Assembly: GCA_964016885.1 (NCBI GenBank) | Contig: OZ024744.1 | Location: 46,624,001 to 46,688,000, forward strand | DNA: 64,000 bases | Direction: 5' to 3' | Origin: Eledone cirrhosa | Taxonomy: Eukaryota | In this document: one piece after another, positions 1 through 64,000 of the stretch | Numbering within the stretch: position 1 is the first letter of the stretch | How the letters are laid out: each line of letters opens with the position of its first letter | Program-made: the position numbers and the translations under genes | The notes under the pieces: model-generated | What the model was told of the DNA's origin: nothing | What the model saw: only the letters and a program-made list of their open reading frames with translations | Database searches by the model: none

Positions 1-335
<335 letters not shown>

Positions 336-419
336 CGTTATTCCGGGTTGAATCGGAGGTAACCACAGTAAGTAAGGTACTCAATACAAAGCAGAGTATA
401 AAAGTTTTAATATAGATGA

Positions 420-468
420 GATTCTACAGGACTAGAACTGTTTCATTCTTTAGAAATCATCAGGAATC
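420..468 (-). ncRNA. Type I hammerhead ribozyme motif in a solo PLE-type terminal repeat
   Basis: Minus strand reads GATTC CTGATGA T TTC-TAAA-GAA T GAA ACAG-ttctagtc-CTGT A GAATC: stem I GATTC/GAATC, intact core, GUA cleavage triplet, U.U at 10.1/11.1. Confidence 0.75.
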
Positions 469-626
469 TGGGTATCAAAAAATAAAAATGGTATTTATAG
501 GTCTCTACAAGTGGTAGGAGAGGGTGGGGAGTGGGATGGGTGAATATATGGATGAATATATATATATGTATATATATATATGTATATATATGTATATATA
601 TATATAAATATGTATATATATATGTG

Positions 627-738
<112 letters not shown>

Positions 739-871
739 TATATATATGTATATATATATATATATATATACTTCAATACACTCATATATGTATATATATA
801 TGTATATATATGTATAAATATATATATATATGTATATATATATATGTAAATATATATGTGTATATATATAT

Positions 872-907
872 ATTCTTTTACTCTTTTACCTGTTTCAGCC
901 ATCCGGC
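872..907 (-). mobile_element. 3'-terminal stub of the CR1-like LINE family
   Basis: Matches the 3' tail of the LINE at 1553-1590 (GCCGGATGGCTGAAAC.GGTAAAAGAGTAAAAGA). Confidence 0.7.
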
Positions 908-1365
908 ATATATCACTGAGTCTAGGTAGAGGGTGGCGTCCAGGAAGTTAACGTTTTTAGTGTTTTTGTCCATGGTAATACTAAGGTTATAGTTTTTGAA
1001 TGTCTTGTGCAATAGTTTTCTAGCTCTTTCTATATTGAATTTTTTATAATCTATAAGTAGAAGTGCATCATCGCGGTACAAACCACCGTTGAGGTATGGA
1101 AGGTCCTTATGGATTTCGTTAAGTAAATATAGGCCGACTAAATCAGTGACCTGCGCCGTAAGCAAATAAATGATTTAAACTGAACTTTGATTCATGTGAT
1201 TTCTATATAACTGCTCTGTAAAACAACTGATATTATTACATTGCGGTATTTATCTTACTGGTAATAAGATAGTAATGAATTACTGTCTTACACTATTTAG
1301 GGTTTAAAATATATATAACTATATAAGGTTTTATTATATATATAACCATAAATAGTATCCTTAGT
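908..1365 (-). mobile_element. Naiad-like PLE RT fragment (908-1158, minus) fused to an inverted terminal-repeat segment (1158-1365)
   Basis: AQVTDLVGL...GGLYRDDALL...[10 protein letters not shown] motifs. 1158-1305 is a reverse-complement homolog of about 8650-8797. Confidence 0.8.
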
Positions 1366-1425
1366 AATATATATATATATATATGTATTTATACATATAT
1401 ATATATGTATATATATATATATTTG

Positions 1426-4643
<3,218 letters not shown>

Positions 4644-4781
4644 TATATATATATGTATATATATATATGTATATATATATATGTATATATATATATGTAT
4701 ATATATATATGTATATATATATATGTATATATATATATGTATATATATATATGTATATATATATATATGTATATATATATG

Positions 4782-4878
<97 letters not shown>

Positions 4879-4911
4879 ATAGGTATATATATATATACGT
4901 ATATATATATG

Positions 4912-4945
<34 letters not shown>

Positions 4946-5029
4946 TATATACATATGTATATATGTATATATATATGTATATATATATATATATGTATAT
5001 ATATATGTATATATATATATATAAATATG

Positions 5030-5116
<87 letters not shown>

Positions 5117-5185
5117 GTATGTGTATATATATATATATGTATATATATATATGTGTATATATATATATGTGTATATATATATATG
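4644..5185. repeat. (TA)n-rich microsatellite
   Basis: About 540 bp TA/TG tract between two retroelements. Confidence 0.98.
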
Positions 5186-6420
5186 TAACCATCGATTACC
5201 TGTACTAGACACAGATCTCTGGTTAGATACCATTAATAACAAAAAACAAATCCTCCATTCCCATTATGCCAAACCCATGACTTCCAAATATCTGATCCAC
5301 CGAAACTCAGCTGTTTCAGACCATACCAAAATCAACATACTGATTGCGGATTTGGTACGGGTGATGAGAAACGTGTCCCGCATGTGCAACCCCGAAGAAC
5401 TAGAGAGACACATACAACACTTCATCCACCGTATGCAGTTCTCTGGTTACAATCAGAGAGATAAAATCAGAGTGTATAGAGGAGCCAGAACCAAATGGGA
5501 AAAAATGGTAAATAATGACACAAATGGAACCTGCCCCTTGTATAGGAGCAACTTTTGGAATATAATAGAAAGAACTAGGAGTATGGATAATAGAATAAAC
5601 TCATGGTATGAAAGCAATAAATACCAGAGTGTAATGTTCATCGATACAACCCCTAGAGGTGAATTAGCTTACAAATTTAGGAGGGCCCTAGATAAACATA
5701 AACTCAATATTAAGATAGTAGAAAGACCAGGTACCTCCATAAAAACACTTATTAGCAAGACATACCCTTTTCAAAGACCCCCTGTATAGATAAGAAATGT
5801 ATAACCTGTAAATTAAGCGCCCATATTAACTGTAAAACTAGAAATGTAGTATATAGCATAAGATGTACTGAAGGACAATGTAGAGACAAAAAAAATATAG
5901 TGTACATAGGTGAGACAGCTCGTAGTCTAGGGGAACGGATAAATGAACACTGGCGAGACCTTCAAGATAGTAAAGAATCATCTGTACTCTACCAACATGC
6001 TAAAATAGAACATAAGTGTAAATTAGAGAACATAGAAATAAAAATAGAATCTACACACAGAAAAGACGCAATGTTTAGACAAATCACAGAGGCAATAAAC
6101 ATAAAAGAATTACAACCAAAATTTAATAGAAAACATGAGTGGAACAGCAACATCACGTCTTACAATTAAGGACAAAATGAAATAACACGCACATAGAACA
6201 AACAACCAACCTGTAACATGTACATAAACAAATAAATAAACGATAAACACACACAGACACCTGGATGTGGCGCATGCGCAGACTGAGCACACAACACACA
6301 CACAGAAACAAAATGGCGTAGGACAGAACAAAGGAGAGGCACAAAAACAAAGAAAAGAATCCCCAGTCACTGAAGAGGTCACAGAATGTGTGACGAAAGA
6401 ACTTTGACAATATATAAACA
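5186..6420 (+). mobile_element. 5'-truncated Penelope-like element (RT thumb + GIY-YIG endonuclease + 3' UTR with HHR)
   Basis: LPVLDT...HYAKPM RT thumb, Cys linker, VVYSI...YIGETARSLGERINEH GIY-YIG domain. Frameshift near 5780. Clade not assigned. Confidence 0.85.
6366..6408 (+). ncRNA. Minimal type I hammerhead ribozyme motif
   Basis: GTCA CTGAAGA G GTCACA-gaatg-TGTGAC GAA AG-aa-CT T TGAC, located in the 3' UTR of the PLE. Confidence 0.7.
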
Positions 6421-6646
6421 ACTACCTGGTTGTGGAACCAACCAACCAACCGGAAACTTATAAATTCCTAAATTTATAAATTTATTATAATAAATTGAAG
6501 TGAAAACGTCTGGTGCGTGTGTTTCTTATTGGCAACATGACCCTCCCAAAGTATAACAATATCAGTTTCAATACACGTTTTCAGATAAAGAATCTTGCTA
6601 AACAAATTCAGAAACGATTTATATATAATATATATATATATATATG

Positions 6647-6736
<90 letters not shown>

Positions 6737-6742
<6 letters not shown>

Positions 6743-7030
6743 ATCAAAAGATGGTTAAATGAGTTCCATGCGCATTTCAAAAACAAATATCATCATGCAA
6801 TAACATTTGTGTTTTCATCAGATAAAATAGGAAGACATGATATGAAGGTTAAAAACACTTGTGGATAGTGCAGTTTTAAATCAACATAAGTTTTTAACCT
6901 TTTTAACCTTCATATCATGTCTTCCTATTTCATCTGATGAAAACACAAATATTATTGCATGATGATATTTGTTTTTGAAATGCGCATAAGAAAATACATG
7001 GAACTCATTTAACCATCTTTTGATCTTATA
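6737..7030. repeat. Fold-back inverted repeat (about 120-130 bp arms) carrying an HHR
   Basis: 6737-6855 is the reverse complement of 6900-7030, apart from a 12-nt deletion and a few substitutions. Confidence 0.9.
6926..6996 (+). ncRNA. Type I hammerhead ribozyme motif (AUA triplet)
   Basis: TATTTCAT CTGATGA, long stem II (ACAAATATTAT/ATGATATTTGT), GAA AT-GCGC-AT A AGAAAATA. Same design as 59473-59538. Confidence 0.7.
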
Positions 7031-7122
7031 TATTATGTATAATCCTGTCCTACAAACTGTAGAGTGCTTCTTATCCGATATCTGCATTGCTTTATTGTAC
7101 TAGAATAAAACTCACCTCCTAC

Positions 7123-7190
<68 letters not shown>

Positions 7191-7257
7191 GTATATATAT
7201 TTATTTATTTATGAAAGTAAAACAAAGAAGCCTTCAATACATCAAAAGTCTTTATTA

Positions 7258-7295
7258 GCCAACAATGTTTCGTCCTATTAAGGACTCATCAGGGC
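7258..7295 (-). ncRNA. Minimal type I hammerhead ribozyme motif
   Basis: Mirror of 8250-8287: GCC CTGATGA GTCC-ttaata-GGAC GAA AC-att-GT T GGC. Confidence 0.85.
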
Positions 7296-8249
7296 AATTA
7301 AAACAACAAGAAGTATTATCGGCCTATGCGAGCCGAAAACTCACTCATCCACATATATGTCTGTTTACCAACCTTGTAATTATAAGTAATTATATATTAT
7401 ATTATGTTAATTATTTTATATTATATTTCTTATTGTACTATCGATACTTGTTACTTACCGTTGATTATATATAACATTATGATATGTTAAATTGTATATA
7501 TCATGTAAGAAGTTTATATTTTTGTACCATCATAATTTTGGGCATTGTACAATTTATATTTTTTCTCACCTACTCTGTAACTCTATATGAATTGATTTGT
7601 TAACTTGCATGCCATTATATATTATATATTATATATGTTATATTATTATTATAGTATTATTGTGACATCTATATTGTTTGTGTAAAATTAACCGGAGATT
7701 ATCTATTATTATATTATATTATATGGTATATAATTGTATAGTTTATTATATATTATATGTGCTACTTATAATCATATCATATTATTACCTCATGTATATT
7801 AGATATATGTATTATTACTATTATTATTATTTTCATTCCTATCATGCTTATTTATATTTAAACTCTTAATAAGGTTTAATTTGTGCTGTTAAAGATGGAT
7901 ATGTGTATTGATGTATGTGTATGTGTGCGTACGTGTGCGTACATATATACATATATATATTGTACCTTTTAATTTTTATTGTAATTTTAATATTGTTACA
8001 AGTATATTATATTATATTATATAGTATTATATATAATTCCCGCTCTATATAACCACCTTTGTTTAGCTTTAGGTTTTTTTTTTGCTTTGGACTATATTTG
8101 TAAGATGGTTCTAAATGTTATACACCTCCTTAGTGATTTTTATTATATATTTTTACACATAATCTTGCAATACTTTAGTGTATGTACACTCCATATTCTT
8201 CGGAGTTTTCAGCTTGTATAGGCCGATAATACTTCTTGTTGTTTTAATT

Positions 8250-8287
8250 GCCCTGATGAGTCCGTAATAGGACGAAACATTGTTGGC
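8250..8287 (+). ncRNA. Minimal type I hammerhead ribozyme motif
   Basis: GCC CTGATGA GTCC-gtaata-GGAC GAA AC-att-GT T GGC. Canonical core with G10.1-C11.1. Confidence 0.88.
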
Positions 8288-8434
8288 TAATAAAGACTTT
8301 TGATGTATTGAAGGCTTCTTTGTTTTACTTTCATAATTCTTCGGCTCTGTTTAATTACATTGAGCTATACCTTTTACTGTCATTTTTATAATACGAAGAG
8401 GGTGTTTAACTCCAACACGCTCCAGTATTTTAAT

Positions 8435-8525
<91 letters not shown>

Positions 8526-8540
8526 TATATATATATATGC

Positions 8541-8578
<38 letters not shown>

Positions 8579-8788
8579 GTATTAAGGGTACTATTTATGG
8601 TTATGTATGTAATAAAACCTTTAATGGTAATATATTATATATACACACAAACCCTAAATAGTGAAAGATAGTCATTAATTACTATCCTATTACCAGTAAG
8701 ATAAATAGCTCAATGTAATAACATCAGTTGTTTTACAGAGCAGTTATATAGAGATTACAATAATCAAAGTTCAGTTTAAGTCATTTAT

Positions 8789-8837
8789 TTGCTTACAATT
8801 GTTTCCTCCAAACCGAGGTTTGGATTCTTCGGAGCAA
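8789..8837 (-). ncRNA. Hammerhead motif, C4 variant (CCGAAGA)
   Basis: TTGCT CCGAAGA A TCCAAACC-tc-GGTTTGGA G GAA AC-aatt-GT A AGCAA. Confidence 0.72.
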
Positions 8838-11485
8838 CTATTTACTGATCTATAACATACTTGACCTCCTTTTCAACCCAAGAGACACATAACACATATG
8901 CGTATATTGATCAACAGTGGGGTGACATTCATCAAATGATATAGCATGGCAATTTACATGTAAAGGTTACAGGATAAAAATAAAAATAAAAATAAAAGCA
9001 AGAATGAAAATAAAGATAAACATGAAGCGTTGGCAGTCTATGAAGATAAAGCAAGAGGAAAGCTTAGAGTAGTCAGTGTATGAAACAATCTCACGTGTAG
9101 CATGCACGGGTGTCTTATTTATACATGATTAGAGTGCGTCAGAATGATATTTGCAGGGTCAGGCATTTGAAGCAGGCAATCGATCTTATTATGTGGGCTG
9201 AATTATTAAGTCATTTATTCTCATACATCTGTATGATATACAGTCTCGGATGCAGGGAAACACCAAAATATCACAAACTTTCAACATACTATAAACCTTA
9301 TTGTATCGTAGGCAAAGCCGTACCACTGTCTTCGCTCACACCGCCACTCACATAATCCATGAGACGCAATATATAGAACACGTGTCTATCGTATGATTCA
9401 CGATGGTTCAGCATATAATCAAGTTATAAACCGTATCCAGTCGGTTCTTAATTAATAGATCATGCTGTCCAGATTCCGGAAGTGTCTGAATGACTAAGGG
9501 GAATTAATGCGTAAGGGGAGGTAACTAGCTAGTTATCTTAGTTAAATTACTATCCTAAACTACATTAATGGTGATTCAAATACGTGCCTATCATATGAAG
9601 TTATAACTAATTTCTAGAGTATGTTTCCCAAGTATAGGTTAGAGAGTTGTCCATTAAGAAGTACAAGGGTGTATATATTAGGATGATTACCATACATTAA
9701 GGGGTGTCATATCTGAACATTCTATGAGAGGAGTCAGACTCTCAAGTCCCTGTTCCATGCAAATGTAATATAACAGTAGGACCTGGTATGGTCCCACTAT
9801 TATATATATGCCCCCCGGTAGGCTTCGGATCATTGCATGTCTGAATCTCCGGTAAATCTTCGGTATGGTCCGGAGATCCTATTTCACATATAAAGGCACT
9901 AGTCTGGTCATCAAGCAATAGACAACCCCCATCTCATATATAAATCAATTAAGTATCACATCTACAAGTTAGAGTGGAGTCTATTAATAGGTACTAAAGG
10001 AGTTCACATCAAGATGATTACAATCTGGAGATTAAATCTCTCATACCAGGGCACCTGTCTGGCCACCAAGTAATACGTAAACTCACATCCCACATATAGA
10101 TCAGGTATCCCATCTACAAGCTAGAGTGGAGTCCAGTAACAAGTACTAAAGGAGTTCGTATCATGATGACTACAATCAACATGGGGTGCCACACCCGGCC
10201 AATCCATAAGAAGAGTCAGACCACATAATTAATTACATGGGTCTCACTATCAGTAATGGTCTTATTATCATACATGACTCCCGGCGAGATTCAGGTCGTA
10301 GTATGACTGCATCCCCAATAAATTCACCAGGGTGGTCCGGTCGCCGGTTCTCTCGTCAAAAGGTGCCGGTCAGGTCACCAGGCAACACAGAGGCTCCTAA
10401 CTCATGCATCTCCTGTGCATAATTCATTTAACTGTATATATTCACATAACAATACGATTATCCATCTAATCATCAATCTATCTCTTGGTGGGAATCCATG
10501 CACAGGACTATGTTATCGCAACCAGTACCGTGTCCCCGGTTTATACTAATCTTATATTTGTGCAATGCAGATTAAGTAGTCCACGGTCGAGATATCAGAA
10601 TTAGAGGTACAAGGGGGTATTCCCAGGGTAGGTGGTACTAAAATGCTGTCAGTATTATCTTTAGAGTATACAAATGGGTGTGGATGTGAGGTGTAAGGTG
10701 AGCTACTGATGTTAATTGCTAGGGGTGGTGCCGGTTCCAGTCTGACATTATTATATATAGGGTTTAAAGTTTTGGAACGAGTGTCGGAAGGCAAGTTGCG
10801 AACACTTCTGATTTTTTTTATTAAGGAGACTATGTTTAGAGAAGATGATAGTATGGGTCTCTAGTAGACAGAGGTTACAAAATTTATTAGGTGGTTTGTA
10901 CGATGTTGCACTACCTACCACTTCCCATTTAAGTGTATATATTTTATTTTTAGTTTTTAGATAGTGTATGTAGCTAGATAGTGAAGTGGAGTTGGCTAGA
11001 CTGTGTTTTTTGAAAGAGTGGAGGTGCGAATTGTATCTAGTTTTGAAGCAGTTAGAAGTAGAACCTATATATGTTTCAGAGGAGTTGTTAGTTGTGACTG
11101 TACATGAGTATATGATATCCTTGGTTAAGCATTTTTTATCCAAAGGGCAGGTTCTACTTGATCTACAGTTACAATTACTCTGGGTGCTAGTCTGCCGGTT
11201 ATAAATAAGACACGCGTGCATGCTACACGTGAGATTGTTTCATACACTGACTACTCTAAGCTTTCCTCTTGCTTTATCTTCATAGACTGCCAACGCTTCA
11301 TGTTTATCTTTATTTTCATTCTTGCTTTTATTTTTATTTTTATTTTTATCCTGTAACCTTTACATGTAAATTACCATGCTATATCATTTGATGAATGTCA
11401 CCCCACTGTTGATCAATATACGCATATGTTTTATGTGTCTCTTGGGTTGAAAAGGAGGTCAAGTATGTTATAGATCAGTAAATAG

Positions 11486-11534
11486 TTGCTCCGAAGAATC
11501 CAAACCTCGGTTTGGAGGAAACAATTGTAAGCAA
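11486..11534 (+). ncRNA. Hammerhead motif, C4 variant (CCGAAGA)
   Basis: Identical mirror copy of 8789-8837. Confidence 0.72.
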
Positions 11535-11589
11535 ATAAATGACTTAAACTGAACTTTGATTATTGTAATCTCTCTATATATATATGTAT

Positions 11590-12016
11590 ATAAAATATTA
11601 AAAAAATAATGAATAAAACAATGAAACAGTTCCTTATATTAAACAAAAAAAGTTCATTATTTAACGATCGTTTCTGGGATATATATGTGTTAGAATTGGC
11701 ATGTATATTTAACAGATCTATGTACAAAATTATACAAAATTATACAAACTATCAAAATTAAATATACATACCAACTCATATATATGCCGTCTTCAGAAAT
11801 AAATTATTTCTGAAGACGGCATATATATGAGTTGGTATGTATATTTAATTTTGATAGTTTGTATAATTTTGTATAATTTTGTACATAGATCTGTTAAATA
11901 TACATGCCAATTCTAACACATATATATCCCAGAAACGATCGTTAAATAATGAACTTTTTTTGTTTAATATAAGGAACTGTTTCATTGTTTTATTCATTAT
12001 TTTTTTAATATTTTAT
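11590..12016. repeat. Palindrome with 213-bp arms and a 1-nt loop (centre 11803)
   Basis: Arms read as reverse complements. The right arm continues to about 12151 as a homolog of the 26735-27064 terminal repeat. Confidence 0.95.
11803..11950 (+). ncRNA. Hammerhead motif with about 115-nt stem II (mirror copy 11656-11803, minus)
   Basis: ATTATTT CTGAAGA C [long hairpin] A GAA AC-gatc-GT T AAATAAT. Confidence 0.75.
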
Positions 12017-12150
12017 CTTGACTCTGTATTCCGTTTATCTTTCACCGAAAGTGATTTTTCATTGCATCTCTTCTTTCCATGATATCCGGATTACATTGAG
12101 TTCTTCATACGGATTGGACACTACCGTAAACTCTTGGTAGATTTATCTAC

Positions 12151-13470
<1,320 letters not shown>

Positions 13471-13991
13471 GGTGATAAATCGGATTGAGGTGAGTAAATA
13501 ATATGGAGAGAGATGTTTAAGTAATATTTTCGGAGAGGGATTCTAGTGTCACAGTTACTCTATCCACATATTGAACGATAATGTCATACATTATAACTAC
13601 AGGGCTCCAGGCATTAGTGGGTCTGGTACACAGTCCTAATTTCCATCACATGGAACAAAATCAAAGAAAAACAGACATAAAGTACACAAAAGAAAAGAAC
13701 AGAACCAATAGTGAATAAATGCAAAAACACAGAGTACATATATGCAAAATGATCCATATGATTGTTCATCTGTCCATGTATAGATTGAATTGAGGGGGTC
13801 TCTGTTCAAATGCGATTTGGTGCAGGAAAATAGGGGTTTATCCTATTATTTGTTTCCGCGTATTTATCCTGCCGAAACTTGTTATTATTATGCCCGTCCA
13901 GTGTAAGGGGCCTCCATCCCCATGGTAGAGGGAATTTCCGGGGTAGTTTATGGTTGGTTCCTCTCTTCTCCACCATATCGGTTACGTCGTA

Positions 13992-14584
13992 AAACTAATT
14001 AGTTGGAGTGAAATTTTAGTAAGTAAGTCAATTTTCATAACTTTCTTATTTACGTCTTTCATATAATTGTTCTTCATTCCCCTGCATAGAACCACAAAGT
14101 TACTAAGACAAAACATATTTATCTGCTAGCATAGGTATGCATCTGTATACATTAGTCGGTAGATATATTAATTCTTTATAATTATCTCCAAATTATGTTG
14201 AGCAAAATTTGCCAAATTACTACTGTGACTGATAGTAGTAGCTAGGCTCTGTCTTAATAGCACCCCCACTCCAAGCTTGTTAACCTCAGTGTCACGTGAT
14301 TGATTCTTTTGAATTTGCCACTTGACCAAGAAGGCAGTGAATTTTTCAGTGCTTAGAATCTAGCCCCGCTCGATTTTTTCGCTTTTTTCCATCCACTGAA
14401 TTATTGTTATATAAGTTCCCAGTGTCCCCGCATTGCCTGGAAACTTAGCTGAGATTAGACTCCCTGATGACGTAAGGCTTCTCTATAGTTATTACGTAAC
14501 TATATTTATCCCCTTACAGAAACTAATTAGTTGGAGTGAAATTTTAGTAAGTAAGTCAATTTTCATAACTTTCTTATTTACGTC

Positions 14585-14592
<8 letters not shown>
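13992..14592 (+). mobile_element. ORF-less HHR-bearing element with terminal direct redundancy (unit about 528 nt), retrozyme/mini-PLE-like
   Basis: 13992-14065 is repeated at 14520-14593. Homologous over its length to 43736-44304. Confidence 0.75.
14459..14537 (+). ncRNA. Type I hammerhead motif with extended stem II
   Basis: ACTCC CTGATGA C GTAAGG..(TATAGTTA/TAACTATA)..CCTTAC A GAA AC-taatta-GT T GGAGT. Confidence 0.82.
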
Positions 14593-14636
<44 letters not shown>

Positions 14637-14653
14637 ATATATATGTATATATG

Positions 14654-14820
<167 letters not shown>

Positions 14821-14833
14821 GTATATATAGATG

Positions 14834-14864
<31 letters not shown>

Positions 14865-14873
14865 GTATATATA

Positions 14874-14945
<72 letters not shown>

Positions 14946-14951
<6 letters not shown>

Positions 14952-15180
14952 TGTTCCGTGCTGTTTGCTCTGATCAGAGCAAACAGCACGGACACTCTAT
15001 CTCAAAATTATTTTTGAGAAGCATTTAGAAATGCGCAACCGGTAAAAACTTATAAAACTTAAAACCACAACTTAATACTAAGCCATACAATCACTAATAC
15101 TCTTTTATTCCTAATTAAACCATTTTTCAACTGTGAACAATTTGTCAGCATTTTCTATTCCGTTTACCAATATATAATAA
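14946..15180 (+). repeat. Short repeat with 5' fold-back hairpin (14946-15000) and degenerate HHR-like motif (15011-15047); second copy at about 42308-42497
   Basis: 27-bp arms with no loop. Motif TTGAGAA GCATT-taga-AATGC GCA AC-cg-GT A. Confidence 0.6.
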
Positions 15181-15205
15181 CTTGTGTGTTACACCTCTAT
15201 TCTTT

Positions 15206-15255
<50 letters not shown>

Positions 15256-15456
15256 CACTCATACATACACACACACATATATACACACATATATGTGTAT
15301 ATAAATACACACATACACATACGTATACACATATATACATACGCACATAAATATCAACACATCCATACATACACATACATATATACAACCACACACACAT
15401 ATATACACACATATACACATAGAAACATAAATATAAATACATATACATACACACAT

Positions 15457-15496
<40 letters not shown>

Positions 15497-15544
15497 CAGG
15501 AAAGAAGGTTTACATGGTTTGCTATACAAAAAAGTTTTTAATCA

Positions 15545-15657
15545 CATAGCTTACATTTGTTTCACTGAACTGGTATGTCTAGAGATCGCTATCCGCCTAA
15601 TTTTGCGTCACTCGATCGCCAATACAGAATTATAACCAGTCAGATCTTCGGAGCATG
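15545..15657 (-). ncRNA. Hammerhead motif, C4 variant with long stem II
   Basis: Mirror of 20171-20283. Confidence 0.7.
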
Positions 15658-16040
15658 CGAGAATGAAGAAAATACACAGGCAAGAAAATAAAAGAAAATA
15701 TGGAGTAGTTATGGCATTCAATTAGAACAATAAACAACAACAATTATTACAACAATGCTATCAATAAACTATTTAAGGAGACCCTGACATTACTTAGGTG
15801 GGGTGTATATAATGTATCTAATGTTACGGCGTGAAAACCAGCTGTCATAAGGCAAAAAGTATCGTAGTGTGTATCAATTTTAAATTATAAAGATAAGCTA
15901 GTTTTTACAGTCTTTCTCTTCATCTTCAACCGTATACATGAGTGGGACCACTGTCAAAGCTCAATAGTTGTAGAGTTAATACAGAGGTTAACGAATTAAT
16001 ATACGCATATATCTACGCACACACACACACACACACACAT

Positions 16041-16087
<47 letters not shown>

Positions 16088-16422
16088 TAAATACATATAC
16101 ACACATATGTGTACATAGACACATACATACACACTAATATACACTCGTACAAAAATATACATACATGCAAAGAGAAAAGCGTGCTAATTGTAATATGGCA
16201 AAAAGAAGGTAAAGTAACATTGTAGTAGTGAAATGAGAAAAACTAGGATCTAGGATCAAATGATTGCAGCAGCTGAGAAGGAGTAAGATTGTTGGTAGAT
16301 GAGGTATTTACAGACTATTGTGTGGTATAGACTTGTGAAGGAAATAGTATACTTAATGAATATATATTTTTTTTTGTGGGTAGTAGGTATCCTAATTTAA
16401 AGCTATGTTATGTTGGTTCGAT

Positions 16423-17853
16423 TCACGGAGGTTTGAATCTTATGAATTTAGTGGCTATTCTATGCCTGCAGAAGATAGATCTTTCTAACTTATTATTAAG
16501 TAGTCTTTTAACATTTCTAAGGATATACAATAGCTCAAGATCACACAGCCCGCAATAGGACATACCTGTACTATAGGTTTTAGCAGCCGACAACTTCGAC
16601 CAGTTGATAGTGTAGCTAGCGTTGCTGTCCTTCAATTCCCATATTTTTCTGGCGAGGGTGGTGGAACCCATAAGAGCTCGGTTTTTCATCGAGTGCCTGT
16701 GCACATACCATCTTTTCTTAAAAGAACCCGCGGTGGATCCTATGTAATTCCAAGTGGAGTTACCCGAGATGACAGTGCACATGTACACCAGACTCGAATC
16801 GAGACATCTATTCGCCAATGGGCACCTATCTGGGAGGTGACAGTTGCAGTTTGAGGCGCTATTATGTGCAGCTTTTACATTCCTATTTAGTACCCTGTTA
16901 TAAGTGGGTTGTGATATATGCCCAATGGGGTTTTGCTGCTGCGCGTTTGTATGCGCTTGTGGTTGTGATGTTGTGATGAGTTTGTGCTTATGTATAGGTG
17001 CAATTGATTTACTTGAGATATTTCTGCGGTTGATCTTGCGTATGTGTGATTCTATGTTAGCTGCTGTTGAAAAAGAGAGTTTTATAGTAGATCTATTGAG
17101 TAGTTTGTGATATCTATGCGAGATAGGGAAGTGTTTATCTATTAGTTTAAAGAATATAGAGGGCAGTCTAGTTTTTATAGAGGAGTTGAATATTGGGTTG
17201 AACCATAGGTATTTCCTTTGTCTGTTTCTTCTATTGTTTCTAGGGTTTACGTTATTAGTGTTTTGGCCGTTTACTCTAGGTGTTACATGTCTAACCCTAT
17301 GTCTAGTCAAGCTATTCTTATTATTATGTGAGCGGTTGGAGTAGAAATTACTAGGATTGTTTATGTTGTCCTTATTCACTATATACTGTAGTTTATCTTT
17401 ATGACCGGCCCTACTTAATGCTGCATTATAATAGTCAGCATGCTCGTTAAAGATTTCTAGGTTTGAGGATAGGCGGGATATTCGGAGGGATATACTACGT
17501 GCTATGGATTTAATTATGGATTTGGGGTGATTTGAGTTGTAACTAATGTAGGCAAGATTTTCATTATTTTTGTGGAAAGGTTCTATTAATCCAGTATTTA
17601 GATTTAGAGTTACATCTAGAAAATTTACCTTCTTATGGTTTAGTTCGTAGGTAATACTTAGGCCTAGTTTTTTGAAGAATATTCTAATATTTTTCCTTAG
17701 TCTTTCCATGCTCTGGTTGTTTAGGTTCCTAGCTATAAGTAACGTGTCGTCCCTATAAATTCCTCCTTGGAGGTTACTGAATTCCTTATGTAGGTTGTGT
17801 GCTAGGAATAGCCCCACGATATCTGTAATTTGCGCAGAATCATTTGAACCCAT
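16423..17853 (-). CDS. PLE RT (C-terminal half) + GIY-YIG endonuclease, 5'-truncated (left arm)
   Basis: 476-aa ORF: MGSNDSAQITDIVG, GGIYRDD, VNFLDV, CNCHLPDRCPL, LVY...YIGST. Identical to the right-arm ORF. Confidence 0.85.
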   Translation of the reverse strand: MGSNDSAQITDIVGLFLAHNLHKEFSNLQGGIYRDDTLLIARNLNNQSMERLRKNIRIFFKKLGLSITYELNHKKVNFLDVTLNLNTGLIEPFHKNNENLAYISYNSNHPKSIIKSIARSISLRISRLSSNLEIFNEHADYYNAALSRAGHKDKLQYIVNKDNINNPSNFYSNRSHNNKNSLTRHRVRHVTPRVNGQNTNNVNPRNNRRNRQRKYLWFNPIFNSSIKTRLPSIFFKLIDKHFPISHRYHKLLNRSTIKLSFSTAANIESHIRKINRRNISSKSIAPIHKHKLITTSQPQAHTNAQQQNPIGHISQPTYNRVLNRNVKAAHNSASNCNCHLPDRCPLANRCLDSSLVYMCTVISGNSTWNYIGSTAGSFKKRWYVHRHSMKNRALMGSTTLARKIWELKDSNASYTINWSKLSAAKTYSTGMSYCGLCDLELLYILRNVKRLLNNKLERSIFCRHRIATKFIRFKPP

Positions 17854-17989
17854 TGTAATATCGAAGCTATTTATTCTATCCTTTCTTACCCAGTAGTTAT
17901 TTTCAAATTTTACGGCTAGAAGGACTATCGTAAAATTTGAAAATAACTACTGGGTAAGAAAGGATAGAATAAATAGCTTCGATATTACA

Positions 17990-19420
17990 ATGGGTTCAAA
18001 TGATTCTGCGCAAATTACAGATATCGTGGGGCTATTCCTAGCACACAACCTACATAAGGAATTCAGTAACCTCCAAGGAGGAATTTATAGGGACGACACG
18101 TTACTTATAGCTAGGAACCTAAACAACCAGAGCATGGAAAGACTAAGGAAAAATATTAGAATATTCTTCAAAAAACTAGGCCTAAGTATTACCTACGAAC
18201 TAAACCATAAGAAGGTAAATTTTCTAGATGTAACTCTAAATCTAAATACTGGATTAATAGAACCTTTCCACAAAAATAATGAAAATCTTGCCTACATTAG
18301 TTACAACTCAAATCACCCCAAATCCATAATTAAATCCATAGCACGTAGTATATCCCTCCGAATATCCCGCCTATCCTCAAACCTAGAAATCTTTAACGAG
18401 CATGCTGACTATTATAATGCAGCATTAAGTAGGGCCGGTCATAAAGATAAACTACAGTATATAGTGAATAAGGACAACATAAACAATCCTAGTAATTTCT
18501 ACTCCAACCGCTCACATAATAATAAGAATAGCTTGACTAGACATAGGGTTAGACATGTAACACCTAGAGTAAACGGCCAAAACACTAATAACGTAAACCC
18601 TAGAAACAATAGAAGAAACAGACAAAGGAAATACCTATGGTTCAACCCAATATTCAACTCCTCTATAAAAACTAGACTGCCCTCTATATTCTTTAAACTA
18701 ATAGATAAACACTTCCCTATCTCGCATAGATATCACAAACTACTCAATAGATCTACTATAAAACTCTCTTTTTCAACAGCAGCTAACATAGAATCACACA
18801 TACGCAAGATCAACCGCAGAAATATCTCAAGTAAATCAATTGCACCTATACATAAGCACAAACTCATCACAACATCACAACCACAAGCGCATACAAACGC
18901 GCAGCAGCAAAACCCCATTGGGCATATATCACAACCCACTTATAACAGGGTACTAAATAGGAATGTAAAAGCTGCACATAATAGCGCCTCAAACTGCAAC
19001 TGTCACCTCCCAGATAGGTGCCCATTGGCGAATAGATGTCTCGATTCGAGTCTGGTGTACATGTGCACTGTCATCTCGGGTAACTCCACTTGGAATTACA
19101 TAGGATCCACCGCGGGTTCTTTTAAGAAAAGATGGTATGTGCACAGGCACTCGATGAAAAACCGAGCTCTTATGGGTTCCACCACCCTCGCCAGAAAAAT
19201 ATGGGAATTGAAGGACAGCAACGCTAGCTACACTATCAACTGGTCGAAGTTGTCGGCTGCTAAAACCTATAGTACAGGTATGTCCTATTGCGGGCTGTGT
19301 GATCTTGAGCTATTGTATATCCTTAGAAATGTTAAAAGACTACTTAATAATAAGTTAGAAAGATCTATCTTCTGCAGGCATAGAATAGCCACTAAATTCA
19401 TAAGATTCAAACCTCCGTGA
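17990..19420 (+). CDS. PLE RT (C-terminal half) + GIY-YIG endonuclease, 5'-truncated (right arm)
   Basis: Same 476-aa ORF. The frame is open upstream through the palindrome spacer (ARRTIVKFENNYWVRK). Confidence 0.85.
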   Translation: MGSNDSAQITDIVGLFLAHNLHKEFSNLQGGIYRDDTLLIARNLNNQSMERLRKNIRIFFKKLGLSITYELNHKKVNFLDVTLNLNTGLIEPFHKNNENLAYISYNSNHPKSIIKSIARSISLRISRLSSNLEIFNEHADYYNAALSRAGHKDKLQYIVNKDNINNPSNFYSNRSHNNKNSLTRHRVRHVTPRVNGQNTNNVNPRNNRRNRQRKYLWFNPIFNSSIKTRLPSIFFKLIDKHFPISHRYHKLLNRSTIKLSFSTAANIESHIRKINRRNISSKSIAPIHKHKLITTSQPQAHTNAQQQNPIGHISQPTYNRVLNRNVKAAHNSASNCNCHLPDRCPLANRCLDSSLVYMCTVISGNSTWNYIGSTAGSFKKRWYVHRHSMKNRALMGSTTLARKIWELKDSNASYTINWSKLSAAKTYSTGMSYCGLCDLELLYILRNVKRLLNNKLERSIFCRHRIATKFIRFKPP

Positions 19421-20170
19421 ATCGAACCAACATAACATAGCTTTAAATTAGGATACCTACTACCCACAAAAAAAATATATATTCATTAAGTATACTATTT
19501 CCTTCACAAGTCTATACCACACAATAGTCTGTAAATACCTCATCTACCAACAATCTTACTCCTTCTCAGCTGCTGCAATCATTTGATCCTAGATCCTAGT
19601 TTTTCTCATTTCACTACTACAATGTTACTTTACCTTCTTTTTGCCATATTACAATTAGCACGCTTTTCTCTTTGCATGTATGTATATTTTTGTACGAGTG
19701 TATATTAGTGTGTATGTATGTGTCTATGTACACATATGTGTGTATATGTATTTATATTTATATATATATATATATATATATATGTGTATGTGTGTGTGTG
19801 TGTGTGTGTGCGTAGATATATGCGTATATTAATTCGTTAACCTCTGTATTAACTCTACAACTATTGAGCTTTGACAGTGGTCCCACTCATGTATACGGTT
19901 GAAGATGAAGAGAAAGACTGTAAAAACTAGCTTATCTTTATAATTTAAAATTGATACACACTACGATACTTTTTGCCTTATGACAGCTGGTTTTCACGCC
20001 GTAACATTAGATACATTATATACACCCCACCTAAGTAATGTCAGGGTCTCCTTAAATAGTTTATTGATAGCATTGTTGTAATAATTGTTGTTGTTTATTG
20101 TTCTAATTGAATGCCATAACTACTCCATATTTTCTTTTATTTTCTTGCCTGTGTATTTTCTTCATTCTCG

Positions 20171-20283
20171 CATGCTCCGAAGATCTGACTGGTTATAATT
20201 CTGTATTGGCGATCGAGTGACGCAAAATTAGGCGGATAGCGATCTCTAGACATACCAGTTCAGTGAAACAAATGTAAGCTATG
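20171..20283 (+). ncRNA. Hammerhead motif, C4 variant with long stem II
   Basis: CATGCT CCGAAGA T CTGACTGGT..(about 58 nt)..ACCAGTTCAG T GAA AC-aaat-GT A AGCTATG, in the PLE 3' UTR. Confidence 0.7.
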
Positions 20284-20504
20284 TGATTAAAAACTTTTTT
20301 GTATAGCAAACCATGTAAACCTTCTTTCCTGATTTATTATTACTCCAAGTGTTTACAACATAGGAATTACAGCATACCCGCAGCATCACTATGAAAACGC
20401 CTTGTTGAGTCAAACCAAGCCAAGCGTTAATATCATCCACTACCTGGAATACCATAACTGGACTTCACCTAAGTGGACTGCATTTAACTATTATTTGTTA
20501 ATCC

Positions 20505-20555
<51 letters not shown>

Positions 20556-20762
20556 TATATACATATATACATATATATATACACATAAATATACATACAC
20601 ATAGGTATGTGAAGGGCAAGGCAAAATAATATATGGGGGGGGCATAGGAAAAGGTGAAATATAAGGGGAGGTAAGGGAGAAAAAGTATATATATACAAGT
20701 GTACAGAACGTAGATTCAGCAAAATAAAAAACCGTAGCAGAAGTAAACAGCAGAGAAGGAGT

Positions 20763-22670
20763 TCAAGGCGGTTGATTTATCATAGGAGTGTCAATCCAGT
20801 TACAGATCAGATGCGATTTCAGATGAGGACAGCATCTGAAGATCTCAGTCTTTGAGTTAAGGCAAGCGGAAGTGGCTCTCAAGTTTAGCAAAATCCTATA
20901 TTTTTCTGTGGTACACAAAGAACAATTCTTTGTGCCCCTTTGGTACTCCCTCGAATGGTCTAATATAGACCAATCAATAGAGTACGGGATGTTACTATCC
21001 TTGAGTTCCTACACCTTACTTGCGAGGGCCGTTGATGTTCGTTTATCGGAGTGCTTAAAAGAAGCGACATGTGAGTAAAATCTTGTTTTAAACCTGTCCT
21101 GGGTCATACCGACATATCGCTCACTCCTGGCTGGCTGGTTGTTGATTACCGGTGTTATCTTAGCTTCATAAACAACAGATTTGGTGTTACATTTACCCTG
21201 CAATGGGCATTCATCCGGCTTCCTGCAACTGCATCCTGGATTTGTTCTCGTATGGTTTGAACTGATGATTTTGGACTTCATAGATGGGCAACAAGAGTAG
21301 CTGATCTTAACTACATTCCTATTAAATATCTTATAATATCTATGATTAGGAGGAAAATGTTTGTCTAAGAATTCAAGGAATTTCCTTCCTATATTAGTTT
21401 TGACAGTTAGAGAGAAGGGGGGGGGGTGAACCAAATAATCTTCCTTTTCCTGTTATTGTGGTTAGTTTTAGGGGGGGGGGGCGAGTAGGTAAATAAGAAT
21501 TTTTTCTGTAAAACCGACGTTCTTAAGGGCTTTATTATAATAAGGGGCGGCTTTATTAAAAATGTCTACAGACGAAGATAAGGTAGAAATCCTACGGCTA
21601 ATGTTAGGAATAAGATTATTAAAAACTATAGGGGGATGGCAAGACTCTTTGTGTATATACCTAAGATTTTCATTAGCTTTATGATAGGGTTTAAAAGAGG
21701 CGGTAAGTAGATCAAGATTAATATCAAGAAAGTTAGCATAGGTAAGGTTCGTATCTATAGTGATTTTAAGGTTAAGATTAGCAAAAGTATTGATTAAATC
21801 TTTACGGAATTTATCAAGGTTATGGCCGTTGGTGGTATGAGAAACTGCTAATCCGTCATCACGGTATAGACCGATATTATGGGACGGAAATTTCTCTTTG
21901 AGGGTGTGGAGAAGGAATAATCCTACTAAGTCACACACATCCGCACTGTCATATGAACCCATTGCAACATCAAAAGAGTTTTCAGGGTTTGACTTTTTAA
22001 CCCAAATATTATCATTAGTAAAGAGTAAAGTTTTTCTAGCATGAAAGATAATGTCTTCTTCTAATTTAGAAATATTAATGAAGGGTCTTGCAAAATCTAA
22101 GGCATTAGTTAATAAGGACACAGTAATAGATGGGTAAAAATCGACAATATCAAATTGGGTAAATCTACACTTATTTTTACCTTGTATATTATTAAACCAA
22201 GAAATAACAGAGGAAGTATTTAGCCACTGTGATAGGTCAGTGTTAGTTCTAATTTGGAGAATTATTTTTCTTAAGATTTTTTTACTTGCAAGGCCAACCT
22301 CGGATTTAGCCGGGTTAATCAGTCTACAACTAGGTCGATTAGTAAAGTCCAATTTATGGTCTTTAAGGGTAATATATACTTTACGCTTAGCTAGGCTTTC
22401 AATCCGGTTATCTATTTTTAAAGAACTAGCTAGTTCTTTAGCTTCTTTATTGATAGTATTGTAGGTATTATTATCAGTTAATTGATATTTATTGGTAATA
22501 CTATTAGTTAAAAGTTGGTTATACAAAGTACTATTAACTTCAAAGAGATTTTTAGTTTTATCAGAAAGAACAAAAGTATTTGTAGAATTTCTAAAATTAG
22601 AAATATCGTTAGATAGTTTAGTTTGAAAGTTATTATTGTACTTAAGAAATTTGATATCACTAATTTTTTT
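20763..22670 (-). pseudogene. Naiad-like PLE RT + GIY-YIG, frameshifted
   Basis: RLINPAKS, FDIVDFYPSI, MGSYDSADVCDLVG, GLYRDDGL, CSCRKPDECPL, YVGMT. Frameshifts at G-runs near 21417-21481 and a TAG at an expected Trp (21009). Confidence 0.9.
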
Positions 22671-22952
22671 TTATATTTATGTATATATATATATATGTAT
22701 GTGTATATATATACATATACATATGTGTGTGTATATGTGTGTGTATAATTGTATACGTGTGCGTGTGCGTGCTTTTGCATGTATTTGTGTATGTGTATGT
22801 ATGTGTTTATGTATTTGTATACGTATATTTGTGTGAGAGTGTGTGTATGTATGTACGTGTGTATATATATGTATGATTGTGTGCATGAATGTATGTATGT
22901 ATATGTATGTGTGTATGGCTATGTTTGTGTATGTGTATGCTTGTACACATAT

Positions 22953-22984
<32 letters not shown>

Positions 22985-23193
22985 GTATGTATATGTGTGT
23001 ATGTGTATTTATATTTATGTTTCTATGTGTATGTATGTGTGTATATATGTGTGTGTGGTTGTATATATGTATGTGTATGTATGGATGTGTTGATATTTAT
23101 GTGCGTATGTATATATGTGTATATGTAGGTGTATGTGTGAATTTATATACACATATATGTGTGTATATATGTGTGTGTGTGTATGTATTAGTG

Positions 23194-23246
<53 letters not shown>

Positions 23247-23250
<4 letters not shown>

Positions 23251-25947
23251 GTGAAGAGGACATTAGAAGAAGAGATGCAGGCTGCAGATCTTGGTGAGGA
23301 TTGGCCGACCCTTAAAAAGTCGGTTTATGATGTAGGCAGGCGTGTTCTGGGATTGGTGCATAGAAAACATCAGGACTGGTTTAATGAGAATGATGTACAT
23401 ATAGAAGACTTGTTGGCTGATAAGAGGCGTGCTCTGTCACGCTACTTGACGGCAAAACCATAGGAGAGGAATACGTTGCATGAGGAGCTCAGGGATGTAA
23501 AATCACGTGTTAGGCGGAGTCTTTCTCAGATGAAGGATCAGTGGTGGAGTGAGAAGGCTGGTGAGATACAAACTGCGTCTGATTCCAATAACACAAAGCT
23601 GTTGTACAGTCTCTTGCGTGAGGTTTATGGACCGTCTTCTTCTCTGGTGACACCGCTTCGCAGCAAGGATGGCAAAGAACTTCTTCGTGACTCACAGGGA
23701 ATTCTACGAAGGTGGCGAGAGCACTTTGATGATCTTTTGAATCAGCCGTCTGTCGTCAGTGAAGATTTCCTCAATCTCATTCCAGAAAGTCCTGTGAAAG
23801 TAGCTCTCGCAGAATCTCCGACGCTTGTGGAGGTTGCAGTGGCTATTTCGAAGCTGAACAGTGGAAGATCTCCAGGTATGGATGGCATACATGCTGAGCT
23901 CCTACAATATGGTGGTGAGAGACTCCTGCAACATCTGCACTCTTTGTTTGGAAGGATATGGGCTAATGAATCCGTACCTGAGGACTGGAGAGATGCAGTA
24001 ATGGTGGTCTTGTACAAGGGAAAGGGTAACAGGAATGATTGTGGGAACTACAGAGGTATATCATTGCTTTCTGTCGTAGGGAAAGTTTTATGTAGGGTGC
24101 TTCTGGACCGTCTGCTGACACACATTGCAGATTGTGTTATTCCTGAAAGTCAATCTGGTTTTCGTGCTGGACGCGGCACTACTGATATGATCTTCTCAGC
24201 TAGATAGCTCCAGGAGAAGTGCATTGAACAAGGCTTGGATTTGTATCAGGTTTTTGTCGATCTGACAAAGGCTTTCGATACTGTCAACAGAGATGCATTA
24301 TGGAAGGTTCTCCAGAAACTTGGTTGCCCTGATAAGTTCCTTGCTTTAGTTAGGTCTTTCCATGACGACATGAAGGCTTGGGTTAATGTCGGAGGTAACA
24401 TGTCGGAGCCTATCTCAGTAAAAAATGGAGTGAAATAGGGGGATATTCCAGCACCGACCCTGTTTGCCATATACTTTGCAATGGTTTTCTGTATTGCATT
24501 CAGGAATTGCGAGCATGGTGTTTACATCCGATATCGAACCTCAGGCAGCATATTTAACATCAGGCTCTTTGCTGCGAAGACAAAAGTATTTACATCAATC
24601 ATAAGAGACCTCTTGTATGCAGATGATTGCGAGCTTGTAGCGCACACAGAGAGTGATATGCAGCACATTTTTAATGCATTTCCTGACGCTTGCACTGCCC
24701 TGGGTTTGACTGTCAGTCTCAAGAAAACCGTCGTCATGTACCAACCTGCCCCTAGTAAGCAGTACACTGAACCAAACATCTATGTGTATGGCAAACAACT
24801 TGGAGTGGTTGATCAGTTTGTCTACCTGGGAAGCACTGTCAATCGATACGGCAACCTTGACAGTGAAATCTCACTTAGGATTAGGAAAGCAAGTGATGCT
24901 TTCGGAAAGCTAGAAAGGCGACTCTGGGGTCGGCGAGACATATGCAGGAGGACAAAGGTAAAGGTGTACAGGGCATGTGTACTCTCTTGTCTTCTTTATG
25001 CCTGCGAGACCTGGGTCACATATCGACACCACCTTAAGCAATTGGAGCGTTTCCATCAGATGTGTCTCAGACGGATCCATGGCATTCACTGGAGGGACCA
25101 CATCAGTGATGTCGAGATTTTGGAAAGCTCTATGTGTGACAGTATAGAAGCTCTTGTGCTTAAGCATCGACTCCGTTGGAGTGGTCACCTTGCCAGGATG
25201 AAGGATTCTAGAATACCAAAACAACTCTTCTATGGAGAGTTGGTTAAAGGAAAACGACCGCCACATAAACAAAAAAAGAGGTATAAGGATTCCTTGAAAG
25301 CCTCTCTGAAAGACGCTAACATCTCTGCTGATACATGGGAAAATATTGCTGCTGATCGTAATAAATGGAGAAAGACTGTATATGAGGGAAAAGTTGCCTT
25401 TGAGGCATCTCGAATCGGACACGAGAAAGTAAAGCGGGATGTGAGGAAGGGCATTGCTGTTGCACTTCCAGACGGCGAGGGTCCTCCTATGGTGCTGACA
25501 TGCAGTACTCGAAAGTCATCTTCGCAGTCATAAAGTAAGACCAGTGGTTGACTACCAGGCTGCTGTTGGAGATGCTACTCATCATGCTTGCCAAACATGT
25601 GGTAGAGAATGTAAATCAGCAGGAGGGCTCAAGCGACATGCAAAAGTACACGAACTCCAACCACAGCCGACTATTCCCAGTGAATGTTTTGGTTGCCGAC
25701 TCTGTGCAAGACATTTTAGATCATTGGCTGGGCTAAAAAGCCACATTCGATCGCAGCACTGTTAGTTGCTATCGTGTGTGTGTGTGTGCAGATATGCTTA
25801 TGTGCATGCGTGTGTGTGTATATATATATGTATACTATTATTGTTGTTGTCGTTATTATTATTATTATTATGATTATTATTGTTATTAATGTATGTGTGT
25901 GTGTATATGTGTGTGTGTATGTGTATGTGTGTATGTATATATGTATG

Positions 25948-25996
<49 letters not shown>

Positions 25997-26105
25997 CTTT
26001 ATTTTTATTTATTTATTTATTATTATTATTATTACTATTATTATTATTTTTTTTTTTTTTTTTTCTTGTGCAATGGCCATACTCGATAACGAGGGGGCAG
26101 CCATC
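23247..26105 (+). mobile_element. RTE (BovB-like) LINE, 5'-truncated, with C-terminal C2H2 fingers
   Basis: YRGISLLS, PESQSGFR, FVDLTKAFD, LYADD, LRWSGH motifs with in-frame stops. 3' stem-loop tail at 26067-26105 is shared with 58673-58711. Confidence 0.9.
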
Positions 26106-26166
26106 ATATATATATGTATATATATATATATATTAGCTTGTCGCTAAAACAATTTCTATACCTTTC

Positions 26167-26229
<63 letters not shown>

Positions 26230-26238
26230 TATATATAT

Positions 26239-26631
26239 AATTAAGTTAAAAATGTACATCTACATATGCATACTGAAATACTAGTAGGCATATGAATACA
26301 CACACGTATACATATGTAGATTTACCAAGTCTTTCACTGGTTACTTTACTGTGAGTATCCAGGTAAATATTGCTGATGAGTTGTAACAACAACGAAACTA
26401 GTTCAATATTCCTTGTCTGGCTTTCTGGAGAATAGAGGAAAGGTGTTTCCTAAAAAACCAGTATGACTCTAAAAACCGGTTTGTCTGTGTGTTTACATAC
26501 AGAATAGCTGGATACTCACAGTAAAGTAACCAGTGAAAGACTTGGTACATCTACATATGTATACGTGTGTGTATTCATATGCATACTAGTATTTCAGTAT
26601 GCATATGTAGATGTACATTTTTAACTTAATT
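26239..26631. repeat. Fold-back element: 124-bp inverted arms around a 145-bp loop that holds an HHR
   Basis: 26239-26362 is the reverse complement of 26508-26631 (2 mismatches seen). Confidence 0.92.
26366..26410 (+). ncRNA. Minimal type I hammerhead ribozyme motif
   Basis: AATATTG CTGATGA GTTG-taacaa-CAAC GAA AC-ta-GT T CAATATT: 7-bp stem I and canonical core. Confidence 0.9.
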
Positions 26632-26698
26632 GTTTAAGCGTCAGTCATACAAAAGTGAGTTACAAACGAAACGAAATTTAATTTCGTTTCGTTATTTG

Positions 26699-26737
<39 letters not shown>

Positions 26738-26921
26738 AGATAAATCTACCAAAAGTTTACGGTAGTATGAAGAACTCAATGTAATCCGGATATCATGGAA
26801 AGAAGAGATGCATTCAAAAATCACTTTCGGTGAAAGATAAACGGAATACAGAGTCAAGATAAAATATTAAAAAAATAATGAATAAAACAATGAAACAGTT
26901 CCTTATATTAAACAAAAAAAG

Positions 26922-27064
26922 TTCATTATTTAACGATCGTTTCTAGGACATATATGTGTTAGAAATGGCATGCATATTCAAAAGATCTATATACAAAATT
27001 ATACAAACTATCAAAGAGAATATACATACCATCACATATATATGCTGTCTTCAGAAATAATGAA
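26922..27064 (-). ncRNA. Hammerhead motif with about 110-nt stem II
   Basis: TTCATTATTT CTGAAGA C [long hairpin] A GAA AC-gatc-GT T AAATAATGAA: 10-bp perfect stem I. Confidence 0.8.
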
Positions 27065-27836
27065 GTATATTTATTGATAATAACAACAATTCAAAATTAC
27101 AGGTCAGTTTGGGAACAGATTTTAAATAGACCAATGAAATACATAAAAATTCATCAAGAAAATACAGTTAGGTGTGTGTATATATGCAATTAACTTCGTT
27201 CACAGATATGCATAAAAATGTATGTTCACATGCATACGCATGTCGAAAAAGTGTATGTAAATATAAAAATTCAGGGCTAATGTCTCTGTATGTTTATAAT
27301 CCACAGACAAAATATACATACATATACATATATATATACACACATATATACACACATATACATACATTCATACACACACACACATATATACATAAACACA
27401 CACATACCTACGAACACACACACATATATACACACACACACACATACGTATATATTATTATTATAACTATATGGATATTGAGGCGCACACATAAACACGG
27501 CCACACACACTTACATCTAGATGCAGAATTAAAAGGAGGTAAGGGAGTAAGTAATTAAGGAGGGTGTCAGACTCAGCATATTTATAAAAATGTATCTATA
27601 AATTTAGAAATAAAAAGAAATATAATAAAAGAAATATAATAAAAACATTAAAAAACATAAAAAGAGAGACATAAAATATACATGCTTATATACATACGCA
27701 CATTTACACATCCATACGTTCGATACATACATACGTACACACATACACATACACATACTTAACCTCACGCATATTAATCTGTTTGTATGCATATACATAA
27801 AACCAAGTAAAACATATACTCATACATATAAATACA

Positions 27837-27944
<108 letters not shown>

Positions 27945-28002
27945 CGCACAACACACATATATACATATATGTACATACACATACACACATACATACACAT
28001 AC

Positions 28003-28033
<31 letters not shown>

Positions 28034-28173
28034 TATACACACATATTTATACACACACACACATACATATACGTATATATACATACACACACATACCCAT
28101 GTATATATACACACAACCACACACTCACACACACTCAGACATACGTAAATATAGTCATACATACACACACATA

Positions 28174-28231
<58 letters not shown>

Positions 28232-28351
28232 TATACATATATATATATATAAAAAAAATAAATAAATACACAGTCAGACAATTATGCACATATATACACA
28301 TACATACACACATCTCTACAAATACATATACATACACATACATACATACAC

Positions 28352-28401
<50 letters not shown>

Positions 28402-28639
28402 TCATACACACTTATTTACATGCGCACATATGTATTTTTATACTCACATACAAACACACAAACATACATACTTACATACACATACATACATCCACGCTTA
28501 CAAATACGAATAATTATGAGGGGGAGGGGGATTAAAATTATTAGTGGGAAATAGTAAATATAGGTTTCAAGGAACATAGAATATTAATCTGCATTTAAAT
28601 CATAATATGTGTTTACATAGTAGTGTCAGTATTAGGAAA

Positions 28640-29580
28640 TGGTATTTGTAAGAAAGAAGGCTAAATTATGCATTTTAACATAAGTAGACTATTAATTATA
28701 GGTTAAATAAAGTAAAAATAGTTAATATATTAATTTCTAAGGTGTATACTACTTAGGTTTATAATATATAAAGCGGAATTTTGAAGTTAAACAGTAGTAG
28801 AGTATTAATTATAGCATAACTAAATTAAAAATATTAACATGATGGTATCAATTTTAGGAAATGAATTTTGTAATAAGGAAAGCCAAATCAAGTATTTCAT
28901 CGGTAGTAGAATATTAATTATAGGTTAACTAAATTAAAAATGATATATTAATTTCTATAGTATATGTTAATTAGGTTTATAATAATTAAAGCAACATTTT
29001 GTATTTTATCTATAGTAGAATATAATTATAGGTTAACTAAATTAAAATTAATCTATATATTTATTTGTAAAGAATATATTAATTAGGTATATATTTAAAA
29101 GTTTTTCTCAGTTTATGATTACATGATATTCTGCAATCCATCTGTATTAGAATTTTAATTTTAAGCTAACTAAATTAAAATTATAGGTTAACTAAATTAA
29201 AATTAATTTATAAATTAATTTCTAAATTGTATATTAATTAGGTTTATAATATTAAAAAGTATTTCTCTGTTATTGATTACACGATATTTTGTTATATTTC
29301 ATCTGTAAAGGAATTTTAATAAAAGGTTAAATAAACTAAAATTAATCTATATATTAATTTCCAAAGTATATATTAATTATGTTAATAATATTTAAAAGTT
29401 TTTCACAGTTTATGATTACACTATATTTTTTAATTTCATCTGTAGTAGAATTTTAATTAAATTAAAATTATAGGTTAACTACATTTAAATTAATTTATAT
29501 ATTAATTTCTAAAATATATATTATTAATTAGGTTTATAATATTTAAATGTTTTTCTCAGTTTATGATTACACGATATAAT
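28640..29580 (-). repeat. Degenerate tandem repeat (about 110-155 bp unit) derived from the PLE ORF 3' end
   Basis: TTAATTAGGTTTATAAT..TTTCTCAGTTTATGATTAC-like units near 29525, 29375, 29235, 29080, 28970 and 28750. Confidence 0.75.
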
Positions 29581-31448
29581 TAATTCCTGTCGCTTATTTA
29601 ATAGGATATCCTTAGATTTCATTATTTCAAATAGTTCTTGGGAACACAATCTACATTCATTTCTATTATTTTGATAAGGGGTGGCTCTTTTGAGCACACT
29701 CCAGGTCATATCATATTCTATATTCTTATTTCTATAACTATTAATTTTTTCTGCTAGAGATGTTGTATTAGCCAGTGCGGCATTTTTAAAACTATGTTTG
29801 TGGGTATTAAACCTTACCTTAAAATTGTTAGAAGTAGCTCCTATATATGAGCAAATAGAATCTTTAGTTTTAACTTTACATTTATAAACTATGTTGTTAA
29901 CAAGACAATTTCCTTTTAATGGGCAGTTTGCTTTGTTTCTACAGTTACAACCTTTCGTTAATTCTGTATTTCAGGAGATATTATGGTTAGTTTGATGTAT
30001 TGGTGGTATACTTATGGTTTTTTTACATTTATATGCATTATAGGCACTTATATTTTGTTTTATGTTTTTGGTTGTTGAGTATGAGAATTTAACTGTTGAT
30101 CTATTTAAGATTTGATGGTATTTGTGGTTTGGCGGGAAGTTTTTCTCTAGGATATTAAAAAATTTTTTAGCAATATTATCCTTAATTTGTAAATTAAATG
30201 GAGCATTATACCAATAACTCGTCTATTACGGTTTCTATGTTGTTTATTGTTTTTATAGGATGCATCGTGATGTTTACTAGGAGGATTAATGTTAATGACC
30301 TCACCACGCACATTTTTAGTTAGATTTATTGATTTAGGTGTTTTAGCTTGTTTATTAGGAGTTTTATTATTAACATTTATTAGAGTTGTATGATGAGTAG
30401 TTTTTTGAGAGTTACTATACTTTTATATTAGAGGAGTTAGAGAAATTTGGTTTTATGTTGGTATTTTGGGGTATAGTGTGAGTGGCATTTACGTGTGTAC
30501 TTTTCATTTGGTGTTTGTTGGTAATGTTAGGTTGTATGTTTATAGTGTTATTAGTAGAAGGTATATATTCCAATCTATTTTTGTGGCCACTTCTATCTAG
30601 AGCTTCGTTATAGAAGGTCGCATTTTTATCAAATACATCTTGGTTAGACGAAAGGTTAGAAATTCTAAGTGATATATTATATGCAAGGTTTTTAAGGATA
30701 TATTTAGGGTGATTAGATTGTGAGTGTATGTAGTATAAGTTTTGGTTGGGTTTATGGTAAGGTTGGTAGATACCCGTAGCTTAGTCTAAAGTTATATCTA
30801 GGAAATTAACTACTTGTGTTTTCAAAAGTAATATGAAGACTATAATAGTCTTTAAGGAAAGTTCTAATAAGCTTTTTGTTTTTTTCTATTTCTGAGAGGC
30901 TAAGGTTGTTGGAAAGAAGAAGACAGTCATCACGATATAAACCACCTTTAAGGTGGGGAAAGGAAGCATTTATGTTAAAAAGAAGAAAGAGGCCCACAAG
31001 ATCAGTAATTTGGGCAGAATCGCTTGAACCCATAGTAATATCAAATAGATTACTATATGTGTTTCTGGTCCAGTATTCATTCTGAAATTCAATAAGTGTT
31101 AGTCTAGCATGTGTAATAATATTAATGTCATCCAAAGTTAAGTTAGATCTATTTTTAGCAAATATCAAAGCTTTGTTCAGGAGTATAGGTGATATAGAAG
31201 AATAGTAAATATCTATATCAAATTGTAGAAATGAAGCAGAAGATTTACATCTAATATTTTTAAACCAGTTAATTACTTGGGAAGTGCTTTCCCAGAGTGG
31301 TAAATTAACATGTTTTCTTATTTGTGGGATGACTCTATCCAAAATTTTTTTGCTAATTATTCCAATATCAGATTTGGAGGGACATATAAGTCTTATAGAA
31401 GGATTTGAGTTAAAGTTTGATTTATGATCTTTCGGGTTGAAGTGTGGT

Positions 31449-31620
<172 letters not shown>

Positions 31621-31766
31621 TATGCTTTTGTGTGCGTGTTTTGTGTGTGTGTTTGCATGTGTAGTTTTATTTTATTTTTCCTTTCCTTCTTCCTTCTCCA
31701 GCCTCACTTTCATATAGATTGCATTTTTGTTTTTAAAATCCAAATTCAATAAACAGACCAGGATTT

Positions 31767-31826
31767 TTTCATTCTGAGGATTGAAAGCAAAATCTTTTGC
31801 TTTTAAGAAACCACTGGTAAATGGAA
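31767..31826 (+). ncRNA. Type I hammerhead ribozyme motif
   Basis: TTTCATT CTGAGGA TTGAAAGCAAAA-tc-TTTTGCTTTTAA GAA ACCA-c-TGGT A AATGGAA. Confidence 0.8.
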
Positions 31827-31855
31827 TAATTGCCTTATGTTGTTTATTACAAAAC

Positions 31856-31971
<116 letters not shown>

Positions 31972-31996
31972 TATATGTATTTATATATATATGTAA

Positions 31997-32065
<69 letters not shown>

Positions 32066-32120
32066 ATATATATATGTATATATATATATATAATGTATAA
32101 AAATCAATACAAAATAATTA

Positions 32121-32190
32121 CCTCATTACCAGAGGTTTCCCGAATAAGACGAATACGAAAGAGACGTCTTCATTCGTTCGTTGGACGAGG
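32121..32190 (-). ncRNA. Hammerhead motif of the C4 class, probably inactivated (G5 to A)
   Basis: CCTCGT CCAACGA A CGAATGAAGACG..CGTCTTATTCG G GAA ACC-tct-GGT A ATGAGG. Confidence 0.55.
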
Positions 32191-33097
32191 CAATATAAAA
32201 CATAGATAAATATTTTGAAAGTCTCCTCAAGAAATGCAAGAAAAACTATATATCTATAGATGAAGGTAATACAATAGACATATAAAATATAAAATATATA
32301 AAAAAATATTTTAAGAAATATATTTAGGTGTGTGTATATGTATGTATATACACTCACAGATATACATATATATATATATGTACACATGCGTGTGTATAGT
32401 GAAAATGTGTGCGTAAATATACGTATATATGTAACGATAGACACACCCATGATATGAGTGTCTGTTTGACAGGTATAGAGAGAAAACAGGGTGTTAGATA
32501 CATTATAAGAATATGAAGGCACGCGTATAAACACCCACGCACGCGCGTACACTTATATGCGGAAGAAAAAGAGGTAAGGGAATGTAATAGTAAAAAGAAA
32601 GTATCAATCTCGATATAATTATAAAAATGGAACAATAAATTTGTAAAGTAAAGAAAAGAAAACAAACAAGGTACACGTGTACATACATATATCTAAAAGA
32701 AACATATATCTATAATATATATATATATATATACACACGCAAAAGGTGCAGACAAAAGCGTATGCAAACGTACATACACACATAGGATGCACATATATAT
32801 ATATACATATACATCGCCCCGTGTATATCTAATACGCATACGTACGCGACTGTATACGCACACAACACATACACACACATAAATAAATATATATATATAT
32901 ATATATATATACACGCACACATACACATCCATATATGCAGTACGTACACACTCACACACACAGACATAAATACATTCACGCACGTGACCCGCTAACATGC
33001 ACACACATAAAAATAAGAATGTACAAAAACATGGATGTAAAGATACAGATATAAAAACACACATACAAACATATATATATATATATATTCCTTACAC

Positions 33098-33140
<43 letters not shown>

Positions 33141-33274
33141 GCACGCGCGCGTACATACGGAGGCGTTCGTGTACATATACAGAAAGTATACACACGTAAA
33201 GACGCTCAGACACATAGAGACAAGGTGTAAAAACAGCCTTGTGAATGAGTGAGTGCAAATATAAAAATATAAAA

Positions 33275-35203
33275 ATATAAAAATTTATAAAACTGGCTGC
33301 GAAATAACAGAAAATATCTGCAGTGGAAAACGCAAGTGACTAATGTAATCAGGTAGTGAAGAAAATAGGGAAGTAAAAAAATGTTCACCAGTTGCCCACA
33401 TGAAATCACACCTAAAATCATGGGTGAGATATTGCAGAAACAATACTGCTCTGTTTTCAGCAATCCTGATATGGCCGATCTGGCTGTATCGGCGATGTTA
33501 CTCCCCACTACACCTTATCGGACATAATGTTTGGCGCCCCTGATGTCTTAGCGGCAATAAAGGAAATCAAGCATAATTCAGAAGTAGGTCCCGATAGGTT
33601 CCCTGCTTGTGTCTTGAAAGCGTGTCAACACCAAGTTGCATCTCCTCTTGCCAATCTGTGGCGGAACTCACTGGATGCTGGATATGTGCCAGAAAACCTT
33701 CTATCCCAGTCTGTTGTCCCAGTTTTAAAAAAAGGAAACAAATCCCTTGCCGTGAATTACCGTCCAATCTCACTCACCTCTCATATCATTAGGGTATTTG
33801 AGAGAGTGGTGAGATAGCGAATGACTCACTTCCTTGAGAGTAACAATATGCTGAACTCCAACCAGCATGGATTCCGTAATGGAAGGGATTGCCATACGCA
33901 GCTACTGCATCACTTTGATGACATTTTGAGAGCCTTGGGAGAGGGTTCCAACACTGATGTTATCTACCTTGATTTCAGCAAGGCTTTGACAGGGTTGATC
34001 ACAACATTCTACTGAGAAAACTATCCAATATTGGTGTCACTGGAAAGCTGCTGCAGTGGATCAAGAGCTTCCTGTCAAAGAGAACCCAACATCTTGTAGT
34101 CGAAGGAGTCAAATCCAGCCCAGCCAAAGTCAGTAGTGGGGTCCCACAAGTCACTGTGTTGGGCCCCCTTTTCTTCATCATCTATATTAATGACATCAGT
34201 GACATCATCAAACACAGCAACATTAGAATTTTCGCTGATGATTCCAAGCTCCAAAAGGTCATCAATGGCGTGGATGACCGGATAAGCCTTCAGTCAGACC
34301 TACTGGCTGTTACCCAATGGGCGGAAAAGAACAACATGTTACTGAACAAAGACAAATTCGAACTGATCCACTTTGGAAAAGAGGATACTCTGAAACTCCC
34401 ATACTCCCTTCCCTCCGGTGAAACTCTCGTGGCATCTAACAACATCAGAGACTTGGGAGTGACCGTGGACAGCAACATAAGCTGGGCCACGCATATAAGC
34501 AACAAGTTTACATGGCCCGCAGAATGTGTTCCTGGATCCTCAGAACCTTCCAATCGAGAGATTCCCACACCATTATCCTTCTCTTCTCCACTTTTGCCCG
34601 ACCACACCTTGAATACTGTTGTCCACTGTGGTCTCCCCACACGAAATAAAGTATCATGAAACTTGAAGCTCCCCAAAGGACCATAACGAAAAAGATATAT
34701 GGCATGTCAGACCTTGACAACTGGGGTCGACTAGAAAGGCTGAAACTTTACTCACTCCAACGTCGCTGTGAGCGTTATAATATCTGCATGATGTGGAAAA
34801 TGTTTCATCAGCACTGCCCAAATGATGTTGGCACCACCTTCAAAATACACCGAAGGATTGGGCCCCGTGCTATCCGTCCCAAACAAAAATCTAAATCGCA
34901 ACTCATAACAACAATACGGCACAATTATTTCACCTCAATTGGCCCTGCTCTCTTCAACATCACACCAGGACACGTCAAAACAGAAACTGACCACACAAAA
35001 TTCAAGAAGTCTTTGGACAAATTCCCCCAAGTAATCCCGGACAAACCACCCACACCCGGATATGTCTCCGCAAACAGTAATTCTCTTCTCGAATGGGCCA
35101 TGGTGCCCAAATCCTGAATTGAAAGACTTCGCCAGGTGGTGCTACTAAGTTAGACATGGCCTAGGCCAATACTGGCCAGAACATTTCAAAGTTATTCAAA
35201 GTT

Positions 35204-35204
<1 letters not shown>
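33275..35204 (+). mobile_element. CR1-like LINE, 5'-truncated and disrupted
   Basis: NYRPISLTS, QHGFR, IYLDFSKA, FADDSK, YSLQRR motifs across frameshifts. 3' tail (TTCAAAGTTA)2. Confidence 0.9.
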
Positions 35205-35256
<52 letters not shown>

Positions 35257-35343
35257 TACACACACACATATATATATATATAACATATATATATACCTAT
35301 ATATATATAACACATATATATATATACCTATATACATATAACA

Positions 35344-35509
<166 letters not shown>

Positions 35510-35568
35510 TATAAAAATACATATATATATAGATAAATCTACCAAAAGTTTACGGTAGTGTCTAATCC

Positions 35569-35640
<72 letters not shown>

Positions 35641-35778
35641 AGTGTAATTTACTACACAAAACGAAGGTTATAGAGAAAATTGAGGTTGGTAATGGCACAT
35701 GGAATATATAAGAGACAGAATACTTTTTTGTGAAAAAACATATAATTTTATAAGGTAAGGAAATAATAAAGGGTATAA

Positions 35779-35827
35779 AAAATGACCGGTTTCGATGAGT
35801 CTGCAAAAGCCATCTTTTCAAATGTTG
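35779..35827 (-). ncRNA. Hammerhead-like motif, U3:A8 variant
   Basis: TTGAAAA GATG..CATC GAA AC-cg-GT C. Stem I is weak. Confidence 0.5.
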
Positions 35828-36187
35828 ATTAATATTAAGAAAAATTAATAATAAGAAGAGTTAAAATTTGAGATTTGAAAATTCAAGTATAAAATTCATT
35901 GTGGGATTTCATAGTAGTTTTCATCTTGGTAGCAGCTAGTTGACTGCTGTGTCCCTTTCTGGTAGTGAATGAGAAGTTATTTGGGGGTGTGGGTTATTTT
36001 ATAAAGGTCAGATTTAGCAATGGCCAGATGGCCAGCTGCTGGTCAGTGAGGGGGTGGAAGCAATATACATACATATATCTCCCTGTGGTCGGTAGGAGAG
36101 GGGAGATTGATAGAAGGGATTTAGTGCACTTACACCTATATATACACACATACCTTCATCCACACATACATACATATACATATACAA

Positions 36188-36282
<95 letters not shown>

Positions 36283-36409
36283 CACACATACATACACACA
36301 CACACATACATATACATACACACATACACACACACATATATGCACATACACACATATATATATACACACATATATATACATACACATACATCCAGATACA
36401 CACATACAT

Positions 36410-36449
<40 letters not shown>

Positions 36450-36507
36450 GTGTGTACATACACATATATACACACATATACATACACATATATATACACA
36501 CACCCAC

Positions 36508-36552
<45 letters not shown>

Positions 36553-37269
36553 ATATATATATATATATGTACATACACATATATACATACATATACATAC
36601 ACGTATATATACACACACCCACACATACATACACACACACACATATATATACATACACACATACAAACACACACACACACACATATATACACATACACAC
36701 ACATATATATATACACACACACACATATATATACATACACATACGCATACATCCAGATACACACATACATACACACACACACACACGCACACAATACATA
36801 CATCCACATGCACACACATACACACACACACACATATACACATACATACACCCACACACAGAAAAATGGCCTCCAAATATATATATATACATACATACAC
36901 ATATATTTTTTCCATAATATAAGAAGTTAGGACAGTGAAATTAAAATACAAGTCATTCTGATCACATTGAGTTCTTCATGTAGATTGGGCCCCGCAACCG
37001 ACAGTGGTGAATTCTGTGTGCGCATATATATATAGATATATGTGTGTGCACGTGCAGGGTTTAACATGGATGTGTTGGTCACATGGTGGTTTGGGGTATA
37101 TCCTGTTTTTTTGTCAGAATGGTGAGTTTTCCATTTATCTCTTTTACAAAAAAGTATTCTGTCTCTTATATATTCCATGTACCATTACCAACCTCAATTT
37201 TCTCTATAACCTTCGTTTTGTGTAGTAAATTACACTTTTCATATATACTAACCTACGCAAATCCGGAAA

Positions 37270-38482
37270 ATGGCACTGGAACAAGACAACACAACTTCAA
37301 ACTCCAATATAAATGAGGAAATCCTGAAAATCCTAAAAGAGATAAATGGAAAACTCACCATTCTGACAAAAAAAACAGGATATACCCCAAACCACCACAC
37401 CGACTGACAACCAAATTTATTTAAACGTTCAAAACGTATGCAACTCCATCGAAAAACTTATGAATACCAACACAGAACAGACGACATTGCTCCATATCAA
37501 AAACCAAATGGGACACCTCTGGAAAAAACATCTAAAATCCAGAAAATTCACTTTCTGGAATATGATAAAAAACCTCAACAAAGCTGGAATTTACCAAAAA
37601 TGGATTAACTCAACACCGATAGTTTTACCAGGTAAATTCCAAATAAAGCATATTACAAACGAACCTGAACCAGAAAGAAAACCCCGTGAACAAATGTCAC
37701 TCAACAGGATAAACATGGAAATAGAACTCCTAAAATTAAGGGCCACCTCCAACGAGCAAGAGTATAAGGATACTGATAAAAATATGGAGGACGAATGCAC
37801 TAAAAAGGCCGAGGGAACAACCCTACAAAATTTAATCAAATCGTGGAAACAGGACTGCGAGAATGCAGAAATTATTTCCCTTAAACGGTGGGAAAAATTC
37901 GAAAACTGGTTCCTCAAATATGAAGAAGACTTTAAAAGGACGCACCAAACAGGTAACCCCTTTATAAAACATTTGAACATAACAAGAACTACAACAGACA
38001 CATTTACACCACGAAACCCAACACACACTAACCACAGGCACATCCCCCACCAACACAAACCAAATACGGCCAACTACACCAAAAGAAACACACCCAACCA
38101 CCACAACACAGGTTTCCGTAGAAATGCCCCCTACATAAACCAACGACGAAATAACATAGATCCAACTCACAACACACACACCACATTCCTCAGAAGAAAT
38201 CCACCCAGACCACTTGAAATCACAACAGAACTTACCCACAACCACACCAGACATCACCCTCAATCCAACAAAAGACAACCCCCCCCCCCAACCTCAACAC
38301 TCTGTACCACAGAAATAACGCACCCAGACCACATGAACCAACAACAGAACCCTTGCTCATCAACAACCACAACACATACCACCCCCACCATTACATTCAC
38401 CCTCATGAAACAACAAGCTACAGACCCACACGCAACAGACCAACAAAATATAATCACACACAAAACTACATTCCTTTTTTAG
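37270..38482 (+). pseudogene. Upstream (ORF1-like, helical/low-complexity) reading frame of the Neptune-like PLE
   Basis: ATG at 37270 (MALEQDN...), frameshift, then the 340-aa ORF 37460-38482. No recognisable domain. Confidence 0.55.
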
Positions 38483-40794
38483 GGAAAAGCCTGAAATACC
38501 AGGATACTCGATGCCCCCCCCCCCCCCCTCAGGAGAAACCAAAAATAATCAACCTCTCAAAGACACCTCTAACCAACACACAAATCAACATTTTAAGTAA
38601 GGGCCTGAAATTTACACCTACACCACGTAAACCAAACTTCCCCGAATTGAAGGATGACATCATGGAATACTGCCGAAAGCTGCGACTAACGGAATTCTTC
38701 CACAACGACACCAACACTGAAGACGAATCACTGGTTAGAAATAAAAGCAATTTCTGCCCACAAAAGGGAAGAAATAAAGCACTGGACACGTACTGCGAAC
38801 ACATCACCAACTTTCCCTATGAAAAAATTACAAATAAACACACGAAATCAAACCTATCTACACACGAATGGGAAGAATTATTCACACTTAGAAACAACCC
38901 TGAGATAACTATCAAAGAAGCCGATAAAGGCAGTACTGTTGTCATTATGAATACGGACTACTATAGGACCCTCGCACTTAACATTTTAGAAAACAACACA
39001 TACTATGAAAAAACAGAAAACTACAAACACACCAAAACAATGGGGAACCTTTTGACCTTACTGAATAAATACCGCAACAGCTTAACCACAAAAGAGTTTA
39101 ACTATATAAGCCACTTCAAATGCAATACAAGCTCTTTTTACGGCTTACCGAAACTCCACAAATGTAAACCCATAAACGATGCATGTGACACCTCAACCAA
39201 CAATTACATTGAACTAACACCACCAGAAGACCTAAAACTCAGGCCAATTATAGCAGGCCCTACATGTGAAACCCACAGACTTAGCAACTTTCTGGACATC
39301 CTACTGAAACCCTTTCTACAACATATTTAAGAGCTACATACGAGATGACCTTGACATGCTGAAACACCTCCCTAAAACAGTAAGTGCAAATACAATTCTT
39401 GTCTCCTTTGACGTAATAAACCTCTACACAAACATACCCCACAACTATGGAATAACAGCAGTCCAATACTGGCTTAACACACACCCATCAGAAATACCGA
39501 TACGCATCAACAAAGATTTTATCACTGACGGACTCCGCTTTATCCTACAAAATAACTACTTCACATTCAATGGTTCAACATACAGACAAGTATCAGGTAC
39601 GGCAATGGGCACGAAAGTAGCACCCACATATGCCAACCTAGTCATGGGATTCTATGAACAACAAATATACATCAGTCCCTTCTCTTATTTGGAGACTCTT
39701 TCCACACACACCTCAAAGCCAATTGGAAAAGATATCTAGACGACTGCTTTATCCTATGGCAAGAAGACATGAACTCACTTACTATGTTTAAAAACATGAT
39801 AAACAACATAGATAATAACATACAATTCACAATGGAATCCAATCCTAAGGAATTAGCCTTCTTGGATATTCTCATCTCTGTAATAGACGGGAAATTAGAT
39901 ACAGATATATTCTATAAACCCACAGATTCCAAGCAATACCTCTTTTTCACATCAAGTCACCCAAAACATGCAAAACTTAACATTCCTTACGATTTGGCCA
40001 AACGTATATGTACCATAGTATCAGATCCACCTAAACGGGAGCAAAGACTAAAGGAACTAAAAGACACCCTTATCTTAAGAGCCTTTCCACTTGAAATAAT
40101 CAACAATGGAATTGACAGGGCAAAACACCTAAATCCCCATCAACTTAACAATCCAAAACAAAAAACCACACTCAACACCCTGCCATATGTATCCACTTTC
40201 AACCCCAGAAATACCGAAATGTTTGATCACCTACACAAAAACCTCCCCATCCTACTTAAAGATGTAAAAATGAAGTCTATTCTTGAAACACACAAGATCC
40301 TTAAAAGTAAAAGACAACCCAAATCACTAAAACGCATTCTCACTGGACCAAATATACCCAAACCAATCCTCAACCCTACAGTTACCAAATGTGGTAGAAC
40401 AAACTGTGGAACGTGCCTCTACCTCACTGAAGGACAAAAATTTACATTTAAAGATGGCCAAACATTTACAGTAAAAAACAATTTCACCTGCAACTCGGAG
40501 AACTTGATTTACGCAATAACTTGCGGTGGGTGCAAACACAACTACATAGGACAGACGGGCGCCTCATTACGCAAAAGAATGACCATCCACCGCCAACAAA
40601 TCCGGGACGCTAACACAAGAAAAATCCCCTTGAGCAGCCATATTGCGAACTGCGCAGGAATGACACTACCCAACTTTAAAATCTTCCCCTTCTACAAGTG
40701 CTCAGATTCGTTCACACAGCAACAAAGAATAAACAAAGAAAATCTATTCCTTAACAAATTTAAACCAAAACTAAACGGGTTATCACCCCAATAG
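38353..40794 (+). pseudogene. Neptune-like PLE RT + GIY-YIG endonuclease, frameshifted
   Basis: LSKGLKFTP, KEADKG, FYGLPKLHK, RPIIAG, GTAMGTKVAPTYANL, RYLDD, KCGRTNCGTC, LIYAITC..YIGQT. Two frameshifts (about 39330 and 39680). Confidence 0.92.
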
Positions 40795-41234
40795 AATTGT
40801 CATAAAATATAAACACACATACGCACGGAGTGACAGATATATGTGTTTGTATGTGTGCATGTATATAATTATCACTACTATTAAAGACCAGAGACCAATT
40901 CTGTAGAATCAGGTTTATTCGTTGACAGACCATGCCTTTGTGTGACCAACACATCCATGTTAAACCCTGCACGTGCACACACATATATCTCTATATATAT
41001 GCGCACACAGAATTCACCACTGTCGGTTGCGGGGCCCAATCTACATGAAGAACTCAATGTGATCAGAATGACTTGTATTTTAATTTCACTGTCCTAACTT
41101 CTTATATTATGGAAAAAATTTATGTGTATGTATGTATATATATATATTTGGAGGCCATTTTTCTGTGTGTGGGTGTATGTATGTGTATATGTGTGTCTGT
41201 GTGTGTGTATGTGTGTGCATGTGGATGTATGTAT

Positions 41235-41279
<45 letters not shown>

Positions 41280-41415
41280 GTGTGTGTATGTGTATATATG
41301 TGTGTGTGTGTGTGTTTGTATGTGTGTATGTATATATATGTGTGTGTGTGTATGTATGTGTGGGTGGGTGTATATATATGTGTATGTATATGTGTGTATA
41401 TATGTGTATGTACAC

Positions 41416-41461
<46 letters not shown>

Positions 41462-41976
41462 GTGTATCTGGATGTATGTGTATGTATATATATGTGTGTG
41501 TGTGTATATATATATGTGTGTGTATGTGCATATATGTGTGTGTGTATGTATATGTATGTGTGTGTGTGTATGTATGTGTGTATATGTATATATATATATA
41601 TATATATATGTGTGTATGTATATGTATATGTATGTATGTGTGGATGAAGGTATGTGTGTATATATAGGTGTAAGTGCACTAAATCCCTTTCTATCAATCT
41701 CCCCTCTCCTACCGACCACAGGGAGATATATGTATGTATATTGCTTCCACCCCCTCACTGACCAGCAGCTGGCCATCTGGCCATTGCTAAATCTGACCTT
41801 TATAAAATAACCCACACCCCCAAATAACTTCTCATTTACTACCAGAAAGGCACACAGCAGTCAACTAGCTGCTACCAAGATAAAAACTACTATGAAATCC
41901 CACAATGAATTTTATACTTGAATTTTCAAATCTCAAATTTTAACTCTTCTTATTATTAATTTTTCATAATATTAAT

Positions 41977-42025
41977 CAACATTTGAAAAGATGGCTTTTG
42001 CAGACCCATCGAAACGGGTTATTTT
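41977..42025 (+). ncRNA. Hammerhead-like motif, U3:A8 variant
   Basis: TTGAAAA GATGG..CCATC GAA AC-gg-GT T, in the PLE 3' terminal repeat. Confidence 0.45.
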
Positions 42026-42163
42026 TTATACCCTTTATTATTTCCTTACCTTATAAAATTATATGTTTTTTCACAAAAAAGTATTCTGTCTCTTATATAT
42101 TCCATGTGCCATTACCAACCTCAATTTTCTCTATAACCTTCGTTTTGTGTAGTAAATTACACT

Positions 42164-42228
<65 letters not shown>

Positions 42229-42270
42229 CATATATATACCTATATACATATAACATATATATATATACAC

Positions 42271-42303
<33 letters not shown>

Positions 42304-42529
42304 CAGATTAGAGAAAACATCACGGGCGCTCTATCTCAAAATTATTTTTGAAAAGCATTAGAAATGCGCAACCGATAAAAACTTAAAACCAAAACTGAAT
42401 ACTAACCAATACTTATTACTAATATTTACTTATTCCTAATTAAACTATTTTTCACTGGGGACAATTTGTCAGCATTTTCTTATCCTTTTACCAATATATA
42501 TATATATACACACATATATATATTTTATG

Positions 42530-42577
<48 letters not shown>

Positions 42578-42851
42578 TAAAACATGTCTATAGAATCACT
42601 AGATAAAATATATACCGTTTCCTCTCCCAATTAGCATAATTAACCATATACAAATCAATTAGACCAAGTTATAAGAATAAAGGCTCCTATGAAGAAATCT
42701 CCGACAAATAACTGAAAGCAACCCCTTCGCGGTGGTTACGACGGAGTATTTATCGAGTATTTCGACAGCATGTATAAATCGACCAGATATACAGTAATCT
42801 AAACAGAATTAGGTGTAAAATAAACTAGAAGAAATGTGTACACATTTAATT

Positions 42852-42929
42852 ACCTCTAGCATGGTTTCGTCCGCATTTTAAGACATCCGATAACATAGAA
42901 TATCTAGAGTTTCGGATTCATCAGGAAGT
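42852..42929 (-). ncRNA. Hammerhead motif with an extra hairpin between A9 and stem II (cleavage triplet mutated)
   Basis: ACTTC CTGATGA [ATCCGA..TCGGAT][GTC..GAC] GAA AC-catg-CT A GAGGT. Confidence 0.55.
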
Positions 42930-43508
42930 TAGCTCAAATTTACACAATTAATTTTCCAAAGTGATCGCGCCAAGAATACATTCAAAACTTGGCTAAGAAT
43001 CGTGACGTGGCAGCGGTCAAGTTAGAAAGGATGTGATTAGTTGCTTACGGCTAGTAGGCTTAATGCTAGAAAGCGCAGCCCAATACAGCCAAATTGTATC
43101 TCAACCTAACGGGAGATTATTACATATAAAGGTTTACATATATATATAAAGTCATAGATATATATGTGTTTTGCAACGGGTCACTTTGTGGCTCAATGAA
43201 GAATTAATAAATTAAATAATCAGAACTATATATCATAAAACATGTCTATAGAATCACTATTTAAAATATATACCGTTTCCTATCCCAATTAGCATAATTA
43301 ACCATATACAAATCAATTAGACTAAGTTATAAGAATAAAGGCGCCTATGAAGAAATCTCCGACAAATAACCGAAAGCAGGCACTTCGCGGTGGTTACGAC
43401 GGAGTATTTATCGAACATTTCTACAGCATGTATAAACGACCAGATATACAGTCAACTAAACAGAATTAGGTGTAAAATAAACTAGAAGAAATGTGTACAT
43501 ATTTAAAT

Positions 43509-43586
43509 ACCTCTACCATGGTTTCGTCCGCATTTTAAGACATCCGATAACATAGGATATCTAGAGCTTCGGATTCATCAGAAAGT
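43509..43586 (-). ncRNA. Hammerhead motif with an extra hairpin between A9 and stem II
   Basis: ACTTT CTGATGA [ATCCGA..TCGGAT][GTC..GAC] GAA AC-catg-GT A GAGGT. Confidence 0.68.
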
Positions 43587-43735
43587 TAGCTCAAATTTAG
43601 ACAATTAATTTTCCAAAGTGATCGCGCCAAGAATACATTAAAAAATGGCTAAGAATCGTGACGTGGCAGCGGTCAAGTTAGAAAGGATGTGATTAGTTGC
43701 TTACGGCTAGTAGGCTTATTGCTAGAAAGCGCATA

Positions 43736-44304
43736 TAAGTAAGTTAATTTTATAATTTTCTTATTTTACGTCTCTCATATTATTGTTCTGCAACCCCATG
43801 CATTGAACCACATTGTTAATAAGACAAAACCTATATATTTGCTAGCATTGATATGCATCTGTGTGTATATAAATGTTACTAGATATAAATTCCTTATAAT
43901 TATCTCCAATTCATTTGTCGAGCAATATTTGGCCATGACTGCTACTATGGTAGTAAGCTGGCCGCTGTCTTAATAACCACTCGCTTTCCACTGATTGACC
44001 TCGATGTCACGTGATTGATTCTTTTTGAATTTGCCACAGACGTAGAGGCAGTGATTTTCTTAATGGCTTGGAATCCAGTCCACGCTTCGCTATTTCCATT
44101 CCACTGAATTATTTTTTTAATAAGTTTCCAGTGTCCTCGCTATGACTGGAGACCTATACGGAAAAAGACTTTCCTGATGACGGAATGATTTTCCATATGT
44201 TTCTTCGGAAAATATATTTACTCCATTCCAGAAACTAATTAGTTGGAAGTGATTTTTTAGTAAGTAAGTTAATTTTATAATTTTCTTATTTTACGTCTCT
44301 CATA
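43736..44304 (+). mobile_element. ORF-less HHR-bearing element with terminal direct redundancy (unit about 525 nt)
   Basis: 43736-43780 is repeated at 44261-44305. Diverged homolog of 13992-14592 with the same 3' end. Confidence 0.75.
44168..44250 (+). ncRNA. Type I hammerhead motif with extended stem II
   Basis: ACTTTC CTGATGA C GGAATG (ATTTTCC/GGAAAAT) CATTCC A GAA AC-taatta-GT T GGAAGT. Confidence 0.82.
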
Positions 44305-44323
44305 TATATATATATAAGTACAT

Positions 44324-45515
44324 ATCATCATCATCATCGTTTAACGTCCATTTTCCACGCTAGCATGGGTCTGGACGGGAATTGTCCCACTTGAGGCAAG
44401 ATTGGTTGTCTTGCTCAGGACTATCTGGCGGGTTTTCTACGGCTGGATGCCCTTCCTAACACCAACCACGTTTACAGTGTGGACTGGGAGGTTTTTACTG
44501 TGTTACCTACACGGCCACATTACAGCGTGGACTGTGTGTTTTTTTGTCGTGACACCTACACGACCTCATTTGTTTCGAACTGGATGTTGTGGTACCACAT
44601 AATTTCACATTTAAGGGAGTGGTGTGGATGGGGTGGGGGTAGTGGGACGGGGTTGTATTTTGTTAGAGGTGCCTACTGACTGTAGGTTTCGCTTTGTACT
44701 TAGGCAAGGCGGGTCTTCTGTATAACTGTGTAGCGCAAAAGATCTCGGTTCAGTGACATTGTCTTGGAGAGGTGTAAGTGTGTGAGGTCGGAATTTATCA
44801 AGTCGTCCCAGGTTTTTCTGGGTCTGCCTACTCCGTGGCTACCGTCTATTTTTATCGCCCTGCACTTTTTTATACAGCTGTCATCTTTCATGCGCATCAC
44901 GTGACCGTACCAACGTAGTCTTCTCTCGAGTAAACAACATCTGATCCCTCTTATTCCTAATTTCTACCTTAGTTCGTTTATGCTTTACCGTTCACGTATA
45001 TTACTATTACACATCCACCGGAGCATGCAAGCTTCGTTTCTCACGAGTCTGCTTATATCATCTGCACACAATGCCCAGATCTCACTGCCATGTAACATTG
45101 CTGTTCGTATGCAGGCATCATACAGCCTGCCTTTCATTTTTAGAGAGAACCCTTTAGCGGCCAATAGTGGTATAAGCTCTCTGAACTTTTTCCATCCCGT
45201 TCTGACTCTAGCTACTGTACTTTCAGAGCACCCTCCCCCACTGCTGATTTTGTCACCCAGGTAACGGAAGCTGTCCACTATTTCTATAGAACCATCTGTG
45301 CAATGGAATGAGCTAGTATTCGGTGGGCATTTGCTGCTACTTATTGCACCAGAGCACCGGCCACATATAAAATCTATATTCTTAGTTAGCTTACCTGTGA
45401 TCCCACTACATCTTTTATGCACCCATACTTTGCATTTGGGACATAAAATGGAGTTTCTGCCTACTCCTTTCCTACACACTGAACATGGCCATTTCCCAGA
45501 TGGGACCGGTGCCTT
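44324..45515 (-). mobile_element. 5'-truncated copy of the PHD-containing RTE LINE
   Basis: Homologous to 54145-55335, including the 3' UTR and (ATG)n tail. Confidence 0.92.
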
Positions 45516-45540
45516 ATATATATATATATATATATATATA

Positions 45541-46310
45541 TTAGGGTAAATATTGATGCAATTCAATTCAAGCACTCAACGTACTTATTCCACATAGGAA
45601 TGACGGAGTAAATATCGAATAAGGAAAAGCAAAGTAGTTTCAGATGTTCAAGTACTTTAATAATAATGCTGTGATATATATTTCAGTGACGACAATCGCC
45701 ACACTGTTCTGTGTGCGAGTGTCGTGTCATCATCAGACAGCTTGTTACATAATAAGGTTATGTTTCCGAGGAAATCCAAATTGGATCGACATGGGAACGG
45801 ATGAATTACGTGTTTTGGGGTTTTTCATCCGCTCCCTTGTGAGTACCAATTCACCCCCACCGGCCTGCGCAAGCGCATGTCCGAAGGAAGTTGACCATTA
45901 GCCACCGCAGATTTCAACGAAATTCGCTTAATCAGTTCACCCTCTCAGTCAAAACAATAGCCCAGCCCACCAATGCCTGTACCATATTTTACTGCTACCC
46001 ATCACGGCTGTGGCAGTCAGCCGAGAGCCAGAGGGGATGGGAGAGTGTTGGTTCTACCCCTCACTAAGCGTTGACGGTACGACTGACCATCGCCTGACCA
46101 TTTTTTTTAATCCTTTAATTTCTAATTGTTAATTTCTTAATTGTTTAATTTATAATTTCTGATATTTGATTTAGGATTTTAATTTTTATTTACAACTCTC
46201 ACTCTTAACTTCCAACGTAAAACCATGATACCTAGAATTAAGTTTATTTTCCCTTATTAGGTGATGGTCAGTCGTACCGTCAACGCTTAGTGAGGGGTAG
46301 TATTATGACC
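45541..46310. repeat. Unclassified interspersed repeat, copy 2, with internal inversion
   Basis: See 12716-13470. About 46054-46092 and 46263-46300 form an inverted pair. Confidence 0.85.
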
Positions 46311-47598
46311 CGATTGTAATGGAACTCTTAGTAGACACAATTGTAAAGTAAGAATAGATATGACAGTGTAAGACTGATGTCGGGGAAAGTAAATTGTGTG
46401 TGTATATATATATATATAATTGTTACACAAGATATAATTAGATTAATTAAAGTTATAATGAAGACAGCAGGTACTCGACGTTGTTGGGAATGTTTCAACT
46501 CTTATACCGGTGTCATACGTTAAAAGTCCCTGTTATAATTTAATACCTTCAGACACGGTTCAAATCGTATTTAATTTATTGTAAATCAGAAAGTGTGACT
46601 CAATAAAATATCAATTATATATCAATAAGAAAACCCCTGCGTAGTCTCTCTAACTGCTAGAAATAGCAGTGATATTATCCATTACAACTGCTCTCTCTCT
46701 ATATATATAAACACATATATGTACGTATGTATGTATATGTGTGTATATGTGTATATATGGGTGTGTATGTGTGTTTACACGTATGTATGGTGTGTATATG
46801 TGTATATATGGGTGTGTATGTGTGTTTGCACGTATGTAGTTGTAATGTCACGGGTGCCGATCTCTATCAGCCTTTCCCTTGGACAACATGACATATAGTC
46901 TATATATATTGGACACTATTCTATATAGTGTATATGTGGTGTATATAGTAGTTGTGACAATATTCTATATACATATGTACACACACACTGACAAGCATGT
47001 ATATACATATAGAAGGGTCAGATGAGGAGTTCATAGGCTGACCAAGTTACTCTCATGGAATGAGACAATGTATACACACAAATATATACTATATATATGT
47101 ATACAAACACATATATATTGTATAGTGAAGTCATACAACATATGGTAACATCATGTTTTCAATTGTCAGTTAGGGAGGTACATTGTGTCCTTAAGCAAGA
47201 CACATCATTCCACATGTCTCTAATCTCCACAGCTGAAAAAGATAAGTATCAGCTTTAGTTGGAGGTTTAGCATGGGTTGGATCATTCCCCGCCTCCAACA
47301 TTTGCCCTGCAGCCACAAACCCGGTCTTTACTATCTGCAATAGAGAGAAGAGGAAGATAGTTAAATACCGGGGCCTGACAAACCACTTCCTCTTTGTCCC
47401 CACACTGCTGATTTCCTTCTCAAAATTAGAAACACAGCAGCCCACTTGAGGAAGTAGTCCCATGAGATAGGGTGGATGTTGTAGTGGGGGTTTCTGGCTA
47501 TTCTCTGTGGTAACACCTTTGACATTTTGTCTGTAGGGTGGGGCAGAATCACAGCTGAGACTGAAATATAAAGTCTGTCCCTCTCCCGTTATTTTCGT

Positions 47599-47785
47599 TG
47601 GATTGGCAGTACGGTAGGGCGTCGGACGCCATGCTTTGTAGCATAGAGTTACCTCCCTTTATGATCTGAGTTCAAATCCTGCCAGAGTTAACTTTACCTT
47701 TCATCCTTACGAGGTCGATAAAATAAAGTACCAGTAATACACTGGTAAAATTTTTGGCCTTGTGCCAAAAGTGGAAACAATTATT
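47599..47785 (+). mobile_element. tRNA-derived SINE
   Basis: B-box GAGTTCAAATCC, conserved core CTTTCATCCTT..GGTCGATAAAATAAAGTACCAGT, and end GGCCTTGTGCC..GAAACAATTATT. Confidence 0.8.
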
Positions 47786-48029
47786 TTCGTTGTTTGATTA
47801 TTTTTTTTTTTTCCCATTACTTAAATATTTTATTACCTTTAATAATGTGTTTTGGTTTAATATGAACAGTTATATAAAATTAATAATGTTATTTATTCAA
47901 ATCTGAATAAAGTACTAGCATATCTATTGAACGTATGAATCTAAACTATAATAAAAGGAGGAGCGCGGGACTGCGTACGGTATATAATTTGTTATCCCAT
48001 TAGTAAAATAAGTTTGATCACTTTGAATA

Positions 48030-48335
48030 AATAATTGTTTCTACTTTTGGCACCAGGCCAGCAAAATACAGTGCATTACTGGTACTTTATTTTATAGACC
48101 CCGTAAGGATGAAAGGCAAAGTTAACCTCGGCGGGATTTGAACTCAGAATGGCAAGGGCCATAACTCTATGCGTCAAAGCATGGCGTCCGACCCTCTACC
48201 GATACTGCCCTATAAATAATTGTTTTTACTTTAGGCACAAGGCCAGCAAAATACAGTGCATTACTGGTACTTTATTTTATCAACCCCGTAGGGATGAAAG
48301 GCAAAGTCAACCTCGGCGGGATACTGCCCTATAAA
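48030..48335 (-). mobile_element. Two tandem copies of the same SINE
   Basis: Reverse-complement matches to the 47599 SINE. Confidence 0.8.
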
Positions 48336-48441
48336 TAATGAATGAATATTACATAATTTATCTACTAAATTTCGTGGCTGTTGATTAAATATATTTTGTT
48401 TGTTTAAAGATTCAATTCATTAAAATTTCTGAAATGTCAAC

Positions 48442-48462
48442 ACTTCCGGTTGGCCATCGTTT
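48442..48462 (+). promoter_or_regulatory. Candidate ZNF core promoter (ETS site ACTTCCGG + YY1-like GCCATCGT)
   Basis: Motif match only. It lies upstream of putative 5'-UTR exons (acceptor at 49100, donor at about 49190, acceptor at 49641) and is absent from the pseudogene copy. Confidence 0.35.
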
Positions 48463-49761
48463 CAATAAACATACTAATTTTCTGATGATGCAGTTTATAT
48501 ATAATATCGTCTTTTTTAAAGTATCATGGATTACGTTACTGATTACATAAGACAGTGTAACATAGTCTTCGTTCAATTTCTGTTCAATATTTTGTCTGTT
48601 ACGATTTTATTTGATGTATCATATCTACATGTATATATATACTTGCGTATAATATCAATATACACACTACACATGCTAGCAGAAAACCACTCGAAGGGGG
48701 TTTTTATGCTAGTTCATATAACGGAAGTTGTTTCTGAATGTATTAAATTATGTAGGGGACTTTTAAGTCATGTCACCGGTATCAACTAGTCAGTGGAAAG
48801 TTATCTACAATGGCTCCACCGTTACAACTTATATCCACATTTATGTTTAACAAAATACTTTACATTTCCATTTCTTAAACATTTTATTACCTTTAATATT
48901 GTGACAGTGAAATATTACCATTTATATCTGCTCCATTGTTACAACTTAAACCTCATCTAATTTTATCTTTTATGGTGATTATTTCATATTAAGGTGGACG
49001 TTAATGTTTGTAAATAACGTAAGGTGACTTATTTACCTTATAGTTGTTGTTTTATCACCTGTATTATTAAATATTGAAGTGGTTGTTCAACATTTTACAG
49101 GACAGGAAAATATTATTTTAATCAGAAATCAGTGAACATTTAGTTTTTACTAACTTTTCTTGACTTTATATTTGGTCTTGACAACTAAAGTACGTATTAT
49201 TTCGTTTTCCATCACAACACAAACATTGTGAACTTTTCTATCTGAAGTGAAATATCTTGATTTATTACAACACCTACACACATATTTTTACACACACACG
49301 TCTATTTATTTCTCTCTCTCATACCTACACACTGTATGTCTGTATATATATATATGTATATTAACATTCGTCTTTTGTAATTATGGATATTAATTCTCTT
49401 GTCACCTGAAATGTCCTCAATAACAAGAACCTTAACTATAGAAGTCTTATTCGTCTGTTTTATGAGCTGAGGATTTTATTGTGAATAGAGCTTCTCTCAC
49501 TTTAACATAAATAATAGTGGAATATTCCACAAGAATCATATATAAATACATATAAGCACTTGCCTTTTCATCCAAGATCAGTCTTACGATGACATATATC
49601 TTATTACTTTACCAACTAAATGCTACATTACAACTTTGTAGAAGAAGAAAGCGGAGTTCTGTAGTCTTAGACTACATAGTATCTATTAACGATATCTACA
49701 TATCTTAATGTATAAGTAAAAGTGGTGAGAGTCCTTTATGTAAAGCTCTCTAGCTAGAAAT

Positions 49762-50856
49762 ATGTCTGAATATAGCTGTGAGATTTGTAGGAAAACTTTC
49801 CCTTCAAAACTGAAACTATCCTCACATGGGAAAATACACACTGGAGAAAAACCCTTCCATTGTGAAATATGTGGGAAGTCTTTTGTCTTGAACAGTGATT
49901 TAAAAAGGCATATAAGAACACACACTGGAGAAAAACCTTATTCATGTGAAATATGTGGGAAATCCTTTTCTTGTAATTCTAATCTTGTAGTTCACAAAAG
50001 AATACACACAGGTGAAAATCCTTCTTCATGTGAAATATGTGGGAAATCTTTTTCTCATAGTTCTCATCTTGTACGCCACAAAAGAATACACACAGGAGAA
50101 ACACCTTTCCATTGTGAAATATGTGGGAAATCTTTTTCTGATAGTTCTCATCTTCTTTATCACAAAAGAACACACAGAGGAGAAAAACCTCATTCATGTG
50201 AAATATGTGGGAAATCTTTTTCTCAAGGTTCTAGTCTTGTAGATCACAAAAGAGTACACACTGGAGAAAAACCCTTCCATTGTGAAATATGTGGGAAATC
50301 TTTTTCTCAAGGTTCTAGTCTTGTAAATCACAAAAGAATACACACAGGAGAAAAACCCTTCTATTGTGAAATATGTGGGAAATCTTTTTCTAATAGTTCT
50401 CATCTTGAACATCACAAAAGAACACACACAGGAGAAAAACCTTATTCATGTGAAATATGTGGGAAATCCTTTTCTAGTAATTCTACACTTGTAGTTCACA
50501 AAAGAATACACACAGGAGAAAAACCCTTCCATTGTGAAATATGTGGGAAATCCTTTTCTTGTAATTCTAATCTTGTAGTTCACAAAAGAATACACACAGG
50601 AGAAAAACCCTTCCATTGTGAAATATGTGGGAAATCCTTTTCTTGTAATTCTTATCTTGTAGTTCACAAAAGAATACACACAGGAGAAAAACCCTTCCAT
50701 TGTGAAATATGTGGGAAATCCTTTTCTTGTAATTCTAATCTTGTAGTTCACAAAAGAATACACACAGGAGAAAATCCTTATTCATGTGAAATATGTGGGA
50801 AATCTTTCACTCAGAATTCTTCACTGGTTCTTCACAAACGTAGTCAACACTTGTGA
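49762..50856 (+). CDS. C2H2 (Kruppel-type) zinc-finger protein, 13 tandem fingers, no effector domain
   Basis: Intact 364-aa ORF of CEICGKSF..L..H...H repeats with TGEKP linkers. Confidence 0.93.
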   Translation: MSEYSCEICRKTFPSKLKLSSHGKIHTGEKPFHCEICGKSFVLNSDLKRHIRTHTGEKPYSCEICGKSFSCNSNLVVHKRIHTGENPSSCEICGKSFSHSSHLVRHKRIHTGETPFHCEICGKSFSDSSHLLYHKRTHRGEKPHSCEICGKSFSQGSSLVDHKRVHTGEKPFHCEICGKSFSQGSSLVNHKRIHTGEKPFYCEICGKSFSNSSHLEHHKRTHTGEKPYSCEICGKSFSSNSTLVVHKRIHTGEKPFHCEICGKSFSCNSNLVVHKRIHTGEKPFHCEICGKSFSCNSYLVVHKRIHTGEKPFHCEICGKSFSCNSNLVVHKRIHTGENPYSCEICGKSFTQNSSLVLHKRSQHL

Positions 50857-51019
50857 TCCCTGAAATGTGAAACACAAATATACAGAGACACTCTGGATTG
50901 GAGAAGATAAAATGTGAAGGTTGAGAGATCCTTTTCAGATACATCTCAACACATATGTCTGTGTGTGTGTGTGTTTTTTTTAAAATATATATATATTACT
51001 CATTCAAACGGAAGCAATA

Positions 51020-51255
51020 TACTGCCATATATTGAAGATTACCACAATAAGTGGGGAACGGAGGACAAGATATGCTGGACATTGCTACTGAAGAATGTTG
51101 TGGATACCTAAACATAGTAAGACCCTAGTGGGATGACCGAGATTGACTTACATAGTTCAGATGTCTCTGGATGTCCAGCTGGAGATTAATGATCTCAGGA
51201 ATGCCATGGAAGATCATGACATCTAAAAGAGAAGAGTAAAATAGTTCTGGCTAAT
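51020..51255 (+). mobile_element. Old RTE-like LINE C-terminal remnant
   Basis: Decayed RYAGHC and TYI..DLRNAMED motifs. Confidence 0.4.
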
Positions 51256-51281
51256 CCACCTCACCTAATTAATATTAATGA

Positions 51282-51994
51282 TCTCTCTATATATAAAATT
51301 CTTTGTCTCTGTCTTTTGCTATGCTTTCTCAAGCACCTGGATCAAATCAAATCAAATTTTACAAGGTATTAGGCCCAGAGAGTGTCAACATGTAATTTTT
51401 ATTTTCATTTGGATTAAAACAATTTATCTAAAATAATATTTCCATAGTGAACTATAGTAAACTACCATGACGATGACGTCACATTGTATATGCGTCTGTG
51501 TGTGTGTGTTTGTGAGTTGGTTACATACGTTAGGCCTCAGAGAAATAAACACACACATACAGATACATATGTGATGACAGACAGGTGTGTGTGAATGCAT
51601 GTCTGTGTGTTTGTCTCAGTATGTGTGTGTCATAATTTTTGTTTGGTGTAGTGAATGTCACAAAAATAAGGTGGAATGCTATGCGTGTGTCTGCGTGAAT
51701 GTATGTCTGTGTGTCTGTCTTAGTATATGTATATGAGAGCGTATGTGTGTAGCAACAATTATTCATTTGGACACCAACAAAAAATTACACAATGAATATT
51801 GTTTACCCTAGGTGCTTCAAGATTGACAGATTTTCATTTCTAAATTCTATTATCATTACAATTTTGATATTTTTTTAATAAAATATAGATAGTTTGAAAT
51901 AATTAGGAGAAAAAAAAACATATCTTCATATTCATTTTTTACTAATCTGAATAAAAACAGCAGTAACCTGGGCAACGCCGGGTAATTCTGCTAG
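51282..51994 (+). mobile_element. Non-autonomous Helitron
   Basis: 5' TC(TCTCTATATATAAAA), subterminal hairpin CCTGGGCAACGCCGGG, 3' CTAG, inserted between A and T. Confidence 0.65.
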
Positions 51995-52155
51995 TAATAA
52001 TATGTATTAATAAAAATTAATTATGGTGAAATATGTTAGAAATCATTCTCAGAGGTTTTGTATCGTAATCCACAAATACACCCTTTAGAAAGTTCCACTT
52101 CATATTATTTGTCTTTAAGGCTTCTTACAGAGACACAATCTCATTTCATTGTTGA

Positions 52156-52495
52156 GGATGGTGGATAGGCAGAATCAGTAAAGCATCAGATAACATTCTT
52201 TCTGTGTTAAAATCCTGCTGAGGTTAGCTTTACTTTTCTTCCTTCACAGCTTTAGTAAAATAAAGTACCAGTAATCCACTGGGGTTGATTTAATCAACTT
52301 TCTCCTTCCGTTCCAATTGCTGGTCTTGACTTAAAAGTAGAAACAGTTATTTAAAGTCTATAAAACAATGGATGGAATGCTTTCTGCCATATTTGTTCTG
52401 GTTTTCTGCTCTCTGAGTTTAAATCCTGCTGAGGTCAACTTTGCCTTTCATCCATTCAAGGTTGATAACAAAAAGTACCAGTCTACCACAGGGGT
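52156..52495 (+). mobile_element. Two older SINE copies
   Basis: AAATCCTGCTGAGGT..CTTT..CCTT..AAAGTACCAGT cores. Confidence 0.65.
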
Positions 52496-53494
52496 CTGTT
52501 CTTCCTCTCTATATTTCTTTCTCACTTCCTCTCTCTCATTCTCTCTCCTTCTCTGGAAGAAATCATCTGTTCCAACCTGGTGAGTGAAGGGCTCCACCAA
52601 GCTTCAAATGTCCACAGTGACACCCTATGTCTCCATCAGTGCAAGAAAAACTAAACAAGATTGATGTGTTTATATGTGTTATTTTACAAATACTAACTGG
52701 TTTATATTTATCTTTATGACAAAATATCCATATTTATGTGTAAATAAAAACAATTTTATAACTTTAATATTTGTTGATGGTACTTTCATGACAGTTGAAA
52801 TTATGAATTTTTTTTAGAAATATTTCACATTTGAAAATACTTTACAGTTTTCTTTTCTTGCCAAACAAAGGTTTGGTAGGACCCTTCAGTTCTGTCAAAG
52901 ACATCACAACCTCTTTAGTACTGGTGCCTCAATAAAATACACTCAGTAGAATGTGGGACCATATGAAAGAGAGATGTGGTCTCCCACTGCACCCTGGTTT
53001 GTAAAGACCTGTCCCACCTTTGCAAGCAGGGAAAGTAGACATTAAATGATGATCTATGATGTCATTGGTGCCAAGCTGTTTCAGCTATTCCCTTGGACAA
53101 CATTATATATAATGTGTATGTAGTATATATATAGTTTATATATTGTCTATATGTAGCATATACTCTATATATGCAGTATTTATATATTGTGTATATGTGC
53201 TATGTACACTATATACATAGTATTTATATATTCAGGATGGCTGCTTTCATGGTCTAATGTAACGTACAAATATTTCTTCACTCTTCTCACCATTTTAATT
53301 CCTTAGTCCATTCATCATTCTGTATCATTTTTCCCCGAATCCAATCTTTGCTTTTCTACTCGATACTCTAGCGTATTTTTCAAAACAAATCTTGTATTAT
53401 TGTTTTATGCTTGTTAAATTATGCCCAAAATATGGGGATCTTATTTAAACCTTAACCTTCTCGCTTGATGATGATATATATAGTGTATATTTTA

Positions 53495-54095
53495 TGAATC
53501 ATCATTATATCTACTATTCCATGCTTGCATGGGTTGGACAGGTCCTTCTTAGTACAACATCTCTCCACTAGATACATTCCTTCGACATCTCCTCTTCCAG
53601 TCTTCACGAGTTGAGTTAAGCTCTCACAACATTTGCCCCTGACTTTCTTGGTCATCCTCTTCTGCAGCTTCCTTCCACTAGGATTTCCTCAGCTAGTCCA
53701 AGCTCTTCTTTTCTCTCACATATACGTTGCAGATCCAACAAAACATGGTTGCTTCATTTTTCTCCAACCTAATCGTATCATCTGCAGTCACAGCCCATGT
53801 TTCTCTACCATGCAGTATTGTGTACTTCACACAGGCTTTATATACCCTTCCTTTTGTGTGTAGGGAGAAACCTTATGTTCAGCAAACTTCCATCCTATCC
53901 TTATTCAAGCCACTCTATTCTTGGCACACCATCCTCTGCTGCTGATTAGGTCACGTAGATAGCAGAAGCTATCAACCACATCTATAGATCCTTCCTGTGA
54001 CTGGAAACGGTTTATAACAGTAGCACTCTTCCTCTCAAGTTCTGCTGTGCCTCGTCTACATGCGAAAATCTCGCTTCCAGTTAGACTACTCACTT
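53495..54095 (-). mobile_element. Degenerate RTE LINE 3' fragment
   Basis: GSIDVVDSFCYLRDLISS homology to the RTE ORF. The 3' end resembles the RTE tail. Confidence 0.7.
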
Positions 54096-54144
54096 TCCCA
54101 TAACATCTTTTGTGTACTATATATATATATATATAAATACTGTA

Positions 54145-57100
54145 TCATCATCATCATCATCAACGTTTAACGTCCGTGTTCCACGCTTGCATGGGTTTGG
54201 ACGGGGGTAGTCCCACTTGAGGCAAGAGTGATTGTCTTGCTCGCATAGGACTGTCTGGCAGGTTTTCTACAGTTGGATGCCCTTCCTAACACCAACCACA
54301 TTTACAGTGTGGGTCTGGGAGGTTTTTACCGTGTTGCCTACACGGCCACATTACAGCGTGGACTGTGTGTTTTTTTGTCGTGACACCTACACGATCTCAT
54401 TTGTTTCGTCCTCGATGGCGCGGCACCAACATAACTTTACATAGAACGGGGTGGTGTGGTGGGACGGGGTGTATTTTGTTAGAGATGCCTACTGGCTGGA
54501 GTAGGTTTTACTATATATTTAGGTAAGGCGGGTCTTCTCTGTTACTGAGTACCGCCAAAGGTCTCAGTCCAGTGACATTGTCTTGGAGAGGTGTAAGTGT
54601 GTGATGTCGGAGTTTATCAGCTCGTCCCAGGTTTTTCTAGGTCTGCCTATTCCGTGACTACCGTCTATCTTTATTGCCCTGCACTTTGTTATACAGCTAT
54701 CGACTTTCATGCGCATCACGTGTCCATACCAACGTAGCCTTCTCTCGAGTAAACAACATCTGATCCCTCTTATCTCTAATTTTTTCCTTAGTTCGTTTAT
54801 GCTTTGCCGTTCACGTATATTACTGTTACACATCCAGCGGAGCATGCAAGCTTCGTTCCTCTCTAGTCTGCGTATATCCTCTGCACACAATGCCCAGGTC
54901 TCACTGCCATGCAGCATTGCTGTTCGTATGCAGGCATCGTACAACCTGCCTTTCATTTTTAGTGAGAACCCTTTAGCAGCTAATAGTGGTATAAGCTCTC
55001 TGAACTTTTTCCAACCAGTTCTGACTCTAGCTACAGTACTTTCAGAGCACCCTCCCCCACTGCTGGTTTTATCGCCCAGGTAACGGAAGCTGTCCACTAT
55101 TTCTATAGAACCCTCTGCGCAATTGAAAGAGCTAGTATTTTGTGGGCACTTGCTGCTACTTATTGCACCAGAGCACCGGCCACATGTAAAATCTATGTTC
55201 TTAGTTAGCTTACCTGTGATCCCACTACATCTTTTATGCACCCATACTTTGCATTTAGGACATAAAATGGAGTTTCTACCTACGCCTTTCCTACACACCG
55301 AGCACGACCATTTCCCAGAAGGGACCGCCGCCTTGTTTTCTTTCCTACAAACTAGTACTTTGGTCTTAGCCAGGTTAATTTTAAGTCCTTTTGACTCTAG
55401 GCCGTGCTTCCATGTTTGGAATTTCTTCTCTAGCTCGGCCATTGATTCCGCTATGAGTGTCAGGTCGTCTGCGTATAGGAGTTCCCATGGGCAGCCTGTC
55501 TTGAACTCCTCTGTTATAGCCTGAAGGGCAATAATAAATAGTAGTGGGCTGAGAACAGAGCCCTGATGGACGCCAACTTTTACGCTAAACTCTTCACTAT
55601 ATTCGTTGTTAATTCTAACCTTGCTGACTGTTTCTTTATACATGGCTTGTATAGCCCTCACAAGCCATTCGTCAACGCCTAGTTTTCTAAGAGCCCACCA
55701 GATAATGGAGCGGGGGACTCTGTCGAAGGCTTTCTCCAAGTCGACAAAAGCTAAGTAGAGGGGTTTACCTTTAGCTAGGTACTTCTCCTGTAGTTGTCGT
55801 ACTATGAAAAGAGCGTCTGTGGTACTTTTGCCTGACACAAACCCGAACTGCATTTCATCTAGGTCAATTCTCTCTCTGATTAGTTGCGCTATTACTTTTT
55901 CCGTGACCTTCATGACCTGGTCGATTAATTTAATGCCTCTATAGTTACTCCTATCTAGGGCGTCTCCTTTACCCTTATAACAGTTAACGATGATGCTGCT
56001 ATGCCAGTCCTTCGGAACAACCCCATTCTGTACGACTTGGTTAACTATGCGGGTGACCATGGTGTGTCCCACCGTGCCAGATGCCTTCAGCATCTCAGCA
56101 ACTATTTCCGAAGGCCCAGCCGCCTTACCCGTCTTCATATCCTTGATTGCCTTACTTATTATACTCCCCTCGACTAACACTGCTGGTCCCTCTATTGGGT
56201 CGATATGGGGGAGACTGTCTTTCTCCCATTTATTCTCCTCATTTAGTAGCCTTTCATAGTGACACTTCCAAGCTACCTTCTTATCAGCGTCGGTGATGGC
56301 AAGTGTGCCATCGTCGTTTAGTACACACTTCTCCCCGACAATATCACGGTTTTCCTTGACGCATTGCCTAGCAATCCTGAACACCTCACGTTTTTGGTCA
56401 TCGCGTTGTAGAACATGCTTGAACTTTCTTTCCTCAGCTTCCCTTCTTGCTAAGTACCCTTGTCTCCTAGCTTCCCTCCTGGCCACTTGATAGTCCTCTC
56501 TACTTCCCCCATCCCGCCATACTTTCCAAGCCTGCTTTTTGGCCTTAATTGACCCCTCCACCTTACTGTTCCACCACCATGTTACTCTCCTCCTGCCTAC
56601 AGGCCTGCTCCAGCCACAGACTTCGTCTGTCGCCAATAGCAGGTTTGCTTTCAGAAATTCCCACTCTCCCTCTATATTGTCCGACTCTAAATGTTCTTCC
56701 TTACTGTCGAAAGCATCAAGTAATATGCTTTGAAATTTATTCCTGACTGTGGGGTCCTTTAGCTTCCATATTTTTCTCCTGAGGATAGTCCTCTTCTGCT
56801 GTCGAGTACGTCTCGTCCTGACTATGAGGTCGCTAATTATCAGTCTATGTTGGGAGGTGCATTCTTCATGGGGGAGGGATTTAGTGTTTACAACAGACAC
56901 TCTGTCACGTCTTCTGGTAAGGATATAATCTACCTGGCTTGTGTGTTCCCCGGATCTATAGGTGATCAGGTGATTGTCACGTTTTTTGAAGTTAGTGTTA
57001 CAGATAGTTAGGTTATTTGCATCACAGAATTCCAGGATTCTGGAGCCTTCCTCATTTCTAGTACCAAACCCATAGCCTCCATGGATTTCATCGTAGCCGT

Positions 57101-57750
57101 CACAATGTTGTGCAACGTGACCATTTAGGTCGCCTGCGATAATTATATAGTCACTGTCGGATATTTGGGAGGTAGTTAGCATCAGTGTCTCATAGAATCT
57201 GTCTTTTATAGTGCCGGATTGGGGTGCGTACGCAGATATTACTGTCACCGTAGTTCTATTGAGGACAAGTCGTATTTTAATTATTCTGTCGTTCACTCTA
57301 TTTACGTCTATTATCTTATCTGCCCACTTTTCTGCTACCATGATTCCTACTCCACCCAGCCCATCGTCGTTTCCCACCCAGAAAAGCTTATAACATCGTT
57401 TTTTACCCTCAATGAACCTAGCAGACCCACCCCTCCAGCTGGTCTCTTGAATACAACAAACATCGACCTCCTTACGTTCAAGCATTTCTACAACCTCGTT
57501 AGCGCGACCCTTTAGGGTGCCTACATTTATGGTACCAACTCTGAAGTTTTGGATTGCGTTTGGGGGTTGGGGGCGGTGGGGGGCGGGGGGCGATGGGGTT
57601 ATGTTAGCCGTCCGCGGTCGAAACAATGAGGAGTGCTCGCATTCTCGTCCAAGAGGTGAATTTGTCTTTATCTTTGGCATTGTCGCTGAGCGTCCAGATT
57701 TTTCTCTCTCTCACCTCCACTCTCCAGGATTCCGCAGTCCATCCATCCAT
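54145..57750 (-). mobile_element. Nearly intact RTE-clade LINE
   Basis: Long ORF, about 375-nt 3' UTR and (ATG)n tail. Confidence 0.95.
54564..57680 (-). CDS. RTE ORF: APE endonuclease + reverse transcriptase + PHD-like zinc finger
   Basis: 1038 aa: GTINVGTL, CIQET, SAYAPQ, GDLNGH, FVDLEKAFD, GVHQGSVLSP, LYADD, C4HC3 finger, LRWYGH. A TGA removes about 15 C-terminal residues relative to the 44700 copy. Confidence 0.92.
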   Translation of the reverse strand: MPKIKTNSPLGRECEHSSLFRPRTANITPSPPAPHRPQPPNAIQNFRVGTINVGTLKGRANEVVEMLERKEVDVCCIQETSWRGGSARFIEGKKRCYKLFWVGNDDGLGGVGIMVAEKWADKIIDVNRVNDRIIKIRLVLNRTTVTVISAYAPQSGTIKDRFYETLMLTTSQISDSDYIIIAGDLNGHVAQHCDGYDEIHGGYGFGTRNEEGSRILEFCDANNLTICNTNFKKRDNHLITYRSGEHTSQVDYILTRRRDRVSVVNTKSLPHEECTSQHRLIISDLIVRTRRTRQQKRTILRRKIWKLKDPTVRNKFQSILLDAFDSKEEHLESDNIEGEWEFLKANLLLATDEVCGWSRPVGRRRVTWWWNSKVEGSIKAKKQAWKVWRDGGSREDYQVARREARRQGYLARREAEERKFKHVLQRDDQKREVFRIARQCVKENRDIVGEKCVLNDDGTLAITDADKKVAWKCHYERLLNEENKWEKDSLPHIDPIEGPAVLVEGSIISKAIKDMKTGKAAGPSEIVAEMLKASGTVGHTMVTRIVNQVVQNGVVPKDWHSSIIVNCYKGKGDALDRSNYRGIKLIDQVMKVTEKVIAQLIRERIDLDEMQFGFVSGKSTTDALFIVRQLQEKYLAKGKPLYLAFVDLEKAFDRVPRSIIWWALRKLGVDEWLVRAIQAMYKETVSKVRINNEYSEEFSVKVGVHQGSVLSPLLFIIALQAITEEFKTGCPWELLYADDLTLIAESMAELEKKFQTWKHGLESKGLKINLAKTKVLVCRKENKAAVPSGKWSCSVCRKGVGRNSILCPKCKVWVHKRCSGITGKLTKNIDFTCGRCSGAISSSKCPQNTSSFNCAEGSIEIVDSFRYLGDKTSSGGGCSESTVARVRTGWKKFRELIPLLAAKGFSLKMKGRLYDACIRTAMLHGSETWALCAEDIRRLERNEACMLRWMCNSNIRERQSINELRKKLEIRGIRCCLLERRLRWYGHVMRMKVDSCITKCRAIKIDGSHGIGRPRKTWDELINSDITHLHLSKTMSLD

Positions 57751-58192
57751 GTATATATATATATATAAATACCGTATATACATATATATATATATGTGTG
57801 TGTGTAGCGAAATATGTCCACAGTTTCACCCCTGGGTCACATTTAATGGTCATTTTCTGGGTCATCTCCAGCCCTTTGTTCTCAAGCCTTGGAGACAGAG
57901 AACATAACATAGATAACTAGCCTGCCTTAGATCAGACCAAGCAGTTTGGAGCATTTCTTGATAAAGTAAACATGTAAACTATTGCTTTCCACAGACCCCT
58001 TTGGTCTCATTGACTCTTACTCTCTCTCTTTCACCCAATCTCTCTCTCTTGGTCTCTCTCTCAACCCAGCCAGTGAAGTTCATGAAGTTTTCTTGATAAA
58101 TAAAACTTCAACTCTACTTTTACAAACAAATAATGTACATAATTCCTGTGTATTTTTCATATAGCATTGGCGTAAGCTATTTTCAATAAATT

Positions 58193-58414
58193 AATAATTG
58201 TTTCTTATATAGGCACAAGGCCAGCAATTTGGGAGTAGGGGAAAGTCGATTAGATCGACCCCACTGCGAGACTGGTACTTTATTTTACCGACCCCGTAAG
58301 GATGAAAGGCAAAGTTAACCTCGGCTGGATTTGAACTCAGATCATAAAGGGCCGGAACTCTATGCTGCAAAGCATGGTGTCCGAACCTCTACCGATACTG
58401 CCAATCCACCACCC
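58193..58414 (-). mobile_element. tRNA-derived SINE, full length
   Basis: Same family as 47599. Confidence 0.82.
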
Positions 58415-58723
58415 TTTTCAATAAATTAATAATACAGCAGTTTTGTATTATTATGGTTCATTTCTATATATTGATTTTCTGTATGATCAAGGAACTATCA
58501 TATCATCATCATCTTAATGAACACTTACTCACTTACCTGAACTCATGCAACCTGTGGTCACACTATCACACAACAGTGACCACACCACACAGCAACAAAT
58601 GAACCAACACTATAACACAATCAACTACCAACACAACCCTCAAATTATTGCTATATATGTACACAGGCACACAGGATGGCTGCCCCTCGTTATCGAGTAT
58701 GGCCATTGCACGAAAAAAAATAT

Positions 58724-59119
58724 ATAATTGTTTCTACTTTTGGCACAAGGCCAGCAATTACGCACTACATTACTGGTACTTTATTTTATCGACCCCATAA
58801 GGATGAAAGGCAAAGTTAACCTCAGCGGGATTTGAACTCAGATCATAAAGGGCCGTAACTCTTTGCTGCAAAGCATGGCGTCCAACCCTCTACCGATACT
58901 GCCAATCCACCGCCTTAATAATAATAATAATAATTGTTTCTACTTTAGGCACAAGACCAGCAATTACCCAGTACATTACTGGTACTTTATTTTATCCACC
59001 CCGTAAAGATGAAAGGCAAAGGTAACCTCGGCGGGATTTGAACTCAGAGTGTAAAGGGACGTAACTATGCTAGAAAGCATGGCGTCCAACCCTCTACCGG
59101 TACTGCCAATTCACCACCC
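58724..59119 (-). mobile_element. Head-to-tail SINE dimer separated by (AAT)n
   Basis: Two units, about 58724-58914 and 58930-59119. Confidence 0.82.
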
Positions 59120-59120
59120 T

Positions 59121-59151
<31 letters not shown>

Positions 59152-59250
59152 TATATATATATATGCAGAGGTTATATTTAATTTGTTGGGAATCAACAAG
59201 CTTAAACATTTTATAACTGATATAAAGCACTCAACAATTTAGCGGAGTAA

Positions 59251-59585
59251 ATACACAATATATTAATAAATGGAAACTATATTTATAAAACCATATTTAT
59301 TTTATTATACATATTTCAAGGGCAACCAAGGCAAATTATGGTGCGCTTTCATCAGATAAAAATACAGATTTGTTTTATAAATAAATATTGACATACCCGG
59401 TAAAAAGACAACCTTAACGCTCCAACCGTTTTTTTTCCAGGTATGTCAATATTTATTTATGAAACAAATCTGTATTTTATCTGATGAAAGTGCACCATAA
59501 TTTGCCTTGGTTGCCCTTGAAATATGTATAATAAAATAAATATGGTTTTATAAATATAGTTTCCATTTATTAATATATTGTATAT
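59251..59585. repeat. Fold-back inverted repeat (about 150-bp arms), HHR in each arm
   Basis: 59251-59400 is the reverse complement of 59437-59585. Confidence 0.92.
59473..59538 (+). ncRNA. Type I hammerhead ribozyme motif (AUA triplet); mirror copy 59298-59364 (minus)
   Basis: TATTTTAT CTGATGA AAGTGCACCA..TGGTTGCCCTT GAA AT-atgt-AT A ATAAAATA: 8-bp stem I. Confidence 0.8.
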
Positions 59586-59652
59586 ATATATATATATTTA
59601 TACTCACACACACACATACACATACACACAAACATACATATACACACAACAA

Positions 59653-61990
59653 TTAATGGTGTGGCGATCGAATGTGGCTTTTTAGCCCAGCCAATGATCT
59701 AAAATGTCTTGCACAGAGTTGGCAACCAAAACATTCACTGAGAATAGCCGGCTGTGGTTGGAGTTCATGTACTTTTGCATGTCGTTTGAGCTCTCCTGCT
59801 GATTTACATTCTCTACCACATGTTTGGCAGGTATGATGAATAGCATTTTCAACAGCAGCCTGGTAGTCAACCACTGGTCTCATTTTATGACTGCGAAGAT
59901 GACTTTCGAGTCCAGCTTTGCTGAGGCAGAGTCTCGCACAGACGCTGCATTTCAGCGCCATAGGAGGGCCCTCGCCGTCTGGAAAGGCAAAAGTAATGCC
60001 CTTGCTCTCATCCCTTTTTACTTTCTCGTATACGATTCGAGATGCTCCAAAATCATCTTTCCCCTCATGTACAGTCTTTCTCCATTTATTACAATCAGCA
60101 GCTATGCTTTTCCATGTATCAGCAGAGATGTTAGCGTCTTTCAAAGAGGCTTTCAACGAATCATTATACCTCTTTTTTGGTTTATGTGGAGGTCGTTTTC
60201 CTTTAACTAACTCTCCATAAAAGAGTTGTTTCAGTATTCTAGAATCCTTCATCTTTGCTGTATCGATTGACAGTGCTTCCCAGATAGACAAACTGATCAA
60301 CTACTCCAAGTCGTTTACCATACTTATTTGGTTCACTGTACTGCTTACCAGGGGCAGGTTAGTACATGACGATGGTTTTCTTGAGACTGACAGTCAATCC
60401 TAGGGCAGTGCAAGCATCAGAAAATGCATTCAAAATGTGCTGCATTTCAATCTCTGTGCGGGCTACATGATCGCAATCATCTGCATACAACAGGTCTCTT
60501 ATGATTGATGTAAATACTTTTGTTTTTGCAGCAAAGCACCTGATGTTAAATATGCTGCCAGAGGTTTGATAGATCTAAACACCATGCTCACAATTCTTGA
60601 ATGCAATATAGAAAACCATTGCAAAGTATATGGCAAACAGGGTCGGAGCTGGAATATCCCCCTGTTTCACTCTATTTTTTACTGAGATAGGCTCTGACAT
60701 GTTACCTCTAACATTAACCCAAGTCTTCATGTTGTCATGGAAAGACCTGACCAAAGCAAGGAACTTATCAAGGCAACCAAGTTTCTGGAGAACCTTCCAC
60801 AATGCATCCTGTTAACAGTATCAAAAGATTTTTGTCAGATCAACAAAAACCTGATACAGATCCAAACCTTTTTCCATGCACTTCTGGAGCTGTCTAGCTG
60901 AGAAGATCATATCAGTAGTGCTGTGCCCAGCACAAAATCCAGATTGACTTTCAGGAACAACACAATCTGCAATGTTTGTCAGCAGACGGTCCAGAAGCAT
61001 CCTACATAAAAATTTTTCCTACAACAGAAAGCAATGATATACCCCCCATAGTTTCCACAATCATTCTTGTTAGCCTTTCCCTTGTACAAGACAACCATTA
61101 CTGCATCTCTCCAGTCCTCAGGTACGGATTCACTAGCCCATATTCTGTCAAACAAAGGGTGAAGAAGTCACAGAAGTCTCTCACCACCATATAGTAAGAG
61201 CTCTGCATGTATGCCATCTATACCTGGAGACCTTCCACTGTTCAGCCTCGAGATAGCTACTGCAACCTATACAAGCATCAGTGGTTCTACGAGAGCTACT
61301 TTCACAGGTTTTCAAGAATGAGATTGAGGAAATCTTCCAAAAGATGCCATTCTTTAGATGCAGGATGCATCAATGTGGTCTTAAATTTGTTCTTTTCTGG
61401 AACATGGTGATGGTAACACAGATCCAGCTCCTCACATACCTGCAGCAGGAGCATACCATTGGTGTTACACTTTCCCACCCCATGCCTTCTGATCACATTC
61501 CATCTGTTAAAATCCCTACCCACTCTAGCATTAAAGTCACCAAGCACGATGACCTTATCTGCCTGAGGGATATTTCTTAAAACCTTTCATGGTAGAAAGA
61601 CACTTTTTTTCATCAATAGAATTTATAGTTGGAGCATACACACTCACCAGGGTCGCATATCTTCCTTTGTCCAGCGGAATCCTCATGGACATAAGACACT
61701 CACTAATCCCAATGGGAATTCTTCCAATTTATCCACAAGAGCCATCTTACAGCAAATGCTACCCCAGCCTCTTTTCTGGTTCCTTCATCTCTTCCTTTCC
61801 AGAAGAATGTATATTTTCTACAAATTCTGTAAGAGGTCCATCTCCAGCTAACCTCGTCTTGGATAAAGCCACGATGTGAAGATCGTAACAATGAAGCTCC
61901 TTTGCAACAAGAGCAGTCCTTTGTTCAGGACGTTCGGAGGAATCCCTGTCAAGCATTGTCCGTATGTTCCAACAGCCAATATTAAATGCT
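59653..61990 (-). mobile_element. Degenerate RTE (BovB-like) LINE with internal deletions; 3' tail displaced to 58673-58711
   Basis: APE start (NIGCWNIRTMLDR), RT remnants and three C-terminal C2H2 fingers. Homologous to 23247-26105. Confidence 0.88.
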
Positions 61991-62085
61991 TTGTTTGTTT
62001 TATATATATAGCACATATGTATGCATATGTACATACGCACTCACATATATATAAATGTCTACACACACACACATATATGTATATA

Positions 62086-64000
62086 TATAGTGAAGTCATA
62101 CATCCTATTATGTGTTCAATTCTCAGCTAGGGAGGTACATTGTGTCCTTAAGCAAGACACATCATTCCACATGTCTCTAATCTCCACAGCTGAAAAAGAC
62201 AAGTAACAGAATTAGTTGGATGTTTAGCATGGGTTGGATCTCTGCCTCCAACCTGTTGACTGCGGCCACAAACCCAGGCTTCACTGCCTGTAATAGAGAG
62301 AAGAGGAAGATAGGGAGGGGCTGAGTCACAGCTCAGACAGGAGTATAGTGTCTGTCCCTCACCCATTAGGTGGATTACCAGAATGAGTTGAGGGTCGGAT
62401 GCCATGCTTTGCAGCATAGAGTCACGCCCCTTTACGGTTTGAGTTCAAATCCTGCCCAGGTTAACTTTGTCTTTCATCCTTATGGGGTCGATAAAATAAA
62501 GTACCAGTAATGCACTGGGATAATGCTGGCCTTGTGCCAAAAATAGAAACAATTATTTCAGTTGCTTCATTCATTTTCATTTTTCGTTCTTTACATTTTT
62601 AGTTTATTACCTTTAATAATGTGTTTTGTTTTAATATGAACAGTTTTGTAACATTAATAATGTTATTTATACAAATCTGAATAAAGAACTAACATATACA
62701 TTAAAGGTGTGAAGTAATATAACTGAAGTTGTTTCTGAATGTATTAAATTATGTAGGGGACTTTTAAGTGATGACACCGGTGTCAACTAGACAGTGAAAT
62801 ATTACCATTTGTATCAGCTCCATTGTTACAACTTAAACCTCATCTAATTTTATATTTTATGGTTATTATTTCCTATTAAGGTGAACGTTAATGTTTGTAA
62901 ATAACATAAGGTGACTTATTTACCTTATAGTTGTTGTTTTATCACCTGTATTATTAAATATTGAAGTGGTTGTTCAACATTAGACAGGACAGGAAAATAT
63001 TATTTTAATCAGAAATCAGTGAACATTTAGTTTTTACTAACTTTTCTTGACTTTATATTTGGTCTTGAAAACTAAAGTACGTATTATTTCGTTTTCCACC
63101 ACAACCCAAACATTGTGAACTTTTCTATCTGAAGTGAAATATCTTGATTTATTACAACACCTACACATTTTTACACACACACACGTCTATTTATTTCTCT
63201 CTCTCATACCTACACACTATGTCTGTATATATATATTAACCTTCATCTTTTGAAATTATGGATATTAATTCTCTTGTCACCTGAAATGTCCTAAATGACA
63301 AGAACCTTAACTATAGAAGCCTTATTCGTCTGTTTTATGAGCTGAGGATTTTATTGTGAATAGAGCTTCTCTCACTTTAACAAAAATTAAAAAAATACAC
63401 ACACACATATATATATATATATTAGCACTTGCTTTTTCTTATTCCAAGATTAGTCTTACGCTTTCATACATCTTATTACTTTACCAACTGAATGCTACAT
63501 TTCTTAATATATGAGTGGAAGTGGTGAGATTCCTTTATGAAATATCTCTGAATATAGCTGTGAGATTTGCAGGAAAACTTTCTCTTCAAAACTGAAACTC
63601 TCCTCACACGAGAAAATACACAGTAGAGAAAAACCCTTCCACTGAAATATGTGGGAAATCTTTTACTGATAATTCTAATCTTGTCGTCCACATACGGAGT
63701 CACACTGGTGAAAAAACCTTCCATTGTGAAATATGTGGGAAATCTTTTTCACTGAGTTATCATCTTGTACGTCACAAAAGAACACACACTGGTGAAGAAC
63801 CTTATTCATGTGAAATATGTGGGAAATCTTTCACTGAGAATTCGTCACTGGTTGTTCACCTACGTAGTCAACACTTGCGGTAAACCGTGAAATGTGAAAT
63901 AGACAAATATATAGACACACTTTGGAAGGCAGAATATAAAATGTGAAGCTTGAGAAATTTTATACATCTCAACATATATGTTGTATGTGTGTGTGTATAT
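62086..64000 (+). repeat. Second, deleted copy of the ZNF duplication unit
   Basis: Colinear with 47121-50965 but lacking several segments. Includes a SINE at about 62368-62556. Confidence 0.9.
63543..63883 (+). pseudogene. C2H2 ZNF pseudogene (4 fingers), paralog of 49762-50856
   Basis: ATG replaced by ATC and a 2-nt deletion in finger 2 (about 63641). First and last fingers match those of the intact gene. Confidence 0.85.

Follow-up and report, generated by a model that had tools for sequence, protein, structure and literature searches.

Animal non-LTR retrozymes have already been described, and a Penelope-like origin is proposed for them in the available sections of two papers (PMC7229834; 10.64898/2026.07.22.740005). 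The second of these, whose scope is vertebrates only, gives consensus lengths of 51-972 bp, presents retrozymes as proposed non-autonomous derivatives of Penelope-like elements, and states in the sections available that the mechanism by which animal retrozymes return into DNA is still to be elucidated (10.64898/2026.07.22.740005). Penelope-like elements themselves are reported, in the available part of one paper, to form partial tandems, to carry an inverted 5'-truncated copy and a one-sided tail of 30-40 bp, and to show a bias for (TA)n (PMC8557442).

We consider it probable that two repeat copies, A and B, found in the window (the whole stretch of DNA analysed, 64,000 nt) represent a non-coding, 528-nt, hammerhead-bearing family of animal non-LTR retrozymes, likely inserted in (TA)n by a Penelope-like RT-endonuclease. 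The 528-nt family is a new family within a known class. The sequence-only reading of this DNA had spoken of a candidate new retrozyme family, which holds for the family but not for the kind, since animal retrozymes are already described in the available sections of PMC7229834 and 10.64898/2026.07.22.740005. No family of the 528-nt unit was named in the literature searched, including the available part of the repeat-annotation paper PMC13282606.

The comparison with described animal non-LTR retrozymes is close in several respects (Cervera and de la Pena 2020; Li, Clavereau and Pollet 2026; both as far as available). The family has in common with them a non-coding, low-GC unit in head-to-tail order with one type I hammerhead each, thousands of copies, a unit length within 51-972 bp, and abundant Penelope-like elements alongside. 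Unlike the invertebrate circles reported in the available sections, which measure 170-400 nt, the unit is 528 nt long. Set against the same descriptions, the family also differs by an insert of about 35 nt in helix II with a covarying hairpin, a C.A base mismatch and a miss by Rfam, and by occurring mostly in (TA)n as short arms (0.1-2.3 units) instead of long arrays, with an RNA stage that is predicted. Similarity to EN+ Penelope-like insertions (Craig et al. 2021, PMC8557442, available sections) extends to the partial tandem of pseudo-LTR type, the inverted 5'-truncated copy, the tail at one end and the (TA)n bias. In contrast to those insertions, the repeat is without an RT/EN ORF, its tail is 115 nt (unit positions 62-176) instead of 30-40 bp (PMC8557442), and the unit shares no sequence with any sampled Penelope-like 3' end. 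Non-autonomous Chlamys elements such as MRC1 of Chlamydomonas are likewise Penelope-like relatives with pseudo-LTRs and multicopy head-to-tail insertions (PMC8557442); according to the available text they share 3' ends with autonomous families and are without canonical hammerheads, whereas here the motif is present and no 3' end is shared. Plant LTR retrozymes are also non-autonomous retroelements, and their hammerheads release a unit that is then circularised, but in the sections available these are type III hammerheads located in LTRs, together with a PBS and a PPT, and the enzymes are of Ty3/Gypsy type (PMC4918200).

Copies A and B are ordinary transposon copies, not genes (Table 1). They were alignable along their entire length, with 83% mean column identity in the alignment and 76% by BLAST, and their units have GC contents of 0.36 (A) and 0.35 (B). 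The longest stop-to-stop frame was 76 codons in either unit when read as a circle in six frames. Minus-strand ATG frames of 51 and 54 aa, the longest in A and B respectively, were rejected as conserved coding because their start positions in the unit differ between the two copies. Both copies end in an exact terminal redundancy: 13992-14065 equals 14520-14593 in copy A (74 nt, 100%, spacing 528), and 43736-43780 equals 44261-44305 in copy B (45 nt, 100%, spacing 525). About 350 bp of (TA)n follow the 3' end of copy A and about 6 repeats that of copy B, and no target-site duplication was readable at copy A. The sequence-only reading had described a retrozyme-type hammerhead repeat of fixed period, with two diverged homologs lacking an ORF, periods of 528 and 525 nt, redundancies of 74 and 45 nt, 3' ends abutting (TA)n and a retained E-box-like motif, and these descriptions agree with the whole-length alignment, the short frames, the exact repeats at these spacings, the hand-modelled motif described below, and the placement of the E-box-like sequence within a 31-nt block that differs between A and B by one inserted base. 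Treated as RNA, the unit at 14005-14532 folded at -121.6 kcal/mol (z = -4.68 against 100 shuffles).

Table 1. Features of the two repeat copies and their surroundings in the window.
Feature	Position	Strand	Description	Basis
Copy A	13992-14593	+	Solo arm, 1.14 units: unit positions 516-528, then 1-528, then 1-61	74-nt direct repeat and BLAST of the unit
Copy B	43736-44305	+	Solo arm of another subfamily: unit positions 16-528, then 1-61; period 525; short (TA)n next to it	
Full 528-nt unit	14005-14532	+	Interval between two predicted cleavage sites; GC 0.36; without ORF	
Remnant of preceding hammerhead, 13 nt	13992-14004	+	Helix III and GUU site only; without catalytic core; CUGAUGA and helix II missing upstream	
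Complete type I hammerhead-like motif, copy A	14449-14547	+	Predicted cleavage after GUU, 14532|14533	Descriptor match
Complete hammerhead-like motif, copy B	44159-44259 (outer limits approximate)	+	Predicted cleavage 44244|44245	Descriptor match 44174-44244 and alignment
Unit position 61 site (..UUUCAUAUA)	14058-14065	+	Main 3'-end site and predicted priming site; copy A itself ends at the second instance of this site, 14586-14593	
Unit position 176 site (..UUCUUUAUA)	14173-14180	+	Second fixed 3'-end site; internal and unused in copy A	
Conserved 31-mer with GTCACGTGA, CACGTG core	14291-14321	+	Common to A and B save one inserted base	
(TA)n microsatellite, predicted target	14594-14946	.	Adjoins the 3' end of copy A	

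Hammerhead numbering and the hammerhead consensus were applied to the motif. In copy A, helix I pairs CUGAGAUU..ACUCC with GGAGU..AAUUUUAG and, after a 2x2 internal loop, continues with 8 further pairs in a manual reading. The core is CUGAUGA. Inside helix II (GUAAGG/CCUUAC) lie an internal loop and, distally, an 8-bp hairpin. GAAA stands after helix II, followed by helix III (ACU-AAUU-AGU) and the predicted cut after GUU. Copy B has GGAAUG/CAUUCC as helix II, in which two pairs are altered on both sides relative to copy A, and the predicted cleavage site is GUU^GGA in both copies. Helix III contains the palindrome CUAAUUAG, which may let the motif act as a double hammerhead. A generic type I descriptor, allowing a long helix II and one mismatch at the helix II base, gave exactly 2 matches on both strands of the 64-kb window (14464-14532 and 44174-44244) and 0 in 50 simulated windows, with the descriptor and the structure both derived from these same sequences and the descriptor written after seeing them. 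Of a preceding hammerhead, 13 nt remain at the 5' edge of copy A and nothing in copy B; each copy therefore has one complete ribozyme. This is also the number in the sequence-only reading, which placed the joint at GUU^GGA; the hand model and the two descriptor matches concur, and Rfam had no match. With one complete hammerhead each, neither window copy would be able to release a unit-length RNA, and A and B are dead-end daughters, not sources.

We found no hammerhead family in Rfam, nor any other credible one, at gathering scores over the whole window or at E up to 10 at both loci, and the Rfam microRNA matches that were returned lay on (TA)n and were discarded as low-complexity noise. RNAalifold gave 0 consensus pairs on the alignment of 85 distinct junction-spanning copies, and pairs were therefore counted on the hand-named structure. 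Standard pairs made up 90.2% of cells in these copies, compared to 33-53% when the partners were shifted along. Both sides had changed in 12 of 30 pairs, with a covariation score reached by 0 of 500 shuffles; the cells of this statistic are copies, not events. The clearest pair was 57-106 in helix II (UA, AU and GC in 56, 26 and 1 copies, respectively), and two pairs of the distal hairpin alternated between UA and CG (58/22 and 55/26). This covariation of helix II and the distal hairpin between subfamilies points to a fold under selection. Every copy has a C.A mismatch at the helix II base (positions 10.1-11.1), the GUU triplet and a helix III of just 3 bp, on account of which the activity of the motif may be weak. 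A U.U mismatch at the helix II base is reported for one axolotl retrozyme hammerhead in the available part of PMC7229834. Since a hammerhead with a long structured helix II was missed by the Rfam models, families like the 528-nt one are probably under-counted.

A search with the 601-nt query returned 3324 candidate places in the 3.0-Gb genome, and a 31-mer of the unit had 1465 exact genome matches, compared to 0 for the same pattern read backwards as a control. Two samples of loci were drawn. The first consisted of the 30 best full-length matches (L001-L030), in which the 601-nt query was fully covered and which are biased to arms of more than 1.1 units. The second took the 31-mer matches by position, up to the 30th place; it is unbiased for structure and represents 22 distinct places. 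The de-duplicated set comprised 88 arms from 60 loci and the window, in 55 insertions. A peak of conservation at unit positions 281-320 is a product of picking loci by that 31-mer and is not evidence.

Arm lengths in the position-ordered sample ranged from 0.10 to 2.27 units, with 19 of 40 arms longer than one unit. Arms longer than a unit with varied 5' entry are common, as expected from copying "slightly more than once around" a template in the sequence-only reading, but with this spread of lengths the phrase does not describe a rule. Two complete motifs were observed in 7 of 40 arms of the position-ordered sample and in 19 of 46 of the biased one. A total of 49 arms longer than one unit close from position 528 to position 1, and successive turns inside an arm were 97.45% alike (49 arms, 10648 columns). 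The 528-nt family is large and fairly young, with turns within an arm about 97.5% alike. At the junction GUU|GG no copy-specific indel was observed in 85 junction-spanning copies, the sole length variant being one additional G, present in 8 rows that represent 5 places.

The 3' ends of the arms are fixed. Among 88 arms, 46 end at unit position 61 and 34 at position 176, with 8 ending elsewhere. At least 5 TA within 20 nt past the 3' end were observed in 77 of the 88 arms (45 of 46 at position 61, 32 of 34 at position 176 and 0 of 8 elsewhere). Within the solo arms, (TA)n was also found directly upstream in 9 of 22, which places the element within the microsatellite. The 5' ends were scattered over the whole unit. 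Separately, 5' ends from many loci seemed to cluster at unit positions 480-502 (about 12 of about 55 arms) and at 15-16. The 480-502 cluster falls in a hairpin rich in TATA, which makes microhomology to the (TA)n target possible at the 5' junction.

Most insertions consist of two inverted arms, an arrangement invisible from the two solo window copies alone. Head-to-head inverted pairs with their 3' ends outward accounted for 33 of the 55 insertions, and no tail-to-tail pairs were observed among the 55. The pairs are strongly heterotypic, with 61+176 in 29 of 33, and 61+61 or 176+176 in 0 of 33. Nine inverted close neighbours were present among the first 100 listed places of the 31-mer, all in minus-then-plus order and 0 in the opposite order. 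Where the two arms of a pair meet, they overlap or leave a gap (range -13 to +47 nt). Identity between the arms of one pair was 97.6%, compared to 93.1% to arms of like age from other loci, and was higher within the pair in 27 of 27 pairs, although gene conversion between adjacent inverted arms could also raise this likeness. The two arms of a pair were copied from one template or from nearly identical ones.

One array of an older subfamily holds 15.7 units (L104, G000:C1:94665927-94674330) and has an inverted arm at its 5' end. Units 6 and 9, 7 and 10, and 8 and 14 of this array are up to 99.8% alike compared to a mean of 94.3%, forming a three-unit higher-order pattern, and the array therefore grew partly at the DNA level, after insertion. 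Amplification at the DNA level does occur, then, and it speaks for reading the repeat as a satellite, or as a Helitron-like repeat that replicates as a rolling circle at the DNA level, with recombination or DNA transposition as the means of spread and no RNA stage. We regard this explanation of the family as extremely improbable, given that its matches are dispersed (about 1465 in the genome, with 71 loci among the first 100 listed places of the 31-mer) and that its copies combine fixed 3' ends and varied 5' ends with head-to-head arms whose 3' ends point outward, and have no defined 5' termini.

The footprints observed in the retrozyme-like insertions are those of target-primed copying, with two fixed UAUA sites, one template, an intact junction, up to 2.3 turns and both (TA)n strands as primers. 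Penelope-like elements were examined for the same pattern in the window, which carries two of them (15491-20505 and 37460-40794). The first consists of head-to-head arms at 15491-17914 and 17929-20505 with 14 nt between them, and its central 1547 nt are 100% complementary. It has two ORFs of 476 aa each (16423-17853 on the minus strand and 17990-19420 on the plus strand) that are 100% identical to each other and 24-36% identical to other sampled Penelope-like ORFs. Neither 476-aa ORF had a match in Pfam; both contain what we take to be an RT motif and a motif resembling GIY-YIG. At 15491 the left arm runs out on (TA)n, and the right arm extends 168 nt more, to (TA)n at about 20506. This Penelope-like element is 5'-truncated and its head-to-head pair very young, and it shares the two-site insertion pattern with the 528-nt repeat. 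Because its insertion features match the Penelope-like pattern, which is also seen in this window pair, the repeat is best read as non-autonomous and moved by Penelope-type enzymes. The involvement of Penelope-like enzymes had been named in the sequence-only reading as background on animal retrozymes, and the insertion pattern (partial tandem, inverted copy, one-sided tail and microsatellite) fits it. A readable footprint of two start sites, heterotypic inverted arms and an intact junction makes the proposed Penelope-like link yield testable predictions.

Fixed 3' ends with variable 5' truncation and inverted arms also resemble the products of L1 twin priming, and intact LINEs are present, including a 1038-aa ORF with endonuclease, RT and PHD finger in the window (54564-57680, minus strand). 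The repeat might accordingly be a SINE-like element moved by a LINE with a microsatellite-type 3' end, its inverted arms arising by LINE twin priming. This is very improbable: ARAGORN found no tRNA in either locus, so there is no tRNA-like head, and none of the flanking LINE fragments is joined to the unit. Hallmarks of Penelope-like elements are copies that exceed one unit, two fixed 3' sites in heterotypic use and a one-sided tail (PMC8557442, available sections), and these are shown by the window pair.

The genome contains 10595 GIY-YIG candidates with open frames of up to 1096 aa. By BLAST, no sequence shared with the unit was observed in 43 Penelope-like loci (30 best GIY-YIG and 13 long-frame) or in the 3' regions of the two window elements; this search scored 150 of the 10595 candidates and fetched 43, and an autonomous partner may therefore still exist. 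The unit was continuous with an RT or EN frame in 0 of 62 sampled loci, in agreement with the sequence-only reading, which described both copies as without an ORF and named copies normally attached to an RT ORF as a finding against its proposal. A copy near an ORF at L099 was rejected as a joined element, being a separate insertion in a neighbouring microsatellite. At the protein level, no likeness of the unit was found to 7 Penelope-like ORFs from the fetched loci or to two pieces of the 37460-40794 element.

These results bear on whether the repeat is merely the pseudo-LTR of an autonomous Penelope-like element, the sampled copies being its 5'-truncated remains. Canonical Penelope-like pseudo-LTRs do carry hammerheads, and their insertions are mostly 5'-truncated, in the available sections of PMC8557442 and 10.64898/2026.07.22.740005. 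The reading is nevertheless improbable, as arms longer than a unit close from 528 to 1 and not into an ORF (in the 49 arms as in the 15.7-unit array), and the sampled loci lack both a continuous frame and a protein-level likeness, as given above. The three flanking Penelope-like fragments encountered (at L003, L023 and L029) were rejected as parts of the unit, with (TA)n lying between.

One Penelope-like family (L094, L095, L098 and L107-L136) has 3' regions that are 99% identical between copies and 1457 candidate places. It carries a minimal hammerhead-like motif (CUGAAGA..GAAA) about 430 nt past the ORF and has alternative 3' ends beside (TA)n. This family is probably active and a candidate driver.

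For the retrozyme-like family, we infer the following course before and after the copying itself. A source copy with two complete hammerheads would be transcribed and its RNA cleaved by the ribozyme at GUU^GGA, after which the 528-nt monomer would be circularised by a host ligase. A Penelope-type nickase would then open (TA)n, and the freed TA end would anneal to UAUA at position 61 and prime cDNA synthesis round the template. The nick on the other strand would prime at the next UAUA, at position 176, which lies 115 nt downstream on the same RNA, and template switching at short overlaps would link the 5' ends of the two cDNAs. Three sequencing runs of one study (short contigs, of unknown kind) gave a high summed depth on the unit and contained no ends and no informative joints.

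The same element and the same Penelope-type insertion could also operate with no circle at all, if the template were an uncleaved, longer-than-unit linear transcript of a tandem source and the motif were weak, inactive or used for trimming transcripts. We hold this to be possible, if doubtful. The intact junction in all copies is equally expected from an uncleaved multimer, source copies with at least two units exist, and the motif is off consensus and missed by Rfam; autonomous Penelope-like elements, moreover, make the same partial tandems with 3-kb units (PMC8557442, available sections). A multimer, however, would offer many position-61 sites and 61+61 pairs would be expected, with 0 of 33 observed, although priming at the nearest downstream site could also explain this. 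The covariation of helix II and the distal hairpin between subfamilies, with the selection on the fold to which it points, also argues against a transcript that stays uncleaved.

The lack of homotypic pairs fits a template that offers each of the two sites once, as a monomeric circle would, and a nearest-downstream-site rule on a multimer fits too. Tentatively, the strict 61+176 pairing from one template could be the footprint of a single monomeric RNA circle that was read simultaneously by both nicked strands of a (TA)n target, starting at two fixed internal sites. If true, this would be the first genomic evidence in animal retrozymes that parts rolling-circle reverse transcription from the copying of a multimer, and would account for the one-sided 'tail' that Penelope-like elements have in general.

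Several further observations concern the arms and the window. Short arms ending at position 176 appeared to stop near position 61, with 5' ends at 20-71 in 8 of 32. Directly after the (TA)n of copy A, at 14949-15000, lies an almost perfect palindrome whose arms measure about 23 nt (AGAGTGTTCCGTGCTGTTTGCTC..). The second Penelope-like element of the window (37460-40794, plus strand) is in three frame pieces with GIY-YIG in the last (Pfam E = 9e-06); it is followed by a long (TG)n/(TA)n tract at about 41100-41680, and its tail is unrelated to the 528-nt unit. LINE-related fragments were observed at 1630-5192 and 44748-45515, both on the minus strand, one of them just downstream of copy B and with 92% protein identity. 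The window also contains, at 49762-50856 on the plus strand, a 364-aa ORF of C2H2 zinc fingers (Pfam zf-H2C2_2, E = 5e-107).

Follow-up and report, generated by a model that had tools for sequence, protein, structure and literature searches.

The motif at 44168-44250 of the window (the whole stretch of DNA analysed here, 64,000 nucleotides) reads as a type I hammerhead ribozyme carried by a 525-bp Penelope-like element (PLE) repeat of about 10,000 copies, whose fold has been kept by compensatory changes. It likely cleaves slowly, as a dimer, after a GUU triplet; a pseudoknot between its leader and stem II is likewise likely, as is mobilisation in trans by a Hydra-clade PLE protein. We put the probability of this reading at roughly 0.6.

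The hammerhead motif and its repeat family

A scan of both strands found the series CUGAUGA-C-stem II-A-GAAAC-UAAUUA-GUU, enclosed by stem I, in the 44168-44250 and 14459 copies (core positions 44174(+) and 14464(+)). The features of this family, hereafter family 1, are as follows.

43736..44305, + strand: non-autonomous Penelope-like element that consists of a 525-bp unit and a terminal redundancy of 45 bp and runs out in (TA)n
44160..44165, + strand: leader GGAAAA, predicted 5' strand of the pseudoknot (helix 1, 85% of cells paired)
44168..44173, + strand: stem I 5' strand, pairing with 44245-44250 (6 bp, vs. 5 bp in the 14459 copy)
44174..44180, + strand: core C3-A9, CUGAUGA, with internal-branch change only at N7
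44181, + strand: C at 10.1, or the additional nucleotide that PLEs have after 9 and before 10.1; one clade has A here
44182..44187, + strand: proximal stem II 5' strand GGAAUG, pairing with 44224-44229
44188..44194, + strand: pyrimidine tract within the stem II internal loop, with which the leader is predicted to form the pseudoknot
44195..44216, + strand: distal hairpin of stem II, capped by a C(UUCG)G loop; its homolog in the 14459 copy is TATAGTTA/TAACTATA
44224..44229, + strand: proximal stem II 3' strand CAUUCC
44230, + strand: A at 11.1, or extra A preceding G12; faces C 44181
44231..44244, + strand: G12-A13-A14, self-complementary stem III region AACUAAUUAGUU and GUU triplet
44245..44250, + strand: stem I 3' strand
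14020..14593, + strand: the other family-1 copy, from the GTAAGG subfamily and about 77% identical; its hammerhead lies at 14459-14537, its leader GAGA at 14451-14454

By sequence criteria, 44168-44250 is a type I hammerhead in all respects save one. It has the CUGANGA, GAAA and UH core, three stems and an open stem I; the pair that is usually, if not universally, found at 10.1-11.1 next to A9 and G12 is absent in family 1, where C faces A and a G-C pair lies one step out (43/44 rows of the alignment described below). The palindrome AACTAATTAGTT spans 44233-44244, and the hammerhead consensus places the predicted cut between 44244 and 44245. The sequence-only reading had described the core, the palindromic stem III and the C facing A (44181/44230) as retained in both copies, and the scan confirmed this, together with the two double substitutions that turn stem II from GTAAGG/CCTTAC (14472-14477 and its partner) into GGAATG/CATTCC (44182-44187/44224-44229). 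Single-sequence folding of the window copy did no better than shuffles (z 0.12 and -0.68). The family-1 motif is absent among the matches listed for the Rfam hammerhead models (150 of 241, E<=5), its long stem II lying outside these models.

The bounds of the element were set by blastn against fetched loci with tandem and inverted 5'-truncated copies. In the assembly (3.0 Gb, 1796 contigs), the family-1 pattern matched 10,203 times (5571+4632) vs. 20 (16+4) in a reversed control, and a relaxed hammerhead scan gave 308 matches on real loci vs. 0 on reversed loci. Copies occur singly, in tandem and with inverted 5'-truncated partners, in subfamilies whose identity to the window copy ranges from 98-99% down to about 69%. 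Satellite-like arrays, long and either tandem or clustered, were seen at G000:C9:18411725-18461299 and C1:152492760-152499185.

The 3' end of family 1 falls at one of two positions, separated by 118 bp and each leading into (TA)n (exact ends: 20 and 19, from 58 arrays at 40 loci); loose ends into (TA)n also occur in three DNA-like runs of one sample. The window itself is AT-rich and full of TA microsatellites. A PLE tail with two ends has been attributed to two internal reverse transcriptase (RT) starts in an anole PLE (PMC11167929), and by analogy the two family-1 ends match this tail signature. The inverted 5'-truncated copy, the optional tail and the (TA)n target of PLE insertions are all found in family 1, which also has the trait of non-LTR retrozymes, a short non-coding hammerhead unit both dispersed and in tandem. 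Directly after the TA end of the element, at 44326-44600 of the window, and likewise beside loci L029, L040 and L050, lies a different repeat opening with (CAT)n, presumably a LINE/SINE-type end.

Truncation points did not accumulate at the predicted cut: the 5' ends of the 58 arrays are spread nearly evenly over the unit. By blast, 3/58 fall within 4 nt of the cut; on inspection, 0/16 truncated anchors (among 224) start there, in a test weakened by ascertainment. An autonomous partner for family 1 was not found among the RT/endonuclease (EN) fragments beside the 10 loci examined. These fragments belong to varied families or are interrupted by the element, and look like co-targeting. The family-1 unit had no significant blastx match to P0001, the PLE protein of family 2 described below.

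Selection on the fold

Alignment A1 has 44 rows; 3/47 cluster representatives were left out (one junction, two deletions) and the 2 window copies were added. Before clustering, intact upstream context was absent in 23/151 copies. Paired states fill 91.7% of the 923 cells of A1 vs. 83.3% after shuffling (0/500 shuffles) and 33-52% with partners slid; neither double-change pairs nor further pair types exceeded the shuffles (82 and 136 of 500). In the proximal stem II, 96% of cells are paired and pair 2 shows all four Watson-Crick types.

To follow the changes by descent, we used the 400 bp upstream of 64 copies (the full flank being present in 64/149) for a tree, on which the states were mapped by parsimony; site counts on the tree omit 2 deletion copies. 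On internal branches, the proximal stem II underwent 5 independent double substitutions without a subfamily-level break. Three of these are in pair 2 (U-A to C-G, U-A to A-U and A-U to G-C) and two in pair 5 (G-C to U-A, twice), the sole further internal-branch change in this helix being A-U to G·U. A null of six random flank-column pairs gave a mean of 0.21 doubles and 12.8 singles, and reached 5 doubles in 0/20,000 draws. The covariation that the sequence-only reading had proposed to check in a larger alignment was found, in A1 and on the flank tree.

The 11 core sites show 0 internal-branch changes vs. 12.2 expected, N7 changes 3 times, and the 8 palindrome sites show none, but part of this core invariance is built in, because most loci were found with the core pattern. 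In a search anchored on the flank only (2,540 matches, GGAAGTGA-type subfamilies), the 15-nt 3' core was intact in 87/100 among the matches listed, counted by eye, with scattered deviations. Individual copies decay at about 1% per site. The 5 independent doubles and the lack of a subfamily-level break (0/20,000) therefore indicate that the fold is under selection, and the mostly intact 3' core with its scattered single changes suggests that this selection acts across successive master elements, copies decaying after insertion. The data thus support selection on the family-1 hammerhead fold across successive masters, rather than decay, as the earlier reading had proposed; its further claim of a functional C·A subclass was not supported, as set out next.

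Other hammerhead families, position 10.1/11.1 and a predicted leader pseudoknot

The same C·A was said to occur in an unrelated family of the window. We found it, with a CGATCG palindrome and a stem II of about 100-115 nt, at 11810(+), 11796(-) and 27054(-), and the DNA of this family 2 cannot be aligned with that of family 1 beyond one 52-nt AT-rich stretch; the two C·A families may not be independent, because both have Penelope-type anatomy. The 52-nt likeness (75%), between the family-1 tail region (L132 unit 109-160) and the family-2 stem II region (L101:5535-5584), may be chance or a shared protein-binding motif. The further features of the window that bear on these families are listed here.

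26922..27064, - strand: family-2 hammerhead in the 3' pLTR of a putative Hydra-clade PLE; it has C·A, GUU, a CGATCG palindrome and a rod-like stem II some 100 nt long
29527..31450, - strand: broken fragments of the family-2 RT/GIY-YIG open reading frame (ORF), four pieces by tblastn with P0001, 71-97% identity; upstream of the 27054 hammerhead
11656..11950, no single strand: head-to-head inverted pair of 5'-truncated family-2 pLTR copies, cores 11810+ and 11796-
43509..43592, - strand: fourth-family hammerhead with CCATGG palindrome, A·C at 10.1/11.1, leader GAGCU vs. loop AGCUC; just upstream of the family-1 element

Family-2 patterns matched 6,731 times genome-wide (3358+3373) vs. 0 in the control. 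The family flanks an 827-codon open frame, P0001, with an RT, a C-terminal GIY-YIG and RWR, DKT, CxCx5C, CxxC and CxH motifs; RWK-like, DKT, CxCx5C, GIY-YIG, CxxC and CxH motifs belong to the description of the Hydra clade in PMC8557442, and on this motif comparison we assign family 2 to that clade. Same-sense hammerheads lie in pLTRs on both sides of the ORF at L101, L102 and L105. A Pfam search with P0001 gave nothing significant, and a search of representatives gave 13,531 relatives, none of them named. Between the end of the ORF and the 3' hammerhead, the family-2 elements (L101-L111) have a TA/TG-rich, microsatellite-like stretch of about 2.5-3.7 kb, by which they exceed the described Hydra elements (under 3 kb).

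The inversion at 11600-12000 is perfect and joined inside stem I, with like junctions at the same spot in L067, L076, L087, L117 and L118; a transcript of this pair would fold as a long hairpin hiding both hammerheads. More hammerhead-like motifs, belonging to other families, lie at 26355-26426 (+), 31774 (+), 59355 (-)/59481 (+), 463 (-), 7254-7298 (-) and 8247-8291 (+), making about a dozen within the 64-kb window, three of which score below the Rfam gathering cut-off. Other Hydra-like PLE ORF fragments, with 34-54% identity to P0001, were seen at 20823-22664 (-), 17356-18487, 10760-11191 (-) and 893-1159 (-), which shows that the window contains several Hydra-like PLE families.

At 10.1/11.1, about 10,200 family-1 copies have the 3' A vs. 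49 without it; the latter are scattered over subfamilies, loss of the A being found in no amplified subfamily seen. Among the matches listed, 100/100 flank-anchored copies kept the A, and about a third of the same 100 (by eye) had scattered C-to-T changes at the CpG, which would reflect deamination. Genome-wide, 477 family-1 copies have a non-C opposite the A, and one clade, 11/62 tree copies, has A·A. Hammerheads with U·U are present in the same genome (3,276 matches vs. 718 in the control), other families have A·C, A-U, G·U or G-C, and within a third family the site changes among G-C, G·U and U·U while the arms of stem II stay identical. In two families, the switch between G-C and a mismatch occurs without a change in length. 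These data show that 10.1/11.1 is loosely constrained across the hammerhead families of this genome, C·A being a lineage state and not a required pair.

Published hammerheads point the same way. In the Hydra-clade Penelope hammerheads tabulated in File S2 of PMC8557442, U·U is found in 14/25 and U·C in 1/25, and the Chara PLE-X1_cBra hammerhead in the same file has exactly C·A. A natural U10.1-U11.1 has been reported, U·U being the most active mispair in the data given in PMC3088659, and the U·U-bearing axolotl HHR_Amex2 is described as cleaving 22% in 1 h as a monomer and much more as a dimer (PMC7229834). The A·A clade, the sister-family variants and these published mismatches therefore do not support a C·A-specific subclass. 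In the literature accessible to us, no paper was found that discusses the C·A variant or family 1; Lunse et al. 2017 and Hammann et al. 2012 may cover them.

The position can also be numbered differently. The PLE consensus given in PMC4209133, CUGANGAH, has an extra nucleotide after A9, and the family-1 C may be this nucleotide, with G10.1-C11.1 intact (43/44 rows) plus an extra A. Two observations speak against this numbering: in family 2 the next pair outward varies among G·U, G-C and A-U, and the families that switch do so without any indel. The two numberings describe one and the same 1x1 opening. Families 1 and 2 combine the mismatch with U17. Of the family-3 copies, 9 have U·U together with GUU, and 7 have G-C or G·U together with GUA. 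By our own count of the Hydra table in PMC8557442 (8/15 vs. 2/10), the mismatch and U17 may co-evolve.

The inner hairpin was said to have been replaced in the 44168 copy by a different one, ATTTTCC/GGAAAAT, which was not borne out. This hairpin can form there (-8.7 vs. -8.3 kcal/mol for the homologous one), but in A1 ATTTTC aligns with CTTCTC, a loop strand; we rejected it as the homolog of TATAGTTA/TAACTATA because it is out of register with its homologs. The homologous distal hairpin is 44195-44216, which covaries in register, with 5/5 pairs changed on both sides. A more likely partner for the pyrimidine tract of the 44168 copy is the leader on the 5' side of stem I, with which it would form a pseudoknot: the leader (GAGAA; GGAAAA at 44160-44165) is complementary to the loop strand (UUCUC; 44188-44194).

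This predicted pseudoknot is backed by complementarity and limited covariation. Of its six pairs, the inner five hold in 37-44 of the 44 rows and the outermost, 16:40, is open in 22/44; in the 14459 subfamily the helix is reduced to 4 bp. Genome-wide, the third pair is G-C in 9,076 copies, A-U in 1,026 (a number inflated by double counts), G·U in 260 and A·C in 89. The A·C copies are scattered, save for one tandem array, and the G·U class contains the lineage leading to A-U, the change from G-C to A-U being probably a single lineage event.

Other families show the same geometry with unrelated sequences (GGGCA/UGCCC, GAGCU/AGCUC and AAAGA/UCUUU). In family 3 (L214-L238 and L095:1558(-)), whose stem II is three-way-branched and about 95 nt long, the leader GGGCA matches UGCCC, and in the CCATGG family (43509-43592, L129 and L167), which has A·C or G-C, the leader GAGCU or GAGU matches the loop AGCUC or ACUC. 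Across 10 families, leaders form longer duplexes with the loop of their own family than with the loops of others (permutation p 0.0004, an optimistic value because the family patterns were chosen after matches had been seen), with the signal coming from 4 families, two of which rest on 2-3 copies. Medians reached 5 bp in 0/90 non-cognate combinations, and per-family shuffle p values were weak, from 0.002 to 0.37. A leader pseudoknot was not found in five further families of the 10 sampled. In family 2, the candidate AATATAC/GTATATT was rejected, the tract lying inside the long stem with a median duplex of 3; this family has C·A and GUU without a pseudoknot. Pseudoknots of 4-6 bp between stems I and II are reported for about 40% of hammerheads in the set of PMC3088659, and in the literature accessible to us none was found for the PLE hammerheads of metazoans. 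Compared with C·A, the predicted leader pseudoknot, which recurs together with an extended stem II, is the fresher feature.

Proposed mechanism and relation to known hammerheads

We propose that the family-1 motif works like a dimer-dependent PLE or retrozyme hammerhead. The predicted off fold, in which CUGAU pairs with the AUUAG of the palindrome, has an energy of -9.5 vs. -7.0 kcal/mol for the active monomer, i.e. is 2.5 more stable, and two palindromes can form an intermolecular duplex of 10-12 bp at -9.0 to -10.8 kcal/mol. In the monomer, the 3-bp stem III would thus lose to the CUGAU/AUUAG fold, and in tandem or multimeric transcripts palindrome-palindrome pairing would free both cores. 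Better cleavage as dimers is reported for PLE and axolotl hammerheads (PMC4209133 and PMC7229834). The leader and the internal-loop strand would pair, keep stems I and II parallel and offset the weak base of stem II and U17. Catalysis would use the established hammerhead chemistry, with G12 as the base and the 2'-OH of G8 as the acid (in part from PMC11300833). Cleavage would release a unit-length, possibly circular RNA, which an RT/GIY-YIG protein would copy into TA repeats, beginning at either of two internal sites; selection would work on successive master copies.

The even spread of 5' ends speaks against a central role for cleavage, as does the anole PLE, whose hammerhead is described as dispensable for insertion in vitro and as cleaving only with protein added (PMC11167929). 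Alternatively, the fold might be maintained chiefly for recognition by the Penelope RT/EN protein, in RNP assembly or in positioning the RT start, with catalysis vestigial. Two features expected to slow cleavage do coincide (the mismatch and U17 in families 1 and 2, U·U and GUU in family 3), the cut site has no pile-up of 5' ends, and in vitro PAc insertion is given as unaffected by HHR mutants in PMC11167929. However, the pattern of conservation is that of a catalyst, with 11 core sites fixed and N7 variable; U·U-type and PLE hammerheads do cleave, according to the data in PMC4209133, PMC7229834 and PMC11167929, and GUU is common among the PLE hammerheads published in PMC4209133 and PMC8557442. 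We regard this alternative as unlikely. Nor do we think it probable that C·A is a specifically selected non-canonical pair, e.g. a protonated wobble, that defines a convergent subclass. About 17,000 matches in two unalignable families, the A lost in no amplified subfamily seen and the same C·A in the Chara PLE-X1 entry of PMC8557442 would fit such a pair, but the A·A clade and the 477 non-C copies do not, sister families have U·U, A·C, G·U, A-U and G-C, and Penelope ancestry may be common to both C·A families.

That the motif is a decaying relic, whose paired changes arose by chance and were passed on by subfamilies, is already largely refuted and has next to no chance of being right: copies do decay, at about 1% per site, and the hammerhead is not the minimum free energy fold of the window copy, but five independent doubles without a subfamily-level break (0/20,000 in the tree-aware null) and young subfamilies that are 98-99% identical speak against it. 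The preferred reading, of a selected and slowly cleaving PLE hammerhead, can be extended further, if only tentatively. These motifs would then form an undescribed Penelope hammerhead radiation, with the stem II loop pinned by the leader pseudoknot, an open 10.1/11.1, U17, the monomer off and the dimer on, in which the series G-C, G·U, U·U, A·C, C·A and A·A would show the pair to be dispensable or deliberately detuned; we see this as possible but rather doubtful.

Among known systems, the Hydra-clade PLE hammerheads tabulated by Craig et al. 2021 (PMC8557442) are like the present ones in being type I, with a near-palindromic stem III, frequent U17 and (TA)n targeting, and in having a non-paired 10.1/11.1 in 15/25 families. 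They differ in that their stem II is a short hairpin with a loop of 3-10 nt, whereas here it measures about 50 or 100-115 nt and includes both an internal loop and a distal hairpin, in that the mismatch here is C·A or A·A, and in that family 1 is non-coding with a predicted pseudoknot. PLE-X1_cBra of Chara braunii shares the C·A between CUGAUGA and GAA, then G-C, and a self-complementary stem III, but has a short stem II and C17 in an EN-minus algal element, and is listed as canonical without comment in the same source. The metazoan PLE minimal hammerheads of Cervera and de la Pena 2014 (PMC4209133) share the CUGANGAH-G...C-GAAA-palindrome-NUH series, the dimer mode and low activity. In their consensus, however, G12 directly follows C11.1 and helix III is minimal or lacking, AGAAA appearing in 1/56 rows of Fig. 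S3 (the 29th, by row order probably a Cotesia PLE), and the accessible part of that account has no leader pseudoknot of the kind predicted here.

Non-LTR retrozymes (PMC7229834; Li et al. bioRxiv 10.64898/2026.07.22.740005) are likewise non-coding tandem units with a type I hammerhead, for which a PLE origin is proposed in these sources. The axolotl HHR_Amex2, with U·U at the base of helix II, cleaves (PMC7229834); retrozyme units are given as about 220-390 bp with loop-loop contacts (PMC7229834; 10.64898/2026.07.22.740005), vs. 525 bp, PLE-type inverted copies and a tail in family 1. The pseudoknotted hammerheads of Perreault et al. 2011 (PMC3088659) share the 4-6 bp stem I-II pseudoknot and the natural U10.1-U11.1. 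The examples seen in that source are mostly prokaryotic, from phage or the human C10 ribozyme. In the present retroelement hammerheads, the leader would instead pair with one strand of the internal loop in an extended stem II.

In PLEs, hammerheads are slow in vitro and, in one element tested (PMC11167929), dispensable for insertion. C·A itself is no surprise, being one of several tolerated pairings with published precedents. Family 1 provides phylogenetically clean evidence of selection on the whole fold during retrotransposition, and supplies natural variants for the contributions of the 10.1-11.1 pair, U17, dimerisation and the leader pseudoknot. With about 17,000 matches from two families in one genome, Rfam models and standard descriptors, which have a short, paired stem II, likely miss such motifs, and hammerhead counts in animal genomes may therefore be underestimates.
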